Source: Guillardia theta CCMP2712 (lineage: Eukaryota; Protista; Cryptophyta). Taken from it: a stretch of DNA of 64,000 nt. The notes under the pieces were generated by a model that saw nothing but the letters and a program-made list of their open reading frames with translations, had not been told where the DNA came from and did not search any database. Of this stretch, positions 1 to 64,000 are shown piece after piece. How positions within the stretch are numbered: the stretch's first letter is position 1; each line of letters starts with the position of its first letter. The translations under genes and the position numbers were made by a program. The stretch lies in assembly GCF_000315625.1 (NCBI RefSeq), contig NW_005434660.1, forward strand, positions 172,711 through 236,710, read 5' to 3'.

Positions 1-581
1 GGAGGAGGAGGAGGAGGTCTGTTCGAATGGGGAAGTGACCGATTGTTCGCAGCATCCGACGGCAACAGTGCGGGGCACAAGAAGGGGGTGGACAACAACT
101 GGAACGTGCAGGTCATGAACCCTGTGACCAAGAGGCCAGTCAATGGGGGGGAATGGAGCGCGGTAAGTGAACGACCTGCCCACGCGTCTCCTCCTCGTCT
201 TCTCCTTCCCATCAAGCTTCTGCCCTCCCCTCTGCTCCTGCTGCTCTCAAAGATCCACTTTCCTTCCCCCTCCTGAAGCTGGTGTTCAAAGCTTGCATGC
301 TACTTGCCTTCCTCCTGTCCTCTTCCTTGTTTTGCTTTCTTCCTCCCCTCCTCTCACCCTCCTCCTTTTTCCTCGTTCTCTGCTACAACAACCCTTTCTG
401 TCTCCTACTCTCCTCTTCTCCCCCCCCTGTCCGTCTTCTCCTCCTCCTACCACTCACTGCTCGCTCCCAACAGGGTACCACGGATCACGCGCATTTTTTC
501 ACCCGGCTACATGCCGGAGAGATTTTGTTTCATCCTCGTTCTCACCAGGCGAAGAACCGAACGGTGCCTGAGAATCGATAA
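1..581 (+). CDS. 3' end of an unidentified spliced gene (partial)
   Basis: Open frame GGGGGGLFEWGSDRLFAASDG...GGEWSA, GT donor at ~163, CT-rich intron, AG acceptor at ~473, then GTTDHAHFFTRLHAGEILFHPR...ENR* (stop 581). No recognisable domain. Confidence 0.5.
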
Positions 582-705
582 ACCTATTCATTCAATCATA
601 CCAAAACTTGACACCCTCCCCCCCCCAGCTTCTTTCCTACCTGATCCCCTCCTCATCCTTTACAGCTCTCGATCATTCCTGTACCTCAGCAGAGCGTCTC
701 CTCTC

Positions 706-3700
706 TCAACCTGCCGCGTCTTCCTTCCTTCGGCTCTCAGGAAGTGCTGGTATGTCGTTCTCCATGGCGATAGAGAAGTTGAGGTACAGCTGGGCGTCAG
801 TGTTGTCCGGGCTCAGCTGCACAGCCCTCTGAAGGATCCTGAGCATGTGAATCAGCTCCCAGTACCCTCGCCCTCGCCCTCGCCCTCGCCCTCGCCCTCG
901 TCCTCTGGTCCATTCTCATCCTTTTTCCCCTTTGTCCTCCTCGTCCCTTCGTTCCCCCTCCTACTTCTCTCCCCTGCTCTTGCCCGTTGTCAACCCCCAA
1001 TGCACCTACCAATCTCTTCCTCCTCTTCCTCGCCCTTCCCCTCCTCCTCTCACCTTTTCGCAGAGGAGAAACGTTCTAGCCCGTTGCACAGGAGGATCCC
1101 GTAGTTGACGAGCGCGAGGACGTCGAGGGGACACTGGCGGAGGTGAATGACGTACTCCTCCTCTGCCCTTCGAAGGTCCCGCATGTGATGGTGAAGGAGC
1201 ATCGCGTACCTGACGAGAAGTGTGAGCAGAGACAGGGGGGCGAGGAAGAGGGAGAAAGAAACAGTGGAAGAGGGGGAGAGAGAGGAGTGGAAGGTAAGCA
1301 GGAAGACGGAGAGGGCGAGGGAGGTGAGAGAGGAGAGAGGAGGGAGGAAGCCGGAGGGGGAGGAGGAGAAGGAGGGGGAGGAGGAGTAGGAGGGGTAGGA
1401 GGAGGAGAGGGGGAGCGAGAAAACTTACCGGAGGTGATAAAGTCCGTTGTTGGGATCGAACTTTAGAGCACTGGAGAGCAGATGTGAGTATGAGACGAAA
1501 AGAGGAAAAAGTGAGAGAGGGACGCAAGAAGGAAGTAAATGACGCGCAGAACGAAAATGAAGATTAGGACACGTACAGAAGACATGTGGCAGAAGCTTGT
1601 GTAAGAGCACAGGGAGAGGAGGAGGAAGGGAGGAAAAGGAGGAAGAGAGGCTGAGGCTGAAGCGGAGGAGAAGGAGGGGGGGGAACGGAGAGCGATAGGG
1701 AGAGCAATCAAAGTAAGGAAGGAGAGCTACTCACGTCAAATATTCCTTCTGCGACTGCTCGTAGTCCCTAGTGATCTCATGAAGGTACTTGGCATACCCG
1801 AAGTGATACTCGCTGCCAACTCAAACTCACTTCTCCTCTCCTCCTGCCCTCCTGCCCTCCTGCCTTTGTCTCCCGCTCCTCCCGTACACTCTCCTCCCTT
1901 CTTCACTCTCGTCGCCATCCAAACCACCTCGTCATGGACTACTTCGATCCTCCCCTCTCATTCTCACTCTAATCGTCATTTGCTTGCTCTCCTCCCCCGA
2001 TCATCTTTCGTTGGTACCACCGCCTGCTCCTGCTCTCATCCCTCCCTGCTCCTGCTTCTGCTTCTGCTCCTGCTCCTGCTCAGTTCCTCACCCGTGCTGC
2101 GGGCAAAGTGCGATGGCACAACGATACATCTCTCCTGCTCGCCGAGAGTCGAGCATGTGCTTTCCCGGTGATTCCTCCAGGTCGTAGAGAGGACCAACCA
2201 GAAACTGCGAGAGAGAATTGGTGAGGAGGAGGAGGAAGAGGGGAGGAGGAGGAGGAAGAGGGGAGGAGGAGGAGGAGGAGGATCAGGAGGAGAAGGAGGA
2301 GGGGAGAGGGAGAGGGGTTGGAAAGGGAGGGGAGAAGAGAAGGAGGGAGATGAGCGAGGGGAAGAAGAGGAGGAGGGAGGAAACGACAGAGTTAGAAGCA
2401 GAATCGAGGCAAGAGGAGATTCGAGCGAGGGAGCAAGGCGAGAGGAGAGAAGGGAAGAGAGGAGGGAGCAGACGAAGGAGGAGGGAGGGAGGAAGGGCTG
2501 GGTATTCACTCACGGAAGCATAGTGGTACAGGAAGTAAGCGTCGCTCCTCCTCTCTTGCAAGAGTTCGTAGAGCCAAGTTCCTGCCTCCTCCATGAGAGG
2601 TTCCCTGTCCTCCACTGCAAGGCCCGGAAGATGTTTCTGCATCCAGTCATGAGAGGAGGAGGAGCGAAAGGACGAGAGGGGAAGGAACGCTCGATGTGAA
2701 GCTCAGGTATGGCAGAGGAACAATGCCGACGATGAAGGAAAGATGGAGGAGGTTAAAGTTGAGCTGGAGGGATTGAGCAGATCGAGGGTGGACACACGAG
2801 GAGGGAGGACAGAGATGGAGTGAAAAGTAGGGAGAGGAGAGAATGCAGGAGGGAGGAGGGAGGAGGGAGGAGGGAGGAGGGAGGAGGGAGGAAAGGACGA
2901 AAGGAGAGGAGATGCTCGGCTGACCTCCAAGAACTTGGAGTAAGCGATCAGCTTCCTGGGGTTGGTGGGATCATCTCGCACAACCTCATACAGGAACTTG
3001 AAACAATCTTCTCGTTTCTCCTCCTCCCAGTTTGACAGCGCGACATGCGCAAACGTCTCCACCGTCAGTTCGTCGCTCGGATCTAGCCAGACGGCCTCTC
3101 TGCAAGGAGACAGGAGAGAGGAAGGAAGGGAGGTTGGGAGGGAGGGAGGGAGGGAGGGGAGAGGAGAAAAGCGAAGGAGAAAATGGAGAGGAGGAATACA
3201 GAAGCGTTAGTCAGCTACATTCTCAGCCTGACATTCACATACTTGACAAGATTCTTTGCCTGCTGGTACTCCCCCAACTCAACGCACTGGCCAGCGACTA
3301 TGTTGACGAGCAGAAGGTTGGTGGGATCCAGACTGAGAGAGCGGAGAGCCAGGGTCAGCGATTCCTTTACATCCTTGTACTTCTTGTAGTGGAGCTGCTG
3401 AAATTTCAGGCGTTTCCCCAGCGGCTCGTGCTGTACCTTGGATCTGCAGATCTCAACGAAAGGATCGCTGGGGGCTAGTCGAGCTGCTGCTCTTAGGCTG
3501 CGTTCCGCGTCTTCGTACTGCTCTCTGCGCATGCAATTGACTGAGTAGGCCAGACTGCAGGGTTGGTGTCAGATGTCATCCAATTTCATCTCACATCATT
3601 TCATCTCACATCATCTCATTTCTGATATGATATATCAATTCACATCATATCGTGCCATTCCACATCATATCGTATCATATTGTATCGTATCACGTCATAT

Positions 3701-5476
3701 TGTATCATATCACATCATATCGTATCATATCGTATTGTATCACATCATATCGTATCATATCGTATCGTATCACATCATATTGTATCATGGAATAGCCCAC
3801 AACATCACATCGCACTCCATGTCATCTCAAGAGTTGAGATTGCTGCCAACAAGCAACAACGGCACATTTTCTCACTACATCTGGTGACTTGAAGGCGCTA
3901 AAGCTAAACTGCTCTGAAGCAGCTCGCACGCCCGATCATAATCTTGAAAGACAGTCTGCAGCGATGTTGCCTTCGCAGCCAATTGCAATGAGAGAGAAAG
4001 ACAGTCAGACAGGGGGCAGAGAGCGAACGTCTCTCTACCTGAGCGAAGAGAACGTCTGGATTCTGAGGACGGTTCGTGAGAGCAGTCTCGCATAGATTAC
4101 CTTGACCAACAGGTCACAACAGATCTCTTCCTCTCAACTTCCCTCACTGATCTCACTGACGTTGCCGCTGAAGACCTCCAGCCAGTTCGTCATGCAGTCC
4201 AGCGCAAGATCGTTGTCGGGGTTTCCATTGATCGCCTGATGCATCAAATTTCACCTCCACCGAATCCCACGAGTCAAATCGATGCTGCTCCCTCCTCCTG
4301 CCCCCTTCTCTCCCCTCCCTCAACGTCTTCCTCCTCGCCCACCACCACCGCTCCTTCCTTTACTCTGCATTTTCTTCCTCCTGTTCCCCACTACTTCCTC
4401 TTCATTTCTGGTCTTCAATTGAGTGAACTCTCCCTTTCCACCTCCCTCATACCTTGAATTGCTTTCTTATCATCACCACTACAAAGGACGACCCCGCCCC
4501 CTTCAAACAAAAACCTCCTCCTCCTCCCTCNNNNNNNNNNNNNNNNNNNNNNNNNNNNNNNNNNNNNNNNNNNNNNNNNNNNNNNNNNNNNNNNNNNNNN
4601 NNNNNNNNNNNNNNNNNNNNNNNNNNNNNNCCTCATGCCTGTCTTGCAAAATTGCCAGGATCCCAAGCACGGTCATCAGGAGATCAGATTGTGGGTCTTG
4701 GCTCAGCATTGTCATAAACTGGCTCTCCGCCTCCTGGACCTCTCCCGCCCGCAGAAAGTTGAGCCCTCTACATCGCTATTAGATGCAGGCAGGAAGACAC
4801 CACCACCACCTCCTCCTCCTCCTCCTCCTCCTCCCCTTCCTCGCACCCCTTCTCTAGCTCCTCCTCGTGCCCCTGCTCTAGCTCCTACTACTTCTCTTCC
4901 TCTTCCTCTTCCTCTTCCTCTTCCTCTTCCTCTTCCCTGTCCTCATTCTCATGTTCGTTTTTGTCCGCTTCCTCGTCTTTGTCCTCTTTTCAACTTGCTC
5001 AACCTCATTCTCCTCCACCCTTCCCTGCCTCTCTATTGTGCTCACCTCAAGAATTCCTTCTCATCAAACCTAGCAGCGTTTCTTCCAACCATCTCCTGAT
5101 TCTCCTTCCCCTTCCCCTTCCATCCTGTCGAGCCATGCTCTCCCTTCCCTTGCATCAGTGGGGGAGGACTGGGCAACATGCAAGGGGCCGAGCTGCTCCC
5201 AGGAGGATAGAGATCGTCGTCCGGAGAACGAGGAAGTCCAGCAGCGTTAACTAGCTCGACGCCCTCCCACAGGCCCTCCTGCATTGCGAGCGGTGTCTGC
5301 AGAGGATTTGGCGGGCGTATAAGGGGTATGCCGCCTTTCTTGCTATGTAGGTGCTCCTGGCTAGGGACGGGGCGGAGGGAGAAAGGGTCCTCTTCGAGCT
5401 GGAGGAAGGAGGGGAGGGAGAGGATGACAAGGAACCACGGGGCAAGACGAAGTTCCCGCCATACCAGCGTTGCCAT
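706..5476 (-). CDS. Multi-exon TPR-repeat protein (start uncertain; spans an N gap)
   Basis: Short exons with TPR-like helices: EQYEDAERSLRAAARLAPSD and ALRSLSLDPTNLL (3240-3530); YEVVRDDPTNPRKLIAYSKFLE (~2925-3000); AGEMYRCAIALCPQH (~2095-2135); YHFGYAKYLHEITRDYEQSQKEY (~1740-1810); YAMLLHHHMRDLRRAEEEYVIHLRQCPLDVLALVNYG (~1100-1208); LQRAVQLSPDNTDAQLYL (~780-835). Introns are CT/GA-rich. Confidence 0.75.
3573..3815. repeat. Degenerate pentanucleotide microsatellite (ATCAC/ATCAT/ATCGT)n in a TPR-gene intron
   Basis: Visible 5-bp periodicity, e.g. cacatcatatcgtatcatat repeated. Confidence 0.9.
4531..4630. other. Assembly gap (100 N)
   Basis: Run of N. Confidence 1.
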
Positions 5477-5774
5477 GACGAGGGTAGCGCGGGCAGGTTG
5501 CTTTGTAGAGCAAATGGAGAGGGGTGGGAAGAGGAGGAAAGAGACGGGGAAGAAAAGAGGAAGAGGAGATGAGGAGGGAGAGGGAGCGAGAGAGGGAAGG
5601 AAGAGGAGCCAGCAGGTCGTTCAGCCTCTACATGGGAAATCTTCTCAATTCGCCGGCATCGGTGTGGGAATTACTACCCCACCCTGTATCATCCCTGCTT
5701 TTTTCACCGGTACCTTCTCCTCTGCCCCCCTCACACCAGACAACCAACAACCACCACGACGGTGCGGGCAGCAG

Positions 5775-7263
5775 TAGCTGCGGTTCTGCTGAGCTCCTGC
5801 TGGGGTTGGACCGTCCGAGGAGTTCTTCCCTCCTCTCTTCCCTCCCTCGGTCCTCCTCTCTCCTTGCACGCGCAGCATTGAGAAGCGGCGCTGCCATGTC
5901 CACGATGCGCATCATCGACACGTGCGTCAACCTGCAGGTGAGGTGAGGGAGAGGAAGNNNNNNNNNNNNNNNNNNNNNNNNNNNNNNNNNNNNNNNNNNN
6001 NNNNNNNNNNNNNNNNNNNNNNNNNNNNNNNNNNNNNNNNNNNNNNNNNNNNNNNNNTCCTTCGTCCTCGTCTCTACCCCCCCACCCCCACCCCCCCCCC
6101 ACCTCTCCAAATCTTCTCTTCCTCACTTCCGCTGACTATCTTCACCACACTCCACACTCACCTTCTTCCTCCCCTAGAAATACTCCAGCTAGAACGACTG
6201 ACTTCCCTTCTCTCCCTGTTCTCGAATATTTTTTTGTCCCCGTTGACACTGCGTGAAGGGGCTGGAGGTGGCGGAGGTGGCGGAAGCTTGTTACCAGAAC
6301 ACTATGAGAGTCCTCTTCCCCTCTGAATGTTGACAAAACATCAAAACGGATTCGACTGCTTTATCTTCCTTCTATCACATCTCTCCCTTTTCCTGCTCTC
6401 TTCCTCTCACGCCTTCTCTCCGAACTTGAGCCAGCTTCTCAGCTTCTGTTTCGCTGTCGACAACGTTGGGTTGTCAGGAAGACAAGAGTTGAAACCTGCC
6501 AACGGCGCATCAGCAAGACAAGGCAAGGATACAGATCTGACTATGTCAGTGAGGAAGGTTGGTGGAGGAGAAGGAGAATTGAGTGGACAGGCTTCGAAGC
6601 AGGCAGAGAGGATGAGGAAGGAGAAGGGGAGGAAGGAGGAGCAGGAGCAACAGCAGGAGCAGGATGCAAGGGAAACGAGTTCAAGGAGTCAATAGGGACG
6701 CACCGGCGAAGTTAAAGAACATCTGCCTCCTCCTGCACCATTCTCTGATGTCCCGCACCCCCACCTGACTTCTTCGAGCCCCTCCAGGAACAGGGAACCT
6801 AGCAAGAACAGTGATTGATGACCTCTCCTTCTCCTGCCTGTTCTCCTTCCTTCCAACAGCTCTTCTTCACTCCTCCTTGCTCCTCTCCTCCACGTTTTGA
6901 ATTTCCTTTCCTCATCACCTTGCACGGAAGGCTGAGTCGAGAACAACTTCTTGGCAGCAGTTCAACTATCCCGGGGGTTACCTCCACTTCCATTCCATGC
7001 TCACAATACCTTGATCGAGGAGGCTGCTAGTTCCGCCATCATCAGCTCGATCTCCTGCAGCAAACTTTACTCTTCCTCTTCCATCTTTCTCCCTCCCCTT
7101 ATCTCATCCCACCTGCTGCTGCCATGGTCGTAAAGACATACTCGAGGCGTCTCCTTCTCCTGCCATCTCCTTTTCTACCTCATCCTCTGCCATGCCGGAC
7201 CTGAGAAAAGAAGCCATTGTCATCCTCCTGATCATAGCATCATGTGACAGTTGCGAAACATGT

Positions 7264-7320
<57 letters not shown>

Positions 7321-8671
7321 GTTATCTCCATCTTCGTCATCATCGACCACACCCATACCCATCAAAGTCTCCATCAAGAGCACATGTCACAAGGAACAAC
7401 CTTGAGCTGCCACCAGTGCTTGCCTCCTCCGCAACGCCTCCATCCTCCTCCTCGTCCCTTATCGTCGCGCTGTCAACACAAGGACCAGCGGGGTAGAGCC
7501 TCCTCATCCTGCTGCCCCCCGTTCGACCAACCTGGACTCTCCCCTTGCCCTGTGGCTTCTCCTCCACTACAACAGGATCTTCCCGGCTTTCCCCCATCCT
7601 TCCGACAGCACTCAGCCCATTTCCTGAGTTCTCAACAACTTCCTCCTCCTCCCGCTCCTCTTCACTGTCAGGGATGCAGTCGATAGATGCATCCAGCCGC
7701 GTGCTCTCTTGCGACGAGCATTCCTCTCCTGCATGCCGCTGTTGATAATTCCCCTCCTCGTTCCTGCCATCCGCGACATCCTGCATGCTTTCGTCTATTC
7801 TCTCCTCATCACGTTCCTCCTCGCCCATGTTCAGTTTCTTCAATCCCTCGCAAAACTCCAATGTCTCGCTCTCGTCCCCACCGGGCTCTCTCGCGGGACT
7901 CTCACTTGCATCCTCCATACCTAGCCCCTCATCATCTGTGATTCCCTCGTCCCCTTGCCCCTGCTCTTGATCTCTTACTTTCCTCTCTTCTCCATCGGTG
8001 GTGGCCCTCAGCAATTTTCTCACACTCTGGGCTTCGCGATGGTCTAGCATCGATCGGCATCTCGCCTCCTGCGGCGTCACTGCAGCATTTTCTCGCTCTC
8101 CTTGAAGTGAACGATGAGCTGGGATGGTTGAATCTGGGTCGAACAAGTGACTTCCCCGTTCTCCTCCCCCTCCTCCTCTCATGAAGCTGGGGCTTGCTAT
8201 CTCTATGCTGTAGTCAGATGCGCTCGAAACTTTCCTAGCCTCCTTGCTGCTTGTCTGCTGAGTTTTCGCAATCGAACTGCCCTGCTCCTTCTGTCCTGTT
8301 TGAATCCTTCCCGAATCCTGGCATATTGCCTGCGCAAACCTTCCTTCCTTGCATTGTGCGGCTGGCAATCCAGGAGTCTTGAAGGAGCTGTGTACTGAGC
8401 TGACCTTAGCAGATCCTCGCAAGAGGAGAGGAGACTCTGCGGTGTTGATGTTCGGGTCTGCATTCTCTTCTTCATCAAGTCGATCCAATTCTTCTGAATC
8501 ACTCCGATTGCATGATGGTTGGTTCTCCGGAGCCAATGCAGATTCTGCATACATCTCTGCATTAATGATCTCCTCTTTTGATATCTCTTGTTTCTTCCAT
8601 TCTCCAATAACGTTGTCCACGTATAATTCCCACCCCAAAATCTCCTCCCTCTCCATTGGTGCCGAACTCAT
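5775..8671 (-). CDS. Hypothetical acidic, low-complexity protein (443-aa first exon plus further small exons; 3' end uncertain)
   Basis: ORF 7340-8671 is E/D/S-rich, with more coding-like segments down to ~5775. No domain recognised. It could be continuous with the TPR gene. Confidence 0.5.
5958..6057. other. Assembly gap (100 N)
   Basis: Run of N. Confidence 1.
7264..7320. repeat. (CAT)n microsatellite
   Basis: About 19 perfect copies. Confidence 0.95.
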
Positions 8672-10206
8672 CGTTGGAATCGAGTGACGTGGTAGATCAG
8701 ACTTTCAGCCTAGTATCAAAGGCTGTACCGAGTCCTATCGTCAGTATCCTCCTCCTCCTCCTCCTCCCTTGCCGCGCTCCTCGCGATCTTTGCTGCTCCT
8801 ACTCAAGATTATCGTTTGCAACGGCCATTGCCGCCCTGCTTTTGATTTTCGTTTCTTTCTTCAGCCGACAGTTACAGCAGTTATATCGATGCTGGGCACA
8901 TTGATAACGGTTTTTGGGGGTGGCGGTTACAATTTTCGACTGGACCCTACCCTTGCGCCCAAGTTTTCTAGGATTTGACAGGGGGGGTTGCGCCTATGAT
9001 ACATCTACCCCTGGTGATTAGACCCAAACATCCGGTGGGGTCATACTTGCAGGGAAGGGTACACTACCCTACCCCAGAGCTCTATCCTATGGCACAGCTA
9101 TATCTTTGTACCCCATCATTCCCATCAGAATTAGTTGAAAACATAGGTAGGGTGAGAAATGGAAAGTCAAACAGAGGGGGTAGGGAGAAGTTGAGAATGT
9201 ACCTTGGGGTAGGTCAAGTGATTCCAATGGGTGGGGTTATCTACCCTACCACCTAAATGTCTGCCCCATTTTCATTTCCTTCCCATGTTGTGGTCATACA
9301 AGTGTCGGAGTAGGAGGTGGGGGGCGCTATTCCACATGGGTAGGGGTGGGGCGGCCTGGGTACGTGGTCTGCGCAGGCAAATCGGGGAGGGGTGGGTTCG
9401 CGAGCGGGAATGTCGGCGGGAGTGGAGGACAACAGCGGCACGATGGTGAGAAAACATGAAGGAGAGGAGATGAATGAAAAGGAAAGAGCATGTGAGAACA
9501 ACATTGCATGACACTTATGGGGATGAGGAAGCAGAAAGCGAAAGATAATGATCAGGAAAGATACAACAATAGAAACAGGTTCACATCCAAGCACTCTCAG
9601 TAGCAAGGTTTGAGCATACAAGACTGCAGGCATGATTGCCGAACTCGACCGCGAAATATACACAGCAGTAGTGCTGAAATCTAAGGAGATTGAGAAAGGA
9701 AAATTCTGGGTAGGCTGTTGCACAGGAGGGTAGAGAGGGCCCAAGTTGAGCTTGGGCGGCAAACAAGAATGGTGATGGCCACCTTGAGAAATACATTTGG
9801 AACAAGCTATTTAGTTGGATGACAACAAAAGATGATATGAGTCTGAAGATTGGGGCGAATGGGGCCAAACATGGAATATAACTCTCGAACAGCCTGAATG
9901 AAAGCAAAGAGGATAGGAAGAGATGGTTTTTCGTTTCCTGTAGTAATCCCTGAGTCTGTAACGAGGAGGTTCCTCGTTTGATTGCAAACTTTAGATGTAG
10001 AAGGGCAACTTTTAGAAGTGATGCTTCGGAGGCGTGCCAAACATCTAATGACGTCTTTGATCTAGGAGGCGATCCTGCGGGTCGACTCGCCGGGGTCATT
10101 TGAGAAGAAATCTGGCGCACAAGATGCCAGATCAGAACGGACCAGCTCAGATCTTTCTTCTCCTCTACTTTCTAGAATTCCGCTCCTTCCCAAGCTAGAG
10201 GTTGCT

Positions 10207-13200
10207 ATGATGGCTTCCACACAGCTTGAGGAATTCCCCTCACCGTCGTCCTACTTTCTGCATGCCAAAATGCAACATGAAAGGGCTCGACAAGATCGGC
10301 TCTCTGGTATAGTCGGGATATCCACTGAACAGGTGACTTGTTTCTCAACACGTTTGTCGAATTGTTTACCATATAAGCGCAGAAATCCAGCAAGCACGAA
10401 CCTAGCTTGAAGGCGCTTGCACGTAGAAGTATATGTCTCGCTATGAGCCACACGGAGAGCTCCGGGCGTGCTCCTAAGACTATCATAGATGAGATACTCC
10501 AATCGGAGATCTTGCTGGAAGTGTTGACGTTCTTGGATGCAAGGCATATTCTTTGTGTCATGGCAGTGTGTCGCAAGATGAAGCTGATTGCGGGAAGTAG
10601 CCATTTTTGGAGCAAAATCGGTGAAATCGAGAAGGATTGCTCTCGAGTCAATTGGGCAGCATTCAAGTTTCAAGGAGTTTTGAAGAAGAAGAAAGACTCG
10701 ATGGTTGTGAAATGCGAGAGCCGTGTTTCTGGCAAAGTGATGGTTGTCAAGAGAATCAAGAAGATGCCTTCAGTATCAGGAGACGCCTCAGATGAAGATG
10801 AGGCCGGTGCCGATCAAGGCTTCCCTGTCCGTTATCTTCGAGAGGCCTGTCTTCTCAGGGCCTGCAATCACCCCAATGTGATGAAGCTTGAATTCGTGAC
10901 ATATCATGAAGGCCAGATCGAGCTCTTTTCTGAGTTTGTCGGATTGAACGTAGAAGACTACATTTCGAGTCTTTCAGACGAATACTTCACCCGAAACAAG
11001 CAGAAGCATGAATGGGTACTTCAGCTGGGCCGATATTTTATGAAACAGGTTCTGAAGGGCATTGATTACTGTCATTCCATCGGAATTTTATTACGAGACG
11101 TGAAACCTAGGAATTTTCTGATTTCTTCCGATGGAACACTGAAGCTGACAGGGTTCGTTCTGGCTCGCTTTTCTCTTCTTCCTGAGGAACCTCTTACACA
11201 ACAAGTTGTGACGCTCTCTTACAGAGCACCGGAAATCATCCTGGGTGGAACCTATCCTGTCTACACGGCACCTGTCGATATATGGTCAGCAGGTTGTACT
11301 TTTGCCGAGATGATCACCGGCCGGACACTCTTCGAAGGAGACAGCGAGATCGGGCAGCTTCTCAAGATCTTCAAGCTACTGGGCACACCTTCAGATTGCA
11401 ACAAGTCATTCTGCTTTGAAGTCCCTTCATATATTGAGCTTCTTCCTCAGTGGCAGCCTCAGAGTCTGAGTGAAAGGCTGGAGGGCTTGTGTGACGAAGG
11501 GGTTGATCTCTTATCGCGTATGCTCTTGTACCATCCTTGTAGCAGGATTACAGCAAGGGATGCTCTGAAGCACCCTTACTTTCAAGGGGATCATGTCTGC
11601 AAGCAATCGAACTGCTCCTTGAAACGTTTGATTGGCGAGGACGAGCTGACATGTATGCGAATGCCTCAAGGATGTGAGATCAGCAGAGTCTTAGCAAGAG
11701 CTGTCGTAGCGGATGCCAAAGAAAGCTGCAGACAGCAAGAAGCTTCGCATCATACTTGTTGCGAAGCACAAGTTTGCAGGTCAAATTGTTGTGATGACAG
11801 CTCCAACGAGGCCGCTATGTGTTCCTTGTCGTATCAGAATATCTATCAATCTTACGGTGTAAATATCTTTCAGTCGTTGACCAGAAATGAGGTGAGATTT
11901 ACCGTGTTTGGCAGCTGTTTTGACAACTGACCACGATGGACGACGCAGGAGAAATTTCTGCCTTGTAATCAAGAATCGCTTCGATGTACGGAGTATCAAG
12001 CAGTGCGGAAAGATCTTGTACACTTCATCATACAAGTCATTGATGAAGACATAATGAAGCCAGAGACCTTGTATTTAGCTGTAAATTACATGGACAGGTA
12101 AGCTCGATATTGCAGATTGATTTGGGCGTCATGTTATCTCCTTGTGATGGCTTTCTGTTACAGGTTTGTGACCTCCTGCCCACGGGCGCTGCACAACATG
12201 AAACTTGTTGCTGTCGCCTGCATTCTCATCGCCTCGAAGCAAGAAGAGCTTGCTCCCCAGAGCGTGTTGAATCTAATTCTCCGAACAGAGGATACCTTTG
12301 ATGAGGTTTTACCTTTCTTCATGTCATCGTCCTCATCTGACTGGATTTCGAAGGTATTAGGCATGGAAGCAGATGTCCTGCGGGATTTAGATTACTCCTT
12401 GACACTTTGTACCCCGTGGCGCTGTTCAGAATTCTACCGATTCCACATCTTGTACGACAGGGAACTGCCGGCATCTCTCAAGAGGTTTCTAAACTAGTCC
12501 TCCCCAGATTGCTTGACTGTTTGTGTAGTATGTTTTCTCGGACTCAGCCGCTGCCGAACGACATGTGGAACTTGTCAAGGTCTCCGACTGTGATGAAACT
12601 CATTCCTTATAACATGCTTGCTTCTTCAGATATCTGATGGAGCTAGCATTGAGCGAATTCCAAGAGATTTTCACCCGTCCTTCTCAGCTTGCAGCGGCTG
12701 CCGTTATCCTTTCGATGCACAACTTTGAAAGGTAAAGTCGAGGAAAGTAGAGTTCTGCTGGAAGAGAGCTTATGAATTTGACAGCGATATCGTGGATCTG
12801 TGCTTGCAATCGCACGCAGAAAATGGAAGGCATATAGAAGAAGATGCGACTCTGCCAGTCCATGTTCAAAACATCATCCTGTACAAAATCAGGTGAACTG
12901 ATGTCGTATCGGAGACAATGGAAATCCCTGACACTGTGAAGCAGCAATCTTTTGAATAGCTCCAGTCACGAAGACAGCAGTGCGTCTTCGCAGTGGTGCG
13001 TGCACGAGGCACTCAACAACCTTGTTCAGATCATGTCAAGGTTGCAAAAGTGAGTTTGTTCGTAACGATCCAAACTTTGATCCCACGCTTTCTGCATGCA
13101 CCTATTCGCTCCTGTACCCCCTCCCCCACTTTCTCCCTCTTCCTCCCTCCCTCCCTTCCTTCGTCACATAGTTGCTGACTGACTTGTATCTACTGTTGTA

Positions 13201-13349
13201 GGTATCACAAGGCTGTCTCCGAAGACAACCCCACATACCGACGATTCTCTCACACCTCCAATATCTCCCGTCGCCCGCTGCTGCGCTCCTTGCCCAACCT
13301 TCAAGTCTCGGAGGGAAGGTTGAAAATCATCATTGCAAGCAGCAACTAA
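10207..13349 (+). CDS. F-box + CDK-like (pseudo)kinase + cyclin (N and C boxes) fusion protein
   Basis: Exon 1 10207-10332, intron 10333-10382, then exon 10383-11891. This exon encodes the F-box (LQSEILLEVLTFLDARHILCVMAVCRKMKLIAGSSHFW), a CDK fold (GFPVRYLREACLL, LRDVKPRN, LTQQVVTLSYRAPE, VDIWSAGC, LFEGDSEIGQL, RITARDALKHPYF) and the cyclin N-terminal helix (YGVNIFQSLTRNE). A phase-0 intron 11892-11948 leads to the cyclin box (VRKDLVHFIIQV..ETLYLAVNYMDRF..KLVAVACILIASKQEE..MEADVLRDLDYSL) and the C box (YLMELAL..RPSQLAAAAVILS). Likely stop at 13349. Confidence 0.88.
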
Positions 13350-13531
13350 GAGCGAGGAGATGACACTATGTTGGAAGGATTAGAAAAGGTCTACAGGCCG
13401 GAGCTCAACTTGTATTCTAGCGGGAATATTTATTGATAGATGATGAAAGTCAGATACGAACGAGATGCGAAGGAAAGCGTGCGTCTGGATGCTCTCAGCT
13501 GGGACGAATGCGAGAGTATCCGCAGGAGGGA

Positions 13532-14493
13532 TCATGAGGATTGAGCCTTCTTGTCGTTGCTGCTCGTCATCGAGTTCAAGTACGCTTTGTTCATCGCACT
13601 CCGCGCTTGCTGCGGGTCAGTCTTGGCCCGAATGATCTGAGATGGAGATCACTACGATTGTTGTGACTTTCACATCACCGTACCCGGAAGCACCGTGTGA
13701 CAATATCTCCGATGTCTCTGCAGGAACATCGTCAAGACAACAAGAAAACATCAGCCAAGGAAATGAAGCAACCTCTGTACCCAAATCTGCCACCACACGG
13801 TCAGAATGCAATGCACCGGCATGCCAGTCCTCACCTCAACTTCTGAACCTGGAGGGCCGAGAAGCAGGTCAGCTACTCGAGTAGCCGGTGCCTTGTAGAC
13901 ATTGTTTCCATCGATCTTCAACAGGATCTGCGGCATGGGCGTCATGCATAGCGAAACTGAGTTGGTTCAATCCTACATCTCCCGCAATCAACCTTCCTTC
14001 TGAAGTGGCTCCAGGGCAAACCTTCACGAGCCATTACATTCAAGGGGACGAGGAGGAGGCTAAGGGAACAACCGTGTGCACGTAGAGGCACCTTTCGCTG
14101 TTCATGGCAACGATGATCCCTATCCCAACTTTCTCCTCCTTTGAGCTCTTCGACTGCAAGGTTCTGGACCTTTCCGGCTGTGTGACCCTCTGAGCAGGAT
14201 TGCCTTCATCCAGAGCTCGGCTATGACCTGGTTTGCTCTCAGGGGGCTGACCCTGTAACCATCGTCAACTCCTTGCCGCCCTCCTCCCTCTCAGATTCAA
14301 AACAAACCGACACAGGTCAAACTCTCATGATCACTCCCCAGGGTCACGCACACACACACATCGACGCAAGCATGCTCCCTATAGGAGGCAAGAGACTGGC
14401 ACAGTGCCCTCCTCCTACCTCCTTGTCTGCTGCCGCCTTGGGCTCGCAGCATCCTATCCGCTGCGGCGTGCATATACCGGCCAGCCACTCCAT
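13532..14493 (-). CDS. Small PDZ-domain protein
   Basis: Spliced: VGIGIIVAMNSERCLYV..VCPGATSEGRLIAGD..ILLKIDGNNVYKAPATRVADLLLGPPGSEVE. Likely N-terminus MEWLAGICTPQRIGCCEPK. Confidence 0.7.
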
Positions 14494-14879
14494 TCGCCCT
14501 TGCACCCCTCAGCGTCGCGCTGGGCAGCTGAAATATAGGAAGCCTGTGATTGTGAGCGCGACTTGTTTACATTTTAACAATCATTTTTAGACTTAAGTAA
14601 AACAGTGGTACGAAGAATAGCTCATCGGAGAACCAAGAGCCGTTGATCGCCAAAAATAATTGTAAATAATTATAAGTTTTATTTATTTGTAGGGAAACGT
14701 ATCGGTATTTCCCGGAAGACTTGGAGAAATGCAAAGTTTTAAAAGTAAAAATTGGTACCAAAGGATCGATGTTTTTTTTTAATTAACATTATTTTAAACT
14801 TTGGGGGTTGAAAGAGGACAGCGAATTTCCTTCTTGATTGCCAGCATGCTGTCCTGCCCTGAGTCTTGATTAAACAACC

Positions 14880-16432
14880 ATGTGCATCATGGCGGCCTTG
14901 GTTGGGATGAGCGCGGAGTTCCCGGTGAGATGATGAAGCGACGAGAGAACGAGATGAGACGAGACAAGACGAGATGAGACGAGATGAGACGAGATGAGAC
15001 GAGATGAGACGAAACGAGACGAGACAAGACGAGATGAGACGAGATGAGACGAGATGAGACGAGACGAGACGAGACGAGATGAGACGAGATGAGATGAGAC
15101 GAGACAAGTAGAGATGAGATGAGAGTCGATATACGCGAGGGGAGTCGAAGAGGGATTTGGGATCCAAAGGAGAGCAACATATCACGACAGAGAGATTGCA
15201 GTAGAAGACTAGAATAAAGGCAAAGACTCGGATATGAAATGCTCCAGTATCAATTCTTTGTTGGGAGATGACAGGACTTGCTTTGATGTATGGATTGCAG
15301 TTCATCTTGGTTCATAATCGCGACGAGGACTGGACAAGGAAGACTTTCGATGTGCAGGACAACGGAGCTGTCATAGCGGCGATCGATAGCAGGGCAGGTG
15401 CGTCTGCCGAGGCAGGTCGAGCTCATGGTTGATGACGAACAAGGAAGGTGGAACATGGATGGGGTTGCACAAGGAGACTGCTAGATTCGCTGCGCTTACG
15501 AATGTGAGAACAAAACAAAAGGTACCCACTCCGTCCAAATCACGGGGAAGAATGGTTCAAGACTACCTCGAGAGAGGGTGATGCTAGAAATGCAAATGTG
15601 TACGAAGAGAAGTTTAAGATGACTCTTGACAACGCAGAAGCGAACAATGGGAGGACTACTATGCTTATCACACGTATATGCTCATGAGATGCTGGTGAGA
15701 TACGGAGTTGACTCTGCGAGACAGGTTGCACTGCAGCGATATCAGAGCAAGGCAACATGGCGAACCAGAAGTTTACCTTCGCACTTGTGTTCCTACTGTT
15801 GGTGGGGGAGAATGCACATGGGAAACTGTGTGTGAACGACTGGACTCTGGACACGTGTACTGTATCAGCAATGAAGAATGCAGAAGTGTAAACACAGCCA
15901 ACTTCCCGAAGTGCGCCTGGCTCAAGCAAGAGCTTGAGCGAACAATCAAATCGTTCAATGTTGAAAGCAAAGGGAAAGAAGGCGCACTGAAACTTGCAGA
16001 AGCGATGAGCATAGCGATGTCCTCTACAGTGAATTTTGCTGAGGTACGGTATATTTCAATCTTATGTTAGCACCCTCAATGCAGAACTTGTCAGGAGAGT
16101 CTACCCGATATGAGTTTTAGCCCTCTCACCAAGGAGCAGGAGACTATCTTGCAAAGGGGCCCGTACATTCACGGGCCGAGTGCAGGTAAGAATGAGGTCA
16201 GGGAGAGCTGAACATCAGCCGATAGATGCCGGCAGGTTTTGAAAGCTACGGGACTCAGACACAGACGATTGTCATTAGCAGTGCGAGCAGCAAGTCAATC
16301 TATTACTTTTGCAGGAGAACAGAAGGTTGTTCCGACAGTATCTGATTTGTTGTCTTTGCTGAAGTTGGACTCGCAGGACTCGATGCTGAACAGGCTCGGC
16401 AGACGCCCTTTGCCTGTTTCGAGGTCCAGTGA
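14880..16432 (+). CDS. TANGO2: TANGO2/NRDE-family protein (Ntn-hydrolase fold)
   Basis: MCIMAALVGMSAEFP | intron 14925-15300 | FILVHNRDEDWTRK..DSRA-GGTWMGLHKETARFAALTNVR..SRGRMVQDYL..VYCISN..YGTQTQTIVI. Shows the N-terminal MC, NRDE, GGTW, LTN, SRG and YGT family motifs. Confidence 0.88.
14940..15125. repeat. (GAGAC/GAGAT)n pentanucleotide microsatellite in TANGO2 intron 1
   Basis: More than 30 degenerate pentamer copies. Confidence 0.92.
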
Positions 16433-17089
16433 AGTCAATGCATTACAACTGAGTTTGGCGACATCCTTTACTGGCAGCTCACGGTGAGCCGTGGAAGACT
16501 GGTAGACACTGAGCCATCACAACGTCTCCAGTGAACCAGTGCCACTGCAAGCCACTGCAAGCCACTCCACCTAACGTCGATGAGTCGCACTGCCGCACAC
16601 GCTCAAGTTGTCTACAGCCGCAGTGAGCTGAACTTCGGAACTTGTCCACTGCCATGTGGCGGACTCCGGGCCGGGGCGATACCATGATGCTGAGTCGGCC
16701 ATCGGCCTGCGCCTGCGCCCCCGAGACTCTCGAACTTGAGAGCTGCTGGGTGACACATGATTCGGCGACTGAAGGAGTCACGGCGAGTTTCCTCCGATTG
16801 TACCCAGTCCGATCCAATAATCATGGTACTTAGAACTGTATATGGAACCGAAACTGAATTTTTGTATGAGTGCAAGTAAGAGAGTAATTGTTTTGTGCTA
16901 CTGCTACGGTACTACAAGGATAGCGCTTGTGTATTGTGGTACTGTCAATCCAAGTAAATTTGTACTGTAATATAATAATATTTTAAATCTGTCGTACCCT
17001 ACAGACTGTACTCGAAAGATTGACTGAAGTTTCTACCGGCAGTTGACCATGGCAGGGAATAGTGCTGTGTGATGGCATGTGTCGCGCGA

Positions 17090-19437
17090 TGAGCGAGAGC
17101 GAGGAGGACATGGGAAGACGGCGAGAGCGACGAACATGAAGACTCTCACGTAAGGAGAGGGAGGTCAGGTTGCCCAAGATAGCGAGTGGGTCATGCGGGA
17201 GAGCTGAAGGAACGGATCGAATATCGTTGCTCAAGGCACAAGATCCAAGAGATCAATCCGAGTTGTACAGAAGCTACCGATGAGCTGCCAACGGCGACAC
17301 ACAGACATGATCGACATCAGATGTTGAATCCCGAATAACTCGACACGACGATGTCCAGGTTTCAACTGTCAAGGAGGAACAGCCGCGGGCTGAGATCGCC
17401 AACGCCGAAGATAGATCTGCTTGCGCCATCATCCGATATCTCAGTAAGCACAAACCGATTGCCTATTGGTTGTGAGACTGCAGCAGTCACATGACATGGC
17501 TGAGGCCATCTTGAACAACTTCAAGGTCAGCTCGCAGGTAAGGAAGCAACTCGACAGAGATGCGGCAGACAGGGTGAACGCTTCTATTCCTCTTGAGTAT
17601 GCCTGGAGGCTTCGCAACCGCAAAGGTGAGATGGCCGGAGTGCGATGCCGTCAGCTCTGAGTGCCGCGCAGACAAGAAGAGGATGAATGTGACCGCGTTG
17701 TGCAAGGCGCTAGAGAAGAACGTCCTGGAGAGACAGATTGAAGACGTTGCCCTGGTGATGTGAAACATGCATGGTTACTTATGAGACATACATAATTGTT
17801 TATGAAACAAACATGATTATTTGTCCTCTGAGCCTTATTTGGACAGATCCATGCCGAGTTGTCCAAGACGAAATGCTTCGACTCTTTCAAGGTTCTGCTC
17901 AGCAGCTTTCCAGGTGCCTCGATGACTCTTTGTGCAGCTCTCGCCCGAGCACGAGGTCGAGATGTGCAAAGTGGTATCACTGCACACGGTCTCAGAGGTT
18001 GGGATGTACGTCGGAAGAGAAGGAGAACAAATCGACCAGTTCTATGTCATGAGTCCGCTGGCTCACAGACGCTCCTCTGACACCTTTGGCAGATCATCAT
18101 CCAAGGGAGGGTCCAAGTCCAGAGCGCAGCAGAGGGAACTATCAAAATTTTGCATCAGGGCGACTCGTTTGGCAATGATAGTGCTGCCTGCTCGAAGGTA
18201 GATTGAGACCTTCTGCCCTGTTTCCTTGCTCCTCCTCCGCTCGATCTCATACATGTCGTTGCAGACTAGCATGTTTGACTACATCGTAGAACAGCCCTGC
18301 ACATTCTGTCTCATGTCTTCCAGGAACTATTGCAACCGCATCCTGCCCTTGCACTTCGAAGGGTATCATCGCAAAGAGCGTGAGTTCCGTTCAATCGCCG
18401 CCTTCAGTGAATGGGAGGAGAAGAAGATATCGGACCTGGTGCAAATAACTTACATTCGGAGGTATGATGTGGGATCAGCAATCATCAGGGAGGGAAAGGT
18501 CTACAACGACATCATGATCATCATCAGAGGGTTCTGCGAGATCTGGAAAGTCATTGAGGACGAGGACTTCTTGTGTGAGACGTTGGCAGCAGGGGACACC
18601 CTTGACCTTGAGCATGTGCTGTCAGAGGAGCCATGCACTTACACAGCCGTGGCGACGTCCATCGTGGAGCTTCTCGCAGTCAACTGCCACGAGGCGATCG
18701 CAACGAGGGAGGAGGAGAACGACAGCATCATCGACAGGGAGACGATGCAGAAGCTGCTGGAGCGGGAGAAGAAGCCCGCCTTCAAAGGCTTCGACCAGTT
18801 TGCGGAGAAGCAGCGAGTGTGGAGGGAATACAAGAGTTCCGTCGTACAGCATGCGGTGAGAGAGGTCAGAGGACTCAAGATACCTCAGAGAGAGAAAGAG
18901 CACGTGATCGGCCGCAAGGATTCTGATGCCTGGACTTCTCTGACCCCCTTCGGCCGCACGGCCTCCAGCGAACACAACGAGCCTCCTGTTAGTCCCACCA
19001 CTGCGTTCAGGAGAAGGAACAAGATCCTCAAGAACTTTCTGTTCGGGTCGGAGGAGGGAAGCGGCAGCGGGGAAGAGGCGTCGAGAGGTAGGAAGCGATG
19101 TTGGATCAGGAGGAGAGGTGAACTTGTCACTGCGCAGGGAGGAGGGAGTCGTCGGAGAGCAATGTGTCGAGGCAGACATGGCAGCAAAGAGCAAGACAAC
19201 AAAAGTTTGTCTACAGGTAAGGCTCCGTGCCCTGATACCTTGACTTGACCTTCTCCGCAGTCAGCCAATCATGACAATAGCTGGGCCCGTCTACCCACCT
19301 CCAAGGTCTAGCCATAGCATAGCAGTAAACGACGCTGACGTTTGAGACAGAATCGTCTACCGGAAGCAGGCATCAAGCAGAAGAGGGCTAGACGTCGTTA
19401 TCTAAAGCTCTCGCTGGGATCTGTGACAGCCATGTAA
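17090..19437 (+). CDS. Protein with two cyclic-nucleotide-binding-like domains (ends approximate)
   Basis: CNB1: VGMYVGREGEQIDQFY|IIIQGRVQVQ..KILHQGDSFG. CNB2: FRSIAAFSEW..RRYDVGSAIIREGKVYNDIMIIIRGFCEI..ETLAAGDTL..YTAVATSIVELLAV. Confidence 0.75.
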
Positions 19438-19520
19438 CGATCGCTTCGATCATGAAATTTTCTCCTCAGTGTACAAGTTGAATACAATCACCGTCTCTAG
19501 CTTCTCTACGAGCAACGTAC

Positions 19521-20727
19521 TCATGCTACTCGCTTCCACAAGGCCAACCCGCCACCTGCAACGAAATGACGACAAGCGCGTAAACAGGCAGCCATGCTCT
19601 CACCGCCTCCTCTTGCTGTTGCGATCTCTGCATCTGCCGATATCCAGTTGAAGAAAGGCTTGCGCGACTGCTTGATCAGGTCCATGTTGTTGCTGCTGCC
19701 GAGGCCACTCGCCGACCCGATCTCTGCCGCCTTGCCCTTGGGCAGGTTCACCTCAAGGCCCAGCACAGCGATCTTATCAAAGTCAACTGGAACAAGTGAG
19801 GGGACAGTCAGAGCACAGCTGCAGCCTCAAGCTCGGCATACACTCCAGCTTGCGGGATTTGAGGTTGAACTCAAACTCGCCGAAGAACTTGAGCACTGCA
19901 GTATCCCCAAAGTAGATGCCGTTGGTGATCAGCCCGTTCTGCACGTCGAACCTGGCGAACACATTAGGGCGAGTAATGACGTCAAAAAGCAAGGGACGTT
20001 TGCATGGCCTTGAGAGGAAAGTAGTTCACTTTCCTACCAAATCGTTTCTGTGTCTCCTTGGTACCTAGTTGGCACTTGTCAAGCTCTAAGGAGGGACAAG
20101 AAAGTTTCTTCACCAGTTGTGAAGATCAGCCTCCATTGGCCGTCCAGGTTGTTGAGAACTTGACGAGCTGTCTCGTATCCCTTACAGAAACCCGTGTTGA
20201 GGAAAGTCTTGCAGCAACTCCGTCAAAATACCTCAGAGTCTTCCTTGCACTTCTTTCGCATGTTTTGCTGCAAGGGGTTGTGACTTATACTAGACAAGTC
20301 AGCTCCTGTACCTCCAGACTCTCCAGCGCATCGCATACAGCCTCGCTGTTTTCCTGCTTCGTCTCCGCTGCTTTCACCTTCCCCTGAGTCAGCCAGTTTC
20401 TCAGCTCTCAGAGCTCAACAGTACCAGCAGGTCGAGAGCTCGGTCGATCGAGCCCTGCAGGTTCTCAGCTCCCTCAGGGTTCGACACAGCGCTCAGAGCT
20501 GAAATTCTGTTGAGAGACGCGGTCAACACAAGGGAGCAAGTCAACCAGAGAGTCACGTGAACATACCTGATCGTCCTGCTACCATGCGAGCCTTGAAAGT
20601 CGCCCCCACCCACCGCCCTGACTGGGCAGCTGTGAAATCTGCCAAGACCAGCGCTAGGGACCGCAAGGCCCTTGAAGCCCTCGATTGGCACGAGGATTAA
20701 GAGGGACAACACAGCTACGTATTTCAT
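19521..20727 (-). CDS. Plastid-targeted PAP/fibrillin-like protein
   Basis: Leader MKYVAVLSLLILVPIEG-F (signal peptide, Phe at +1) followed by a transit-like stretch. Mature part has LDGQWRLIFTTG..ITNGIYFG..FDFDKIAVLG..PFFNWISADAEIATARGGG-GGLALWKR. Confidence 0.65.
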
Positions 20728-21435
20728 CCGAATCATCTGCAATTGTATCGTTAGGGCAAGGAGGGGAATAAGGTAGTTGTATGCGTTAAGATCTGATTCT
20801 TATCTCTGACACTTGTTTGAGTTTGCGCGTCTCTTCTCTGAAAGGGTTGATGGTTTTCAACGCAATAGATCACTTCATCTTCGACCATTACATGTTTCGA
20901 TCACGTCTTGACACGAGCATATATCTCGTCCTGGTTCATTTCGATCTCTGCCCAGTGAATTCCCCTATCGTGATGGAGCACATCGTGCTACTCCAGCTGT
21001 AGATCCGTCTACGGCGACTGCTACTGCTCGATCCTGATCCTGCTGAAGCTCATGATCTTCATGCTGCTCATGATGTCCACGTTGTTCCTCACTGCTCGCC
21101 CTCTCTTCCTCCCTCCTCTCCCTCTGTCCCTAGCGCCTCATCACCATCATTGCATGTTTATGTGCAACCCTACCCCCATTGATCCTTCAGTACCCTACCC
21201 ACACCTATCTTTGAGTACCCCACCACATCGAATAAAATAAGAAGTTCCACTTGTATACACCCTTGGGTTGCTAGGCAGCAATATTATGTCAAAATGACGG
21301 GTGGTATTGGGAAGATGTCGAGGGTGAACGATGAAGGGGTGGGTAGAAAGAGGTACTTCTGAGTATGGTGGGGTACTGTTGTACCAGTTGTGGAAACAGG
21401 TGGGGTAGGATAGGAGGGGGTGCCAAGGAACGCGC

Positions 21436-24273
21436 ATGGGTGGAGCAGGAAGCAGGGAGGATGGGGGCGGCGGCGGCGGAGGAGGAAGGAGGGAGGAAGG
21501 ATTCACCCCTCTCACTCCTGATAGACGACCTGGCAACATCAAGGTAAACTGCCCAAGCAGCATGCATGAGGAGGCGGTTGAGAAGGCTTGAGTGAACAGT
21601 TCGTGTTCTGTGGAGTTCGCCAGAGGAAGTGGAGGAGTGGGGTGTAAAAGGACAGAAAAGAAGACAAGAAATGCGGCTGTATGATGCTATATGTACAATG
21701 AACATAAATGGAATGATGGCAATACGATATGAAGTTAGTGTTGGCAAGAAATGGCGGTGGTTGGCGAAAGGTCGGGTGATGGTGGTCTTAGGGTCGTGTC
21801 CAATAGATGCTGGACGAGATGGGAGAAGGGGAAGTAAGAAGAGCGAGATACGTAGTATGATAGCTGAAAAGTTTGGAAGAAAAGGAAGCTGAAAAATCAG
21901 ACGATGGAACTGTCGTGGCCGTGAGCTGCAGTTTGGAGGGGTTGTGCGAACGGTATCAGTTGCTGATTGCAGTTCAGGTTGTTCGAAGTGAGTCGACGGG
22001 AGGCAGCAGTGGGGGTCCTCAATCGCCGGGATACCAGACAGAGGACAACACGCTTGAACAGCTGCATGAAAATGACCAAAACGTCGAAACCGAGGAGCAG
22101 AATGCTGCTGTAGCCGTCCAAGTGAGAACTGACGAGCCGGAAAAGGAACTTGCTGATTTTGATACCCAGAGTCCTCAAGGAGATCTGAATTCTCCCAACA
22201 CCCCGAAGGTTGTTGTTAGTGTCTGTCTTGAGATCTATCTTACAAGAGCCGGCAGGACAAGGTGGTATATGGAGCCGCCTACCCCCCTGAGATGGCAGAG
22301 ATCATGATGCAGCAAGAGCTGCAGAAACGCTCGTCCCATGGGGAGGGCGGCCTGACGACCTTCTCATGGATACGAGCTATGACAGACACTGCTAGTGACA
22401 ACAGGTCAGAGAGGTCTGGCGTGAGCGTGCTGGCTCTTGTAAACGCGTGCTGCTCACAGGAACGAAGGTGACAGCGCGCCTCAGAGAAATGGGGCAGACA
22501 AGAGCGAGGTGGTTGGGGATGGGAGCTCGTCAGAGCAGCAGAGCAGTGAGCATATTTCCTCGTCTGGACAGTCAGTAGCGTCGATCAGACCTACAGGAAA
22601 CCTTGATCAAGAAGAGGTTGAACCCCGCGAGGCTGTGAATAGCAATGGGAAGTATCAGAGGCGGAAGCAAAAGTTCGATCAAGTGAGTAGCTGCGGTGAT
22701 GTGACGAAGATGACACTTGTTTGACAAGGTTCTCGGAGCTGCGGTGATAGATCTGGGTGCCTTGCAGGCGTTGTGCTGGAGTGGTTGTCCAGCAGAACAC
22801 CGGGCGATGACGTGGCGGCTGTTGCTGCGCTACATGCCAGGTAGGCATGCGAATGCTCGAGAGCTATTGATTGAGCCTGCACAGGAAACGCTGAGAGGCG
22901 GGAGGATAAGATGAATCGGCTGAGGCTGGAGTACGCTGATGCCGTGGTGCATTATTTCGACAAGTACGACCCAGAGAAGGCTTCGGTATGACCGCTGGAT
23001 GTCTGCTGGGGTTTGAACCCTGACCCTGGCTTTGGGGCTAGTTGTATGACAAGACCATGTACAATCAAATCTATGTGGATCTTCCCAGGACGAATCCATC
23101 CATGCCGCTCTTTCAGAATGAGCAAGTTCAACAGGTTTGCCTTCATTCCTTATCAACGCTCTCGGTTGTTGTGACACGTGCTGTCAGAGTTTGCATAGAA
23201 TATTGTATGTTTGGGCGATTCGGCACCCAGGAACAGGTTATGTACAGGTTGGAATACATCGGAGCGAAGTACTCTGCCTGACTTTGACACTCATTTGCTA
23301 TCAGGGGATAAATGATCTAGTCACTCCATTCTTTTTCGTCTTCCTTCAAGAGGTGTGCTGGTACAAGCGACGATCAGGAGTTTTGTGAGTGTTATATGAA
23401 AGGTCTCTGGAGCCAAGGAGGCAGACGTAAGGAATGGTGAAGTTATGAAATTTTTAACGCCCAGCCAACAACAAAAGGTGTCCTTGATATCCATCTACTT
23501 TGCTGGCAAGGAACACCCATGACCATTGTTTACACCAGGTGGAGGCGGACTGCTATCATTGTTTGACGAACATGCTGGACAATGCTCAGGTTGGAAATAT
23601 TTCTGTTCTTGCTCTGTCTGATCGTTTTCTCTCAGGACAACTACGTGCTAGATTCCAAGGGAATCCAGGTACAGGACCCGAAGCTCAACCATCGGAGCTC
23701 CGTTACGACTAGCTGATCTCTGCTGATCCATGTGCTGGGCAGGAGAAAGTTTTCAAACTCAAGAGGATCATCTCGCGCCTGGATGAGAAACTAGTTCAAC
23801 ACCTCGAGGCCAACGATGTCGAGTTCCTTCAGGTCTCCTTTGTGCTCTCCCGCGCCATCCACCTTGTCACTTCTCGTCCGCCAGTTTGCGTTCAGATGGT
23901 TCAACTGCCTCCTCATGCGCGAGTTCTCCATGGAGTGCACCCTCCGGCTATGGGACACGTACGTGGCTGACAAATCCTTCGCCTCCTTCCATGTCTACGT
24001 CTGCGCTGCCGTCCTGCTGTCGTTCTCCAAGGAGCTCAAGGTGACAAAGAGCTAGCCAGCTCGACCTGTGCTGACGAGGTGACTCATGTAGGCCATGGAC
24101 TTTCAAGAGATCATATTCTTCCTCCAAAAGATGCCAACAGAAAAGTGGTAGGATGAACTATCCCAGCTTGTTCACGGTGCTGATTTTTTCCCATCAGGTC
24201 TGCTGAGCAGATGGAGATTATTCTTGCTCAGGCATACGCGTGGTGCCAGCAGTTCAGCGCAAGTCACATCTAG
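21436..24273 (+). CDS. TBC1D22: TBC-domain Rab GTPase-activating protein, TBC1D22/Gyp1-like (start uncertain)
   Basis: IDLGALQALCWSGCPAEHRAMTWRLLLRYMP; QIYVDLPRTNP (Arg finger); RILYVWAIRHPGTGYVQGINDLVTPF (Gln finger); VEADCYHCL; QFAFRWFNCLLMREF..LRLWDTY. Stop 24273. A possible first exon MGGAGS (21436-21543) splices in frame to 21864. Confidence 0.92.
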
Positions 24274-24351
24274 AGCAATAAACGTGGTTCTTGCCCCTCA
24301 CCCGCTTTCGATACCTTGAGTTACAACAACATTCTGGATATGAATTTCACT

Positions 24352-25024
24352 TCACTTGGTCATCTCTTGGGTGGCAGGAATCTGAGCCAAAATCTCCATC
24401 TGGACGAGAGAAGAAGTCAGTCGACTTCGATACGTACACTAGTCTTGCTCACCATGTGATGGAAGGGCTCAATCAAGCTCGTGTCGTGCAGTAGCGATCG
24501 CACGGGGGTAACCTCGTTGTTAGCTTCTAGAACACCTTGGAGTTTGGCGACCTTGGCCTTATCTGCCGATGGGAATTCGTCCTTTGTGTGCTGAGCCAGG
24601 AGGACGAGGCTCAACAGAACATTTCTTATATCCTCCTTGCTCAGCATGCTCCTGGACAGGAGGGGGATGATACTTTGAACGAAGCCATACTCCACCAGAG
24701 AGTTTCGCTGCTCAACGTCCCTTGCCAGTTGCTGCGTGACTCTCAGTGCCCTTGAAAGATGATATTTGTTCTCAGGAAGATGTCCCATGTCAAACGCCTT
24801 CTTGTACACTGGCCACTGCAAAACAACATCAGCTCGGTATTGGAAATACAGTACAGTGAGTGTCTACGAACCCATTCCCTTGCAGACTCAGGCAGGTGGT
24901 CGAGGAGGATCGAGATGGCGGTCAGGTTGTTCATCTTGGCTATGTTGGGGTCTTGCACACAGTAGGCCATCTGCGCTGAGAGCATGACGAGCGCAACGAG
25001 CTTCAGAGCCCCGACTGCCTGCAT
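24352..25024 (-). CDS. Small helical (ARM-like) protein with signal peptide
   Basis: MQAVGALKLVALVMLSAQMAYC leader; ALRVTQQLARDVEQRNSLVEYGFVQSIIPLL resembles one armadillo repeat. Confidence 0.5.
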
Positions 25025-25256
25025 TCCTACGAGCAAGTTGCTGCGGGCGCTGAGGTTTGACAAGGAAACTTTCAAAGTTCGAGAGTTTGAAAGATTTGCA
25101 AAAGGAAACTTTCAAAAATGAAGAGAAACTTTGAAACTTGTTAGTAATGGGACTGGGGGCCATCATGGCAGCGGGCGTATGAAGGCGACTGGAGTGACAA
25201 TGAAGCGATGCCGGCGGCAAGAAGCGATTGAGATGCTGGATATGCTTCGAAAACTA

Positions 25257-28130
25257 ATGAAGAGCTTGACCAAGCTCTCAACAAGCCCTTCTTTCTTCTT
25301 CTCTTCCCTCTTCCTCTCCCTCCTGCTGTTGGATTCCTGCCATGGTTTTGCGGTCACGCAGCTTTCAAGGGCGTTTGTCAAAGGGAGTAGCATCAATCAG
25401 TATCTTCACATAAACGGTCTCACACTGCAACATAACATAGCATGCGCTACGAGATGTTCTTTGCTGCCTTGTATTCGGAGCATTCTACACGATGCATCAG
25501 TGATCTGTACGTCGCAGGCTCGAAAAACTTCTTCCCTGACGACATATTCGACTACCTCGTTGGAGGTCTGACATCTATCCTAGCATCAAAACATTAGCTC
25601 ATGACATTCTTGCCGTAGCCGGCTACAGTCGAGATGCTCTTGAACATGTCATCCCCGTGCTCCGAACACCAGCTGCCTTGTGTGTGCGAGTAAACACTCT
25701 GAAGACAACCATCGAAGATGTTGATTGCGCCTGAGGTCGAGCATCGCTTCTTCTGACCTCACAGTCAGGTCGAGCGAGACCTGTTGACCTACTGCAGAGA
25801 GACATGCAAGTATGAGCCGAGGCTGTACAGGTGCTCCATGAAACCCAAACTTTGTCTTCTCTCACACCTTCACGACAGGCATGAGGCACTACCGGAATGT
25901 ATCATCATCAAGCCGACGTACAATGAGGAAGCAAGACTCTTCTCTTGATGCTCTTGTCGTCATTCTTCCCTTGTACAGGAGTTGGTGAGACAGCTTGCCG
26001 AGGATACGACCTTCAACGACCTCCCCAAAGTGACCCTCCCTCCTTCCCTCCCTCCCTCCTTCCCTCCCTCCCTCCCTCACTCACTCACTCCCTCCCTCCC
26101 TCACTCACTTCCTCCCTCCCTCACTCACTCACTCCCTCCCTCCCTCCTTCCCTCCCTCCCTCCCTCACTCACTGCCTCATTCACTGCAATCCTCTCACTG
26201 GCTAACAGGTGCTCGTGGGTCGTCTGTGCGGAGAAGCAGTGATGCAAGGAGCGCAAATCTTCGCTCCTGGGATCGCAGCAGCTCCGTACAGCATGAACCA
26301 GGGAGATCTGCTGGCAGTCTACGGTAGGCGAGGACAAGGGGGAGGGAGGGCAAGGAAATAAGCAGGAGATGCTGATGTTTAGAGCAGCCGACACGACAGA
26401 CGCGGTCCAACGAGGAGGCGTTACAGCTGGTTGTGTTTACAGTGAACGTTTTGCCGTGTACTGAACATGTTTGGTGATGACAGGAAAGCAGCCGAAGGCG
26501 ACTGATGTTGTCATTGACACCTCCAAGTCTGTTTTTCTTGGAATTGGGCGAGCTTGCATGAACAGGTAGGATGGATGTGATATCGAAAGTTGATGACAGT
26601 CTTTGTGGTTAGGAATGGAATGTTCGGGAAAGATCCAAGGGGGATCGGGATTGAGGTCGGAATGATCGCATGTCAGCTAGCAAGGTGCACGGCTGATAAG
26701 AGCAGCAGATGACAAGCAGGATATGGGACTCTCCTCCTCTATCAGGTTCGGAGAGGAAGGGAATGGAGAGGAGGGAGCAACAGAAAAAGAGAAAGGGAGG
26801 AGAGGAGAGAAGAGAAGAAAAGAGAGAAGAAGAGGATGGAAAGAGTACAGGGAAGGTGAACCTGGGATCAGGTTGGAGGGAGGATGTCTGTATGCTCCAG
26901 TCTTTCCCCGCTGCCTTCACGTCCCTGCTACTTGAGCCGAAGAGCGGCGAGCGAGTCCTCGACATGTGCGCGGCGCCAGGAGGAAAATCAACGCACATCG
27001 CCCAGCTTATGAAGGACAGAGGAGAAGTTGTCTCGTGCGATCGGAGGTGACGCTTGCAAGGACTGTGAGTGTGCGTGTTGTGATATGCAGTGCTGCTACA
27101 GCTCATCAAAGGTGGAGAAGATTCAGCAGCTGGCAACGAGGTACAGCAAGTCTGCATCGTCTCCAAACATGCCTGAGCCTGACAAGGTTGGGACTTTCCT
27201 GCATTCGGCCTACAAAGGCAGACGCGACGTGCTCTGTTGAGAGAGGTCAGACCTCTGTCACAGCGAAGGTTCTTTCTCCTCCTCATGTCCTCCCTTCGTA
27301 GGAACGATAGAGCGGGAGAGCTTTGACCGGGTTGAGACCTCAGGAGGGAGCAGAAGCATCTGAAGCTGCTTCAGGTCCTCCTCGATCCTCCGTGCTCGGC
27401 TCTGGGGCTCAGACCTTCGCTGCGGGTAGCGAGCAACAGGTGCGTCTCCTCAGACACTGCGGTCTTAGCCCCTGTCCTCTCTCTCCCCTCCTCCTCCCCA
27501 TCCTACTTGTCACCTCCTCTCCCTCTGACCTCCATCTCCTTGCAGCGCCTGGAGCGCGTCCCGATCCTCGAGGCTGCAGGCTGATTCCCTCCACCAACTC
27601 CAGCTGTACCAGCGGCAGATGATCAGACAGGTCCGACGACCCCAGCTTGCATCCAGCTGACCTGCGGCATGGCAGGCTGTGATGGCGCTGAAGCCTGGGG
27701 GTAGGCTCGTTTACTCGACGTGCACGCTGAACCCTCAAGAGAACGAGGGGAACGTGGCATGGATGTTGAGGTGAGGAAGTGAGGCAGGGGGAGCAGCGGC
27801 CTGACCGTTAGGCTGCCAGGAACTTCGACGTGCAGCTAGTTGAACATCCTCTCGCTTCCCTCGGGCTGCATGGCATGAGCTGCCCGGGCCTCGAGGACGA
27901 CGACGCCCGCAAGGTGACTGACCGTGAGTGCTGGGGCCCGGCGAGGATCTGATGAGACTTCAGCTGTTTCGGTTCGTCCCTGGGACGCTGTTGCAGCTGC
28001 AACGGATCGACACTAACGAGGTCAACGGCTTGGTAGTAACCTCAAACGAGTATCGCTGACTGACTTTCAGCTGGAAGACGTCGATCTCTTTCCCGGCTTC
28101 TTCGCTGCTTGTCTACAGAAACTTCAGTGA
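25257..28130 (+). CDS. NSUN6: NSUN6-like RNA m5C methyltransferase (PUA + RsmB/NOP2 domain) with bipartite leader
   Basis: Many small exons: [10 protein letters not shown]; [23 protein letters not shown]; [29 protein letters not shown] (motif I); [17 protein letters not shown] (motif IV); [20 protein letters not shown] (motif VI Cys); [13 protein letters not shown] (stop 28130). Confidence 0.9.
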
Positions 28131-28365
28131 CGCGCCGGGCGGGTCGGCAAGACTCCCCGGGCCGAGGCCCGGGCCAGGCCGGCTGCCAGCCTCAGTCAGG
28201 CCGGCTCAGGCTCAGTCCACGGTCCAGCACCGTTCAACGCCGGTTCAACCGACCGGGGCCCGGGGGCGCCAGGATTATCTTTAGATTATTTATGGGGCTG
28301 CAGCTAAAAAGATAAGATGTAGCCAATAGCCTAGAATCAGTAAAAGTACTACAGTCAAAGAAGCA

Positions 28366-31003
28366 TTATTCGATCTGCTTGTCTTCCATCAGTTTCATTC
28401 TCTCCTGCACCACCGCCATGAGTTGCAAAGAAACAAGATGATGGCGCATGCCTGGATGTCTTTCAGGAGGGAGATACTGGTAGACATGCTAGACTCCAAG
28501 GACGCGATTCTTTGCTGGATCTGAGATGCAGTGTCAGCCTTGTCATCGAGCACAAGGAAAGAGCTACCGATGTGAGAGTATCGTCTCCAGCATTTTCTTG
28601 CTTCATCTTGAATGTCCTCTCCCTGACCAGCCCCGTTAGCGATGATGGATACGCTGCTTACCCGTCGTTCAACCTGGGGAGCCAGTCGTAGCGGAGAGGT
28701 CCTTCAGCGGGCCAGACCTGAGAGGAGATCAGGAGCTAAGAAGCGCTAGAGGAAAAGGCAAGACATCACCTGGCTCTTGATGAACTTCTCTTGTCCCGTT
28801 AGGTATGAGTTTGCCTTGGACTTGATATAGAGCAGGAAGAAGAGATACCAGCGAGGGTTGTGCTCTTGAAGGACGTGCTTCTCGAAACCGCTTCCGTTCT
28901 ATGCAAGACAGTCAGAATTGACGGGAAGCATCAGGCCAAGACACACCTGGTCAATCTGAAATCGTTCGAGGTTGCAGATGAAGCATGTGGACTTGAGATC
29001 GTTCTCTGCAGTCTCACGCTTGTCTCTCAGCCCGCTGAAGGCATCGATGACGATTCCGGTGATGATGGCAAGCAGCACGTAGATGAAGAGCCACTGCAAT
29101 CGCGGTCAGCCCTTCATCTTTGTTCACTGGACCACCTGATAGAGAAGATCCCAGACGACTCTGAAGAGGAAGAAAGACGGAGATGATACTGCGTCAACAA
29201 TGTTTGATGGAAATGTCGGGCTGGTCGTGACATCCCGGATACCATCTCCTCGCATTGCAATGAAGAAATAAGCCATGAAGCACTGAAACATGTTCACACA
29301 GATGTAGTTGCCATCTCCGTCTTGATGTATGTCTTCGAAGGCAATCATTCCCAACACCATCCAGATGTACATGAAAACTAGTCCGATGATAAAGGTGTTG
29401 AACATCTCCACCGCCTTGAACTTCATGGCGTCCACAACAGTCTTGGAAGAGTTGAAGTAGAATACCTGCATCTCTGTCAAGCTCGTTCCTCGTCAACTCA
29501 AATGTCACCTCGAAGAAGGCAAAGATGGTGAAGAGCGGTCCGTTAGTGATGGCCGCAGTCAGACCACAAGCGAAGAAGGCGGTTTCATAGATGAAGGTGC
29601 TGGATGTCAGCACAGAGACGAGATCTTGATAGCTTGAACGAGGAATTCTCTTTGTAATTCTCGACCAAGCCCTCCGATGTTTGGTAGCAGGCTGTAAATG
29701 TTGTATGGTCTCACTCGCTTCCTCTTCCGCTTCCGCTTCCTCTCCATCCTCCTCCTCCTCCTCCTCCTGCTCGCCGTCCGGGGTCGCCTCAAGATAGCTA
29801 GCGAGCGATCCCGAATCTTTGACATCCTTATCGTTCTCTCGCATCTCCATGATGATGACTGGAACATGAGCGATCATGAATGAGAAATACCGGATCGAGC
29901 AGATCAGCAGATTGATTCGACACATGTACATCGAGATCTCTTGCACAGATGGAACAACAGTCCGATAGAAGTACTTGTCGTTGGTTGTTGCGCTGGAAAG
30001 GCTTGACAGATTCTGGAAAAGCTGGCGAGAGGACAAGCCTGACAAGCTTGTGTTGGGCGGGTAACTCCCCAGTACCATCATCGCATGCAGCAACAAGACC
30101 CACAGGTAGGATATCCTGCAGATAAGGCTCCAGCGGTCGATGGCGAACCCGAACCAAGTTCTTCGCAGACGTGACTGAAATTCCTCTCGAGCAACGATCT
30201 TGCAGAGGTTCTTGAGGAAGCCTTGATTCTTCTTGTCGGGGTCTTCTCTTTCAGTCTCGTACATCTCCGCATACTCCTTGTCCAGCGCTCCCCCTGCCAC
30301 ACACTTGTCCGGCAGCTGATAGTAAATTCGCTCCAGCCGCCCTTCTCGCTGGATCTCCACGTACGCGGTCCTCTGCTCATAGAACCTGACGGCAGAAGGA
30401 GCAGACACGAGCGCGGATTGAATGGTTCCAGTCTGATCGTACTCGATCACAAACCGCATGACAAAGTAGTAGAGCGCGCCCTCCCTGATGATAGCTTCCG
30501 ACGATATTCCGATCTTTTTGTCATGCAGCTCATAGCAAGAGTTCATCTGAAACACCATTGCAGCCCAGGAGACTGTTGTGATCATCCGCTGAGGAAGCAT
30601 CTCTCCTTGTACGCCTTCCAGCAGAGCGAAGGAACACGACACAACCGCGAGTTTCAGCCTTGATCGCACCGCGTTCCTCTCCTCCTCTGTCACTTCGTCG
30701 GGCATCACCTGGGCTAAGCTTTTCCTTCTCGCCACAAGGGTCTGCTTGTCGATTTCTTCAAACCTGATCTTGTGGAGGATTCTATCGCAGAGGTCGAAGA
30801 AGTCAGCGATGGCGATGGACTCTTGGTTGGGATAGTTAGGTCCGTGCATGGTGTCTGCCAGCATAAGAAAACCGCGAATCGCCGCCTCGACCAGCACAAA
30901 GTCTCCTTTCTGAAGGGCATCTTTCAGCTCCTGCAAGCAGAGAAGAAGTCAGAGAAGCGCTCGCTAGAATGAGAGACAAAACCAGAGAGAGAGAGAGAGA
31001 GAG

Positions 31004-31062
<59 letters not shown>

Positions 31063-34000
31063 AGGGGAGAGGGGGAGAGAAGGAGATAGAGAGTACAGGT
31101 TCAAGCACGATCTGATATTTGATCGCTTCGTCAAGGAAATTGTAAGATATCTTATTCAAGCTCTGCAATCTGAAGATGTCTTGCAATTTCTTGTTTTGTC
31201 CCATGCACAACCTTCGAATCATCTTCATCACCTGATGTCTCATCTCAACAACTAGTTTCCCTTGCAGCACGCGGCTATACCTCTGTGATGAGCATCTGTG
31301 ACTCTCCAAAAGCTTGCGAGACTGCGCTTTTGCTTCTCCCTCTCATCGACTTGCGAGACAGCATTCGTTCTGCGTTCTCTTGCTTCGCTCGCTTTCGGAC
31401 ATCCTTGAGGCCCTCGACCGCATCCTGAAATATCTTGTTGATCTGAACGAACAGGTGCTGGCTCGACGACGACATGAAGAACTTTGCAAACTGCTTCTGC
31501 ACGTCAGGGTTTCCGCCATGCAGCAGAGCGTTGGCGAAACTGAGGCAAGCTTGCAGGATGTCGCTGTCGTTGGAGAAGGCGAGAAGGTTGATGATGATGT
31601 TTACTCCTCCAAACTTGCTCAGGTTCGCCTGCAGTCTGATGTAAGACGGGTCCGCAAGCTCCTCGTCACTGGGGTCCTCGTTGTGCATGAGGGGCTTGAA
31701 GCTTACTTCCTGCTGCCCTACAGACTTGTTTGCGGGGTTCATGTAGATGATCGCCCTCAGCACCTTAAGACCTCTAAGCTGGACACTCTGCTCGCACTTG
31801 TTGGAGACGAGGACGCGGCAGAATTGCTGGATGACTGCAAAGTCTCCCTTGTCACGCACAACGCCATGCACAAGAGTCCTCGCGAAATCCTTGAGGGCGT
31901 CGGCCTCAAGTATCTCCTTCCTGCTGTCCATGAACCCGCACTTGTCAGCGAGCATCTCGTAGAAGTTGGTCCAGCCCTCCAGGAACTGCTCCTTGCGGCT
32001 CCGGGGCGCTGTGTCATCGTCCTCGTCATCGGGGGCCAGGTCAAATTCTTCTCCTTGAACCCCTCGCTCGTTCATCAGCGTCAGAAGCTCGATGATCTGC
32101 CTGGACTCCTCCAGCCTGCTGATCCTGATCAGCTTGCGGTTGAGCTCTGTTAGTTTGGATCTGATATCCTGATTCAGATCCTTGCAGATGGAATGCTTGA
32201 TGACCTCGTCAGGACAAATCTCTGTCTCTTTGAACATTTCTTTCATCGCGCAAACAACTTTGATAAGGTAAGAAAAGTGAGCGTTGGTTTCGTTGTCCTC
32301 CGACTTCTTCACTTGGTCGTCCCCCGAGATCGTTGGCAGGATCGTTGTGACATGTTCCGAAGCCGCCTCTATGGAGCTGAGAAAGAGTTCAGCGAGGGAC
32401 TGGTCGCTCTCGTCGGGAATGGAGTTATAGGAGCTATCGCTTGCTGCGATGACGGACTTGTAGTACTTGGAGGGCCAAACTCGTCGCGAGTTCTGCATCT
32501 GCTTGATTGCGAGGATATCGACAGAGGTAAGGTAGATCTCAGTGATGAAGGTCAACCAGGCTGATCTCACATTTTGCAACACCTCGATATCTACCGCCTG
32601 TCGGACACCATCGGGCCCCTTATCAACATCTAACAAGTTTGCTAAAGCCACCTCAAACGAGACCTCCTGCTGTATCTTGACTTTGTTTCCAACGTTCTTG
32701 CCAGTGGCGCAAGACGACAAGATCTCAAGGCTGGCGATGTGATATTTGATCAAACTCCCGAGCTCTCGTCTGTGCTCTCCCTCCATCATCATCGTCAGCC
32801 GATCTTTGCCATACCTCTCGTCCGATATGAGCAGAACCTTGGACTGCCTGTAGTCGCACGTGAGATCAAGAATGGCTTCTTTGTCCTCCATGAGCAGCCG
32901 GAGGATCAGGTCCTGGTTTCGCTTCAGCGGAACATTGTCGATGATGAGAAAGACGTCGAAGAACCGGAGCCAGCGAGCGTTTCTCCCATGCCGTTTGATG
33001 GAATTCAGAAAGTGCCGGAAGAAGTGCTCCGGGACTTGTGTTGCCAACCTTGCATTGTTCCTGACCATCTCGCGGAGAGTGTCGGCGACGTTTAAGTTTG
33101 AAACGCCTACGTGATCTAAGAAGACTCCGAGGAGCGGAAACAACTTCTTCTGCGCTGGTGGATGGTTGCTAGCAAGAGCACGAAGAAAGTTGTAGCACAG
33201 CTGAAACAGCTTCTTCCTCCTAGCGACTTTCGCTTCTCCTCCGCTTTGTTGAGAACTCTCGTTGATGGTCAACCTTAGCAGGTCAACCACAGGCTCGTCC
33301 AGCTCCCAATTCAACATGATCCGCTGGTTCTTGGCGACGATCTCCTTGGGGATCTGAGAAGAGAGGGTGATGCTGAAAGTGACATGTTTCAGGAGCTTCT
33401 CAGCTTCTACATACGCGCTCTCTTCATCAGAGTTGAGAGACTTCTTGAGGTCGGTCAACCTCTCGATAATGTACTTGATCTCGTTGTAGACAGTGACAGC
33501 CTCGGGGTAGACTAGCACCTGCAGTTGCTTCAAGTCCTCGATGAACTTGCTCCGCTGAAACAAGTGGGAGATAAGGAAAGACACTGCCTGCTCGGTGAGC
33601 GCCACATCTCCCAGCCTCATGACAGACAGGACGGCTGAGATGGTCTCATCGTTTTGGAAGTTGTCTTTCTCATAGACGTCACTCGAGATTCGCTCGGGGC
33701 TCACGATGTTCTTATTGAAGATGTTCTTCATCAGCCTCTCGATCTCGTCTGCGTAGGGTCTGAACTTCTCCCTCAGTGTTTCCAATAGGTTCATCCGCAG
33801 CGAGAATGTCCTTGAGCCGTGGGAGGAGCTGAAGAGGCGAGAAGACGATTCGATGAGCGGGTTCTTGTCAAAGACGATCTTCCTGGCGCTCATCTTCTCG
33901 AATACATCCTCCCAGCACTTTAACGCGCAGGTCAAGCGATAGTTGGCGCGGAGATTGCAGAGACGAGTCAAGAGCTCAAAGCACTTTGATCGAATTTTCA

Positions 34001-37000
34001 TCCTCAAGATCTCCTCTCGGTTCTCGGCGCTCTTGACGTGCAGGTGGCGACTTCCGATCATGCGGAAGAGACCGTCATAGAGCTGGACGATCCCCTTGAA
34101 GTTTGCCTTCAGCTCATCTCGATCCTCCACAATGAATCCAAAGTCCACCAGCCAGTCACACAAGTCGATCCAGGACAAGATCAAGTCCAGCTCGCCATGG
34201 CTAGCCATGCTCAGATTCCACTCGCCTCGTGCGCCATCAGACGGTTTCTCGCCTTCCCAGGTGCAGAGAGAGTGGAGCAGGTGGTCAGTCAACTTGCGAA
34301 ACTTGGCCAGGGTGTCCTCAGAGTAGTTTGTTTCCTTCCTGTCAGCGAGGACAGGCGACGCCTTAATGAGCTCCTCCGCATCTTTCAACGACTCGGTCCA
34401 GATCCGCGTGTAGGAGATCTGGGGCTTGGAAGACTGAGGGTCCCGATCAACGTGGAAGCGCAGCATCAGCTGGGAAAACCTCGCCCGCACCATGGCAGGG
34501 ACTCTTGGGGAGGTCATGACCGCAAAGAGGCTGTCAAAGTCGAGGGGAAAGCCGAAGTTGTCCATCGCCAGCGTCAAGGCCACGTGGTTGCGACCAACCA
34601 CGAGGTTGGAGAGGAGGGAGCAGCACCGGATGAGGTACCTGAACATCTTCTCATCACTGTTCAGCGTGAAGTACTGGCAGATCATGATGCTCGACGCGTA
34701 GTCGGACACAGAACCCGGGCTCACGGTTCCAGCAAGAAAATTTGACATGCTGATCCAACGGCCTTCATTTTCTGATTGTGCAGAAACAGGCAGCATGAAT
34801 TCCAGCTCAACTCCAGCTGCTTCGCGGTTGATACGATACTTGGGAAGCAGGTAAAAGAAATCTTTGAAGAGTTTCTCACAGACGAGAGCTTGGTTCTTCG
34901 GGATTGGATCATCTCCACACGCGCAAATCGCTGCCAGGAAGTCGACATGTCGGGGATCGCGCTCGGTCTCAAGCATCTCCATGAATTTGGCGACATCACT
35001 GTCTTGGATCAGGTTTAAGATCCTCCTCTTTCCGTAGAAAATCTCCTTCATGGCAACTGTCGCAGAGACTCCTTTCCCCAGCTGACTCTTAATTACATCC
35101 ATGCGCTCGAAGACAAGCTGAGCGTTCTGCTCATTCTCGCGTACCATGTGCTTCATCAGTCTGTAGATCATGCGCAGCATGACGACCATGTCCTTGGCAG
35201 ACTTGTCCTTCTCGAGCCATGTGAGGGGCAGAAGCTTCTGGAAGGGAAGCTCAGCGATGTCCAAGCACAGAGTTATGACGTTCATCTCGCGGAGCAGCTT
35301 CTGGATGAGAGGTCGAGGACGACCCTCACGAGTCATGGGGTTCATGTCGGTATCTGACGAGCATTGCAAGATCAGCGCTGTCAGCGCAGAGATCAAAGAC
35401 GCGTGATGGCGCTTGAACATTTCCACCACCTTCACCGCTGCCTCCGACAGCGAGCCTCCTTGACCTCCGCTGCAGAATCTGATCAAGAAGAAACAAGCCA
35501 GTCAAATTACCTGTCATCTCCTGCTTCTTCGACAAACACTACGAGCTCAAGACGATTGCGGAATTGCAGAAGTACAGCGACCTCTGACTTCAACTGGAGC
35601 GAGGTCAGGATCAAACGCAGTCACTGGTTCGCAAACCTGCTTGATCAGATCCTCGTATGTCTTGGGAACAGGAACGAGAATAAACGCGTCTCTCTCGGAG
35701 TTGAGAGCTCCCAGGTCGGTCGTGATTGCTTTGTTCCCCGAGCACTTCTTCCCGGCTCGCTCCGAGACTGTGATGCTCTCACCATGCGACATGGATAGCC
35801 ATCCATTCCCCTGGATCATGATGAGTGAGTGTGTGTACACGCTCTTGGTGGAAACGTCCTTGGCAAAGTGCCGGAAGGAAAAAAGAGTTCCCTCAGAACA
35901 ATGCTTGGTAGTTGCTAGATGCCCCCCATTGCTCTTCAAGTACAGGCCGCTCACCAAGTGCTTCAGTCGATAACGTTTTCGTTCATCGCACTCGATGTTT
36001 TGTCCTCCAAGGTAGATGTGCTCCCCCTCGATCTTCCATAACCATCCCGATTTCTTCCTGTCGATGGGCTTGACTTTCCTTCTCAGGTGAAAGAAGGGGT
36101 TTGGGTTCAACTGAGAGTCGAAGTTAAGGTACGACTCTCCGTCTTTGTGGTAGATACAAACAACGTCCTCAGACTTGATGATGTTTTCTTCGCTGGACAG
36201 CTGAAATGACTGGAATAACAAGGCTCTCCAGGAGGTCGAGTCAGCATCATGTACTGAAGCATCCATCTCATGCACAACTTCTTGGGTCTCACTCTCATCT
36301 GGGTCGATCGCAATGTTTTGTTTCTGCGACACATGAAGACGGCAGATATTCCCAACGATCTTCTTCTCCGAAAAGAAGCATATCAGATCTCCCGAGTTCA
36401 CCGGCTCCCCCTGCCCGAACGTCTTGTATGCTGGCAGCACAATGAAGATGGAGTTCTCAGATCCATTTTGCAGCAATTCTAGTGATTTGCTACTCTTCTC
36501 GGCTCCTGCTTCTTTGACACTGTGAGAATGAAACCTGAAGAGGCATGCACAAACTGAATCGCATCGCCATATTTCACGATCTCTCCTCTCTGCCTCCTCT
36601 CCTCTGCTTTGTTCGCCTTCGATTCCTCCTCGAAGTCGATCAACAATCTGTACATTTCCCTCAGCTCTGTAAGGTTCTGAATCTTGTGCAAGCGAGCAAA
36701 CTCTTGTACAGCATATTCGATCTTGTAGACATTCTTGGGCAGAGATGGCAGGTCAAGTCCTTGGCCCCCATCCCAGGATCCCTTCTTCACAAGCTTTCGC
36801 AGCGCCTTGGCAGCCTCATACTGAAACTTGGGGATGATGATCCAATGGCACAGCTCCATGTTGGACGGCATTGCGACCTCAGGCTCCAAGACTCGAACTC
36901 CAGGAGTTTTGCTGAGCGAACTACATGCATGTTATCTCTCATAGCAGCGAGAACTTTCACCTGTCGTAGAAGGCCAGCCCGTTGAAGCCGTTGGGAACCA

Positions 37001-37094
37001 ACGCCACGGAGTGTCCATACCGCAATGGCGGATGCAACTTTAAAGGGTCAAACCCCCGCAGCACTGAAAGTTGGCCTGATCCAGCAAGCTCCAT
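28366..37094 (-). CDS. Inositol 1,4,5-trisphosphate receptor / ryanodine receptor-family Ca2+ release channel
   Basis: Suppressor/MIR region (IIPKFQYEAAK; VKYGDAIQFVHASSG; YRLKHLVSGLYL); RIH (QKLLREMNVI; DFLAAICACGDDPIPKNQ); ALLHGGNPDVQ; RIH-associated (LCMGQNKKLQDIFRLQ; MHGPNYPNQ; YVEIQREGRLERIYY); TM helices; pore AMRGDGIRD; S6 LLAIITGIVIDAFSGLR; zinc finger CFIC..H..EHN. Includes a ~4.2-kb exon. Confidence 0.93.
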
Positions 37095-37261
37095 GCTCTC
37101 GTATCCGCGTTCGCTCAAGGTTCAAGTCGATGAGTCATGAAGGATCGAAGCTCTGCGAAAGACAAGGTTGCATCAGGCGAAATGAAGCAAGAAGGAGGGG
37201 AAAAAGAATTATACTCAAATTGAGGAGGAACTCTTCAGAAATAAAATAGTGATGGTAGCGG

Positions 37262-37850
37262 GTAGTACACGAAAGCATCAAAGACAAGGAAATATCAAGA
37301 GGAAGGAGGGGGTGCATGGGTGTACATGAAAGCATCAAAGACAAGGAAATATCAAGAGGAAGGAGGGGGTACATGGGTGTACATGAAAGCATCAAAGACC
37401 AGGAAACATATATCAAGAGGAAGGAGGGGGTACATGGGTGTACATGAAAGCATCAAAGACAAGGAAATATCAAGAGGAAGGAGGGGTACATGGGTGTACA
37501 TGAAAGCATCAAAGACCAGGAAACATATATCAAGAGGAAGGAGGGGGTACATGGGTGTACATGAAAGCATCAAAGACAGGAAACATATATCAAGAGGAAG
37601 GAGGGGGTACATGGGTGTACATGAAAGCATCAAAGACAGGAAACATATATCAAGAGGAAGGAGGGGTACATGGGTGTACATGAAAGCATCAAAGACAGGA
37701 AACATATATCAAGAGGAAGGAGGGGTACATGGGTGTACATGAAAGCATCAAAGACAGGAAACATATATCAAGAGGAAGGAGGGGGTACATGGGTGTACAT
37801 GAAAGCATCAAAGACAAGGAAATATCAAGAGGAAGGAGGGGGTACATGGG
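37262..37850. repeat. Minisatellite, ~10 copies of a 56-61 bp unit
   Basis: Unit GGGTGTACATGAAAGCATCAAAGAC(A/CA)GGAAA(CATA)TATCAAGAGGAAGGAGGGG(G)TACAT. The core gaaagcatcaaagac occurs at ~37271, 37328, 37385, 37446, 37502, 37563, 37623, 37682, 37741 and 37801. Confidence 0.95.
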
Positions 37851-38758
37851 TCTCCCGTTCATTAAGTTGGGGGAGCAGCATGAAGATGGAGGAGAGAGCA
37901 TGATTGATAGCGGTCAGTTTTTCTTTCTCCATCCCCACCTGCCCGCATAAAAATCAAACAAGTCGGGGCTGACCTGAACCCCTCTCTTGCCCTAAAACTA
38001 CCCACGTTCTTATACCATCCAGAGGAACATTTCGTGCTCGTACAGTATACAGCGGTAACTAAATAATATCTGCCGCGGCACGCGTTGCCGTTCCCTCTCG
38101 TTGCCGGATGAGTTAACCAGGGTGGTTCTGGTAGTAGTTTTAGTCAAATTCGAATACCAAGATATTTGACCTAAAATTTTTGCTCCGTCACCCACTTTTT
38201 GTACCTCTTCCGTTGCAGCCATCGCGACCTCTTAAACAAGGAAAGGCAACATTGAGTAAACCTTCCTTCTATTTGAAATGAATAGGCGTGTATAGTTGAC
38301 CAACTAATCATGCGGGGTCTCGGGGTAAGTATTCAAATGAAACATGTAACAACTTCACTCGTCTCTCGAGTCCCCACTGATCTTTACTCCCATCTCCACT
38401 CAGGGACTGTTTGCACAGCTGCTCAGCGCAATCAAGGTCCATGGCCCGTCAATGTTAACTCCTGACAGTCCAAGGCAAGTGCTGAGATCAAACAGCTCAA
38501 TCCTTGGCTGAGAATCACACCTATAGCAGGTTAAATGTGTAAGGTATGTGTAAGGTATACATCCACATTTGCACTTGCCTTGCTATATTTGAACTGAAAC
38601 ACCTCAACTCTGATGTACTAAAGCCCTGATCAGCTACAGGTGTTTGTGAAGATGGGAGGAGTTTGAGAGGCTGAAGGGAAAGGGAAGGGAAAGGGAAGCC
38701 GGGCTGGGAGCCTATTGATATGCTGATCGCGAGAGAGGAGATGCCAGAGGAGAGACGG

Positions 38759-40914
<2,156 letters not shown>

Positions 40915-41896
40915 AGGCGGCCGATCCCGGTGACGGTCCAGCCGCTACCGTTGAGTCAACTTCGGGCCCGGCGGGCTCGGGGCCCCGGGGTTGCCGTACT
41001 TTTCCCATCACAGTAGAGACTAGTGCTTGAATAAAGCATGGCACAACTCAGAGACTTGAATAAAGCATCACTCAACTTGCACCCTGAGAGGAGGCAGAAG
41101 AATGCTTCTATGACTCCTACAGCTAGCAATCATGGAGGGCAGCGGTGTGTGAATAGGAGAAGGAATGTGTATACTCTGAGGCGGGTTTGATTTACTAGCC
41201 AAACTTTCAAAAAACTGATATTTGGCTAGGTCGCAAGGTTTGAGCTTCCCGCCATGCGGCTTGCCCCTGCTGCCTTCCTCCTCCTCCCCCTCCCCCTCCC
41301 GCTCCCCCTCCTTCTCCCTCTCCTCCTTCTCCTCCTCCTCCTCGTTCTCCTCCCCCTCCCCATCCTCCTGCCTCCTGCCTCCTGCCTCCCTCTCTCCATC
41401 TCTCCCTTCCTCATCTCTTGTCCTGACACTGTTGCTTCTCTCTGTCTGAATCATTCGGTTTTGCCAATCCTGTTTCACCAACTGTGCATGAAATCCTCGC
41501 AAACAAGTCTTGCTCTAAAAGTTGGTTTGTGCCCTCGCCCCACTTTCCGTGTACTTCCTCTTGTACATTCATTTTTATACTCTTGGTTTATCTAGCTCAT
41601 GGTTGTAGCTTCGCTCTATAGCTGTTTCTCGTCTTTTCTGCGTGCACGTATCCTTCACACATCTTCCACCTAATTGAGGGGATGCGTGAAACATAGATAT
41701 GCCTTGTCCCCATGCCTTTGACATTCATGCCATTTCTTGGTGAGATTGTAACATATCTGATGGGTCTGAAGACTGCTCTTGCCAACATTGTTGTCTCATG
41801 CGTCTAATGATGCGATAAAATTGTTTGATAGATCTGGATTCAGGTACTGGATGGTAGTGAGTTAGATCAACGGCATCTTGAAGATCGACAATACAC

Positions 41897-44800
41897 ATGT
41901 CTGCATCACTGTTGGATGCTGTGGATAGCTCTATCCAGCAGAAGCTCAACACAAATGCTCACTCGAGCGAAGGGTGACTCGTGCAACGAGCAGTTCAAGT
42001 TGACTAACAATAGGTTGCTTCAGATCCGATTGGGACGAAGAAGATGAAGACAAGCAAGTCGAGAATCAAGAGAAGGACCACGGAGAGAAGATGGAAGGAG
42101 GTTAGAGTTGATGAAACCATCCCTGTCGCAGCTCACCAGCATATCCAGAAACCAAAGTGGAGGAGGAGGAGGACAGCAGCTCCGACTGGGACGAAGACGA
42201 CAACCAGCAGGGCCCTGCTGCAGGAGCAGGAGCAGGAGGGGAAGAGGGGAAGACCGGGGAAGAGGAAGGAAAGAAGCAGGAGGAGGAGGAGGAGGACAGC
42301 AGCTCCGACTGGGACGAAGACGACAACCAGCAGGGCCCTGCTGCAGGAGCAGGAGCAGGAGGGGAGGAAGGGAAGACCGGGGAAGAGGAAGGAAAGAAGC
42401 AGGAGGAGGAGGAGGAGGACAGCAGCTCCGACTGGGACGAAGACGGCAACCAGCAGGGCCCTGCTGCAGGAGCAGGAGCAGGAGGGGAGGAAGGGAAGAC
42501 AGGAAAGAAGCAGGAGGAGGAGGAGGAGGAGGAGGACAGCAGCTCCGACTGGGACGAAGACGACAACCAGCAGGGCCCGGCTGCAGGAGCAGGAGCAGGA
42601 GGGGAGGAGGGGAAGACCGGGGAAGAGGAAGGAAAGAAGCAGGAGAAGGAGGAGGAGGAGGAGGACAGCAGCTCCGACTGGGACGAGGACGGCGAAAGCA
42701 GGCAGATTCCAGACACCCAAGAGAATGATGGGGGGGCGGAGAATGCAAAAGCAGGTATGCTATTTTCTTTGAGACGTTCCGAGACCACGGATACGTAACG
42801 TGCGTGCAGAGTTATATGGCAACGTAGAGGAGAAAACCATCGCGGAAAACCAGGTCGATCAAGACAAGGGGCAGGATCAACCTGGAGAAGGAGGTGTGTG
42901 GTGTTGAATTCTGTAGCTGCAGGCTACAAGTCAGCCGATGATCCTTCGGTTTTCGCAGAAGCCGAATGGGAGCAATTCTCGTCCAACCCATTTGACGATC
43001 ACGAACTGGGCACTGACGAGGTGGACCTGCAGCCTTCAGGTCAGTAACTTGCAACATGTGATCTCGTTTTATGATAGAATTCCTTGACAGCGATGGATGC
43101 GAGTCATCCTGGTTTCATGCTGTCGATTCTTTGCTTGTTATCCTGATGTTTTCTTGCAGAAGGCCCACCATCTGTCCAACCAGAACTTCATCTTCCCCCA
43201 GACTCACTGGAGAGCCACCTGCCTCCTCTCCCTGTCAAATCAGCTCCTGACCCGAAATTCACGCTGGCATTGGATGCCATGCTCGCTTCTGAGGTTGGGG
43301 CAATCATTCCGACAAAGGATCCGATTTCCCAGGAGCCAGTCGCTCCACGCGAGCTGCTGGTCGGTAAACTCCCTCCCATCCGCAACGCCTACAAAGCGCC
43401 GAACCCTTTCTCCAAAGCCTCGGAGGATGATTTCGACTTCGAGGGGTTTACTCCCAGAAAGCTTGAGGTCTCCGACTCCAGCACCTTGTCAAGATCTCTC
43501 CATCACGAGAAAGATAGGCACTTTGACTCACGGACCCCAGCTCATGTCCTGCTCGCCGGCGACTCATGTTTTGGCATCGATCGTATCGGCAGACGGCTCG
43601 CAGAGGAGCTGGAAGGAGAGCTGATTGATGCAAATTCACTACATGGAGAGGATTCCGCTGATTCCTCGGGCTCAGAACTCTTGCAAAAAGTGATTGCGAG
43701 GGTTGAGTCATGTCAGGGTTCCTTTGTCTTGATCAACTTCCCTCGGGACGGACACGAGGCGGAAATGTTTCGAGAAGCACTGATCACCAACAACCTGAGC
43801 ATCACTGACTTCCTGCTGCTGGAAGCCGACGAAGAGTTCGTGCTCGAGAAGAAGAAATGGATTGTGGACGAGGACGGCGAGAAGGTGATCGACGCTGACT
43901 TCGAAGAGAACGCTGCTCTTGCAGCTGTGAACGAATGCAATCTCAAGAACAATGCTATTGCTCACGAGTTTGGATCGGTCTGTACCAGCATCGATGCTGA
44001 AGCTGAAGAGGACGAAATATGGGAGCGTGTCAAACTCACTCTGTCCTGCTACCTCACCAAGGAAATCCCCCCGATGCCTGACGAGCCTCTCCTCTCGCCT
44101 GAGGCGGAGAAATCACCGACCAATGCAAGTCAGCACAACCCATTCTCAGAAGTGGAGGAAAAAGAAACGTCACCCCCTGGCAAATCTGCCAAGTTGTCGG
44201 TGAAGGAGCGATACGAGAAAACCGTGCAGCAGGAGCAGGAGAAGAAGATTGAGACTGACATCATGGGGGAGGGCGTCCCGTCTGCTCAAATCAACACTAT
44301 CGTGGAGGAGGGAGAGGAGGAGGAAGAGGAGGGAGGGGAGGAGGCTGAAGTGGAGCAGGACGAGCGACCAGGAGTCGATGATGGAGGAGAAAGTGACGAG
44401 GCTGCTTCATCTTCACAGCCTGGGCAAGGCAAGCCGCTGAACCAGGAGGAGATCGACCGTAAGATGCTGGAGCAAGCACAGAGGGCATGGGCCGGGATCG
44501 AAGAGCAGACGTTGGTTGACAGAAGTGAAGAAGTGCAGCAGGGGATGGTGTCGGAGCAGAGCGGGAAGGTTCTTCCTACCAAGGTTGTCAAGCGCGAATT
44601 TCTTATCTCGTTCGAGGAAGCCCTTGACTTTTTCCGCCACCTTGACCGCTCGCCCTTTCTCGACTCGATCGTGACGCGGGCAGAGGCGGTCGGCTGCATG
44701 GCGAGGTTCATGGAGAAGGTGATGGGAAAGAAGGAGCTGAGCTCGCCCTCCCTGGTGGACGAGCGAGAGCTTGTCTTCGTCATCGCTAAGGTTGCCTTCG

Positions 44801-45411
44801 GGAAAGGCTCCTACGTCTCCGAGCTTGAGCCCGAGGTGATCCACCTCCGGATGCTGCAGACGATCTTCAGCCATGTGACGGGGAGCAAGGAGCCGAGGGC
44901 GAGGATAGGACGGCACTGGGAGGATATTGGGTTCCAAGGAACTGACCCAGCGACGGACCTGCGCGACCTGGGGATGCTGAGCATGCTGCTCCTACTGTAC
45001 GCCTCGAGCAATCACCTCCAAAAGGTCAAGCAGGTCTTCCTGTTCGCGTCGGAGTCCGCATCTGTCTCCGACGCGGCTGACCATGGCTTCCCCTTCAGCC
45101 TGCTCGCCATCAGCCTGTCGAGGATCTGCCTGGAGGTGCTGAGGACGGGCGGCCTGACTGACGCGATGAATCGCGAGCAGAGCGTGTTCGACGTGCTCAA
45201 CACGTTCTTCATGGGCCTCCTTCTCGAGTTCTTCTCCCACTGGCGTAAGAACGGGCTCGAAGTTAACCGAGGTGACTTCCAGCTGGCGCTGGAGCATGTG
45301 GAGAAGAAGGCTCAGGCTCGGCCCGCCTCCATCCTCAAGGCATCTCGTGACCCTGTCTGGGAGCCGCCGGCTGATCATGTCGGCGGCGATCCCGCGTTCA
45401 CCAGCTTCTAA
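41897..45411 (+). CDS. ELMO/CED-12-domain (ELMOD3-like) ARF-family GAP with acidic Trp repeats, NPF motifs and an adenylate-kinase-like segment
   Basis: MSASLLDA.. splices through SDWDE repeat exons into ORF 43270-45411. GAP motif HWEDIGFQGTDPATDLRDLGMLSML followed by FPFSLLAISLS. Confidence 0.8.
42157..42695 (+). repeat. Coding tandem repeat, ~4.5 x ~120 bp (EEEEDSSSDWDEDDNQQGPAAGAGAGGEEGKTGEEEGKKQ)
   Basis: Near-identical in-frame units; indels are multiples of 3. Confidence 0.93.
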
Positions 45412-45438
45412 TCGTCCAGCTGCTCTCGATATTCTTTG

Positions 45439-45651
45439 CTACAAGACAAGCTCCATGAGATCAACTTCCCAGACCGTCTCGTTCCTCCTGACGACCCGGA
45501 AGCCTTTCCTGTAGTCGGTAAAGTCACCAAGGTCAACCTGGCCAGCCACTTAACCTCAGGTAGAACTCATGGCCAGAAGTAAACTTGCGTGATGTCTTAA
45601 TAAACACTCTTAAAATCGACATGAAACATGGAGAAAAGAAGGGAGGGAGGG

Positions 45652-45702
<51 letters not shown>

Positions 45703-47202
45703 CCTGGAGAAAGATCCTCTTGTATCCGTGCTGCATCGCGAACGATCTGGCAGACTGAATCAACGCACGATAAGAGGCGGGGATTTGATACCTTGCTGTA
45801 GCAAAGAGCAAGCTCCCAACTCCCTTTCCCCTGCTACCAGCGTCAGCCTCTGCTACGCCGCTGATCCCTCTGCTCGCCTTGCGTCTCTCCGCACGTAGAA
45901 ATGTCTCAGCTCGAGCCCAGCACTGTCCGGCCGGAAGCCTTGCGGGCTGTCAACGTGACAGCCGTTTGCTGTATCAACAGACCTGGATGAATAGAGGCAG
46001 CGATGACAGTGACGGCAATCATGCCCAGCACTCGGCGCGATTGACCAACATTGTTTTCAGCTGCCACCTGCTCCCCGTGCTGGGCTCTTGCAAGGGATCA
46101 ACAACAGCAACAGGGAGAACTTTGATGAAGCTCGCTACCTTGTTGCTGCACATGCGACCCACATGTTGGAAGTTTCATGAGGTAACGGGACGGCAGAGAG
46201 ATCCAACGACGATGAGCCGCTGAGAAAATCCCTCGAGCCATCTGATTGAAGCTTCTCAAATTCCTCTGGTACATGAGTGAGCGGCAAGTCCTGGAGCAGA
46301 CCAGAAGAACCTGCATAGAAGACCTTGTTGCTTGCTCGGAGACCATACTCCAGGATCGATCTTCGAATGATTTCTGGGGACGCACGTCAGCCTCCTGCAA
46401 TCTTTCCGTTGACTACCTACGAGTGCACTCCTCCGTATCGCGTGCTGCATCGAAGTTTCTGACCTGCGATGGAGTTGAGATGAGCAACCCAGCAAACGAA
46501 AAAAACCTCAATGTGCTTAAAATCGACCTCTTCATCTGGTGTTCACGTGAGTACGAGTGAGCAAGACAAGGTTCTTTCCTCTCTCTTCCACTCTACCTCG
46601 AGAAAAGAACGCATCGGAGTCGGCCGGCATTACTTTCAATCTTTCCCCCCTTGCCCGCTCCTTGTTTCGCTCCCTACACACCTGTAACATGCAGTCATAA
46701 ATCAGTCACAACGTGCGGAAGAACCTTCATAGCGTCATCGTAGCTGCAAGTGATGTGCTCTCCTTCTGGTATCCACCTTTCAAACCATGTGAGCCTCGCT
46801 CCTCAAAGATACCATTCCCTTCCTACCTCCCCCATCCATCGGAGTAGCAGAGCTGGAAAACGCCTTTGAGCCGAACTCCTTGAGACGGGGAGAGTAAGGA
46901 CAACTCAGATATCTCCATGAAAATATCTCAACGTACGCCTGTCTCGAGCAGCATGAACTGCATCCTGCGGGTTGAAGAACACATCACACTCCTGATCATT
47001 CTTGTTGTCAACATATGCGATCGAGCAAGGGAGGGAAGATAATCACATCAGCGCTGACTTCTTCATGGTCAGGAAGTATCTTCACAGAATAAGCGCGTCT
47101 TGGTTGTTCTAGGGTTGTACCCTCCTCATCCAGTAGTGCAGGAAGAATAGCCGAACCCTTCGTGTGCCATGCTTCAGTTCGGGCAGGCTCTACTCCCATC
47201 AT
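45439..47202 (-). CDS. GNAT-family acetyltransferase
   Basis: Spliced C-terminal half: NMWVACA..RVLGMIAV..LELRHFYVRRDAR-GKGVGSLLFATAR-SFAMQHGYKRIFLQ-TSRKFTSGHEFYLR-KGF (acetyl-CoA motif A and FY..GF motif B). Stop at 45439. Confidence 0.75.
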
Positions 47203-49126
47203 CTTCTTCCTCCTCCTCCTCCTCCTCCTCCTCTTCTACTCGCTTCCCCCTTCATTTTGTTTGATTCCTTGCTTCTTCTCTGCTCTCTCCTCCTCTCTCC
47301 TCCTCTTCTCCCCGTCTTGCTTCTCTCCTCTCTCACCTGCTGCACGTACACTTGCATGGACCGGGCCGGATCCTATGGTTTTTCCTTTTCTTTCTTTCTT
47401 TCTTTCTTTCTTTCTTTTACAGAAATTTTTTAAGTACTACCGTACTTGATTCATTGACTTGAAGCCTCAGAGTCACGGTCAGTCAGCCCGGCCGGGCTTG
47501 GACAGTTCCGCCGGACTCGGAAGTTCCTTACTGTTAAGTTAAGCCTACAACGCGGGAGTTGTGTTGAACTTCGGAACGTGTCATCGGGGCCGCCTGCCCC
47601 CGGCCACTGACCGTGTTCCCGTGACTCACTGGTGGCCACGGTCACGCCGCCGCGGCCGCCGCGGGGCGGGCTGGGCCCGGCCGGGCCATCCGATCCGGCG
47701 GCCCGGCTCGTGACGGAGTCCGATCGAGAGTCACGGTCACGAGTTAACTCGGCGCTATCTGACTGGCACGGCTGGCAGCAGTGCGATCCATCAGCTTTGC
47801 CTATAACTTATGATGCCGGCGTACAGGTTGATTCCGAGCCGTTAAGTGTTAACTAGCTAGTAGTCACTACCGTACGTACTATTGAAACTACTATGTGCCT
47901 TGAAAGTAGAACCGTTGAACATTGTTCCGAGTCAACCGGACCGGGTCAGGCCCGGGCCCGTCTGACCATCGATGACTAGTATTACAGGACCCACCCCTGT
48001 GCATTTCCCTCTTCAAACTCTACCACGCCTGTATCAGAGCCCCACAGGAAAAAGAACCCCAAAACCAACAAGCGAACGTAATGTCCGAAACCGGCCCGGC
48101 GGCTCGCCGCGCCGCGGCGCGGGGGTCGGTGACTCTCCGTTTCTCCGACCGGCAACCGTGCCAGGGTGACAAGCCCGCCCCGGCACACCACCGTTGAGGT
48201 AGAAAGCTACACCAATCTCAGTCATTCAGACCGGTACAGCGGTACTACCGGTAATACCGGGAGGTAGGTTAGCCACCCCCGTACGGTGGGTCATACCTGA
48301 GGTCATACAGTGAGAAGAAGGGAGGGGTAGTTCTGATCGGGACCCGTGACTGTTACTCGTAACGGTAGCATTGTGCTACCCGCTCTACTACCCCCGCTTC
48401 GACCTAGCAAAACTTAATCTGAGACCCGTACTGGGAGAGAGGAAGTGTACAGTACCCTGTCAAAGAGGCTTGTCACGGGGTAGGGGTGAGAAACGGAAGA
48501 CGCGCCATCCTTTGTGATAGGTACAGCAATAACGGTGTCGGTCAGGCTCTCGATAAGGGGGTGGGGTAGTGGGTCAAGTAGAGGGTGGGGTGAATCAGCA
48601 TGTTATGAGAGGACAAGGAAAGCGATTGAATCATGGGATCAGAGTTGGTGATGGTGGAATCATGTGGCTCCATATGCAGATGTCACCAGACATCTTTGCT
48701 CTGATTCTCTTTGCAAACTCAGGCTGCCAAAGACTGGAAGGTTGATGGCACGGTAGACATAGAATGTTCAACCCATGGCGCATAATATTTGGACGAGATT
48801 CAAGATTATGCATGCTGAGTTGCGAAGATAGAGAGTAGTTCAGGTTTCGGATGAGAGATATTGTAGGTTTGAAACGTAGAAAGATTGTTGCATACACAGC
48901 ATATTTTGTACGCCTCCTCAGAAAACTGAGTTGGGCCAGTGTTTTCAAATTCAAATTCAAGAACAAATTTTTCGTTATCATATATGAGAGGGTCTTGTTA
49001 GTGCATGCTTGTCTGCACTTTGCTAAAGTCTGCAGCTTTTCTACGTTCTGATAGACCTGGAGTCTTCATTTCAAACATTTGACTCTTTTGTGACATTCCT
49101 CGTTTGCAAGGGAGAAATCCAAAGAC

Positions 49127-52027
49127 ATGGCAGACAATCAAGAAGAGCCTATGGTCTTTGTGAAAGCCATTCGGGCAGAGAACATCCGAAAGGGAAGCGA
49201 TCAGTCTCAGCCCAGTGTTTTCATGAAATTTCGCATCAACAAAGGTGCGCTGAGTTCATCATGGAGGACAGACAAGTCTGACGAGGTTGCTCTCAAGGCG
49301 GGCACGGGGAGGATCCGATGATAACCGAGGTCGCGCCCAAGGAAGACAACCCCCAGTGGGACCAATCCTTCAACCTCAGAGTCAGAGACCCTGAGAACAG
49401 CCAGCTGGAATGCACCATATGGGGCGCCGAGGAGGTGGGGAAGGAGACGCCCTCCCCGGAGAACTTTTACGGAGAGGTCATCCTGAACCTGGCCAAGTTG
49501 ATTCCCTTCAACCATCGCTACCTTGAGCAGGTTCTTTCGAATGTCCATCGGTTGTTCGGAAGACTCTGACACATGTGCGATGCAGTGGTTTGATATCAAA
49601 CAGGGGAAGACCTATCCCGTTGTAGGCGACAGGAAGGCACAGGGAAAGCTCAAGATCGGCCTGCAGTTCAACATCCCTGACAATGAGACAAAGAAGGCTG
49701 AAGGGGCTGCCGTGCAGAACAAGGCTGCAGACTCTCAAACTGCACCTGAGGCTCCCAAGGCAGACACAAAAGTCACGTCCGAACAACCAGCTCCCGAGGC
49801 CCCAGCAGCAGCACCTGCTGCTCCAACATCTCCTGCAGCTGCAGGGCCACCGCCACCTCCACCATCTGTTCCGAAGGTGAGTCATGGGTACCTGGGAAAG
49901 TGCTTGAGGTGATGGATTGCTCTCAAGAAGGAGGAGGAGGAGGAGCCTGGCAACATCAAGCCCTCATCGGTACGATTGGATTTATGGGCTTCGACCTGCC
50001 GTCTGAACCTGTCACAGTTGAAGAAGCAGTCATCGGAGATCGAAGCTCCCAAGGCAACCTATCCCCCAGCTCCAGAAGCCCATCAGAATACTGTCCAAGT
50101 GTCTATTGAAGGTTTATCCAACCTTCCACGGTCTAAGGTGTCTAGCGGGATTATGTAAGTGTATGTTGTAATCACTGCAACAGTTCAACCGGTCACTGCC
50201 GCGCCCATACGTCTTGATGGAAGTCGATGGAGTGTCTGGACGTACTTCAGTATTCAAGGACAGAGCGCATGAAGCAGTTTTTGAGGATCAACCTTTTGTT
50301 TTTGGAGTTGACTCTCAAGTACTGATCACTTAGCATCTGTTTTTGCTGACTTGCTCCTTTACAGAAGTCGGAACAAACATCCATCGTCTTTACAGTGTAC
50401 AACTGGAGCAAAGGGAATGATGAATCTGTTGGTGTCTACAAGGTGACGCCATTGCCTTCAACATCCCATCTTCTGGGCTCACTTGAGCTTTTTAGTTGCC
50501 TTTGACCGATATCAAGGGCGAAGGGCCCATCACAGCCAACTTGTGCTCTGTCAATGCCCCAGATGAAGCCTTGCTGGGACCCAATGGCACCATAGCGCAG
50601 CTTACCTATAGAGTGTCGTACAGTGGTCAGCAAGTCAAGAGCTCGAAGCAAGTCGAGGAGCAAGTCACAGCTTACAACTCGCCCACTAACTCGAAATCCA
50701 CATCACCTTCGCTTGCAGAGAGCCAAGGAAACAAAGGTGCATCAGAGGCTCCTACCAGTCAGCAGGTCGATGCAGAACCGCGATCACCAGCAGGAGTGGC
50801 TGATGTTGGAATTGTCCTGGCTAAGAACAAGAACTCGATCGCCGTCGTAGACATTCTGCACGGAAGTCCAGCCTCCATCTCCGGTCAAATCAGGAAGGGT
50901 GATGTTCTCATCGACGTGGATGGCCGAGACGTACGCTTGCTTTTCTCTTTCTAGTTCGGTTGCCCTTGTGACCCCTTGATAGGTCATCGGGAAGCCCGTC
51001 GGAGAGGTGCAGAGCATGCTCAAGGGCGACAGGAACTCCCCTATCACGATGATCTTCCAGCGAACCGTCGGCCAGAGTCAAGACCAGGTTGTCGTCACGA
51101 TTTTGCGGGCCGTGCTATCAGGAGCACCATCGTCCAGCGAAGGAGTTGCTTCACCTGTACCTGTTGCTCCATCGTTTCTCTCCCCATGTGTGCTCACTCG
51201 CCCACAGTCTGTTCGCTCGTCTCCTCCTGCTCCCAGCAGCTCGCAGAATGACAACGAGACCATCAAGAACCTCAAGAAGCAGTTCAGTGGCCTGTCGTTC
51301 ATCTGGGGCGATGCGGTGCACGACTCCGTGGAGGAGAGCATGAAGGAGTGGAGAGCTGACATGATCTTCGGTCCTAAGCCTGCCCTGTTGCTTCCTGTTG
51401 CTGATCCGTTTCCCAAGGCCCCAAGAAGAATATCTCCTCCACTGCAGAAGCACCACAGGAGAAGTAATGAGTTGGGGAGCGATTGGGAGAAAGGAGGGAG
51501 GAGGGATGACGGTGGAGGGGAGGAGAGATTCAAGGAGCAAGAGGAAGGTTATGTTCGTTGACACAAGTTGTGTCAGCTCTGTCGTCGGAAGAAGCTTCAA
51601 TCACCTTCCTCCCTCCATCACCCCTCAAGTTCCTATGTTCAGAAGTTACGACAACATGACCCCCACCTACGCGAGGTTGGCTGCTCCTAGAGAAATGGCT
51701 CGAGATGGTCTGACGGCATTTGCCTCGCACTCCCAGGTCGTATCAGACGTACAACTTCCAGCCTGCTGCCGCTGATTCATATCGCATGTCTATGATGGTG
51801 AGAAGTCTTGTGTTGAGCGACCTGTGACGTTTGAAACGTGGGCTTCTCAGAGTCCCATGCCAGCAGCTTCCTATGCGAGTAGTTACAGAGGTCAGTCTGC
51901 TCGTTTCTCCTGCCGCATCTGACGCTAACGTGAACATGTAGGCACACCAACCTATAGCTCGTTCGTCAGCAACTACGCCTCCATGCCTCAGATCGCTCCT
52001 CTTGGAAAGAACGATTTTGTGTGTTGA
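49127..52027 (+). CDS. C2-C2-PDZ domain protein (3' end uncertain: 51561 or 52027)
   Basis: C2 #1: VFVKAIRAENI..NPQWDQSFNLRVRDPENSQLECTIW..GEVILNL..QWFDI..GKLKIGLQF. Then an Ala/Pro linker. C2 #2: AVFEDQPFVFG..IVFTVYNWSKGNDESVG..LPLTDI. PDZ: VGIVLAKNKNSIAVVDILHGSPASISGQIRKGDVLIDVDG. Confidence 0.78.
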
Positions 52028-52459
52028 ATGTTGGCAACGCGATGAAGAGAAGATAATGTAAGGACGGAATAAACTACTTGCAATGCAAGAGTCTTTGATG
52101 CCCCTCACTGCCGTCTTGGCCTTGTCACAGTGCTGCTTCTCCTTAACTCTTGTTGTTCGATAGACGAACTGCTTCTAACTCAAACTTAAAAGTCAAATCA
52201 GATCATTAGTAATTTGTTGACAAAAAAATCTAGGTTCCGCCGGCCCGATCCTTTATAAAGGAGCAAAGTACGAGGAGGCTGCGATCAGAGACAAGAGCCT
52301 GATGCGACGATGAGCGAGCGAGAACCTGACGATCTCTGTCCTTGATATCATCTGACGACACGATATCAATCTTTGATATCATCTGACGATCACAGTCGTT
52401 GATATCATCTGACTATCATTGTCCTTGACTTCATACCCTCCGCTCGTTGCCTTATCTTT

Positions 52460-53477
52460 GGATGCCCAAGAGTGATACTGCGGAGTTTGCCGACGTGGCT
52501 GAAACAGTCTCAAGCTTGGGCTTGCTCCCAGGAATGCAGTTGCAATGCCCGATGGGAGTGAAGGTGAAACAATTTCCTGCTGACTCGATGCTTTTCTACT
52601 GTCATCAAACTACATGACGATCGCTGCTCTGTCATTGACACGTGTTTCTCGTTAGGTTGAGGTTGAGGGTGTGGGAAGGAAGGACAAGGTCTTGTACATG
52701 CGATACCCTTCCGATATAGTCACACCAACGAGCATCACCGATCTCGACTCGCTTGTTTGCGCCGGCTACAAGATAGAGACAAGCTTCTTGCGCGATCTCA
52801 TTCACCTGGTGGACGTTGACGTCTTGAAGGGCCTGGCTGGGCAAGAGGCTGAGACGATCTCGAGGAAGTCTCGCCAGACTGAAATTGAGCCCAACCTGCG
52901 GGAGCACATCATGCATCTCCCCGACAGGTGTGTCTTCGAGAACTTCTCCTTGCTCAGCAGCTCTGCTGTCCGTCAAGGTAGCTCCCTCGGCTCGAAGCTC
53001 CTCTGACTCGTCCCAGTGAGAGAGCGCATGCTGCTGGAGAAGAAGACGAAGACGACGAGCTCCCGTCCTCTCCTTCCAATCCAGCACAGCCCGACTCCAG
53101 CTGTGGATCCAGCAAGGCTGGTGATGCCTCAACATTCCTCCTGCTCCTTCTCACCCGTACACAGCTCAGCAGCTACAGCAAGAGCCTCGGGTCGCCGTCA
53201 ACGGACTTCGAGCGCAAGGTGAACATGTTGAAGGCGCACTGTGCAGGAGATATACTGATGCTGCAGCAGATCAAGAAGTACTTCGAGAGGCATTACAATG
53301 ACGCTGATTTGCCGGAGAATGTGCGAACGAGGCTTGTATGCGATGTCTTGATGGTTGACTTCACGTAGGTAAAGCTTCACTTCTCTCAATTCCCCGTCCC
53401 CAGCACACCCGAGACAAAGACGACGAAGAGCGGCAAGAAGAAAAAGGGGACAAACAAGTCAAACAAGGCCAAATAAT
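52460..53477 (+). CDS. Hypothetical protein (start uncertain)
   Basis: Spliced coding-like exons (VEVEGVGRKDKVLYMRYPSD..; YFERHYNDADLPENV..) ending in a Lys-rich tail KSGKKKKGTNKSNKAK*. Confidence 0.45.
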
Positions 53478-53504
53478 GTACAGCAGTTCTCTCCAAGGGA
53501 TAAT

Positions 53505-55200
53505 CTACAACGATGGGCTCGCTGGGGTTTGAAATTCAGCAGGGAGGATGCGTTGAGCTAGCGATGTGTCACTCCTGATGCTGGAAGCTCCTTCGCGCGT
53601 GATCAGATGGCGGCGCAAGCAGAAGACGCCATGGAGGTGCCGGTGCGAGGAGAGCATCTCGTCTCCATCCCATTCCTCCTCTGGTATCACCAAGTGCTTC
53701 CATCCAACCCTTCGACGGCAGCCAGCACAGGAAACATCTTTGACGACAACACCCGCAAACCTCGAGCTTCTCCTCTCCTGCAGGAACCATGTCACGTCCT
53801 CAGCATCCAGTTTCCGACTTCTTGCCTCGTCCTCCTCAATGTATGAGCCGGCGGTCATTCCGGCCACAAACACAAGGTCGCCTTCCTCCTCCTCTGGCTC
53901 CATCCCCTTCTCGTTGAGCACAGCCTGCCAGTGATTGCATTCTTACCCTAACAATCGACTTCGAGCTGTGCCAAGCTACTTACCCTGCCAGGGGCTATGG
54001 CGTTGTTGCAGTGGGAGCAGTGGATATTGCCCGATGTAATCAGCGAGTTGCACGCTTTGTCGATGATATTTAGTCTTTGCTTGCACAAAAGCGCCTCTCC
54101 TTTCTTGATAGGTCGAAAGGTTTTCTATCAAGAAACAATAGAATCATCAGTATGTAAATCTCAATGGCCCTCACAACAAGGTACCATCGTGTCGATATCA
54201 GTGAGGTTGAAATTTTCATCCCAGTTCTCTTCTGAATGCTCCAGGTTCAGCATTTCGTTTCTGCAAAACCACAGAATTACAATCACCGAACTGCAAAGAA
54301 AGCGATCTCACATAGTCAGGGCGAACCAGTTCAAATTTACACCGGGCAGGACAAACCTGGAACCTTTCTCGACAGTCAACACACCACCAACTACATCAGA
54401 TCACAGCCTCCCAACCTTGTGTTCTGCCGTCTGTGATGCCTTGACGCTGCAACGCAACAAGATTCTCCGCCTCCACATCCCCTGACTTTGACGTGACCCC
54501 CAGGTTGCAAACCTTCAGGCCCAAGAACATTCCACATTGTTCACAGCACATGTCGCAAAGACTGAAGGATAGCTCTCCATCCGAAACGAACCCCTGTTCC
54601 CCATCACGCCGTCAGCAAAGCTATCCTATCATCTTGCATGCATGACTGCCCACCAGAAGCTTCTGAATGTAAGAGTATTGCAGAATCTCGTGCTCGGACG
54701 AGGAATAGGTTGGCACAGGAATGAACGTGGTTGTTCCGAATCGAAATCCATGACCACCTTCCTTCTTATCGAGTTCTGACTCATCATCTACCTTGACACA
54801 GACAGCGACATCATAAATGAAATCTACAACAACAGTCACACATGATTGAACCCATCCCTCAATGGTCAACGCACCTGAACACATGGTGTGAACGAATCTC
54901 TTGAAAGAAACCAGCCTATGATTACACCCCATGCACGCAAAATCAAAGTCTATCAAGGGGGATATATAATCGTGGAGCTCTTTGTTGCAGAGAGCAGCTT
55001 TCTTGACGACGCCGAAGGGTAAATATGAGAAGATCTTGCATTTTACATCGGTAGGCAGGAGACCGAACAATCGGAAACCCTTAGTAACCACAGGGTTTAC
55101 CCAATAAATCGAGTCCACAGGAGAAGATCCAGAATAGACCTGAAGCGAGTGAGAGAAAAGCATCGTAAGATTAACGCGTTCATACCGTATCAGAGTGCAT
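53505..55200 (-). CDS. F-box protein with two Yippee/Mis18/CULT-type zinc-binding domains
   Basis: F-box LLPTDVKCKIFSYLPFGVVKKAALCNKELHD. Domain 1: FACMGCNHRL ... LCDMCCEQCGMFLGLK ... KGEALL. Domain 2: IHCSHCNNAI ... VKDVSCAGCRRRVGWKH ... HGVFCL. Confidence 0.72.
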
Positions 55201-56015
55201 GTTCTTTTTAATGGATCTAATAGCTTTCGTCCATAACCAAAATTGATTTCAACCTAGAATTACTATCAGATGGTGAATTGGAAGATGATTCAAGGGGCAG
55301 GTATCTGTAATGACACAAAAATGACGAAACCATGCTCACATTTTTCTGCCAATTCAAAGGCGTATCGAGGCAATATACTCTTCAAATATTCAAAACAGCG
55401 CAATTCAAAAAATAATCAAGTTGATGAGACAGGAATGAAAATTTTGATTATCAAATTCATAGGTTCCAAACTAGATCATATAATCAAGAATATCTTGAAT
55501 CCCAAGGCCACATCAGCATTCTTTCTTCCCTTTCTTCATCCAATTTTCTGATGAAAATATTCGTATCCATCGATATCCAACCCTACCATCCTCTCCCTCC
55601 CTGCAATCTCCTTTCAACCTCCCCCCACAGTCTCATCCTCCTGCCAGCATGTTTGCGCTGCTCTCTCAGCATCTCCTCCCCTCCCCTCGGCTTCTCCTCG
55701 GCCTCCCCTCGCCGGCGGGCTCTGCAACTCTGCCATAGAACAAACTCAGTGAGCGGTATGAGGGCCCAGGTCTGAATCGGGATGACTGGGTTTCACACGA
55801 GGGACTGTTGTGGGGTGGGGTCTGGGGTATTTCTACTCAATGATAGGTAGGGTCATGAATAATAAGGGGTAGTGATGCAACACACGGGTATTTTTAACAG
55901 TGAATAACAAGGTACAGGATCACGATTTTTCTCCAGTAATATGGTAGGGTAGTGGTCGAGTGCTGGGTTGCTTTTGAAATCAGCGAGGGGTGGGGTAGGG
56001 GCGGTCGACGTAGCA

Positions 56016-57761
56016 ATGGAACTGCAAGCTGTGGTGCTGGGGGATCACGACGATGGCGGCGGGACGCGGCTGTATCCCCTCAATGAAGTTACACCCAAGT
56101 GCCTCCTCCCTGTCGCTAACAGACCGTTGGTCATGTACCAGCTCGCTCTGCTGGAGAGGAGCGGCTTCAAGGATGTGATAGTAGCTACCACACCGAAGGC
56201 CAGGGACGAGCTCGTCAACTTCATGGACCAGGGGTACAAGGGGTCGATCAAGGTTGACATCGTAGAGGTGGACGAGAACTGTGAGACGGCAGACGTTCTG
56301 CGTGCTCTGAAAGAGAAAATCACCAAAGATTTCGTCGTAGTGAGTGGGGACCTTGTCACGGACGTATACGTTCATCACCTCGCCGACGTTCACAGGATCA
56401 ACGATGCCACATGCACGGTGCTCTTGAGGCCTCCAAAGCAGGAGGTGAAACAACCTGGGTCGAAGCCTGCCAAGGGCGAGGGTGGAAACGTCGATTTTGT
56501 TGCTCTCGATGCCAAGAGGACGAGGCTGTTGTGCCTGGAATCAGCCGCGGACGTTGAAGACAAGTTGACTCTTCCGCGGAAAGTGTTGCGGAGTTACCCG
56601 AATGTTTCCATCACGAACAAGATCCTGGATGCCCACTTCTACATCTTCTCTCGATGGATTCTTGACCTGCTGGAAGAAGAAACCGAGATTCGGTCTATCA
56701 AGACCGAGCTCGTGCCATACCTCATCAAGAGTCAGTTCTCTTCAAAGTCGGTGCCGGGACAGCCGGTTCTTGTTTCGGAAGAGGAAGAAGACGAAGATGA
56801 GAAGGCTGTGAGTTTCATATTCTCTCTTCGTCTCTCCCTCCAGTGGCCACCAGCCTGATTTTCTTTTGGGTGCCCCCAGGACGAGAGCCTGGTAGACGAC
56901 GATGCGGAGCGATCGAAGTTCGTTCCCATCCGCTGCCATGCGCTCATCTACGATGGAGGATACTGCAGGTCATCATGGACTTGTTTTGATGACTGCGAGA
57001 TGTCTGACATGCTCCTGCGCAGTCGCGCCGACTCCCTACACACCTACAAGGAAATGAACTTCGAGGTCCCCCGCCATCAAGGTCGCTGCCTCGCTATCTT
57101 CATTCATAGCTCAACACCTCTTTCAGGTCATAGCGTCCCGTGGGAGCCCAACTCCTCTTTCCCAGACAAGGTTTTCTTGTCGATGCCTTCCAGGAGCTGA
57201 GCGCTCATGTTGTTTTGACAGACCGATGAGGAGAAGAGAGCGTTTGCAAAGAAAGTCGGGTCGGACTGTGTTGTTGGCGAGGTGAGAAGCAGTTCAATCT
57301 CGTCATCTGCCCTGTCTCAAGTGGGTGATGCAGGGGTTTGCGATCGGGGAGAAGAGCAGCATCAAGAAGTCAGTGATCGGCAAACATTGGTGAGCCAAGT
57401 CAGGTAGTTTCTGGTTTGATTGTTGAGTCTTGTTTTAGCTCGATAGGGAGCAATGTGAAGATCGTCAATTGCATCCTACACAGCCACGTGACTATTCAGG
57501 TTGATCGCTCAGTGTATGCGCCATTTCGTGTATTCCTTACGGTTCCACTTCTGACTTGCAGGACAACTGTAATCTTACGGGATGCGTCATCTCCAACAAT
57601 GTATACATCGAGAATGATTGCACGGTCTGAATGTTCCGAAATGCATTCATCGCGATTATGATTGTATATGCTTGCAGGTTACCAACTGTCAGATTGCAGA
57701 CAAGTACCAGATGGAAGCCGAAAGCCAACACAAGAACGAGACTCTGCTGGCAGACGAGTAG
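56016..57761 (+). CDS. EIF2B3: Translation initiation factor eIF2B gamma subunit
   Basis: MELQAVVL..GGGTRLYPL..PKCLLPVANRPLV..ETADVLR..DFVVVSGDLV..LDAHFYIF..SIKTELVPYLIKSQF, then left-handed beta-helix exons (SIKKSVIGKHC-SIGSNVKIVNCIL). Stop 57761. Confidence 0.92.
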
Positions 57762-58135
57762 ATCCACTTCGATCTTTCACACTTCCAGCCTTTGGATAAA
57801 TCAGTGCTCTCTCATCCCAGCCTGTTATAGCATTTCCTCCAACTCAGTGAGATGACTGAAACACGACCGTCCGACTCGGCGGCCCGTTCAACGAGTCACG
57901 GTGGCTCGGACTAGTGACTAGCCGTGGAACACACTACCGTCTCACTGACGGTACGGTAGCGGTGCCTGTCGCCTGACCCCCCCCCCCCTTCCCCGGAGTC
58001 CCGAGTACCTCAACCTCCGTCCGACGGTACGGTCACCACCCGGTGTTTGCCCGGCACTGCCGGGCCGCAGCGGCCGCCGCCGGGCCTCAGGGCCTCAGAT
58101 TTCTCAATTGTAAAAGTGGCGACAGCACGGCGAGG

Positions 58136-58860
58136 ATGGCGAAGGCGGCATGGGCAATGATCTTGATGGTTGCGGTGGTAAGAGCTTTGAGAGATGTCAT
58201 GGATCCAACATGGTGAAGACATGTTCTGATGACCTATCAAGAGTGTGATGATGCTATGAGAATGGAATGTGCGCTGCTTGCTATGGCAGATGTAGCTGTA
58301 GCACCTTGACCAGCTGAGAGGAGCGAGACTTGAGCCAGATGATGAATGTCATCTGACGGATGATCATTACAGGGTCTTGCAGTCGTGCAAGGCAAGTCGG
58401 CAGAGGATCACATGATGGACGCGATCAAGCAGCATAAAGTTCAGATCTGTATAGATCTCTGCAGACCGAAAGCCTTTTGAACTGACACACTGCAGTCTCC
58501 AAGAGCTATTGTCCCTACTGCAAGAATGCCAAGTCCGTCTTTGAGAAGATGGGGGTCGAGTATCATGCCGACGAGCTCGACCAGATGTCTAACGGAGCTG
58601 AGATCCAAGCTGTGAGTACCGATTGAGTGTCGAGCAGCTCTAGACTGGACCTGACCTCCTACCAGGAGCTCGCGAAGCTCACGGGGCAGAGAACCGTCCC
58701 CAACATCTTCATCGACGGGAAGCATCTCGGGGGAAACGACGGTGAAACCATTGACCGTCGTTTGAGCAGCTGACCACTGGCGACAGACTGCGTGAGGGCT
58801 AAGGAATCTGGCAAGCTGGCTACGTTGCTCAAGGATGCAGGCGTGAAGTTTGAGTTGTGA
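58136..58860 (+). CDS. Dithiol (CPYC) glutaredoxin with signal peptide
   Basis: MAKAAWAMILMVAV|GLAVVQGKSAEDH..IFSKSYCPYCKNAK..TGQRTVPNIFIDGKHLGGNDD. Stop 58860. Confidence 0.9.
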
Positions 58861-58999
58861 TGCGAGTTCTCCTCACTTGCCCGTCAGTGACATGATCGTG
58901 TCTTGAGCGAGAATAAAAGTTCTCCCTACACCTCCTTGTTTACTTTGAGATCGAACCAGATTTCACGATTGCACATTTGACATCTGCTACTAAACATCC

Positions 59000-61393
59000 T
59001 CATACCCGTTTATTGATTGCCTTCTCCATCACATCCGCGGTCTTCTCAATCCCAATATCCACCGCCTGGACCAGCTGACCGATCCCGAGCTCGAGCCTGC
59101 TCCAGCTGAGCTCTGGCTGGACATCACGCCTCGTGGGTACCCGAAAGCCTTGAAAGCAGGGTGAGCGGCAGGGAGGGAGCTCCAGGCGGAGAAGCAGCTC
59201 ACCAGCATGGTCAGGAAGGTGAAGAAGGAGAAGACCAACGCTCCTGCCTGCCGCCAGTGCAAGAAGATCCATACCATGACGGTGAGAATCATCTTCGATA
59301 TGTCAACCTGCAAGAGGACCTGGTAACTCAAACCGATTTAACAGCAGCTCTTTTGACCTGTAAGATTGCATATCGGATCCTGAGTTTGTCCTCGGGCGGA
59401 AGAGTGATCAGGCCTGCCTTCAATGCGCTCTTTCTCTGCTCTGCCTTGAGCAGCCCGAGGACCTGCTCAGAGTCAGCTGGAGTAGACGGCCAGAGGTCTG
59501 TCGACTCACCGAGAACTTGGCGATACTGCACAGCCTGTCTCTTTCAGGGTACTTGACTGCATGTAGCAGCCCCCTCGTGTATCTGGCGCACTTTGTCAGA
59601 GATCTCTGACGGGCCTCTCGCCATCTTCCCCTCCTCCTCACCCCAACGAGTGCAGAACTCCGAGCATGTTGCTGCCATGCGAATGCATCGCCTTGATACA
59701 CTTCCCCTGTCACCCGAGCGGCAAGTCAACCAGAAAACCTCACAGCGACCGATCATGTGCTTTCTCACCACATCCTGCACTGAGATACTCTCTGGCAGCT
59801 CATGCTTAGAGGCCGCGATAAGGTCGGAAGCGTTCATGGAGGTAGCAATCGCAAAGGTCGGCGACAGGAGGAGAGGTAGAAATCTTTGCAGCGCCAGGTC
59901 ATGTTTGAGCGCGAGGCAGAGAAACCTACCGGTGCAGGGGACCGGCGATCTCCTCGGATATCTTCTGGATCTGATGAATACCAGTGACTTGGCAATCTAC
60001 CTCACAACCTTCGATCACCTGCGTTGTCCGGCGGTGGATGCAAGCAAGGAACAGCCTGTGGGTTCAGCTTGAGCGGTTGTAAGGACGAAAGTTGTCAGAA
60101 CCTGCAGAGTTTCTCGCGAGAGACATCATCGATGGAGTGATAGAGGCCATGGTCCAACAGCACGAGCTCGGGTCGGGGAGGCGAGCCCTTAGCTCGCACG
60201 TAGATGTTCCCAGCATGCGGGTCGCCATGAACGTGTCCATGGCACAAGATCATCTCCGAGAAAGTATCTGCAACAAGTTCTCCAACATCCTCCAGCCTCA
60301 GCCCGGCCGCCAGGATCCCTTCCTCGTCGTTCAGGCGCAGAAGGTCTCTTTCAAACTCCATGGTCAGGACGCTCTTGCTCGTGAACTCCCAAAGCACTCG
60401 TGGCACCTTCGCCTGCGGCATGTGCGCAAGGACGTGGGCCGTCTTCTCGGAGTTGGTCGCCTCCGATTCGAAGTCGAGCTCTCCCCTCAGCGCTTTCTCG
60501 AAATCGTTGATCAAGACGCTCAGGTCCAGCCCTCCTGGTTTCACTTGCACCCCCATCGTCCGCAGTACTGAGAAATCAGAGGCCATCTCCTTCCTGAGCG
60601 AAGGATAGATCACCTTCACGGCTACCTCCGTGCCGTTATGAAGGAGAGCGCGATGTACTTGAGCCAGGGAAGCAGCTGCTATGGGTTTCTTGTCAAAGGA
60701 GAGGAACAGCTCCTCCGCAGACTTTCCAAACTCTTCCTTGATCACGGAGTCGATCTCTTCGAACGTTTTCGGCGGCGCTTGATCGGTCAAGACACTCAGC
60801 GTCCTCACATATTCTTCTGGGATCCCTCGCTTTCCTGCTCCGCCTTGGAGGGATGCTACGAACTGAGCAGCTTTGTTGTAGATCCCTCCATTCTCTCTAG
60901 CAAGTTGCAGCGCCTTTTGCGCGCCCCTGGCATGCACCTCCTTCAGGACCTTGGCGCGACGGATCGGATCGCTCACATTCAGCAGGGAGTTCTCGTAGTC
61001 GGATTTGACCTCATTGAAAATGGCGAGCGCCTTGAAGGATCTTCCCATACCAAGGCCGAAGTTGGGGTTGTTGTCCAAGCATGAGGGTTTCGGTGCCTCC
61101 TGACTGGTCGGCGTCGCTCCAAGCGCCGAGAAGAGATTCTGCAGAGCATTGGCTGGGGAGCCCGTGCCGCTGTCGGGGGGATTGGAACCGGATCCTCCTT
61201 TGAGTGAGAGGCATGACGGCGAGATCTTCGCTGGACATCGAGACAGTGGTGTACATAGATCATAGGCGGGGCATGTTGTAGATGCTATGGCCGGCAATCC
61301 ATGACAACCAGGCGAGTTTGAAAAGAAAAGCAACAGAGTGATGCTGAGCGAGGCGACGTTGAATGCCGGCCGCAAAGTCCTCGGCGATCGCAT
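59000..61393 (-). CDS. ABC1/UbiB (ADCK1/5-like) atypical kinase with signal-peptide leader
   Basis: NGGIYNKAAQ (KxGQ variant), PIAAASLAQVHRA, EVAVKVIYP, ELDFESEATN, VLTMEF, HVHGDPHAGN, LVLLDHGLY. Confidence 0.9.
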
Positions 61394-62393
61394 TGGGAGA
61401 GGAAGAGAAACGTGAGCAGATTCAGATGTCTTGTGCAGTTCCCACCGGCTTCGTACAAGGAGAGTCACCAGACCTGCTGAACGAATCAATCCATGCAGAA
61501 ATCGAAACAAGATCAGGGTTGTGGTCTCGAGGATCGAGGATCAGATGACGAGACCTTCTCCTACGGACCATCGCTCCTCCTCTCTCCTCGGCCTACTTGC
61601 GATCTACGTGCTGCACCATCCCCCCTCCTACCCTCCAGCATCTCATCTGCCATGGCGCACGCGCACAGTAGAGCCAATCGAACCTTCCGTGCCATGCGCC
61701 TCACTATGTTGACTAAAAATCTTCAAACAACCCGCCTCGGTGTATTGGGCTATGTAAATATGCTCCCCGGGGAGATTGACGCCAAGATGAGCACACCAAC
61801 ACACTGCGATGTAAGGCCACTCATCAGAATCTTCAAGAAGTATGCGACAACAACTAACAAGAGCTGGTGCCGTCCAAAGCTGGGGGCTGCTGCCAGGTAA
61901 CACTCTTCAGAATGCTTCATCAGGTTTCCTTTGAACCACCGAGCCCATGCTCGAGCCTCCGTCAATCCTCCTCAGTCAGATGCTGCTGCCAGCGGCATCA
62001 TACAAAGATGTTAACTATGCCATATGTTGTTATTCTTTCAATACAGGGACCCTTCAATCTTTCATGATGGTCGTCTGTCTCTCTCTTATTCCAGCTGCGG
62101 ATTCCTCGAGTCTCTCTCCCCGACTCAGCTTCGCAGTTTTGTTTGCTTTGACGACAGTCGTCAAAGACCTGGTCGTCAAAGACCTGGTTCAAAGTCGTCA
62201 AAGACCTGGTTTCACTCATTGATTGAAAGTTCAATATTTTCAGGTCTCACTGAAGTTCGAAGAGTCCATTCTCTGCCCGGTGCACTCATCGCAACTCGCA
62301 ATCGAAAAATAAATGCATCTGACACTTTAATGAACGAATATGAACATCAAAAAAATAAATCTCTTGCCTCCAAGACCTCGTTGAGTCTGAAAT

Positions 62394-63509
62394 CTAAACT
62401 CTACAAGCATCCATCCCAGTCCGTCCTACACAGTCCCATAGAAAGTTCAGGTCGGTCTCCGATATCATGCTCCCTGATGACTCCCCTTGGCATCCCCTAT
62501 TGTACATGCCTCCTATCCCCTCCTCCATCGCCCCCGCCTCCCCAAGCCCCGCCGACATGTACAGCGCAGGTGCGCTCGGCTGGCTCGCTCCAAGCAGCCC
62601 CGGCGCCTCCGGAGCTGCCACCCTCGGCAGTGCCGCCGCGTCGAAGAACTCGTGCGAGTCCGTGAACACAATCGACGACGCTGAGATCTGATGGTGCGCG
62701 AGCTTCCTCGGGCGGTTCTTGCGATGGCCCTTGTGCGTGTAGGGCCACTTCTCGATCCCCAGCCGCCGGCACACGTGCTTCATCGTCGACTTGCCGATCC
62801 CGATCTTGGACGCCGCGGTCTCGAGGCTCTCATGGAAGTGCTCGGCAAGGAGCTCGAACGTGATCACCACAGGGCTCCGCGACATGGACTTGCCCTTCCT
62901 GGCATGGACCTGTACGCTCCTCTCCTCCAGGTCGCTCCCCTCGAAGATGCTGTCCAGGTCGAAGCTGTCCTCTCCCTCCGGCGATCCTGCTGCAGACATG
63001 TCTGCAGCATCTGAGGACGAGAGGCTGTCGGTATCGTGGTCGTGGTCGTGGTCGTGGTCGAGCACCTCGGGGTTGCTTGGCTGGAGAAAGTGAGGCTGGG
63101 GGGGCTGATCATCGAGGCTGTAGTCGGGGAAGGCGGGATAGGCCTGGAAGGATGCGGAGGATGCGGTGCAGTGTTGATAGGCTGGTACTATGTCGACGGT
63201 GGTGCAGGGGAGCTCAGGGGTCTGTTGCATGGATGGACCCATGAGCATCCAGGCATCTGGATCATTGGCAGGCTGATCGACGGGATTCGCAAAGGCCTCC
63301 TGAGTTGGGTCGAATGCGCTGATTTGGATGCCGGTAGGAAAGGAAGATTCCCAAGGATCACAGCAGTAGTTAGAAGAACAGCAGGAGGGCTGAGCAGGAG
63401 TCTGTTCGTAGAAGGAATAGCATGTGTTGTACTGTTGGAGCTCCATGGAGAAGTCTGGAGCAATATACATTGATGGCTGGATGGCAGTCTCGTACTCAGT
63501 GATCTGCAT
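62394..63509 (-). CDS. RWP-RK-domain transcription factor (single exon)
   Basis: ITFELLAEHFHESLETAASKIGIGKSTMKHVCRRLGIEKWPYTHK, preceded by an acidic/Pro/Ser-rich region. Confidence 0.9.
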   Translation of the reverse strand: MQITEYETAIQPSMYIAPDFSMELQQYNTCYSFYEQTPAQPSCCSSNYCCDPWESSFPTGIQISAFDPTQEAFANPVDQPANDPDAWMLMGPSMQQTPELPCTTVDIVPAYQHCTASSASFQAYPAFPDYSLDDQPPQPHFLQPSNPEVLDHDHDHDHDTDSLSSSDAADMSAAGSPEGEDSFDLDSIFEGSDLEERSVQVHARKGKSMSRSPVVITFELLAEHFHESLETAASKIGIGKSTMKHVCRRLGIEKWPYTHKGHRKNRPRKLAHHQISASSIVFTDSHEFFDAAALPRVAAPEAPGLLGASQPSAPALYMSAGLGEAGAMEEGIGGMYNRGCQGESSGSMISETDLNFLWDCVGRTGMDACRV

Positions 63510-64000
63510 TTGGAGTGCTCGGAAAGCAGAAGTGTAGATAGATAGCTCTGGGAGTAGACAATCAGAGGGTCGACCAGCAGCGAAAATTAGCGTGGAGCGG
63601 CGTGTTGCCTGCAGAAAGTGGGGATCAGGAAGGGAAGGAGTCTGTTTTAAACAGGGGGAGTGGGTCTCGTGATCCCCCCTCCATATTCCCCAAGTTTTCC
63701 TGTAAGGCCAACAGTACCGGGTGATTCGATATGAAACTGACCCACCCTTTGACTAGAGGAACGGCCGCGGTCATATAACGTTGCATTTTATCAGTTGTCC
63801 ATCACGTTACCGTGCAAGAAACAAGGTTGATGGAATCGCACCGTTATTTGTAGTAAACTTGGGGAACCTTTACCCCTGGGGAAACTGGATTTCTCTAGAA
63901 AGAAAAGTCACGAGGAGCCACGTTCTCCAGATGCAACAAAATTGAGCCTTTCAGAAGAGTTGGGGAGAAGAATGTGACTGGGAGGTCAGCAACGCATTCC

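What the first reader, a model, noticed from the sequence alone, without database searches (positions are those of the whole stretch)
10207..13349. One polypeptide fusing F-box, CDK and cyclin: candidate SCF receptor that mimics a CDK-cyclin complex
Seen: the F-box, the full CDK fold and the cyclin N-terminal helix (YGVNIFQSLTRNE) sit in one uninterrupted exon, so the fusion does not depend on my splicing. A phase-0 intron (11892-11948) continues into cyclin N and C boxes. Established: F-boxes bind Skp1 in SCF ligases; animal cyclin F is an F-box+cyclin receptor; SCF-Skp2/Cks1 recognises p27 while p27 is bound to CDK2-cyclin. Inference: this protein hard-wires that arrangement, presenting an intramolecular CDK-cyclin surface that captures CDK inhibitors or substrates for ubiquitylation. 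I know of no characterised F-box-CDK-cyclin triple fusion, but I could not search.
Basis: partly seen in the sequence, partly recalled or inferred. Interest (0 to 1): 0.92.

Follow-up and report, generated by a model that had tools for sequence, protein, structure and literature searches.

The report
F-box, dead CDK, cyclin in one protein
This Guillardia theta gene really does make one protein that joins an F-box, a CDK-like kinase that has lost key catalytic residues, and a cyclin; it belongs to a little-studied protist family whose kinase-cyclin part was noted in 2010, and it probably works as a ubiquitin-ligase adaptor.

Summary
Observation confirmed. The window is Guillardia theta CCMP2712.

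- **One mRNA.** Two cDNA-derived contigs from different studies carry one spliced transcript over 10065-13636. It has nine GT..AG introns, including 11892-11948. The ORF (10207-13349) is unbroken: 856 aa, or 794 aa from the ATG at 10443.
- **Domains.** Pfam finds an F-box (10497-10616), a protein kinase (10698-11582) and Cyclin_N. A family HMM finds the second cyclin fold.
- **Ortholog.** The Hanusia phi transcript protein aligns without gaps over 625 aa.
- **Annotation.** The public model GUITHDRAFT_157280 (303 aa) holds only the kinase.
- **Kinase state.** It looks catalytically dead: DFG reads GFV and the glycine loop is absent. The beta3 Lys, alphaC Glu, T-loop Thr and its three arginines are kept.
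- **Models.** Skp1 plus F-box scored ipSAE 0.74 against a best control of 0.01. AlphaFold2 gave pTM 0.87 for F-box, kinase and cyclin N-fold together, and the kinase resembles cyclin-bound CDK2.
- **Not unique.** An exhaustive search finds the same three-domain layout in Aphanomyces, Phaeothamnion, Tribonema and many unnamed marine sequences. These form one kinase clade (98/97).
- **Prior report.** Judelson & Ah-Fong (2010) described the kinase-cyclin part; their text never mentions an F-box.

Most likely role: an SCF substrate receptor whose recognition module is a dead CDK-cyclin pair. Its targets are unknown. This scan also noted the same stretch separately as a pseudokinase; it was not found on other DNA.

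The parts
9415..9444 (+). 3' end of an upstream non-coding exon (5' UTR), spliced to 10065
   Evidence: The loose 5' letters of RNA contigs X1 and X2 map uniquely here. The exon's own start was not determined.
10065..10332 (+). Exon with the rest of the 5' UTR, a 24-codon uORF (10124-10198) and the first in-frame ATG (10207)
   Evidence: RNA contig pieces 10065-10329. The uORF was read by eye. The ORF was checked.
10207..13349 (+). Coding region: 10 exons, 856 aa (794 aa if translation starts at ATG 10443). Introns: 10333-10382, 11892-11948, 12098-12163, 12306-12353, 12485-12528, 12580-12629, 12732-12784, 12893-12944, 13050-13201
   Evidence: All nine joints are present in contigs of X1 and X2 and absent from X14. 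All are GT..AG, and the spliced ORF has no stop.
10497..10616 (+). F-box (aa 81-120)
   Evidence: PF12937 28.3 bits and PF00646 25.7 bits, both over their cut-offs. It is conserved at the same place in relatives. The Hanusia F-box docks on Skp1 helices in the model, 0.74 against 0.01 for the best control.
10698..11582 (+). CDK-like kinase domain (aa 148-442), probably a pseudokinase
   Evidence: Pkinase 152.5 bits. The best solved relatives are CDK1 and CDK2 at E 3e-58. Motif table.
11151..11159 (+). GFV in place of the DFG motif (Gly299 where the Mg-binding Asp should be)
   Evidence: The alignment to CDK1 reads KLTGFVLAR against KLADFGLAR. All cryptophyte-type relatives have the same change.
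11583..11864 (+). Cys-rich linker (aa 443-536, 11 Cys), partly helical in the model
   Evidence: It is 66% identical to Hanusia, against 90% for the kinase.
11865..12401 (+). Cyclin N-terminal fold (aa 537-658; exons 2-5)
   Evidence: Cyclin_N 88.9 bits on the Hanusia ortholog, which aligns without gaps. The best solved relative is cyclin A2 at E 2.9e-15.
12438..13253 (+). Cyclin C-terminal fold (aa 671-825; clearest part aa 692-740 = 12545-12794)
   Evidence: An HMM built from the Cyclin_C segments of 14 family members matches aa 692-740 at 30.5 bits.
13350..13460 (+). 3' UTR; it abuts or overlaps the 3' end of a convergent gene on the minus strand
   Evidence: Stranded 3'-tag reads of X21 on the + strand peak at 13275-13425. 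Minus-strand reads and CT..AC joints begin beyond that. The end point is approximate.

Best explanation
The stretch is one nuclear gene of Guillardia theta. Its single mRNA encodes an N-terminal F-box, a CDK1/2-like kinase domain that has lost catalytic essentials, a Cys-rich linker, and a complete A/B-like cyclin with both folds.

Proposed mechanism:
1. The F-box binds Skp1 and so places the protein in an SCF (Skp1-Cul1-Rbx1) ubiquitin ligase.
2. The cyclin folds back onto the PSTAIRE-like helix (PVRYLRE) of its own kinase domain. This gives a permanent CDK-cyclin-shaped module held in the active-like conformation.
3. The module cannot phosphorylate. It therefore acts as the receptor's substrate-binding domain for proteins that normally dock on CDK-cyclin: CDK inhibitors, Cks, or CDK substrates and regulators.
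4. Those proteins are then ubiquitylated.

Shown here: the single transcript, the domains, the loss of the DFG Asp and glycine loop, the retention of the regulatory residues, and membership of a wider family. Supported by models only: Skp1 docking and the rigid cis arrangement. Inferred: SCF assembly, lack of catalysis, and the identity of the targets.
For: - One spliced transcript and an unbroken ORF.
- The Hanusia phi transcript protein has the same layout and aligns without gaps over 625 aa.
- Distant relatives have kinase and cyclin in one ORF with no intron between them (L001 and L002).
- Both F-box Pfam models score over their cut-offs.
- The Skp1 and F-box model gives ipSAE 0.74 against a best control of 0.01. 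That mark was reached by 51 of 78 solved complexes and 2 of 108 mismatched pairs. The runs agree in at least 84% of contacts, and partner pLDDT is 61-63. The interface is Skp1 residues 99-164 with F-box residues 13-47.
- Skp1 and CKS genes are present in the genome.
- The kinase has GFV for DFG and KKKKDS for the glycine loop. It keeps the beta3 Lys, alphaC Glu, the Arg of HRD, the Arg after DFG, and the T-loop Thr.
- The kinase is the most conserved part between Guillardia and Hanusia: 90%, against 64% for the F-box.
- The cyclin keeps the Arg, Asp, Leu, Lys and Glu that align with the conserved cyclin-box residues of cyclin A2.
- AlphaFold2 on residues 1-625 of the Hanusia ortholog gives mean pLDDT 84.4 and pTM 0.87.
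- All 50 best Foldseek matches are cyclin-bound CDK2 or CDK3, none monomeric CDK2.
- F-box-bearing relatives form one kinase clade with support 98/97.
Against: - There is no biochemical evidence of any kind.
- The Skp1 and AlphaFold results may partly reflect the models' memory of solved Skp1-F-box and CDK2-cyclin A complexes. They were also run on the Hanusia ortholog, not on the Guillardia protein itself.
- The fold tool returns no contacts, so cis docking rests only on pTM and on the conformation of the kinase.
- Guillardia and Hanusia have altered the cyclin hydrophobic patch (VRKDLVHF for MRAILVDW), which may weaken RxL docking.
- HRD keeps its Asp and the catalytic-loop Asn is present. 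From my own knowledge, CASK also has Gly in place of the DFG Asp and still works without Mg. Residual activity therefore cannot be excluded.
- No target is known.
Confidence: 0.55

Rival explanations
1. It is an atypical but active kinase. The hard-wired cyclin keeps it permanently 'on', and the F-box serves to bring it to SCF-bound proteins or to time its own destruction.
For: The beta3 Lys, alphaC Glu, HRD Asp, catalytic-loop Asn, T-loop Thr and its arginine triad are all kept. The kinase is the most conserved domain. From my own knowledge, a kinase with Gly for the DFG Asp (CASK) is active without Mg. F-box proteins are commonly auto-ubiquitylated (established knowledge).
Against: The glycine-rich loop is entirely replaced (KKKKDS) and the DFG Asp is lost in every cryptophyte-type member. 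The sister group has different disabling changes: HRN, KPKH and DFA. That pattern fits a family in which catalysis is not under selection.
Confidence: 0.15
2. It is a decoy or sink rather than a ligase adaptor. The dead CDK-cyclin module titrates CDK inhibitors, Cks, CAK or Wee1-type regulators, and the F-box-Skp1 contact has a non-SCF role.
For: The module keeps CDK and cyclin docking features but lacks catalytic ones. Non-SCF Skp1-F-box complexes are known in yeast (established knowledge).
Against: The F-box is conserved across the whole family at a fixed distance from the kinase. It is modelled in the canonical Skp1 groove. Most such F-boxes work in SCF.
Confidence: 0.15
3. It is a cyclin-F-like receptor in which only the cyclin recognises substrates through Cy/RxL motifs. 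The dead kinase is merely a structural brace.
For: Animal cyclin F works this way (PMC12232547, listed). Most family members keep an MRAIL-like patch, such as HRAMLVDW or MRKILVEW. ESM Atlas automatically names the nearest oomycete cluster 'Cyclin-F'.
Against: The kinase domain is more conserved than the cyclin, and it keeps the T-loop Thr and phospho-Thr-binding arginines. In Guillardia and Hanusia the patch itself is altered. Cyclin F is not among the 60 best solved relatives of the cyclin part; cyclin A2 is the best.
Confidence: 0.12
4. It is a gene-model artefact: two adjacent genes (F-box-kinase and cyclin) joined by mistake.
For: The public annotation has only a 303-aa kinase model. Contigs can merge neighbouring transcripts, as they do here at the 3' end with the convergent gene.
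Against: The junction is a 57-nt intron removed in frame in contigs from two studies. There is no stop and no room for a promoter. The Hanusia transcript has the same fusion. L001 and L002 have both parts in one uninterrupted ORF. Dozens of relatives share the layout.
Confidence: 0.02

Closest known systems
CDKs with integral cyclin domains (Judelson & Ah-Fong 2010, Phytophthora infestans kinome, PMC3019232)
   Same: The CDK-like kinase is followed by Cyclin_N and Cyclin_C in one polypeptide, confirmed at the RNA level, with a kinase predicted inactive. Stramenopile proteins carrying that paper's hallmark (HRN in subdomain VIb) form one clade with the Guillardia kinase, support 98/97.
   Different: The paper reports an Asp-to-Asn change in subdomain VIb. 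Guillardia keeps that Asp (LRD) and instead loses the DFG Asp and the glycine loop. The paper's text never mentions an F-box; here the F-box turns out to be family-wide. The P. infestans proteins themselves were not examined here. No function is known for either group.
Cyclin F (FBXO1), animal SCF substrate receptor
   Same: It has an F-box followed by a cyclin box, and the cyclin box acts as a substrate-recognition module that activates no free CDK.
   Different: Cyclin F has no kinase domain. Here a whole CDK fold sits between the F-box and the cyclin. The cyclin part is closest to cyclin A2 among solved structures, not to cyclin F.
SCF-Skp2/Cks1 bound to CDK2-cyclin A-p27 (e.g. PMC10318019, PMC7895821)
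   Same: An F-box protein, Skp1, a CDK and an A-type cyclin sit in one assembly that presents a CDK-bound protein for ubiquitylation. The fusion reads as a natural Rosetta stone of that assembly.
   Different: Those are separate polypeptides with an active CDK2 and an LRR domain on Skp2. Here there is one chain, a dead kinase and no LRR. Whether Cks or an inhibitor binds was not tested.
CDK-cyclin fusions with intact catalytic motifs and no F-box (P0258, P0319, P0332, P0326, P0134)
   Same: The kinase and cyclin are in one chain.
   Different: They have intact or nearly intact glycine-loop, HRD and DFG/DWG motifs and no F-box, and they fall outside the F-box clade. ESM Atlas places kinase + Cyclin_N clusters in Nucleocytoviricota; that is a lead only.

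Membership tests
F-box proteins (SCF substrate receptors) | F-box motif recognisable by profile | tested here: met
   PF12937 28.3 bits (cut-off 24.3) and PF00646 25.7 (cut-off 20.5). By eye, the motif lies in register with my recollection of the Skp2 F-box, except Pro to Gln.
F-box proteins (SCF substrate receptors) | Binds Skp1 through the F-box | tested here: inconclusive
   Model only: ipSAE 0.74 against a best control of 0.01, with the interface on Skp1 residues 99-164. It was run with the Hanusia F-box. A pass shows likeness to solved complexes, not binding.
F-box proteins (SCF substrate receptors) | Assembles with Cul1-Rbx1 and promotes ubiquitylation of a bound substrate | not testable with these tools
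   This needs biochemistry.
Cyclin-dependent kinases (CMGC/CDK) | CDK-type kinase fold with a PSTAIRE-like cyclin-binding helix | tested here: met
   CDK1 and CDK2 are the best solved relatives at E 3e-58. The helix reads PVRYLRE. Foldseek gives TM 0.85-0.91 to CDK2.
Cyclin-dependent kinases (CMGC/CDK) | Complete catalytic apparatus (GxGxxG loop, beta3 Lys, HRD Asp, DFG Asp) | tested here: not met
   The glycine loop reads KKKKDS and DFG reads GFV. The Lys and the HRD Asp are kept. It is therefore filed as CDK-like pseudokinase, not as a CDK.
Cyclin-dependent kinases (CMGC/CDK) | T-loop Thr and the three arginines that hold its phosphate | tested here: met
   Thr314 is kept. The Arg of YLRE, of LRD and of GFVLAR are kept and are nearly invariant across 51 sequences. 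Their role is from established knowledge of CDK2.
Cyclins (A/B-like) | Cyclin_N fold with the conserved Arg, Asp, Leu, Lys and Glu | tested here: met
   Cyclin_N 88.9 bits on the gapless Hanusia ortholog. The alignment to cyclin A2 keeps all five residues.
Cyclins (A/B-like) | Second (C-terminal) cyclin fold | tested here: met
   The family Cyclin_C HMM matches aa 692-740 at 30.5 bits. Pfam could not be run on the spliced Guillardia protein. Relatives score 25-76 bits for PF02984.
Cyclins (A/B-like) | Binds and activates a separate CDK partner | not tested
   The model implies that it is occupied by its own kinase domain.
Cyclin F (FBXO1) orthologs | F-box directly followed by the cyclin box, no kinase; cyclin box closest to cyclin F | tested here: not met
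   A 295-aa kinase domain lies between them. Cyclin A2, D, B and E are the solved relatives found.
CDKs with integral cyclin domains (Judelson & Ah-Fong 2010) | Kinase followed by Cyclin_N and Cyclin_C in one transcript | tested here: met
CDKs with integral cyclin domains (Judelson & Ah-Fong 2010) | Asp-to-Asn substitution in kinase subdomain VIb | tested here: not met
   Guillardia reads LRD, whereas stramenopile members read HRN. It is therefore a separate subfamily.
CDKs with integral cyclin domains (Judelson & Ah-Fong 2010) | Common descent of the kinase domain with stramenopile proteins bearing the HRN hallmark | tested here: met
   There is one clade of 23 rows, support 98/97, apart from 22 ordinary CDKs. 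Attraction between long branches of two divergent groups cannot be fully excluded.

The most novel reading that the evidence does not exclude
The whole family is a previously unrecognised class of SCF substrate receptor, found in cryptophytes, stramenopiles and many unnamed marine protists. It uses a catalytically dead CDK-cyclin pair, possibly gated by T-loop phosphorylation, as a substrate trap. It holds proteins that dock on CDK-cyclin (inhibitors, Cks-bound phosphoproteins, RxL substrates) and sends them for ubiquitylation. It would be a single-chain natural counterpart of the Skp2-Cks1-CDK2-cyclin A assembly.
Probability: 0.4. Interest if true: 0.8.

Novelty: new variant of a known kind. 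Interest (0 to 1): 0.6.

Why it matters
The CDK-cyclin pair and the SCF ligase are the two engines of the eukaryotic cell cycle. Here they are welded into one chain, with catalysis removed and the docking and regulatory surfaces kept.

If the protein is an SCF receptor, ubiquitin ligases can borrow the shape of a CDK-cyclin complex to find their targets. That would give a direct handle on cell-cycle control in cryptophytes and stramenopiles, whose CDK inhibitors are largely unknown.

The fusion also independently supports the view that the Skp2-CDK2-cyclin A association seen in animals reflects an old functional link.

Practically, the public Guillardia gene model (303 aa, kinase only) needs replacing. 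The 2010 description of kinase-cyclin fusions also gains an F-box that the paper's text does not mention.

Tried and rejected
- **Two-gene artefact:** rejected.
- **Raw RNA reads of X21:** this is a 3'-tag library that covers only 12671-13727. It shows the strand and the 3' end but cannot test the 11891/11949 junction.
- **Neighbouring annotated gene models:** no record was on file for P0002.
- **L003, a relative's contig:** no cyclin was found within the 4.5 kb held. This says nothing either way.
- **Pfam and AlphaFold on the spliced Guillardia protein:** not possible, because it has no reference. I used the gapless Hanusia ortholog P0001 and a local HMM instead.
- **Literature:** seven searches found only PMC3019232 as a description of natural kinase-cyclin fusions, and nothing on an F-box-kinase-cyclin protein. 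Subscription journals are not covered.
- **Taxon names:** cluster look-ups named only Aphanomyces astaci, Phaeothamnion confervicola and Tribonema minus. Most members are unnamed metagenome or Logan sequences. The reported ciliate and Theileria relatives were not examined.
- **Paralogs:** the gene is single-copy. The nearest kinase paralogs are ordinary CDKs at 42% identity, and the nearest cyclins are about 30% identical.
- **Cyclin F orthology:** rejected.
Full report
**Identity of the window**

A protein search with exon 10443-11891 returns GUITHDRAFT_157280 of Guillardia theta CCMP2712 at 100% identity. That public model is only 303 aa and covers the kinase alone (P0002). The window is G000:C14:172711-236710.

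The long ORF 10407-11927 gives three Pfam hits:
- F-box-like, 28.3 bits (cut-off 24.3).
- F-box, 25.7 bits (cut-off 20.5).
- Pkinase, 152.5 bits.

A downstream frame gives Cyclin_N.

I laid public runs on 9500-14000, 4501 letters, within the operators' limit.
- Contigs of X1 (3087 nt, depth 347) and X2 (3506 nt), from different studies, each carry one molecule spanning 10065-13636.
- Nine GT..AG introns are removed from it.
- Contigs of X14 are colinear with the genome and show no joints.
- The spliced contigs must therefore come from cDNA, although the run records do not say RNA.

Joining the supported exons gives 2571 nt, or 856 aa, without a stop, ending at 13347-13349.

Exon 10383-11891 alone contains the F-box (10497-10616), the kinase (10698-11582) and the first residues of the Cyclin_N match (from 11865).

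Stranded 3'-tag reads of X21 place the transcript on the + strand, with its end near 13425-13460. The contigs run on into a convergent minus-strand gene, which is an assembly merger at overlapping 3' ends.

A further 5' non-coding exon ends at 9444.

The start codon is uncertain. 10207 is the first in-frame ATG. A 24-codon uORF precedes it, read by eye. The Hanusia ortholog begins at the equivalent of ATG 10443.

**Independent support for the fusion**

- The Hanusia phi transcriptome protein P0001 (670 aa) carries F-box, Pkinase and Cyclin_N.
- It aligns to the spliced Guillardia protein without a single gap over 625 residues, across three Guillardia intron positions.
- Identity by part:

| Part | Identity |
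|---|---|
| Kinase | 90% |
| Cyclin N-fold | 87% |
| Linker | 66% |
| F-box | 64% |

- In two Logan contigs of a 45-49% identical relative (L001, L002), kinase and cyclin lie in one ORF with no intron between them.
- In a JGI metagenome contig (L004), the cyclin follows the kinase on the same strand.
- The gene is single-copy in G. theta. The nearest kinase paralogs are ordinary CDKs at 42% identity, and the nearest cyclins are about 30% identical.

**The three domains**

*Kinase.*
- The best solved relatives are CDK1 and CDK2 at E 3e-58.
- The printed alignment sets KLTGFVLAR against KLADFGLAR. The Mg-binding Asp of DFG is therefore Gly299.
- The glycine loop (GEGTYG in CDKs) reads KKKKDS.
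- These are kept: the beta3 Lys (VVK), the alphaC Glu (PVRYLRE for PSTAIRE), the Asp and Arg of HRD (LRD), the catalytic-loop Asn, the Arg after DFG, the T-loop Thr314 and a GDSEI motif.
- The three arginines are nearly invariant across 51 aligned sequences. From established knowledge of CDK2, they hold the phosphate of the activating T-loop threonine.
- I read this as a pseudokinase that preserves the active-like scaffold and its docking surfaces. Another first-stage note on this stretch (s1-445630) says the same.

*Cyclin.*
- The best solved relative is cyclin A2 at E 2.9e-15.
- The Arg, Asp, Leu, Lys and Glu that align with the conserved cyclin-box residues are all present.
- The second fold is present. 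A family HMM matches aa 692-740 at 30.5 bits, including the YL.EL...PS..AAA motif.
- The hydrophobic patch is altered in Guillardia and Hanusia (VRKDLVHF and LRRELVHF). It is MRAIL-like in other members.

*F-box.* By eye, and against my recollection of the Skp2 F-box, the motif lies in register except that the Pro of 'LP' is Gln.

**Model tests**

*Skp1 docking.*
- G. theta has a Skp1 gene. P0136 is its cryptophyte protein, differing from the translated Guillardia exons at one residue.
- P0136 with residues 1-80 of the Hanusia ortholog gave ipSAE 0.74 against a best control of 0.01.
- That mark was reached by 51 of 78 solved complexes and 2 of 108 mismatched pairs.
- The runs agree in at least 84% of contacts, and partner pLDDT is 61-63.
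- The interface is Skp1 residues 99-164 against F-box residues 13-47, which is the canonical one.
- Because Skp1-F-box complexes are solved, this shows likeness and not proven binding.

*Whole-protein fold.*
- AlphaFold2 on residues 1-625 of the Hanusia protein, with a 51-sequence alignment, gave mean pLDDT 84.4 and pTM 0.87.
- I judge that a three-domain chain would not reach that pTM unless the domains were placed confidently relative to one another.
- The F-box runs straight into strand beta1, with pLDDT above 90.
- The tool gives no contacts. However, all 50 best Foldseek matches of the model are cyclin-bound CDK2 or CDK3 (TM 0.85-0.91), and none is one of the many monomeric CDK2 entries.
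- The kinase is therefore modelled in the cyclin-bound state, which fits cis docking. The model's memory of CDK2-cyclin A may contribute.

**The protein is not unique**

An exhaustive HMMER search of 1.84 billion representatives with the Hanusia protein, followed by Pfam scans, shows many proteins with Pkinase + Cyclin_N (+ Cyclin_C).
- At least nine of them have an N-terminal F-box over the Pfam cut-off. Several more lie just under it.
- Aligned, even members without a Pfam hit show the F-box pattern at the same place.
- Named members are Aphanomyces astaci (RHY20829.1), Phaeothamnion confervicola (CAM9517397.1) and Tribonema minus (KAG5183926.1).
- Baffinella has a fragment.
- ESM Atlas places the nearest cluster in Oomycota, automatically named 'Cyclin-F'. 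It also hints at an F-box + kinase cluster in Chlorophyta, which is a lead only.

The motifs split the fusions into three types:

| Type | Glycine loop | PSTAIRE helix | HRD region | DFG | F-box |
|---|---|---|---|---|---|
| Stramenopile | GTEGxC | PYYMLRE | HRNLKPKH | DFA | yes |
| Cryptophyte | none | PVRYLRE | (L/M)RD | G(F/L)(V/A) | yes |
| Active-looking | intact or nearly | PSTAIRE-like, varied | HRD | DFG/DWG | no |

In a careful maximum-likelihood tree of the kinase domain, the two F-box types form one clade (23 rows, support 98/97). They stand apart from 22 ordinary CDKs and from the third type. I left out three fragments and two very long branches.

The two subfamilies are disabled at different residues. 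This fits a long history without selection for catalysis.

**Prior knowledge**

Judelson & Ah-Fong 2010 (PMC3019232) reported four Phytophthora infestans CDKs with C-terminal Cyclin_N and Cyclin_C.
- They confirmed them by RT-PCR.
- All four have Asp to Asn in subdomain VIb and are 'possibly inactive'.
- Relatives were reported in other oomycetes, ciliates and Theileria.
- The word F-box does not occur in the paper's text.

That hallmark matches my stramenopile type, so I equate the two. I did not examine the P. infestans proteins themselves.

Seven literature searches found no description or characterisation of an F-box-kinase-cyclin protein. The library lacks most subscription journals.

Cyclin F as an F-box + cyclin receptor, and SCF-Skp2/Cks1 acting on p27 bound to CDK2-cyclin A, are established (PMC12232547, PMC10318019, PMC7895821, listed).

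**Interpretation**

The most likely reading (0.55) is an SCF substrate receptor whose recognition domain is a permanently assembled, catalytically dead CDK-cyclin module.

Shown: the transcript, the domains, the motif states and the family. Modelled: Skp1 docking and rigid cis packing. Inferred: ligase assembly and the targets.

The conserved T-loop Thr with its arginine triad suggests that the substrate-binding platform, and possibly its phospho-regulation, still matter. Two CKS genes exist in the genome, so Cks-assisted reading of phosphoproteins is possible but untested.

Rivals:
- An atypical active kinase tethered to SCF (0.15). From my own knowledge, CASK works with Gly for the DFG Asp.
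- A non-SCF decoy (0.15).
- A cyclin-F-like receptor in which the kinase is only a brace (0.12).
- An annotation artefact (0.02).

**Verdict**

The claim of no precedent is too strong. This is a divergent cryptophyte subfamily of a family whose kinase-cyclin part has been known since 2010, and whose three-domain layout already sits, uncharacterised, in public protein sets.

What appears to be new:
- The F-box is family-wide.
- Skp1 docking is predicted.
- The cryptophyte type has its own distinct active-site decay.
- The Guillardia gene model is corrected.

Interest 0.6.

Noticed in passing
window 10698-11609 (public model GUITHDRAFT_157280): The public gene model is a 303-aa fragment. It starts inside the kinase (MVVKCES...), ends in a mis-spliced tail (...FQGDHSLMKT), and lacks the F-box and the whole cyclin.
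   Followed up: yes
window 13415-14000, minus strand: A convergent, well-expressed gene has CT..AC (minus-strand GT..AG) introns at 13637-13683 and 13928-13976, and a poly(A) site near 13415. Its 3' end meets or overlaps that of the fusion gene, and unstranded RNA contigs merge the two transcripts.
   Followed up: partly
window 10124-10198: A 24-codon upstream ORF (ATG...TAG) lies in the 5' leader, ahead of the first in-frame ATG at 10207. The Hanusia ortholog starts at the equivalent of ATG 10443, so the true start is uncertain.
   Followed up: partly
proteins P0258, P0319, P0332, P0326, P0134 (not in the window): A separate set of kinase-cyclin fusions has intact or nearly intact catalytic motifs and no F-box. 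ESM Atlas places kinase + Cyclin_N clusters in giant viruses (Nucleocytoviricota). P0134 comes from an AT-rich 9-kb Logan contig.
   Followed up: partly
window 14739-15305, minus strand: The ORFs here are made of a short Ser/Leu-rich unit repeated many times (SSRLISSHLVSS...), which indicates a tandem DNA repeat just downstream of the neighbouring gene.
   Followed up: no
If real, G. theta has both a cyclin-F-like protein and the kinase-containing fusion.
   Followed up: no
L005 (G000:C5:994160-997291): The G. theta Skp1 gene has at least two short introns. One lies inside the C-terminal F-box-binding domain, so six-frame matches break there.
   Followed up: partly

What the first reader, a model, noticed from the sequence alone, without database searches (positions are those of the whole stretch)
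10660..11585. The fused CDK looks like a pseudokinase that keeps its docking and regulatory surfaces
Seen: the Gly-rich loop GxGxYG, including the inhibitory T14/Y15 sites, is replaced by LKKKKDSMV; DFG becomes GFV (KLTGFVLAR, Mg-binding Asp lost); HRD becomes LRD; PSTAIRE becomes PVRYLRE. The beta-3 Lys, the alphaC Glu, the activation-loop Thr (PLTQQVVTL, T160 equivalent) and the Cks-binding GDSEI motif are kept, and the frame is intact. Inference: loss of catalysis with retained Cks and CAK surfaces fits a scaffold or decoy that is insensitive to Wee1/Cdc25. The cyclin MRAIL patch is also diverged (VRKDLVHF), hinting at non-RxL clients.
Basis: partly seen in the sequence, partly recalled or inferred. 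Interest (0 to 1): 0.75.

Follow-up and report, generated by a model that had tools for sequence, protein, structure and literature searches.

The report
Conserved dead-looking CDK fused to cyclin
A cryptophyte alga (Guillardia theta) expresses one protein that joins an F-box, a CDK-like kinase domain stripped of its ATP/Mg-binding motifs and an A-type cyclin; the losses are conserved and under strong purifying selection, so this is a working pseudo-CDK, probably a recognition module of a ubiquitin ligase, not a decaying gene.

Summary
The window is Guillardia theta nuclear DNA. Residues 74-381 (10662-11585) form a CDK1/2-like domain (E 6e-58). Its Gly-loop is LKKKKDSMV, HRD is LRD, DFG is GFV and PSTAIRE is PVRYLRE. 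The beta3 Lys, alphaC Glu, catalytic-loop D/K/N, T160 equivalent with its three Arg ligands, and GDSEI are kept.

It is neither an error nor decay. Transcript contigs from three studies match the DNA letter for letter. They splice the kinase exon to eight cyclin exons, giving one 794-aa F-box/pseudo-CDK/cyclin ORF. The same substitutions occur in all ~12 relatives found (Hanusia, Baffinella, metagenomes; 47-90% identity), a 100%-supported clade. Kinase-domain dN/dS is 0.03-0.13. Twenty family-invariant changes cluster in the ATP site, and the most conserved segment is the cyclin-binding helix.

The best reading is a non-catalytic or nearly inert CDK domain, held by its own cyclin, that serves as the substrate-recognition module of an SCF ligase. 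This is inferred, not shown. The Cks surface is only partly kept (K237 lost, D210G invariant). MRAIL divergence is specific to the Guillardia/Hanusia clade. Residual Mg-independent activity, as in CASK, cannot be excluded.

I found no paper describing such a protein. The scan noted the fusion before on this same stretch (s1-445477).

The parts
10065..10332 (+). 5' exon (UTR, or extra N-terminal coding sequence if the in-frame ATG at 10207 is used)
   Evidence: Transcript contigs X1, X2 and X9 start at 10065 and splice 10333-10382 out, GT..AG. The frame stays open upstream of 10443.
10443..11891 (+). Main coding exon (aa 1-483): F-box, CDK-like pseudokinase domain, linker and start of the cyclin N-terminal helix
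   Evidence: Open frame. Pfam F-box-like, F-box and Pkinase. The ATG matches the Hanusia phi start MSYTENSGK.
10494..10610 (+). F-box (aa 18-56)
   Evidence: PF12937 at 28.3 bits (cut-off 24.3) and PF00646 at 25.7 bits (cut-off 20.5). Conserved in P0001, P0003-P0009, P0011, P0043 and P0127.
10662..11585 (+). CDK1/2-like kinase-fold domain with degenerate catalytic motifs (aa 74-381)
   Evidence: phmmer E 6e-58 to CDK1/CDK2. Pkinase E 1.9e-44. In the AF2 model of the 82%-identical (90% over the kinase domain) Hanusia orthologue, pLDDT is mostly above 90 and TM is 0.89 to cyclin-bound CDK2.
10680..10706 (+). Replaced glycine-rich loop LKKKKDSMV (no Gly, no T14/Y15)
   Evidence: The family pattern is L-[KR]-x-K-[KAR]-[DH]-S.
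10824..10844 (+). PVRYLRE, the alphaC (PSTAIRE-equivalent) helix, with Arg50 and Glu51 equivalents kept
   Evidence: GFPVRYLRE is invariant in all members and is the most conserved 9-mer of the domain.
11091..11114 (+). Catalytic loop LRDVKPRN (HRD His to Leu; Asp, Lys and Asn kept)
11142..11168 (+). KLTGFVLAR: DFG becomes GFV (Mg-binding Asp lost); R150 equivalent kept
   Evidence: T-G-[FL] is present in all members.
11190..11234 (+). Activation segment PLTQQVVTLSYRAPE with the T160 equivalent (T252); W167 becomes S
   Evidence: T252, V255, V256 and T257 are invariant.
11337..11453 (+). GDSEIG-alphaG helix and L14 loop (docking surface used by Cks1, KAP and CDC25 in CDK2)
   Evidence: The residue list comes from PMC11316097.
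11949..12097 (+). Cyclin exon 2, including the MRAIL equivalent VRKDLVHF (12003-12026)
   Evidence: Cyclin_N at 27.9 bits. Splice junction 11891|11949 is present in contigs of three studies.
12164..12305 (+). Cyclin exon 3 (cyclin A K266 equivalent in IASKQEE)
   Evidence: Cyclin_N at 29.3 bits. Alignment to cyclin A2, E 4e-15, via the Hanusia orthologue.
12354..12484 (+). Cyclin exon 4 (E295 equivalent in GMEADVL)
12529..12579 (+). 51-nt exon 5
   Evidence: Present in transcript contigs and keeps the frame.
12630..12731 (+). Exon 6, start of the second cyclin fold
   Evidence: Cyclin_C at 22.5 bits, cut-off 22.
12785..12892 (+). Exon 7
12945..13049 (+). Exon 8
13202..13349 (+). Last coding exon up to the stop codon at 13347-13349

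Best explanation
The gene encodes one 794-aa polypeptide: an F-box, a CDK1/2-derived kinase-fold domain, a linker of about 80 residues, and an A/B-type cyclin with both cyclin folds. The kinase domain is a conserved pseudokinase. It has lost the Mg-binding DFG Asp and every glycine of the phosphate-binding loop, and the ATP pocket has been remodelled in a fixed, family-wide way. It keeps the elements that shape a cyclin-bound, T-loop-phosphorylated CDK: the alphaC helix, the K33-E51 pair, hydrophobic substitutes for the regulatory spine, T160 with its three Arg ligands, the P+1/activation-segment platform, and most of the GDSEI-alphaG docking face.

The most likely mechanism has three inferred steps.
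1. The tethered cyclin binds the pseudo-CDK in cis.
2. This produces a permanent, catalytically silent look-alike of an active CDK-cyclin complex.
3. The F-box plugs this module into Skp1-Cul1, so that proteins which dock on CDK-cyclin (Cks-bound phosphoproteins, CDK inhibitors or regulators, cyclin-docking clients) are ubiquitinated rather than phosphorylated.

Shown here: the architecture, expression as one spliced transcript, the motif states, family-wide conservation and purifying selection. Inferred: lack of catalysis, cis binding of the cyclin, SCF assembly and the identity of clients.
For: Identity and motifs:
- E 6e-58 to CDK1/2 with HRD as LRD, DFG as GFV and PSTAIRE as PVRYLRE.
- Pfam finds F-box, Pkinase and Cyclin_N; Cyclin_N and Cyclin_C are found exon by exon.
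- The cyclin box is closest to cyclin A2, E 4e-15, with the CDK-contacting Lys and Glu kept.

One transcript:
- Contigs of three studies join all exons through nine GT..AG introns with no base differences.
- The frame is open for 794 aa.

Conservation:
- The Hanusia phi orthologue has the same F-box, kinase and Cyclin_N architecture at 82% identity.
- About 10 further members at 42-52% identity carry the same G-loop, [LM]RD, TG[FL] and PVRYLRE.
- A genomic metagenome contig shows the same F-box/kinase-then-cyclin order.
- The family is monophyletic at 100% SH-aLRT. Its sister is another F-box/kinase/cyclin fusion that also lacks the DFG Asp.

Selection: NG86 dN/dS is 0.03-0.13 in the kinase domain. 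The cleanest pair gives dN 0.020 and dS 0.384.

Pattern of change:
- Twenty family-invariant changes sit at positions invariant in canonical CDKs. They are concentrated in the ATP site: G13K, G16S, A31V, V64M, F80S, D86N, Q131R, A144T, D145G.
- The most conserved segment is the cyclin-binding helix GFPVRYLRE.

Structure: the AF2 model of the Hanusia protein has a confident CDK fold, and its best PDB matches are all cyclin-bound CDK2.

Genomic context: G. theta has two canonical CDKs, two CKS genes and Skp1.

Precedents: cyclin F is an F-box protein that uses a cyclin box as SCF substrate receptor without a CDK (PMC9699750). SCF-Skp2 recruits p27 through Cks1-CDK2-cyclin A (PMC11316097).
Against: - No biochemical data exist.
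- K33, E51, D127, K129 and N132 equivalents are all invariant. This is unexpected for a purely structural domain and is compatible with nucleotide binding or weak catalysis. Predicted pseudokinases such as CASK and HER3 turned out to have activity (PMC3014569).
- The F-box lacks the canonical Leu-Pro (LQ, LT or LS instead) and scores only modestly.
- Cis docking of the cyclin could not be examined. No coordinates or PAE were available, and pTM 0.62 is ambiguous.
- The Cks contact K237 is not kept.
- The MRAIL patch carries an acidic residue in Guillardia and Hanusia, so RxL-type docking may be lost there.
- No CDI/KRP-type inhibitor was detected in the genome, although that search was uninformative.
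Confidence: 0.6

Rival explanations
1. Atypical but active kinase. The domain still binds ATP, with the Lys/Arg-rich loop replacing glycine-loop and Mg contacts to the phosphates. It phosphorylates clients at a low rate without the DFG Asp, so that one protein both creates a phosphodegron and delivers it to SCF.
For: - The beta3 Lys, alphaC Glu, catalytic Asp, Lys and Asn, the T-loop Thr and the P+1 residues are invariant.
- The hinge (E-F-V) and L134 equivalents are kept.
- The basic residues in the G-loop are themselves conserved.
- CASK, IRAK2 and HER3 were predicted dead yet show activity. STRADalpha and ILK bind ATP with altered G-loops and use acquired basic residues for the gamma-phosphate (PMC3014569).
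Against: - All three G-loop glycines and the DFG Asp are absent in every member.
- No family-conserved compensating acidic residue appears near the active site.
- A31V, V64M and F80S change the adenine pocket.
- The sister lineage P0043 additionally lost the catalytic Asp (HRN), which suggests catalysis was already dispensable.
Confidence: 0.2
2. Stoichiometric decoy or sponge that is independent of ubiquitination. The dead CDK-cyclin module titrates Cks, CAK, phosphatases or inhibitors away from the real CDKs. The F-box serves only for the protein's own turnover or for Skp1 binding outside an SCF.
For: - Docking and regulatory surfaces are retained.
- Expression looks low: the raw-read run gave little depth over the gene. 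This is weakly compatible with a regulator.
- Pseudokinases often act as scaffolds or substrate sponges (PMC13727655 abstract).
Against: - The F-box is conserved in all full-length members and in the sister lineage. This argues that it is integral to function.
- A low-abundance protein is a poor stoichiometric sponge.
Confidence: 0.15
3. Recent decay, pseudogene, or a sequencing or assembly artefact.
For: Only the unusual motifs themselves. The NCBI gene model covers just the kinase part (303 aa).
Against: - The frame is intact.
- RNA contigs from three studies are identical to the DNA.
- The same substitutions occur in relatives down to 47% identity.
- dN/dS is about 0.05.
Confidence: 0.02

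Closest known systems
CDK1/CDK2 (cell-cycle CDKs, CMGC group)
   Same: Best sequence and fold match (E 6e-58; TM 0.89 to cyclin-bound CDK2). It shares 53 conserved positions with canonical CDKs, including K33, E51, R50/R126/R150, D127, K129, N132, T160, APE and GDSEI.
   Different: No GxGxxG and no T14/Y15. HRD is [LM]RD, DFG is TG[FL], PSTAIRE is PVRYLRE, and the gatekeeper Phe becomes Ser. The domain is covalently fused to an F-box and to its own cyclin.
Cyclin F (FBXO1), substrate receptor of SCF(cyclin F)
   Same: It combines an F-box with a cyclin box in one polypeptide. Cyclin F uses the cyclin fold for substrate recognition rather than for kinase activation (PMC9699750).
   Different: Cyclin F has no kinase domain and binds no CDK. 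Here a CDK-like domain sits between the F-box and the cyclin. The cyclin box is closest to cyclin A, and no orthology to cyclin F was shown. The fusion is most likely an independent invention.
SCF(Skp2)-Cks1-CDK2-cyclin A complex that recruits p27
   Same: An F-box protein, a CDK and an A-type cyclin cooperate to present a client to Skp1-Cul1 (PMC11316097). The cryptophyte protein unites three of these parts in cis, and G. theta has CKS genes.
   Different: In the animal complex the parts are separate proteins, the CDK is active and Skp2 carries LRRs. Here there are no LRRs and the CDK is degenerate.
Scaffold pseudokinases that hold an active-like conformation (STRADalpha, ILK) and low-activity 'pseudokinases' (CASK)
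   Same: Loss of G-loop glycines and/or the DFG Asp, with retention of an ordered, active-like fold. ATP binding without canonical contacts is possible (PMC3014569).
   Different: These belong to different kinase groups (STE, TKL, CAMK). None is CDK-derived or fused to a cyclin or an F-box.
Engineered cyclin-CDK fusions (fission yeast Cdc13-Cdc2 and similar)
   Same: They show that a covalently linked cyclin-CDK pair can fold and function as a unit (papers listed, e.g. PMC4319789).
   Different: They are synthetic, ordered cyclin then CDK, and catalytically active. This protein is natural, ordered CDK then cyclin, and has a degenerate active site.

Membership tests
Cyclin-dependent kinase (CDK1/2-type, catalytically competent) | Protein-kinase fold with best similarity to CDK1/2/3 | tested here: met
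   Pkinase E 1.9e-44; CDK1/2 E about 6e-58; Foldseek TM 0.89 for the orthologue model.
Cyclin-dependent kinase (CDK1/2-type, catalytically competent) | Glycine-rich loop GxGxxG with T14/Y15 | tested here: not met
   LKKKKDSMV; there is no Gly in any of the family members.
Cyclin-dependent kinase (CDK1/2-type, catalytically competent) | DFG Asp (Mg binding) and the HRD motif | tested here: not met
   DFG is GFV, or TG[FL] family-wide. HRD is [LM]RD with the Asp kept.
Cyclin-dependent kinase (CDK1/2-type, catalytically competent) | PSTAIRE-type cyclin-binding helix | tested here: inconclusive
   PVRYLRE keeps P45, R50 and E51 equivalents and is invariant in the family. Cyclin binding itself was not tested.
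Pseudokinase (sequence definition) | Kinase fold lacking at least one of the beta3 Lys, HRD Asp or DFG Asp | tested here: met
   The DFG Asp is replaced by Gly in all members.
Pseudokinase (sequence definition) | Conserved under selection rather than decaying | tested here: met
   dN/dS 0.03-0.13; a monophyletic family at 47-90% identity.
Pseudokinase (biochemical definition) | No phosphotransfer activity | not testable with these tools
   This needs kinase and nucleotide-binding assays.
F-box protein / SCF substrate receptor | F-box domain above the curated threshold | tested here: met
   PF12937 at 28.3 bits against 24.3; PF00646 at 25.7 against 20.5. Conserved in relatives.
F-box protein / SCF substrate receptor | Binds Skp1 and assembles with Cul1 | not testable with these tools
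   Skp1 genes exist in the genome. Binding is untested.
A/B-type cyclin | Cyclin_N and Cyclin_C folds | tested here: met
   Exon-wise, Cyclin_N scores 27.9 and 29.3 bits and Cyclin_C 22.5 bits. Cyclin A2 E 4e-15 via the orthologue. The sister protein P0043 has both domains at E 6e-33 and 2e-12.
A/B-type cyclin | MRAIL hydrophobic patch | tested here: not met
   VRKDLVHF in Guillardia and LRRELVHF in Hanusia, but canonical MRKILVEW in other family members.
Cyclin F (FBXO1) | F-box plus cyclin box, with no kinase domain and no CDK partner | tested here: not met
   A kinase domain lies between the F-box and the cyclin. This is functional resemblance only.

The most novel reading that the evidence does not exclude
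A natural, single-chain 'dead CDK-cyclin complex' wired to an F-box. This would be an SCF ubiquitin-ligase receptor that recognises its clients by mimicking an activated CDK-cyclin(-Cks) holoenzyme. Proteins that normally dock on CDK-cyclin (inhibitors, regulators, multisite phospho-substrates) would be degraded instead of phosphorylated. It would be the first CDK-family pseudokinase and the first natural CDK-cyclin fusion with a defined role, and it appears to have been invented in cryptophytes.
Probability: 0.4. Interest if true: 0.8.

Novelty: new variant of a known kind. Interest (0 to 1): 0.7.

Why it matters
CDKs are the model of a kinase that depends on a partner for activity. I found no CDK-derived pseudokinase and no natural CDK-cyclin fusion in the literature I could search. 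This family shows that the CDK-cyclin module can be kept for its shape and docking surfaces alone and recombined with the ubiquitin system.

It gives a natural experiment on three questions:
- which CDK surfaces matter independently of catalysis (alphaC, the pT160 clamp, GDSEI-alphaG);
- how cyclin F-like and Skp2-Cks1-CDK2-like recognition can arise;
- how cell-cycle control is wired in cryptophytes, which must coordinate a host nucleus, a nucleomorph and a plastid.

It also corrects the public gene model, which annotates only a 303-aa 'cyclin-dependent kinase'.

Tried and rejected
- Apicomplexan origin was my first guess from base composition. The 100% match to Guillardia theta GUITHDRAFT_157280 rejected it.
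- Sequencing error or pseudogene: rejected.
- Paralogue expansion in G. theta: rejected. The gene is single-copy, and the next hits are canonical CDKs at 42% identity.
- G. theta versus Hanusia dN/dS could not be computed, because only the Hanusia protein is held. G. theta versus the metagenome members is saturated at synonymous sites, so I used closer metagenome pairs.
- A profile word-search with the family alignment found only one additional fragment, P0127. The other roughly 50%-identical short hits are canonical CDK fragments.
- The CDI/KRP search in the genome was blank but uninformative, since the controls were also silent.
- The AF2 model gives no coordinates or PAE here, so cis docking of cyclin on the kinase could not be measured.
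- Literature searches for natural CDK-cyclin fusions, CDK pseudokinases and Guillardia CDKs returned only synthetic fusions and unrelated papers.
- Joined spliced model: I concatenated the exons only inside a script to check frame continuity and length. I did not send the joined protein to any search or fold tool. Searches were done exon by exon by reference or with database orthologues.
Full report
**What is there**

The window is nuclear DNA of the cryptophyte alga Guillardia theta CCMP2712. The kinase part of the ORF is 100% identical to NCBI protein GUITHDRAFT_157280, a 303-aa model that covers only the kinase domain. The long ORF at 10407-11930 carries Pfam F-box-like and F-box domains (28.3 and 25.7 bits, both above their cut-offs) and Pkinase (E 1.9e-44). 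An ORF just downstream in the same frame carries Cyclin_N.

**Gene model and expression**

Transcript-like contigs from three independent studies (X1, X2, X9) lie on 10065 to about 13412 without a single base difference. They skip nine GT..AG introns of 44-152 nt.

With these junctions the frame is open from the ATG at 10443 to the stop at 13347-13349, giving 794 aa. An in-frame upstream ATG at 10207 is also possible. The ATG at 10443 matches the start of the Hanusia phi orthologue.

Scanned exon by exon, exons 2 and 3 hit Cyclin_N (27.9 and 29.3 bits) and exon 6 hits Cyclin_C (22.5 bits). The 'fused CDK' is therefore real at the RNA level: one transcript encodes F-box, CDK-like domain, a linker of about 80 residues, and a two-fold cyclin.

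I concatenated exons only inside a script to check the frame. For those I used single exons by reference and the database orthologue P0001.

**Checking the observation**

phmmer against PDB sequences gives CDK1, CDK2 and CDK3 as best hits (E about 6e-58). The printed alignments and the MAFFT alignments fix the following equivalences.

| CDK2 element | In G. theta | Window coordinates |
|---|---|---|
| I10-V18 (IGEGTYGVV) | LKKKKDSMV | 10680-10706 |
| A31-K34 (ALKK) | VVKR | 10743-10754 |
| PSTAIRE | PVRYLRE | 10824-10844 |
| HRDLKPQN | LRDVKPRN | 11091-11114 |
| KLADFGLAR | KLTGFVLAR | 11142-11168 |
| THEVVTLWYRAPE | TQQVVTLSYRAPE | within 11190-11234 |
| GDSEIDQL | GDSEIGQL | from 11337 |

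**Is it decay, error or a conserved state?**

- The gene is single-copy in G. theta. The genome also holds two canonical CDKs with GEGTYGVVYKA loops.
- Hanusia phi has an orthologue that is 82% identical overall and 90% identical in the kinase domain. It has the same F-box, Pkinase and Cyclin_N architecture.
- About ten further proteins are 47-59% identical to G. theta in the kinase domain. They come from Baffinella frigidus, metagenomes and SRA assemblies.
- All members carry the same non-canonical motifs:
  - G-loop L-[KR]-x-K-[KAR]-[DH]-S-x-V;
  - V-[VA]-K-R;
  - invariant GFPVRYLRE;
  - [LM]-R-D-x-K-P-R-N;
  - T-G-[FL]-[AV]-L-[AG]-R;
  - T-[QR]-x-V-V-T;
  - G-[DE]-S-E-I-G.
- A genomic metagenome contig has the F-box/kinase ORF followed by a Cyclin_N ORF on the same strand.
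- In a maximum-likelihood tree the family is one clade (SH-aLRT 100) on a long stem. Its sister (support 89) is P0043, another F-box/kinase/Cyclin_N/Cyclin_C protein whose motifs read GEGRYCSV, HRN and SFT, so it also lacks the DFG Asp. This was the quick IQ-TREE search; the careful one did not finish.
- A profile search with the family alignment in the 5.8-billion-protein collection added only one more fragment, and scores then drop to canonical CDKs. The family is small and, by its named members, cryptophyte.

**Selection**

Nei-Gojobori estimates over 231 kinase-domain codons are shown below.

| Pair | dN | dS | dN/dS |
|---|---|---|---|
| P0009 vs P0008 | 0.020 | 0.384 | 0.05 |
| P0003 vs P0009 | not listed | >1.5 (near saturation) | 0.08 |
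| P0004 vs P0005 | not listed | >1.5 (near saturation) | 0.03 |
| P0003 vs P0004 | not listed | >1.5 (near saturation) | 0.13 |

Comparisons involving G. theta itself are saturated at synonymous sites. Hanusia nucleotides were not available.

**What was changed and what was kept**

I compared ten family members with 37 canonical CDKs.

Fifty-three positions are conserved and identical in both sets. In CDK2 numbering they include:
- K33, R50, E51, R126, D127, K129, N132 and R150;
- T160, V163, V164 and T165;
- the APE motif;
- G205, S207, E208 and I209.

Twenty positions are invariant in the family yet differ from the canonical invariant residue.
- Most line the ATP site: G13K, G16S, A31V, V64M, F80S (the gatekeeper), D86N, K88E, Q131R, A144T and D145G.
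- Others lie in the alphaC helix (T47R, A48Y) and in the GDSEID motif (D210G).

The most conserved nine-residue stretch of the whole domain is GFPVRYLRE, the cyclin-binding helix. Next come LFEGDSEIG, RAPEIILGG and the T-loop.

This is a coherent, fixed remodelling of the nucleotide pocket, with preservation of the surfaces that define a cyclin-bound, T-loop-phosphorylated CDK. It is not random erosion. The HRD His to Leu/Met change and the DFG Phe to Phe/Leu state keep hydrophobic residues at the regulatory-spine positions (from general kinase knowledge). That fits a stable active-like conformation.

An AlphaFold2 model of the Hanusia protein was built on a 51-sequence alignment.
- The kinase domain has pLDDT mostly above 90.
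- The first cyclin fold has pLDDT about 80-86.
- A confident long helix sits in the linker.
- pTM is 0.62.
- All of the 50 best PDB matches shown are CDK2 or CDK3 chains, nearly all from cyclin A or cyclin E complexes (TM about 0.89, rmsd about 2 A).

This is compatible with an alphaC-in state but is not proof. No coordinates were available to inspect domain contacts.

**Docking surfaces**

The CDK2-cyclin A-CDC25A paper (PMC11316097) describes the relevant contacts.
- The GDSEID-alphaG region is a shared site for Cks1, KAP and CDC25A.
- Cks1 inserts into a groove formed by I209, F213, F240, P241 and W243.
- Cks1 hydrogen-bonds E208 and K237.
- CDC25A uses D206, D210, F213 and R217.

The states in the family are as follows.

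| CDK2 residue | State in the family |
|---|---|
| E208, I209, P241, W243 | kept |
| F213 | Leu or Phe |
| F240 | varies |
| K237 | Ile or Leu |
| D210 | invariantly Gly |
| R217 | Lys or Arg |

The Cks/KAP face is therefore largely but not fully kept, and GDSEI alone is not evidence for Cks binding. G. theta does encode two CKS proteins and Skp1.

The cyclin box is closest to cyclin A2 (E 4e-15). It keeps the Lys (ASK) and Glu (ME) that contact the CDK in cyclin A (the residue roles are from general knowledge). The MRAIL patch carries an acidic residue in Guillardia and Hanusia (VRKDL, LRREL). It is canonical (MRKILVEW) in the P0003 and P0009 lineages. That divergence is clade-specific and not a family property.

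**Mechanism**

The best-supported reading is a pseudo-CDK locked by its own cyclin into a CDK-cyclin look-alike, which acts as the recognition domain of an SCF ligase through the N-terminal F-box.

Two known systems make this plausible.
- Cyclin F is an F-box protein that uses a cyclin box for substrate selection and binds no CDK (PMC9699750).
- SCF-Skp2 recruits p27 via Cks1-CDK2-cyclin A (PMC11316097).

The cryptophyte protein would merge these parts in cis.

The main rival is an atypical, weakly active kinase. The catalytic-loop Asp, Lys and Asn, and the K-E pair, are invariant. The review PMC3014569 documents predicted pseudokinases that proved active (CASK, HER3). It also documents ATP binding by STRADalpha and ILK despite G-loop changes, with acquired basic residues contacting the gamma-phosphate. 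The conserved Lys/Arg-rich loop here could play that part. Against this rival, no conserved compensating acidic residue was found, and the sister lineage has also lost the catalytic Asp.

A ubiquitin-independent decoy is a second rival. Decay and artefact are excluded.

**Novelty**

Full-text searches returned only engineered cyclin-CDK fusions and unrelated work. They covered natural CDK-cyclin fusions, CDK-type pseudokinases, F-box/kinase/cyclin architectures and Guillardia CDKs. Within that library the protein is undescribed.

I class it as a new variant of known kinds (pseudokinase, F-box receptor, cyclin), with an unprecedented combination. The scan had already noted the fusion on this same stretch (s1-445477). 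I reached the SCF-receptor idea before seeing that title and tested the architecture independently.

Noticed in passing
L016:3001-4851 (protein P0119); also P0116: Kinase-cyclin fusions without an F-box, with intact HRD and D[LW]G and a GxGxY[GS] loop, so apparently active natural CDK-cyclin fusions. P0119 sits in a gene-dense, seemingly intron-free 75-kb metagenome contig next to a UDG gene and a DUF5757 protein. The contig may be viral (giant virus) or from an AT-rich protist.
   Followed up: partly
L009 (protein P0043, 743 aa): Sister lineage of the family with the full F-box, kinase, Cyclin_N and Cyclin_C architecture but a different pattern of loss: G-loop GEGRYCSV half intact, HRD as HRN, DFG as SFT. 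This suggests the DFG Asp was lost early and the other motifs were lost independently.
   Followed up: partly
window 10443-11891 versus the public annotation: The NCBI model GUITHDRAFT_157280 (303 aa, named cyclin-dependent kinase in UniRef) covers only the kinase domain. The F-box and all cyclin exons are missing from the public protein.
   Followed up: yes
window 11892-11948, 12098-12163, 12306-12353: The first three coding introns are 57, 66 and 48 nt, all multiples of three. Retaining intron 1 would end the protein at the stop at 11928-11930, giving an F-box/pseudokinase-only isoform. The Hanusia transcript P0001 appears to retain the equivalent of G. theta intron 4, so its last roughly 45 residues are not homologous.
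   Followed up: partly
window 13415-14254, minus strand: A convergent neighbour gene whose 3' end (poly-A signal in reads at about 13415) abuts or overlaps the 3' UTR of the fusion gene. It has CT..AC (minus-strand GT..AG) introns and a 12-nt insert (micro-exon) within the 13719-13835 joint in two runs but not in a third.
   Followed up: no
protein P0010 (Baffinella frigidus): The activation segment GFALGRFASLPAEPLTRE appears three times in tandem in the deposited protein. This is either a gene-model or assembly artefact or a real duplication.
   Followed up: no
window 14739-15305, minus strand: An ORF made of SSRLISS/SSHLVSS-type repeats (a tandem repeat region). I did not examine it.
   Followed up: no
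window 53505-55200: The scan's index lists a second unusual F-box protein (F-box plus Yippee/CULT-like domains) in the same window. I did not examine it.
   Followed up: no
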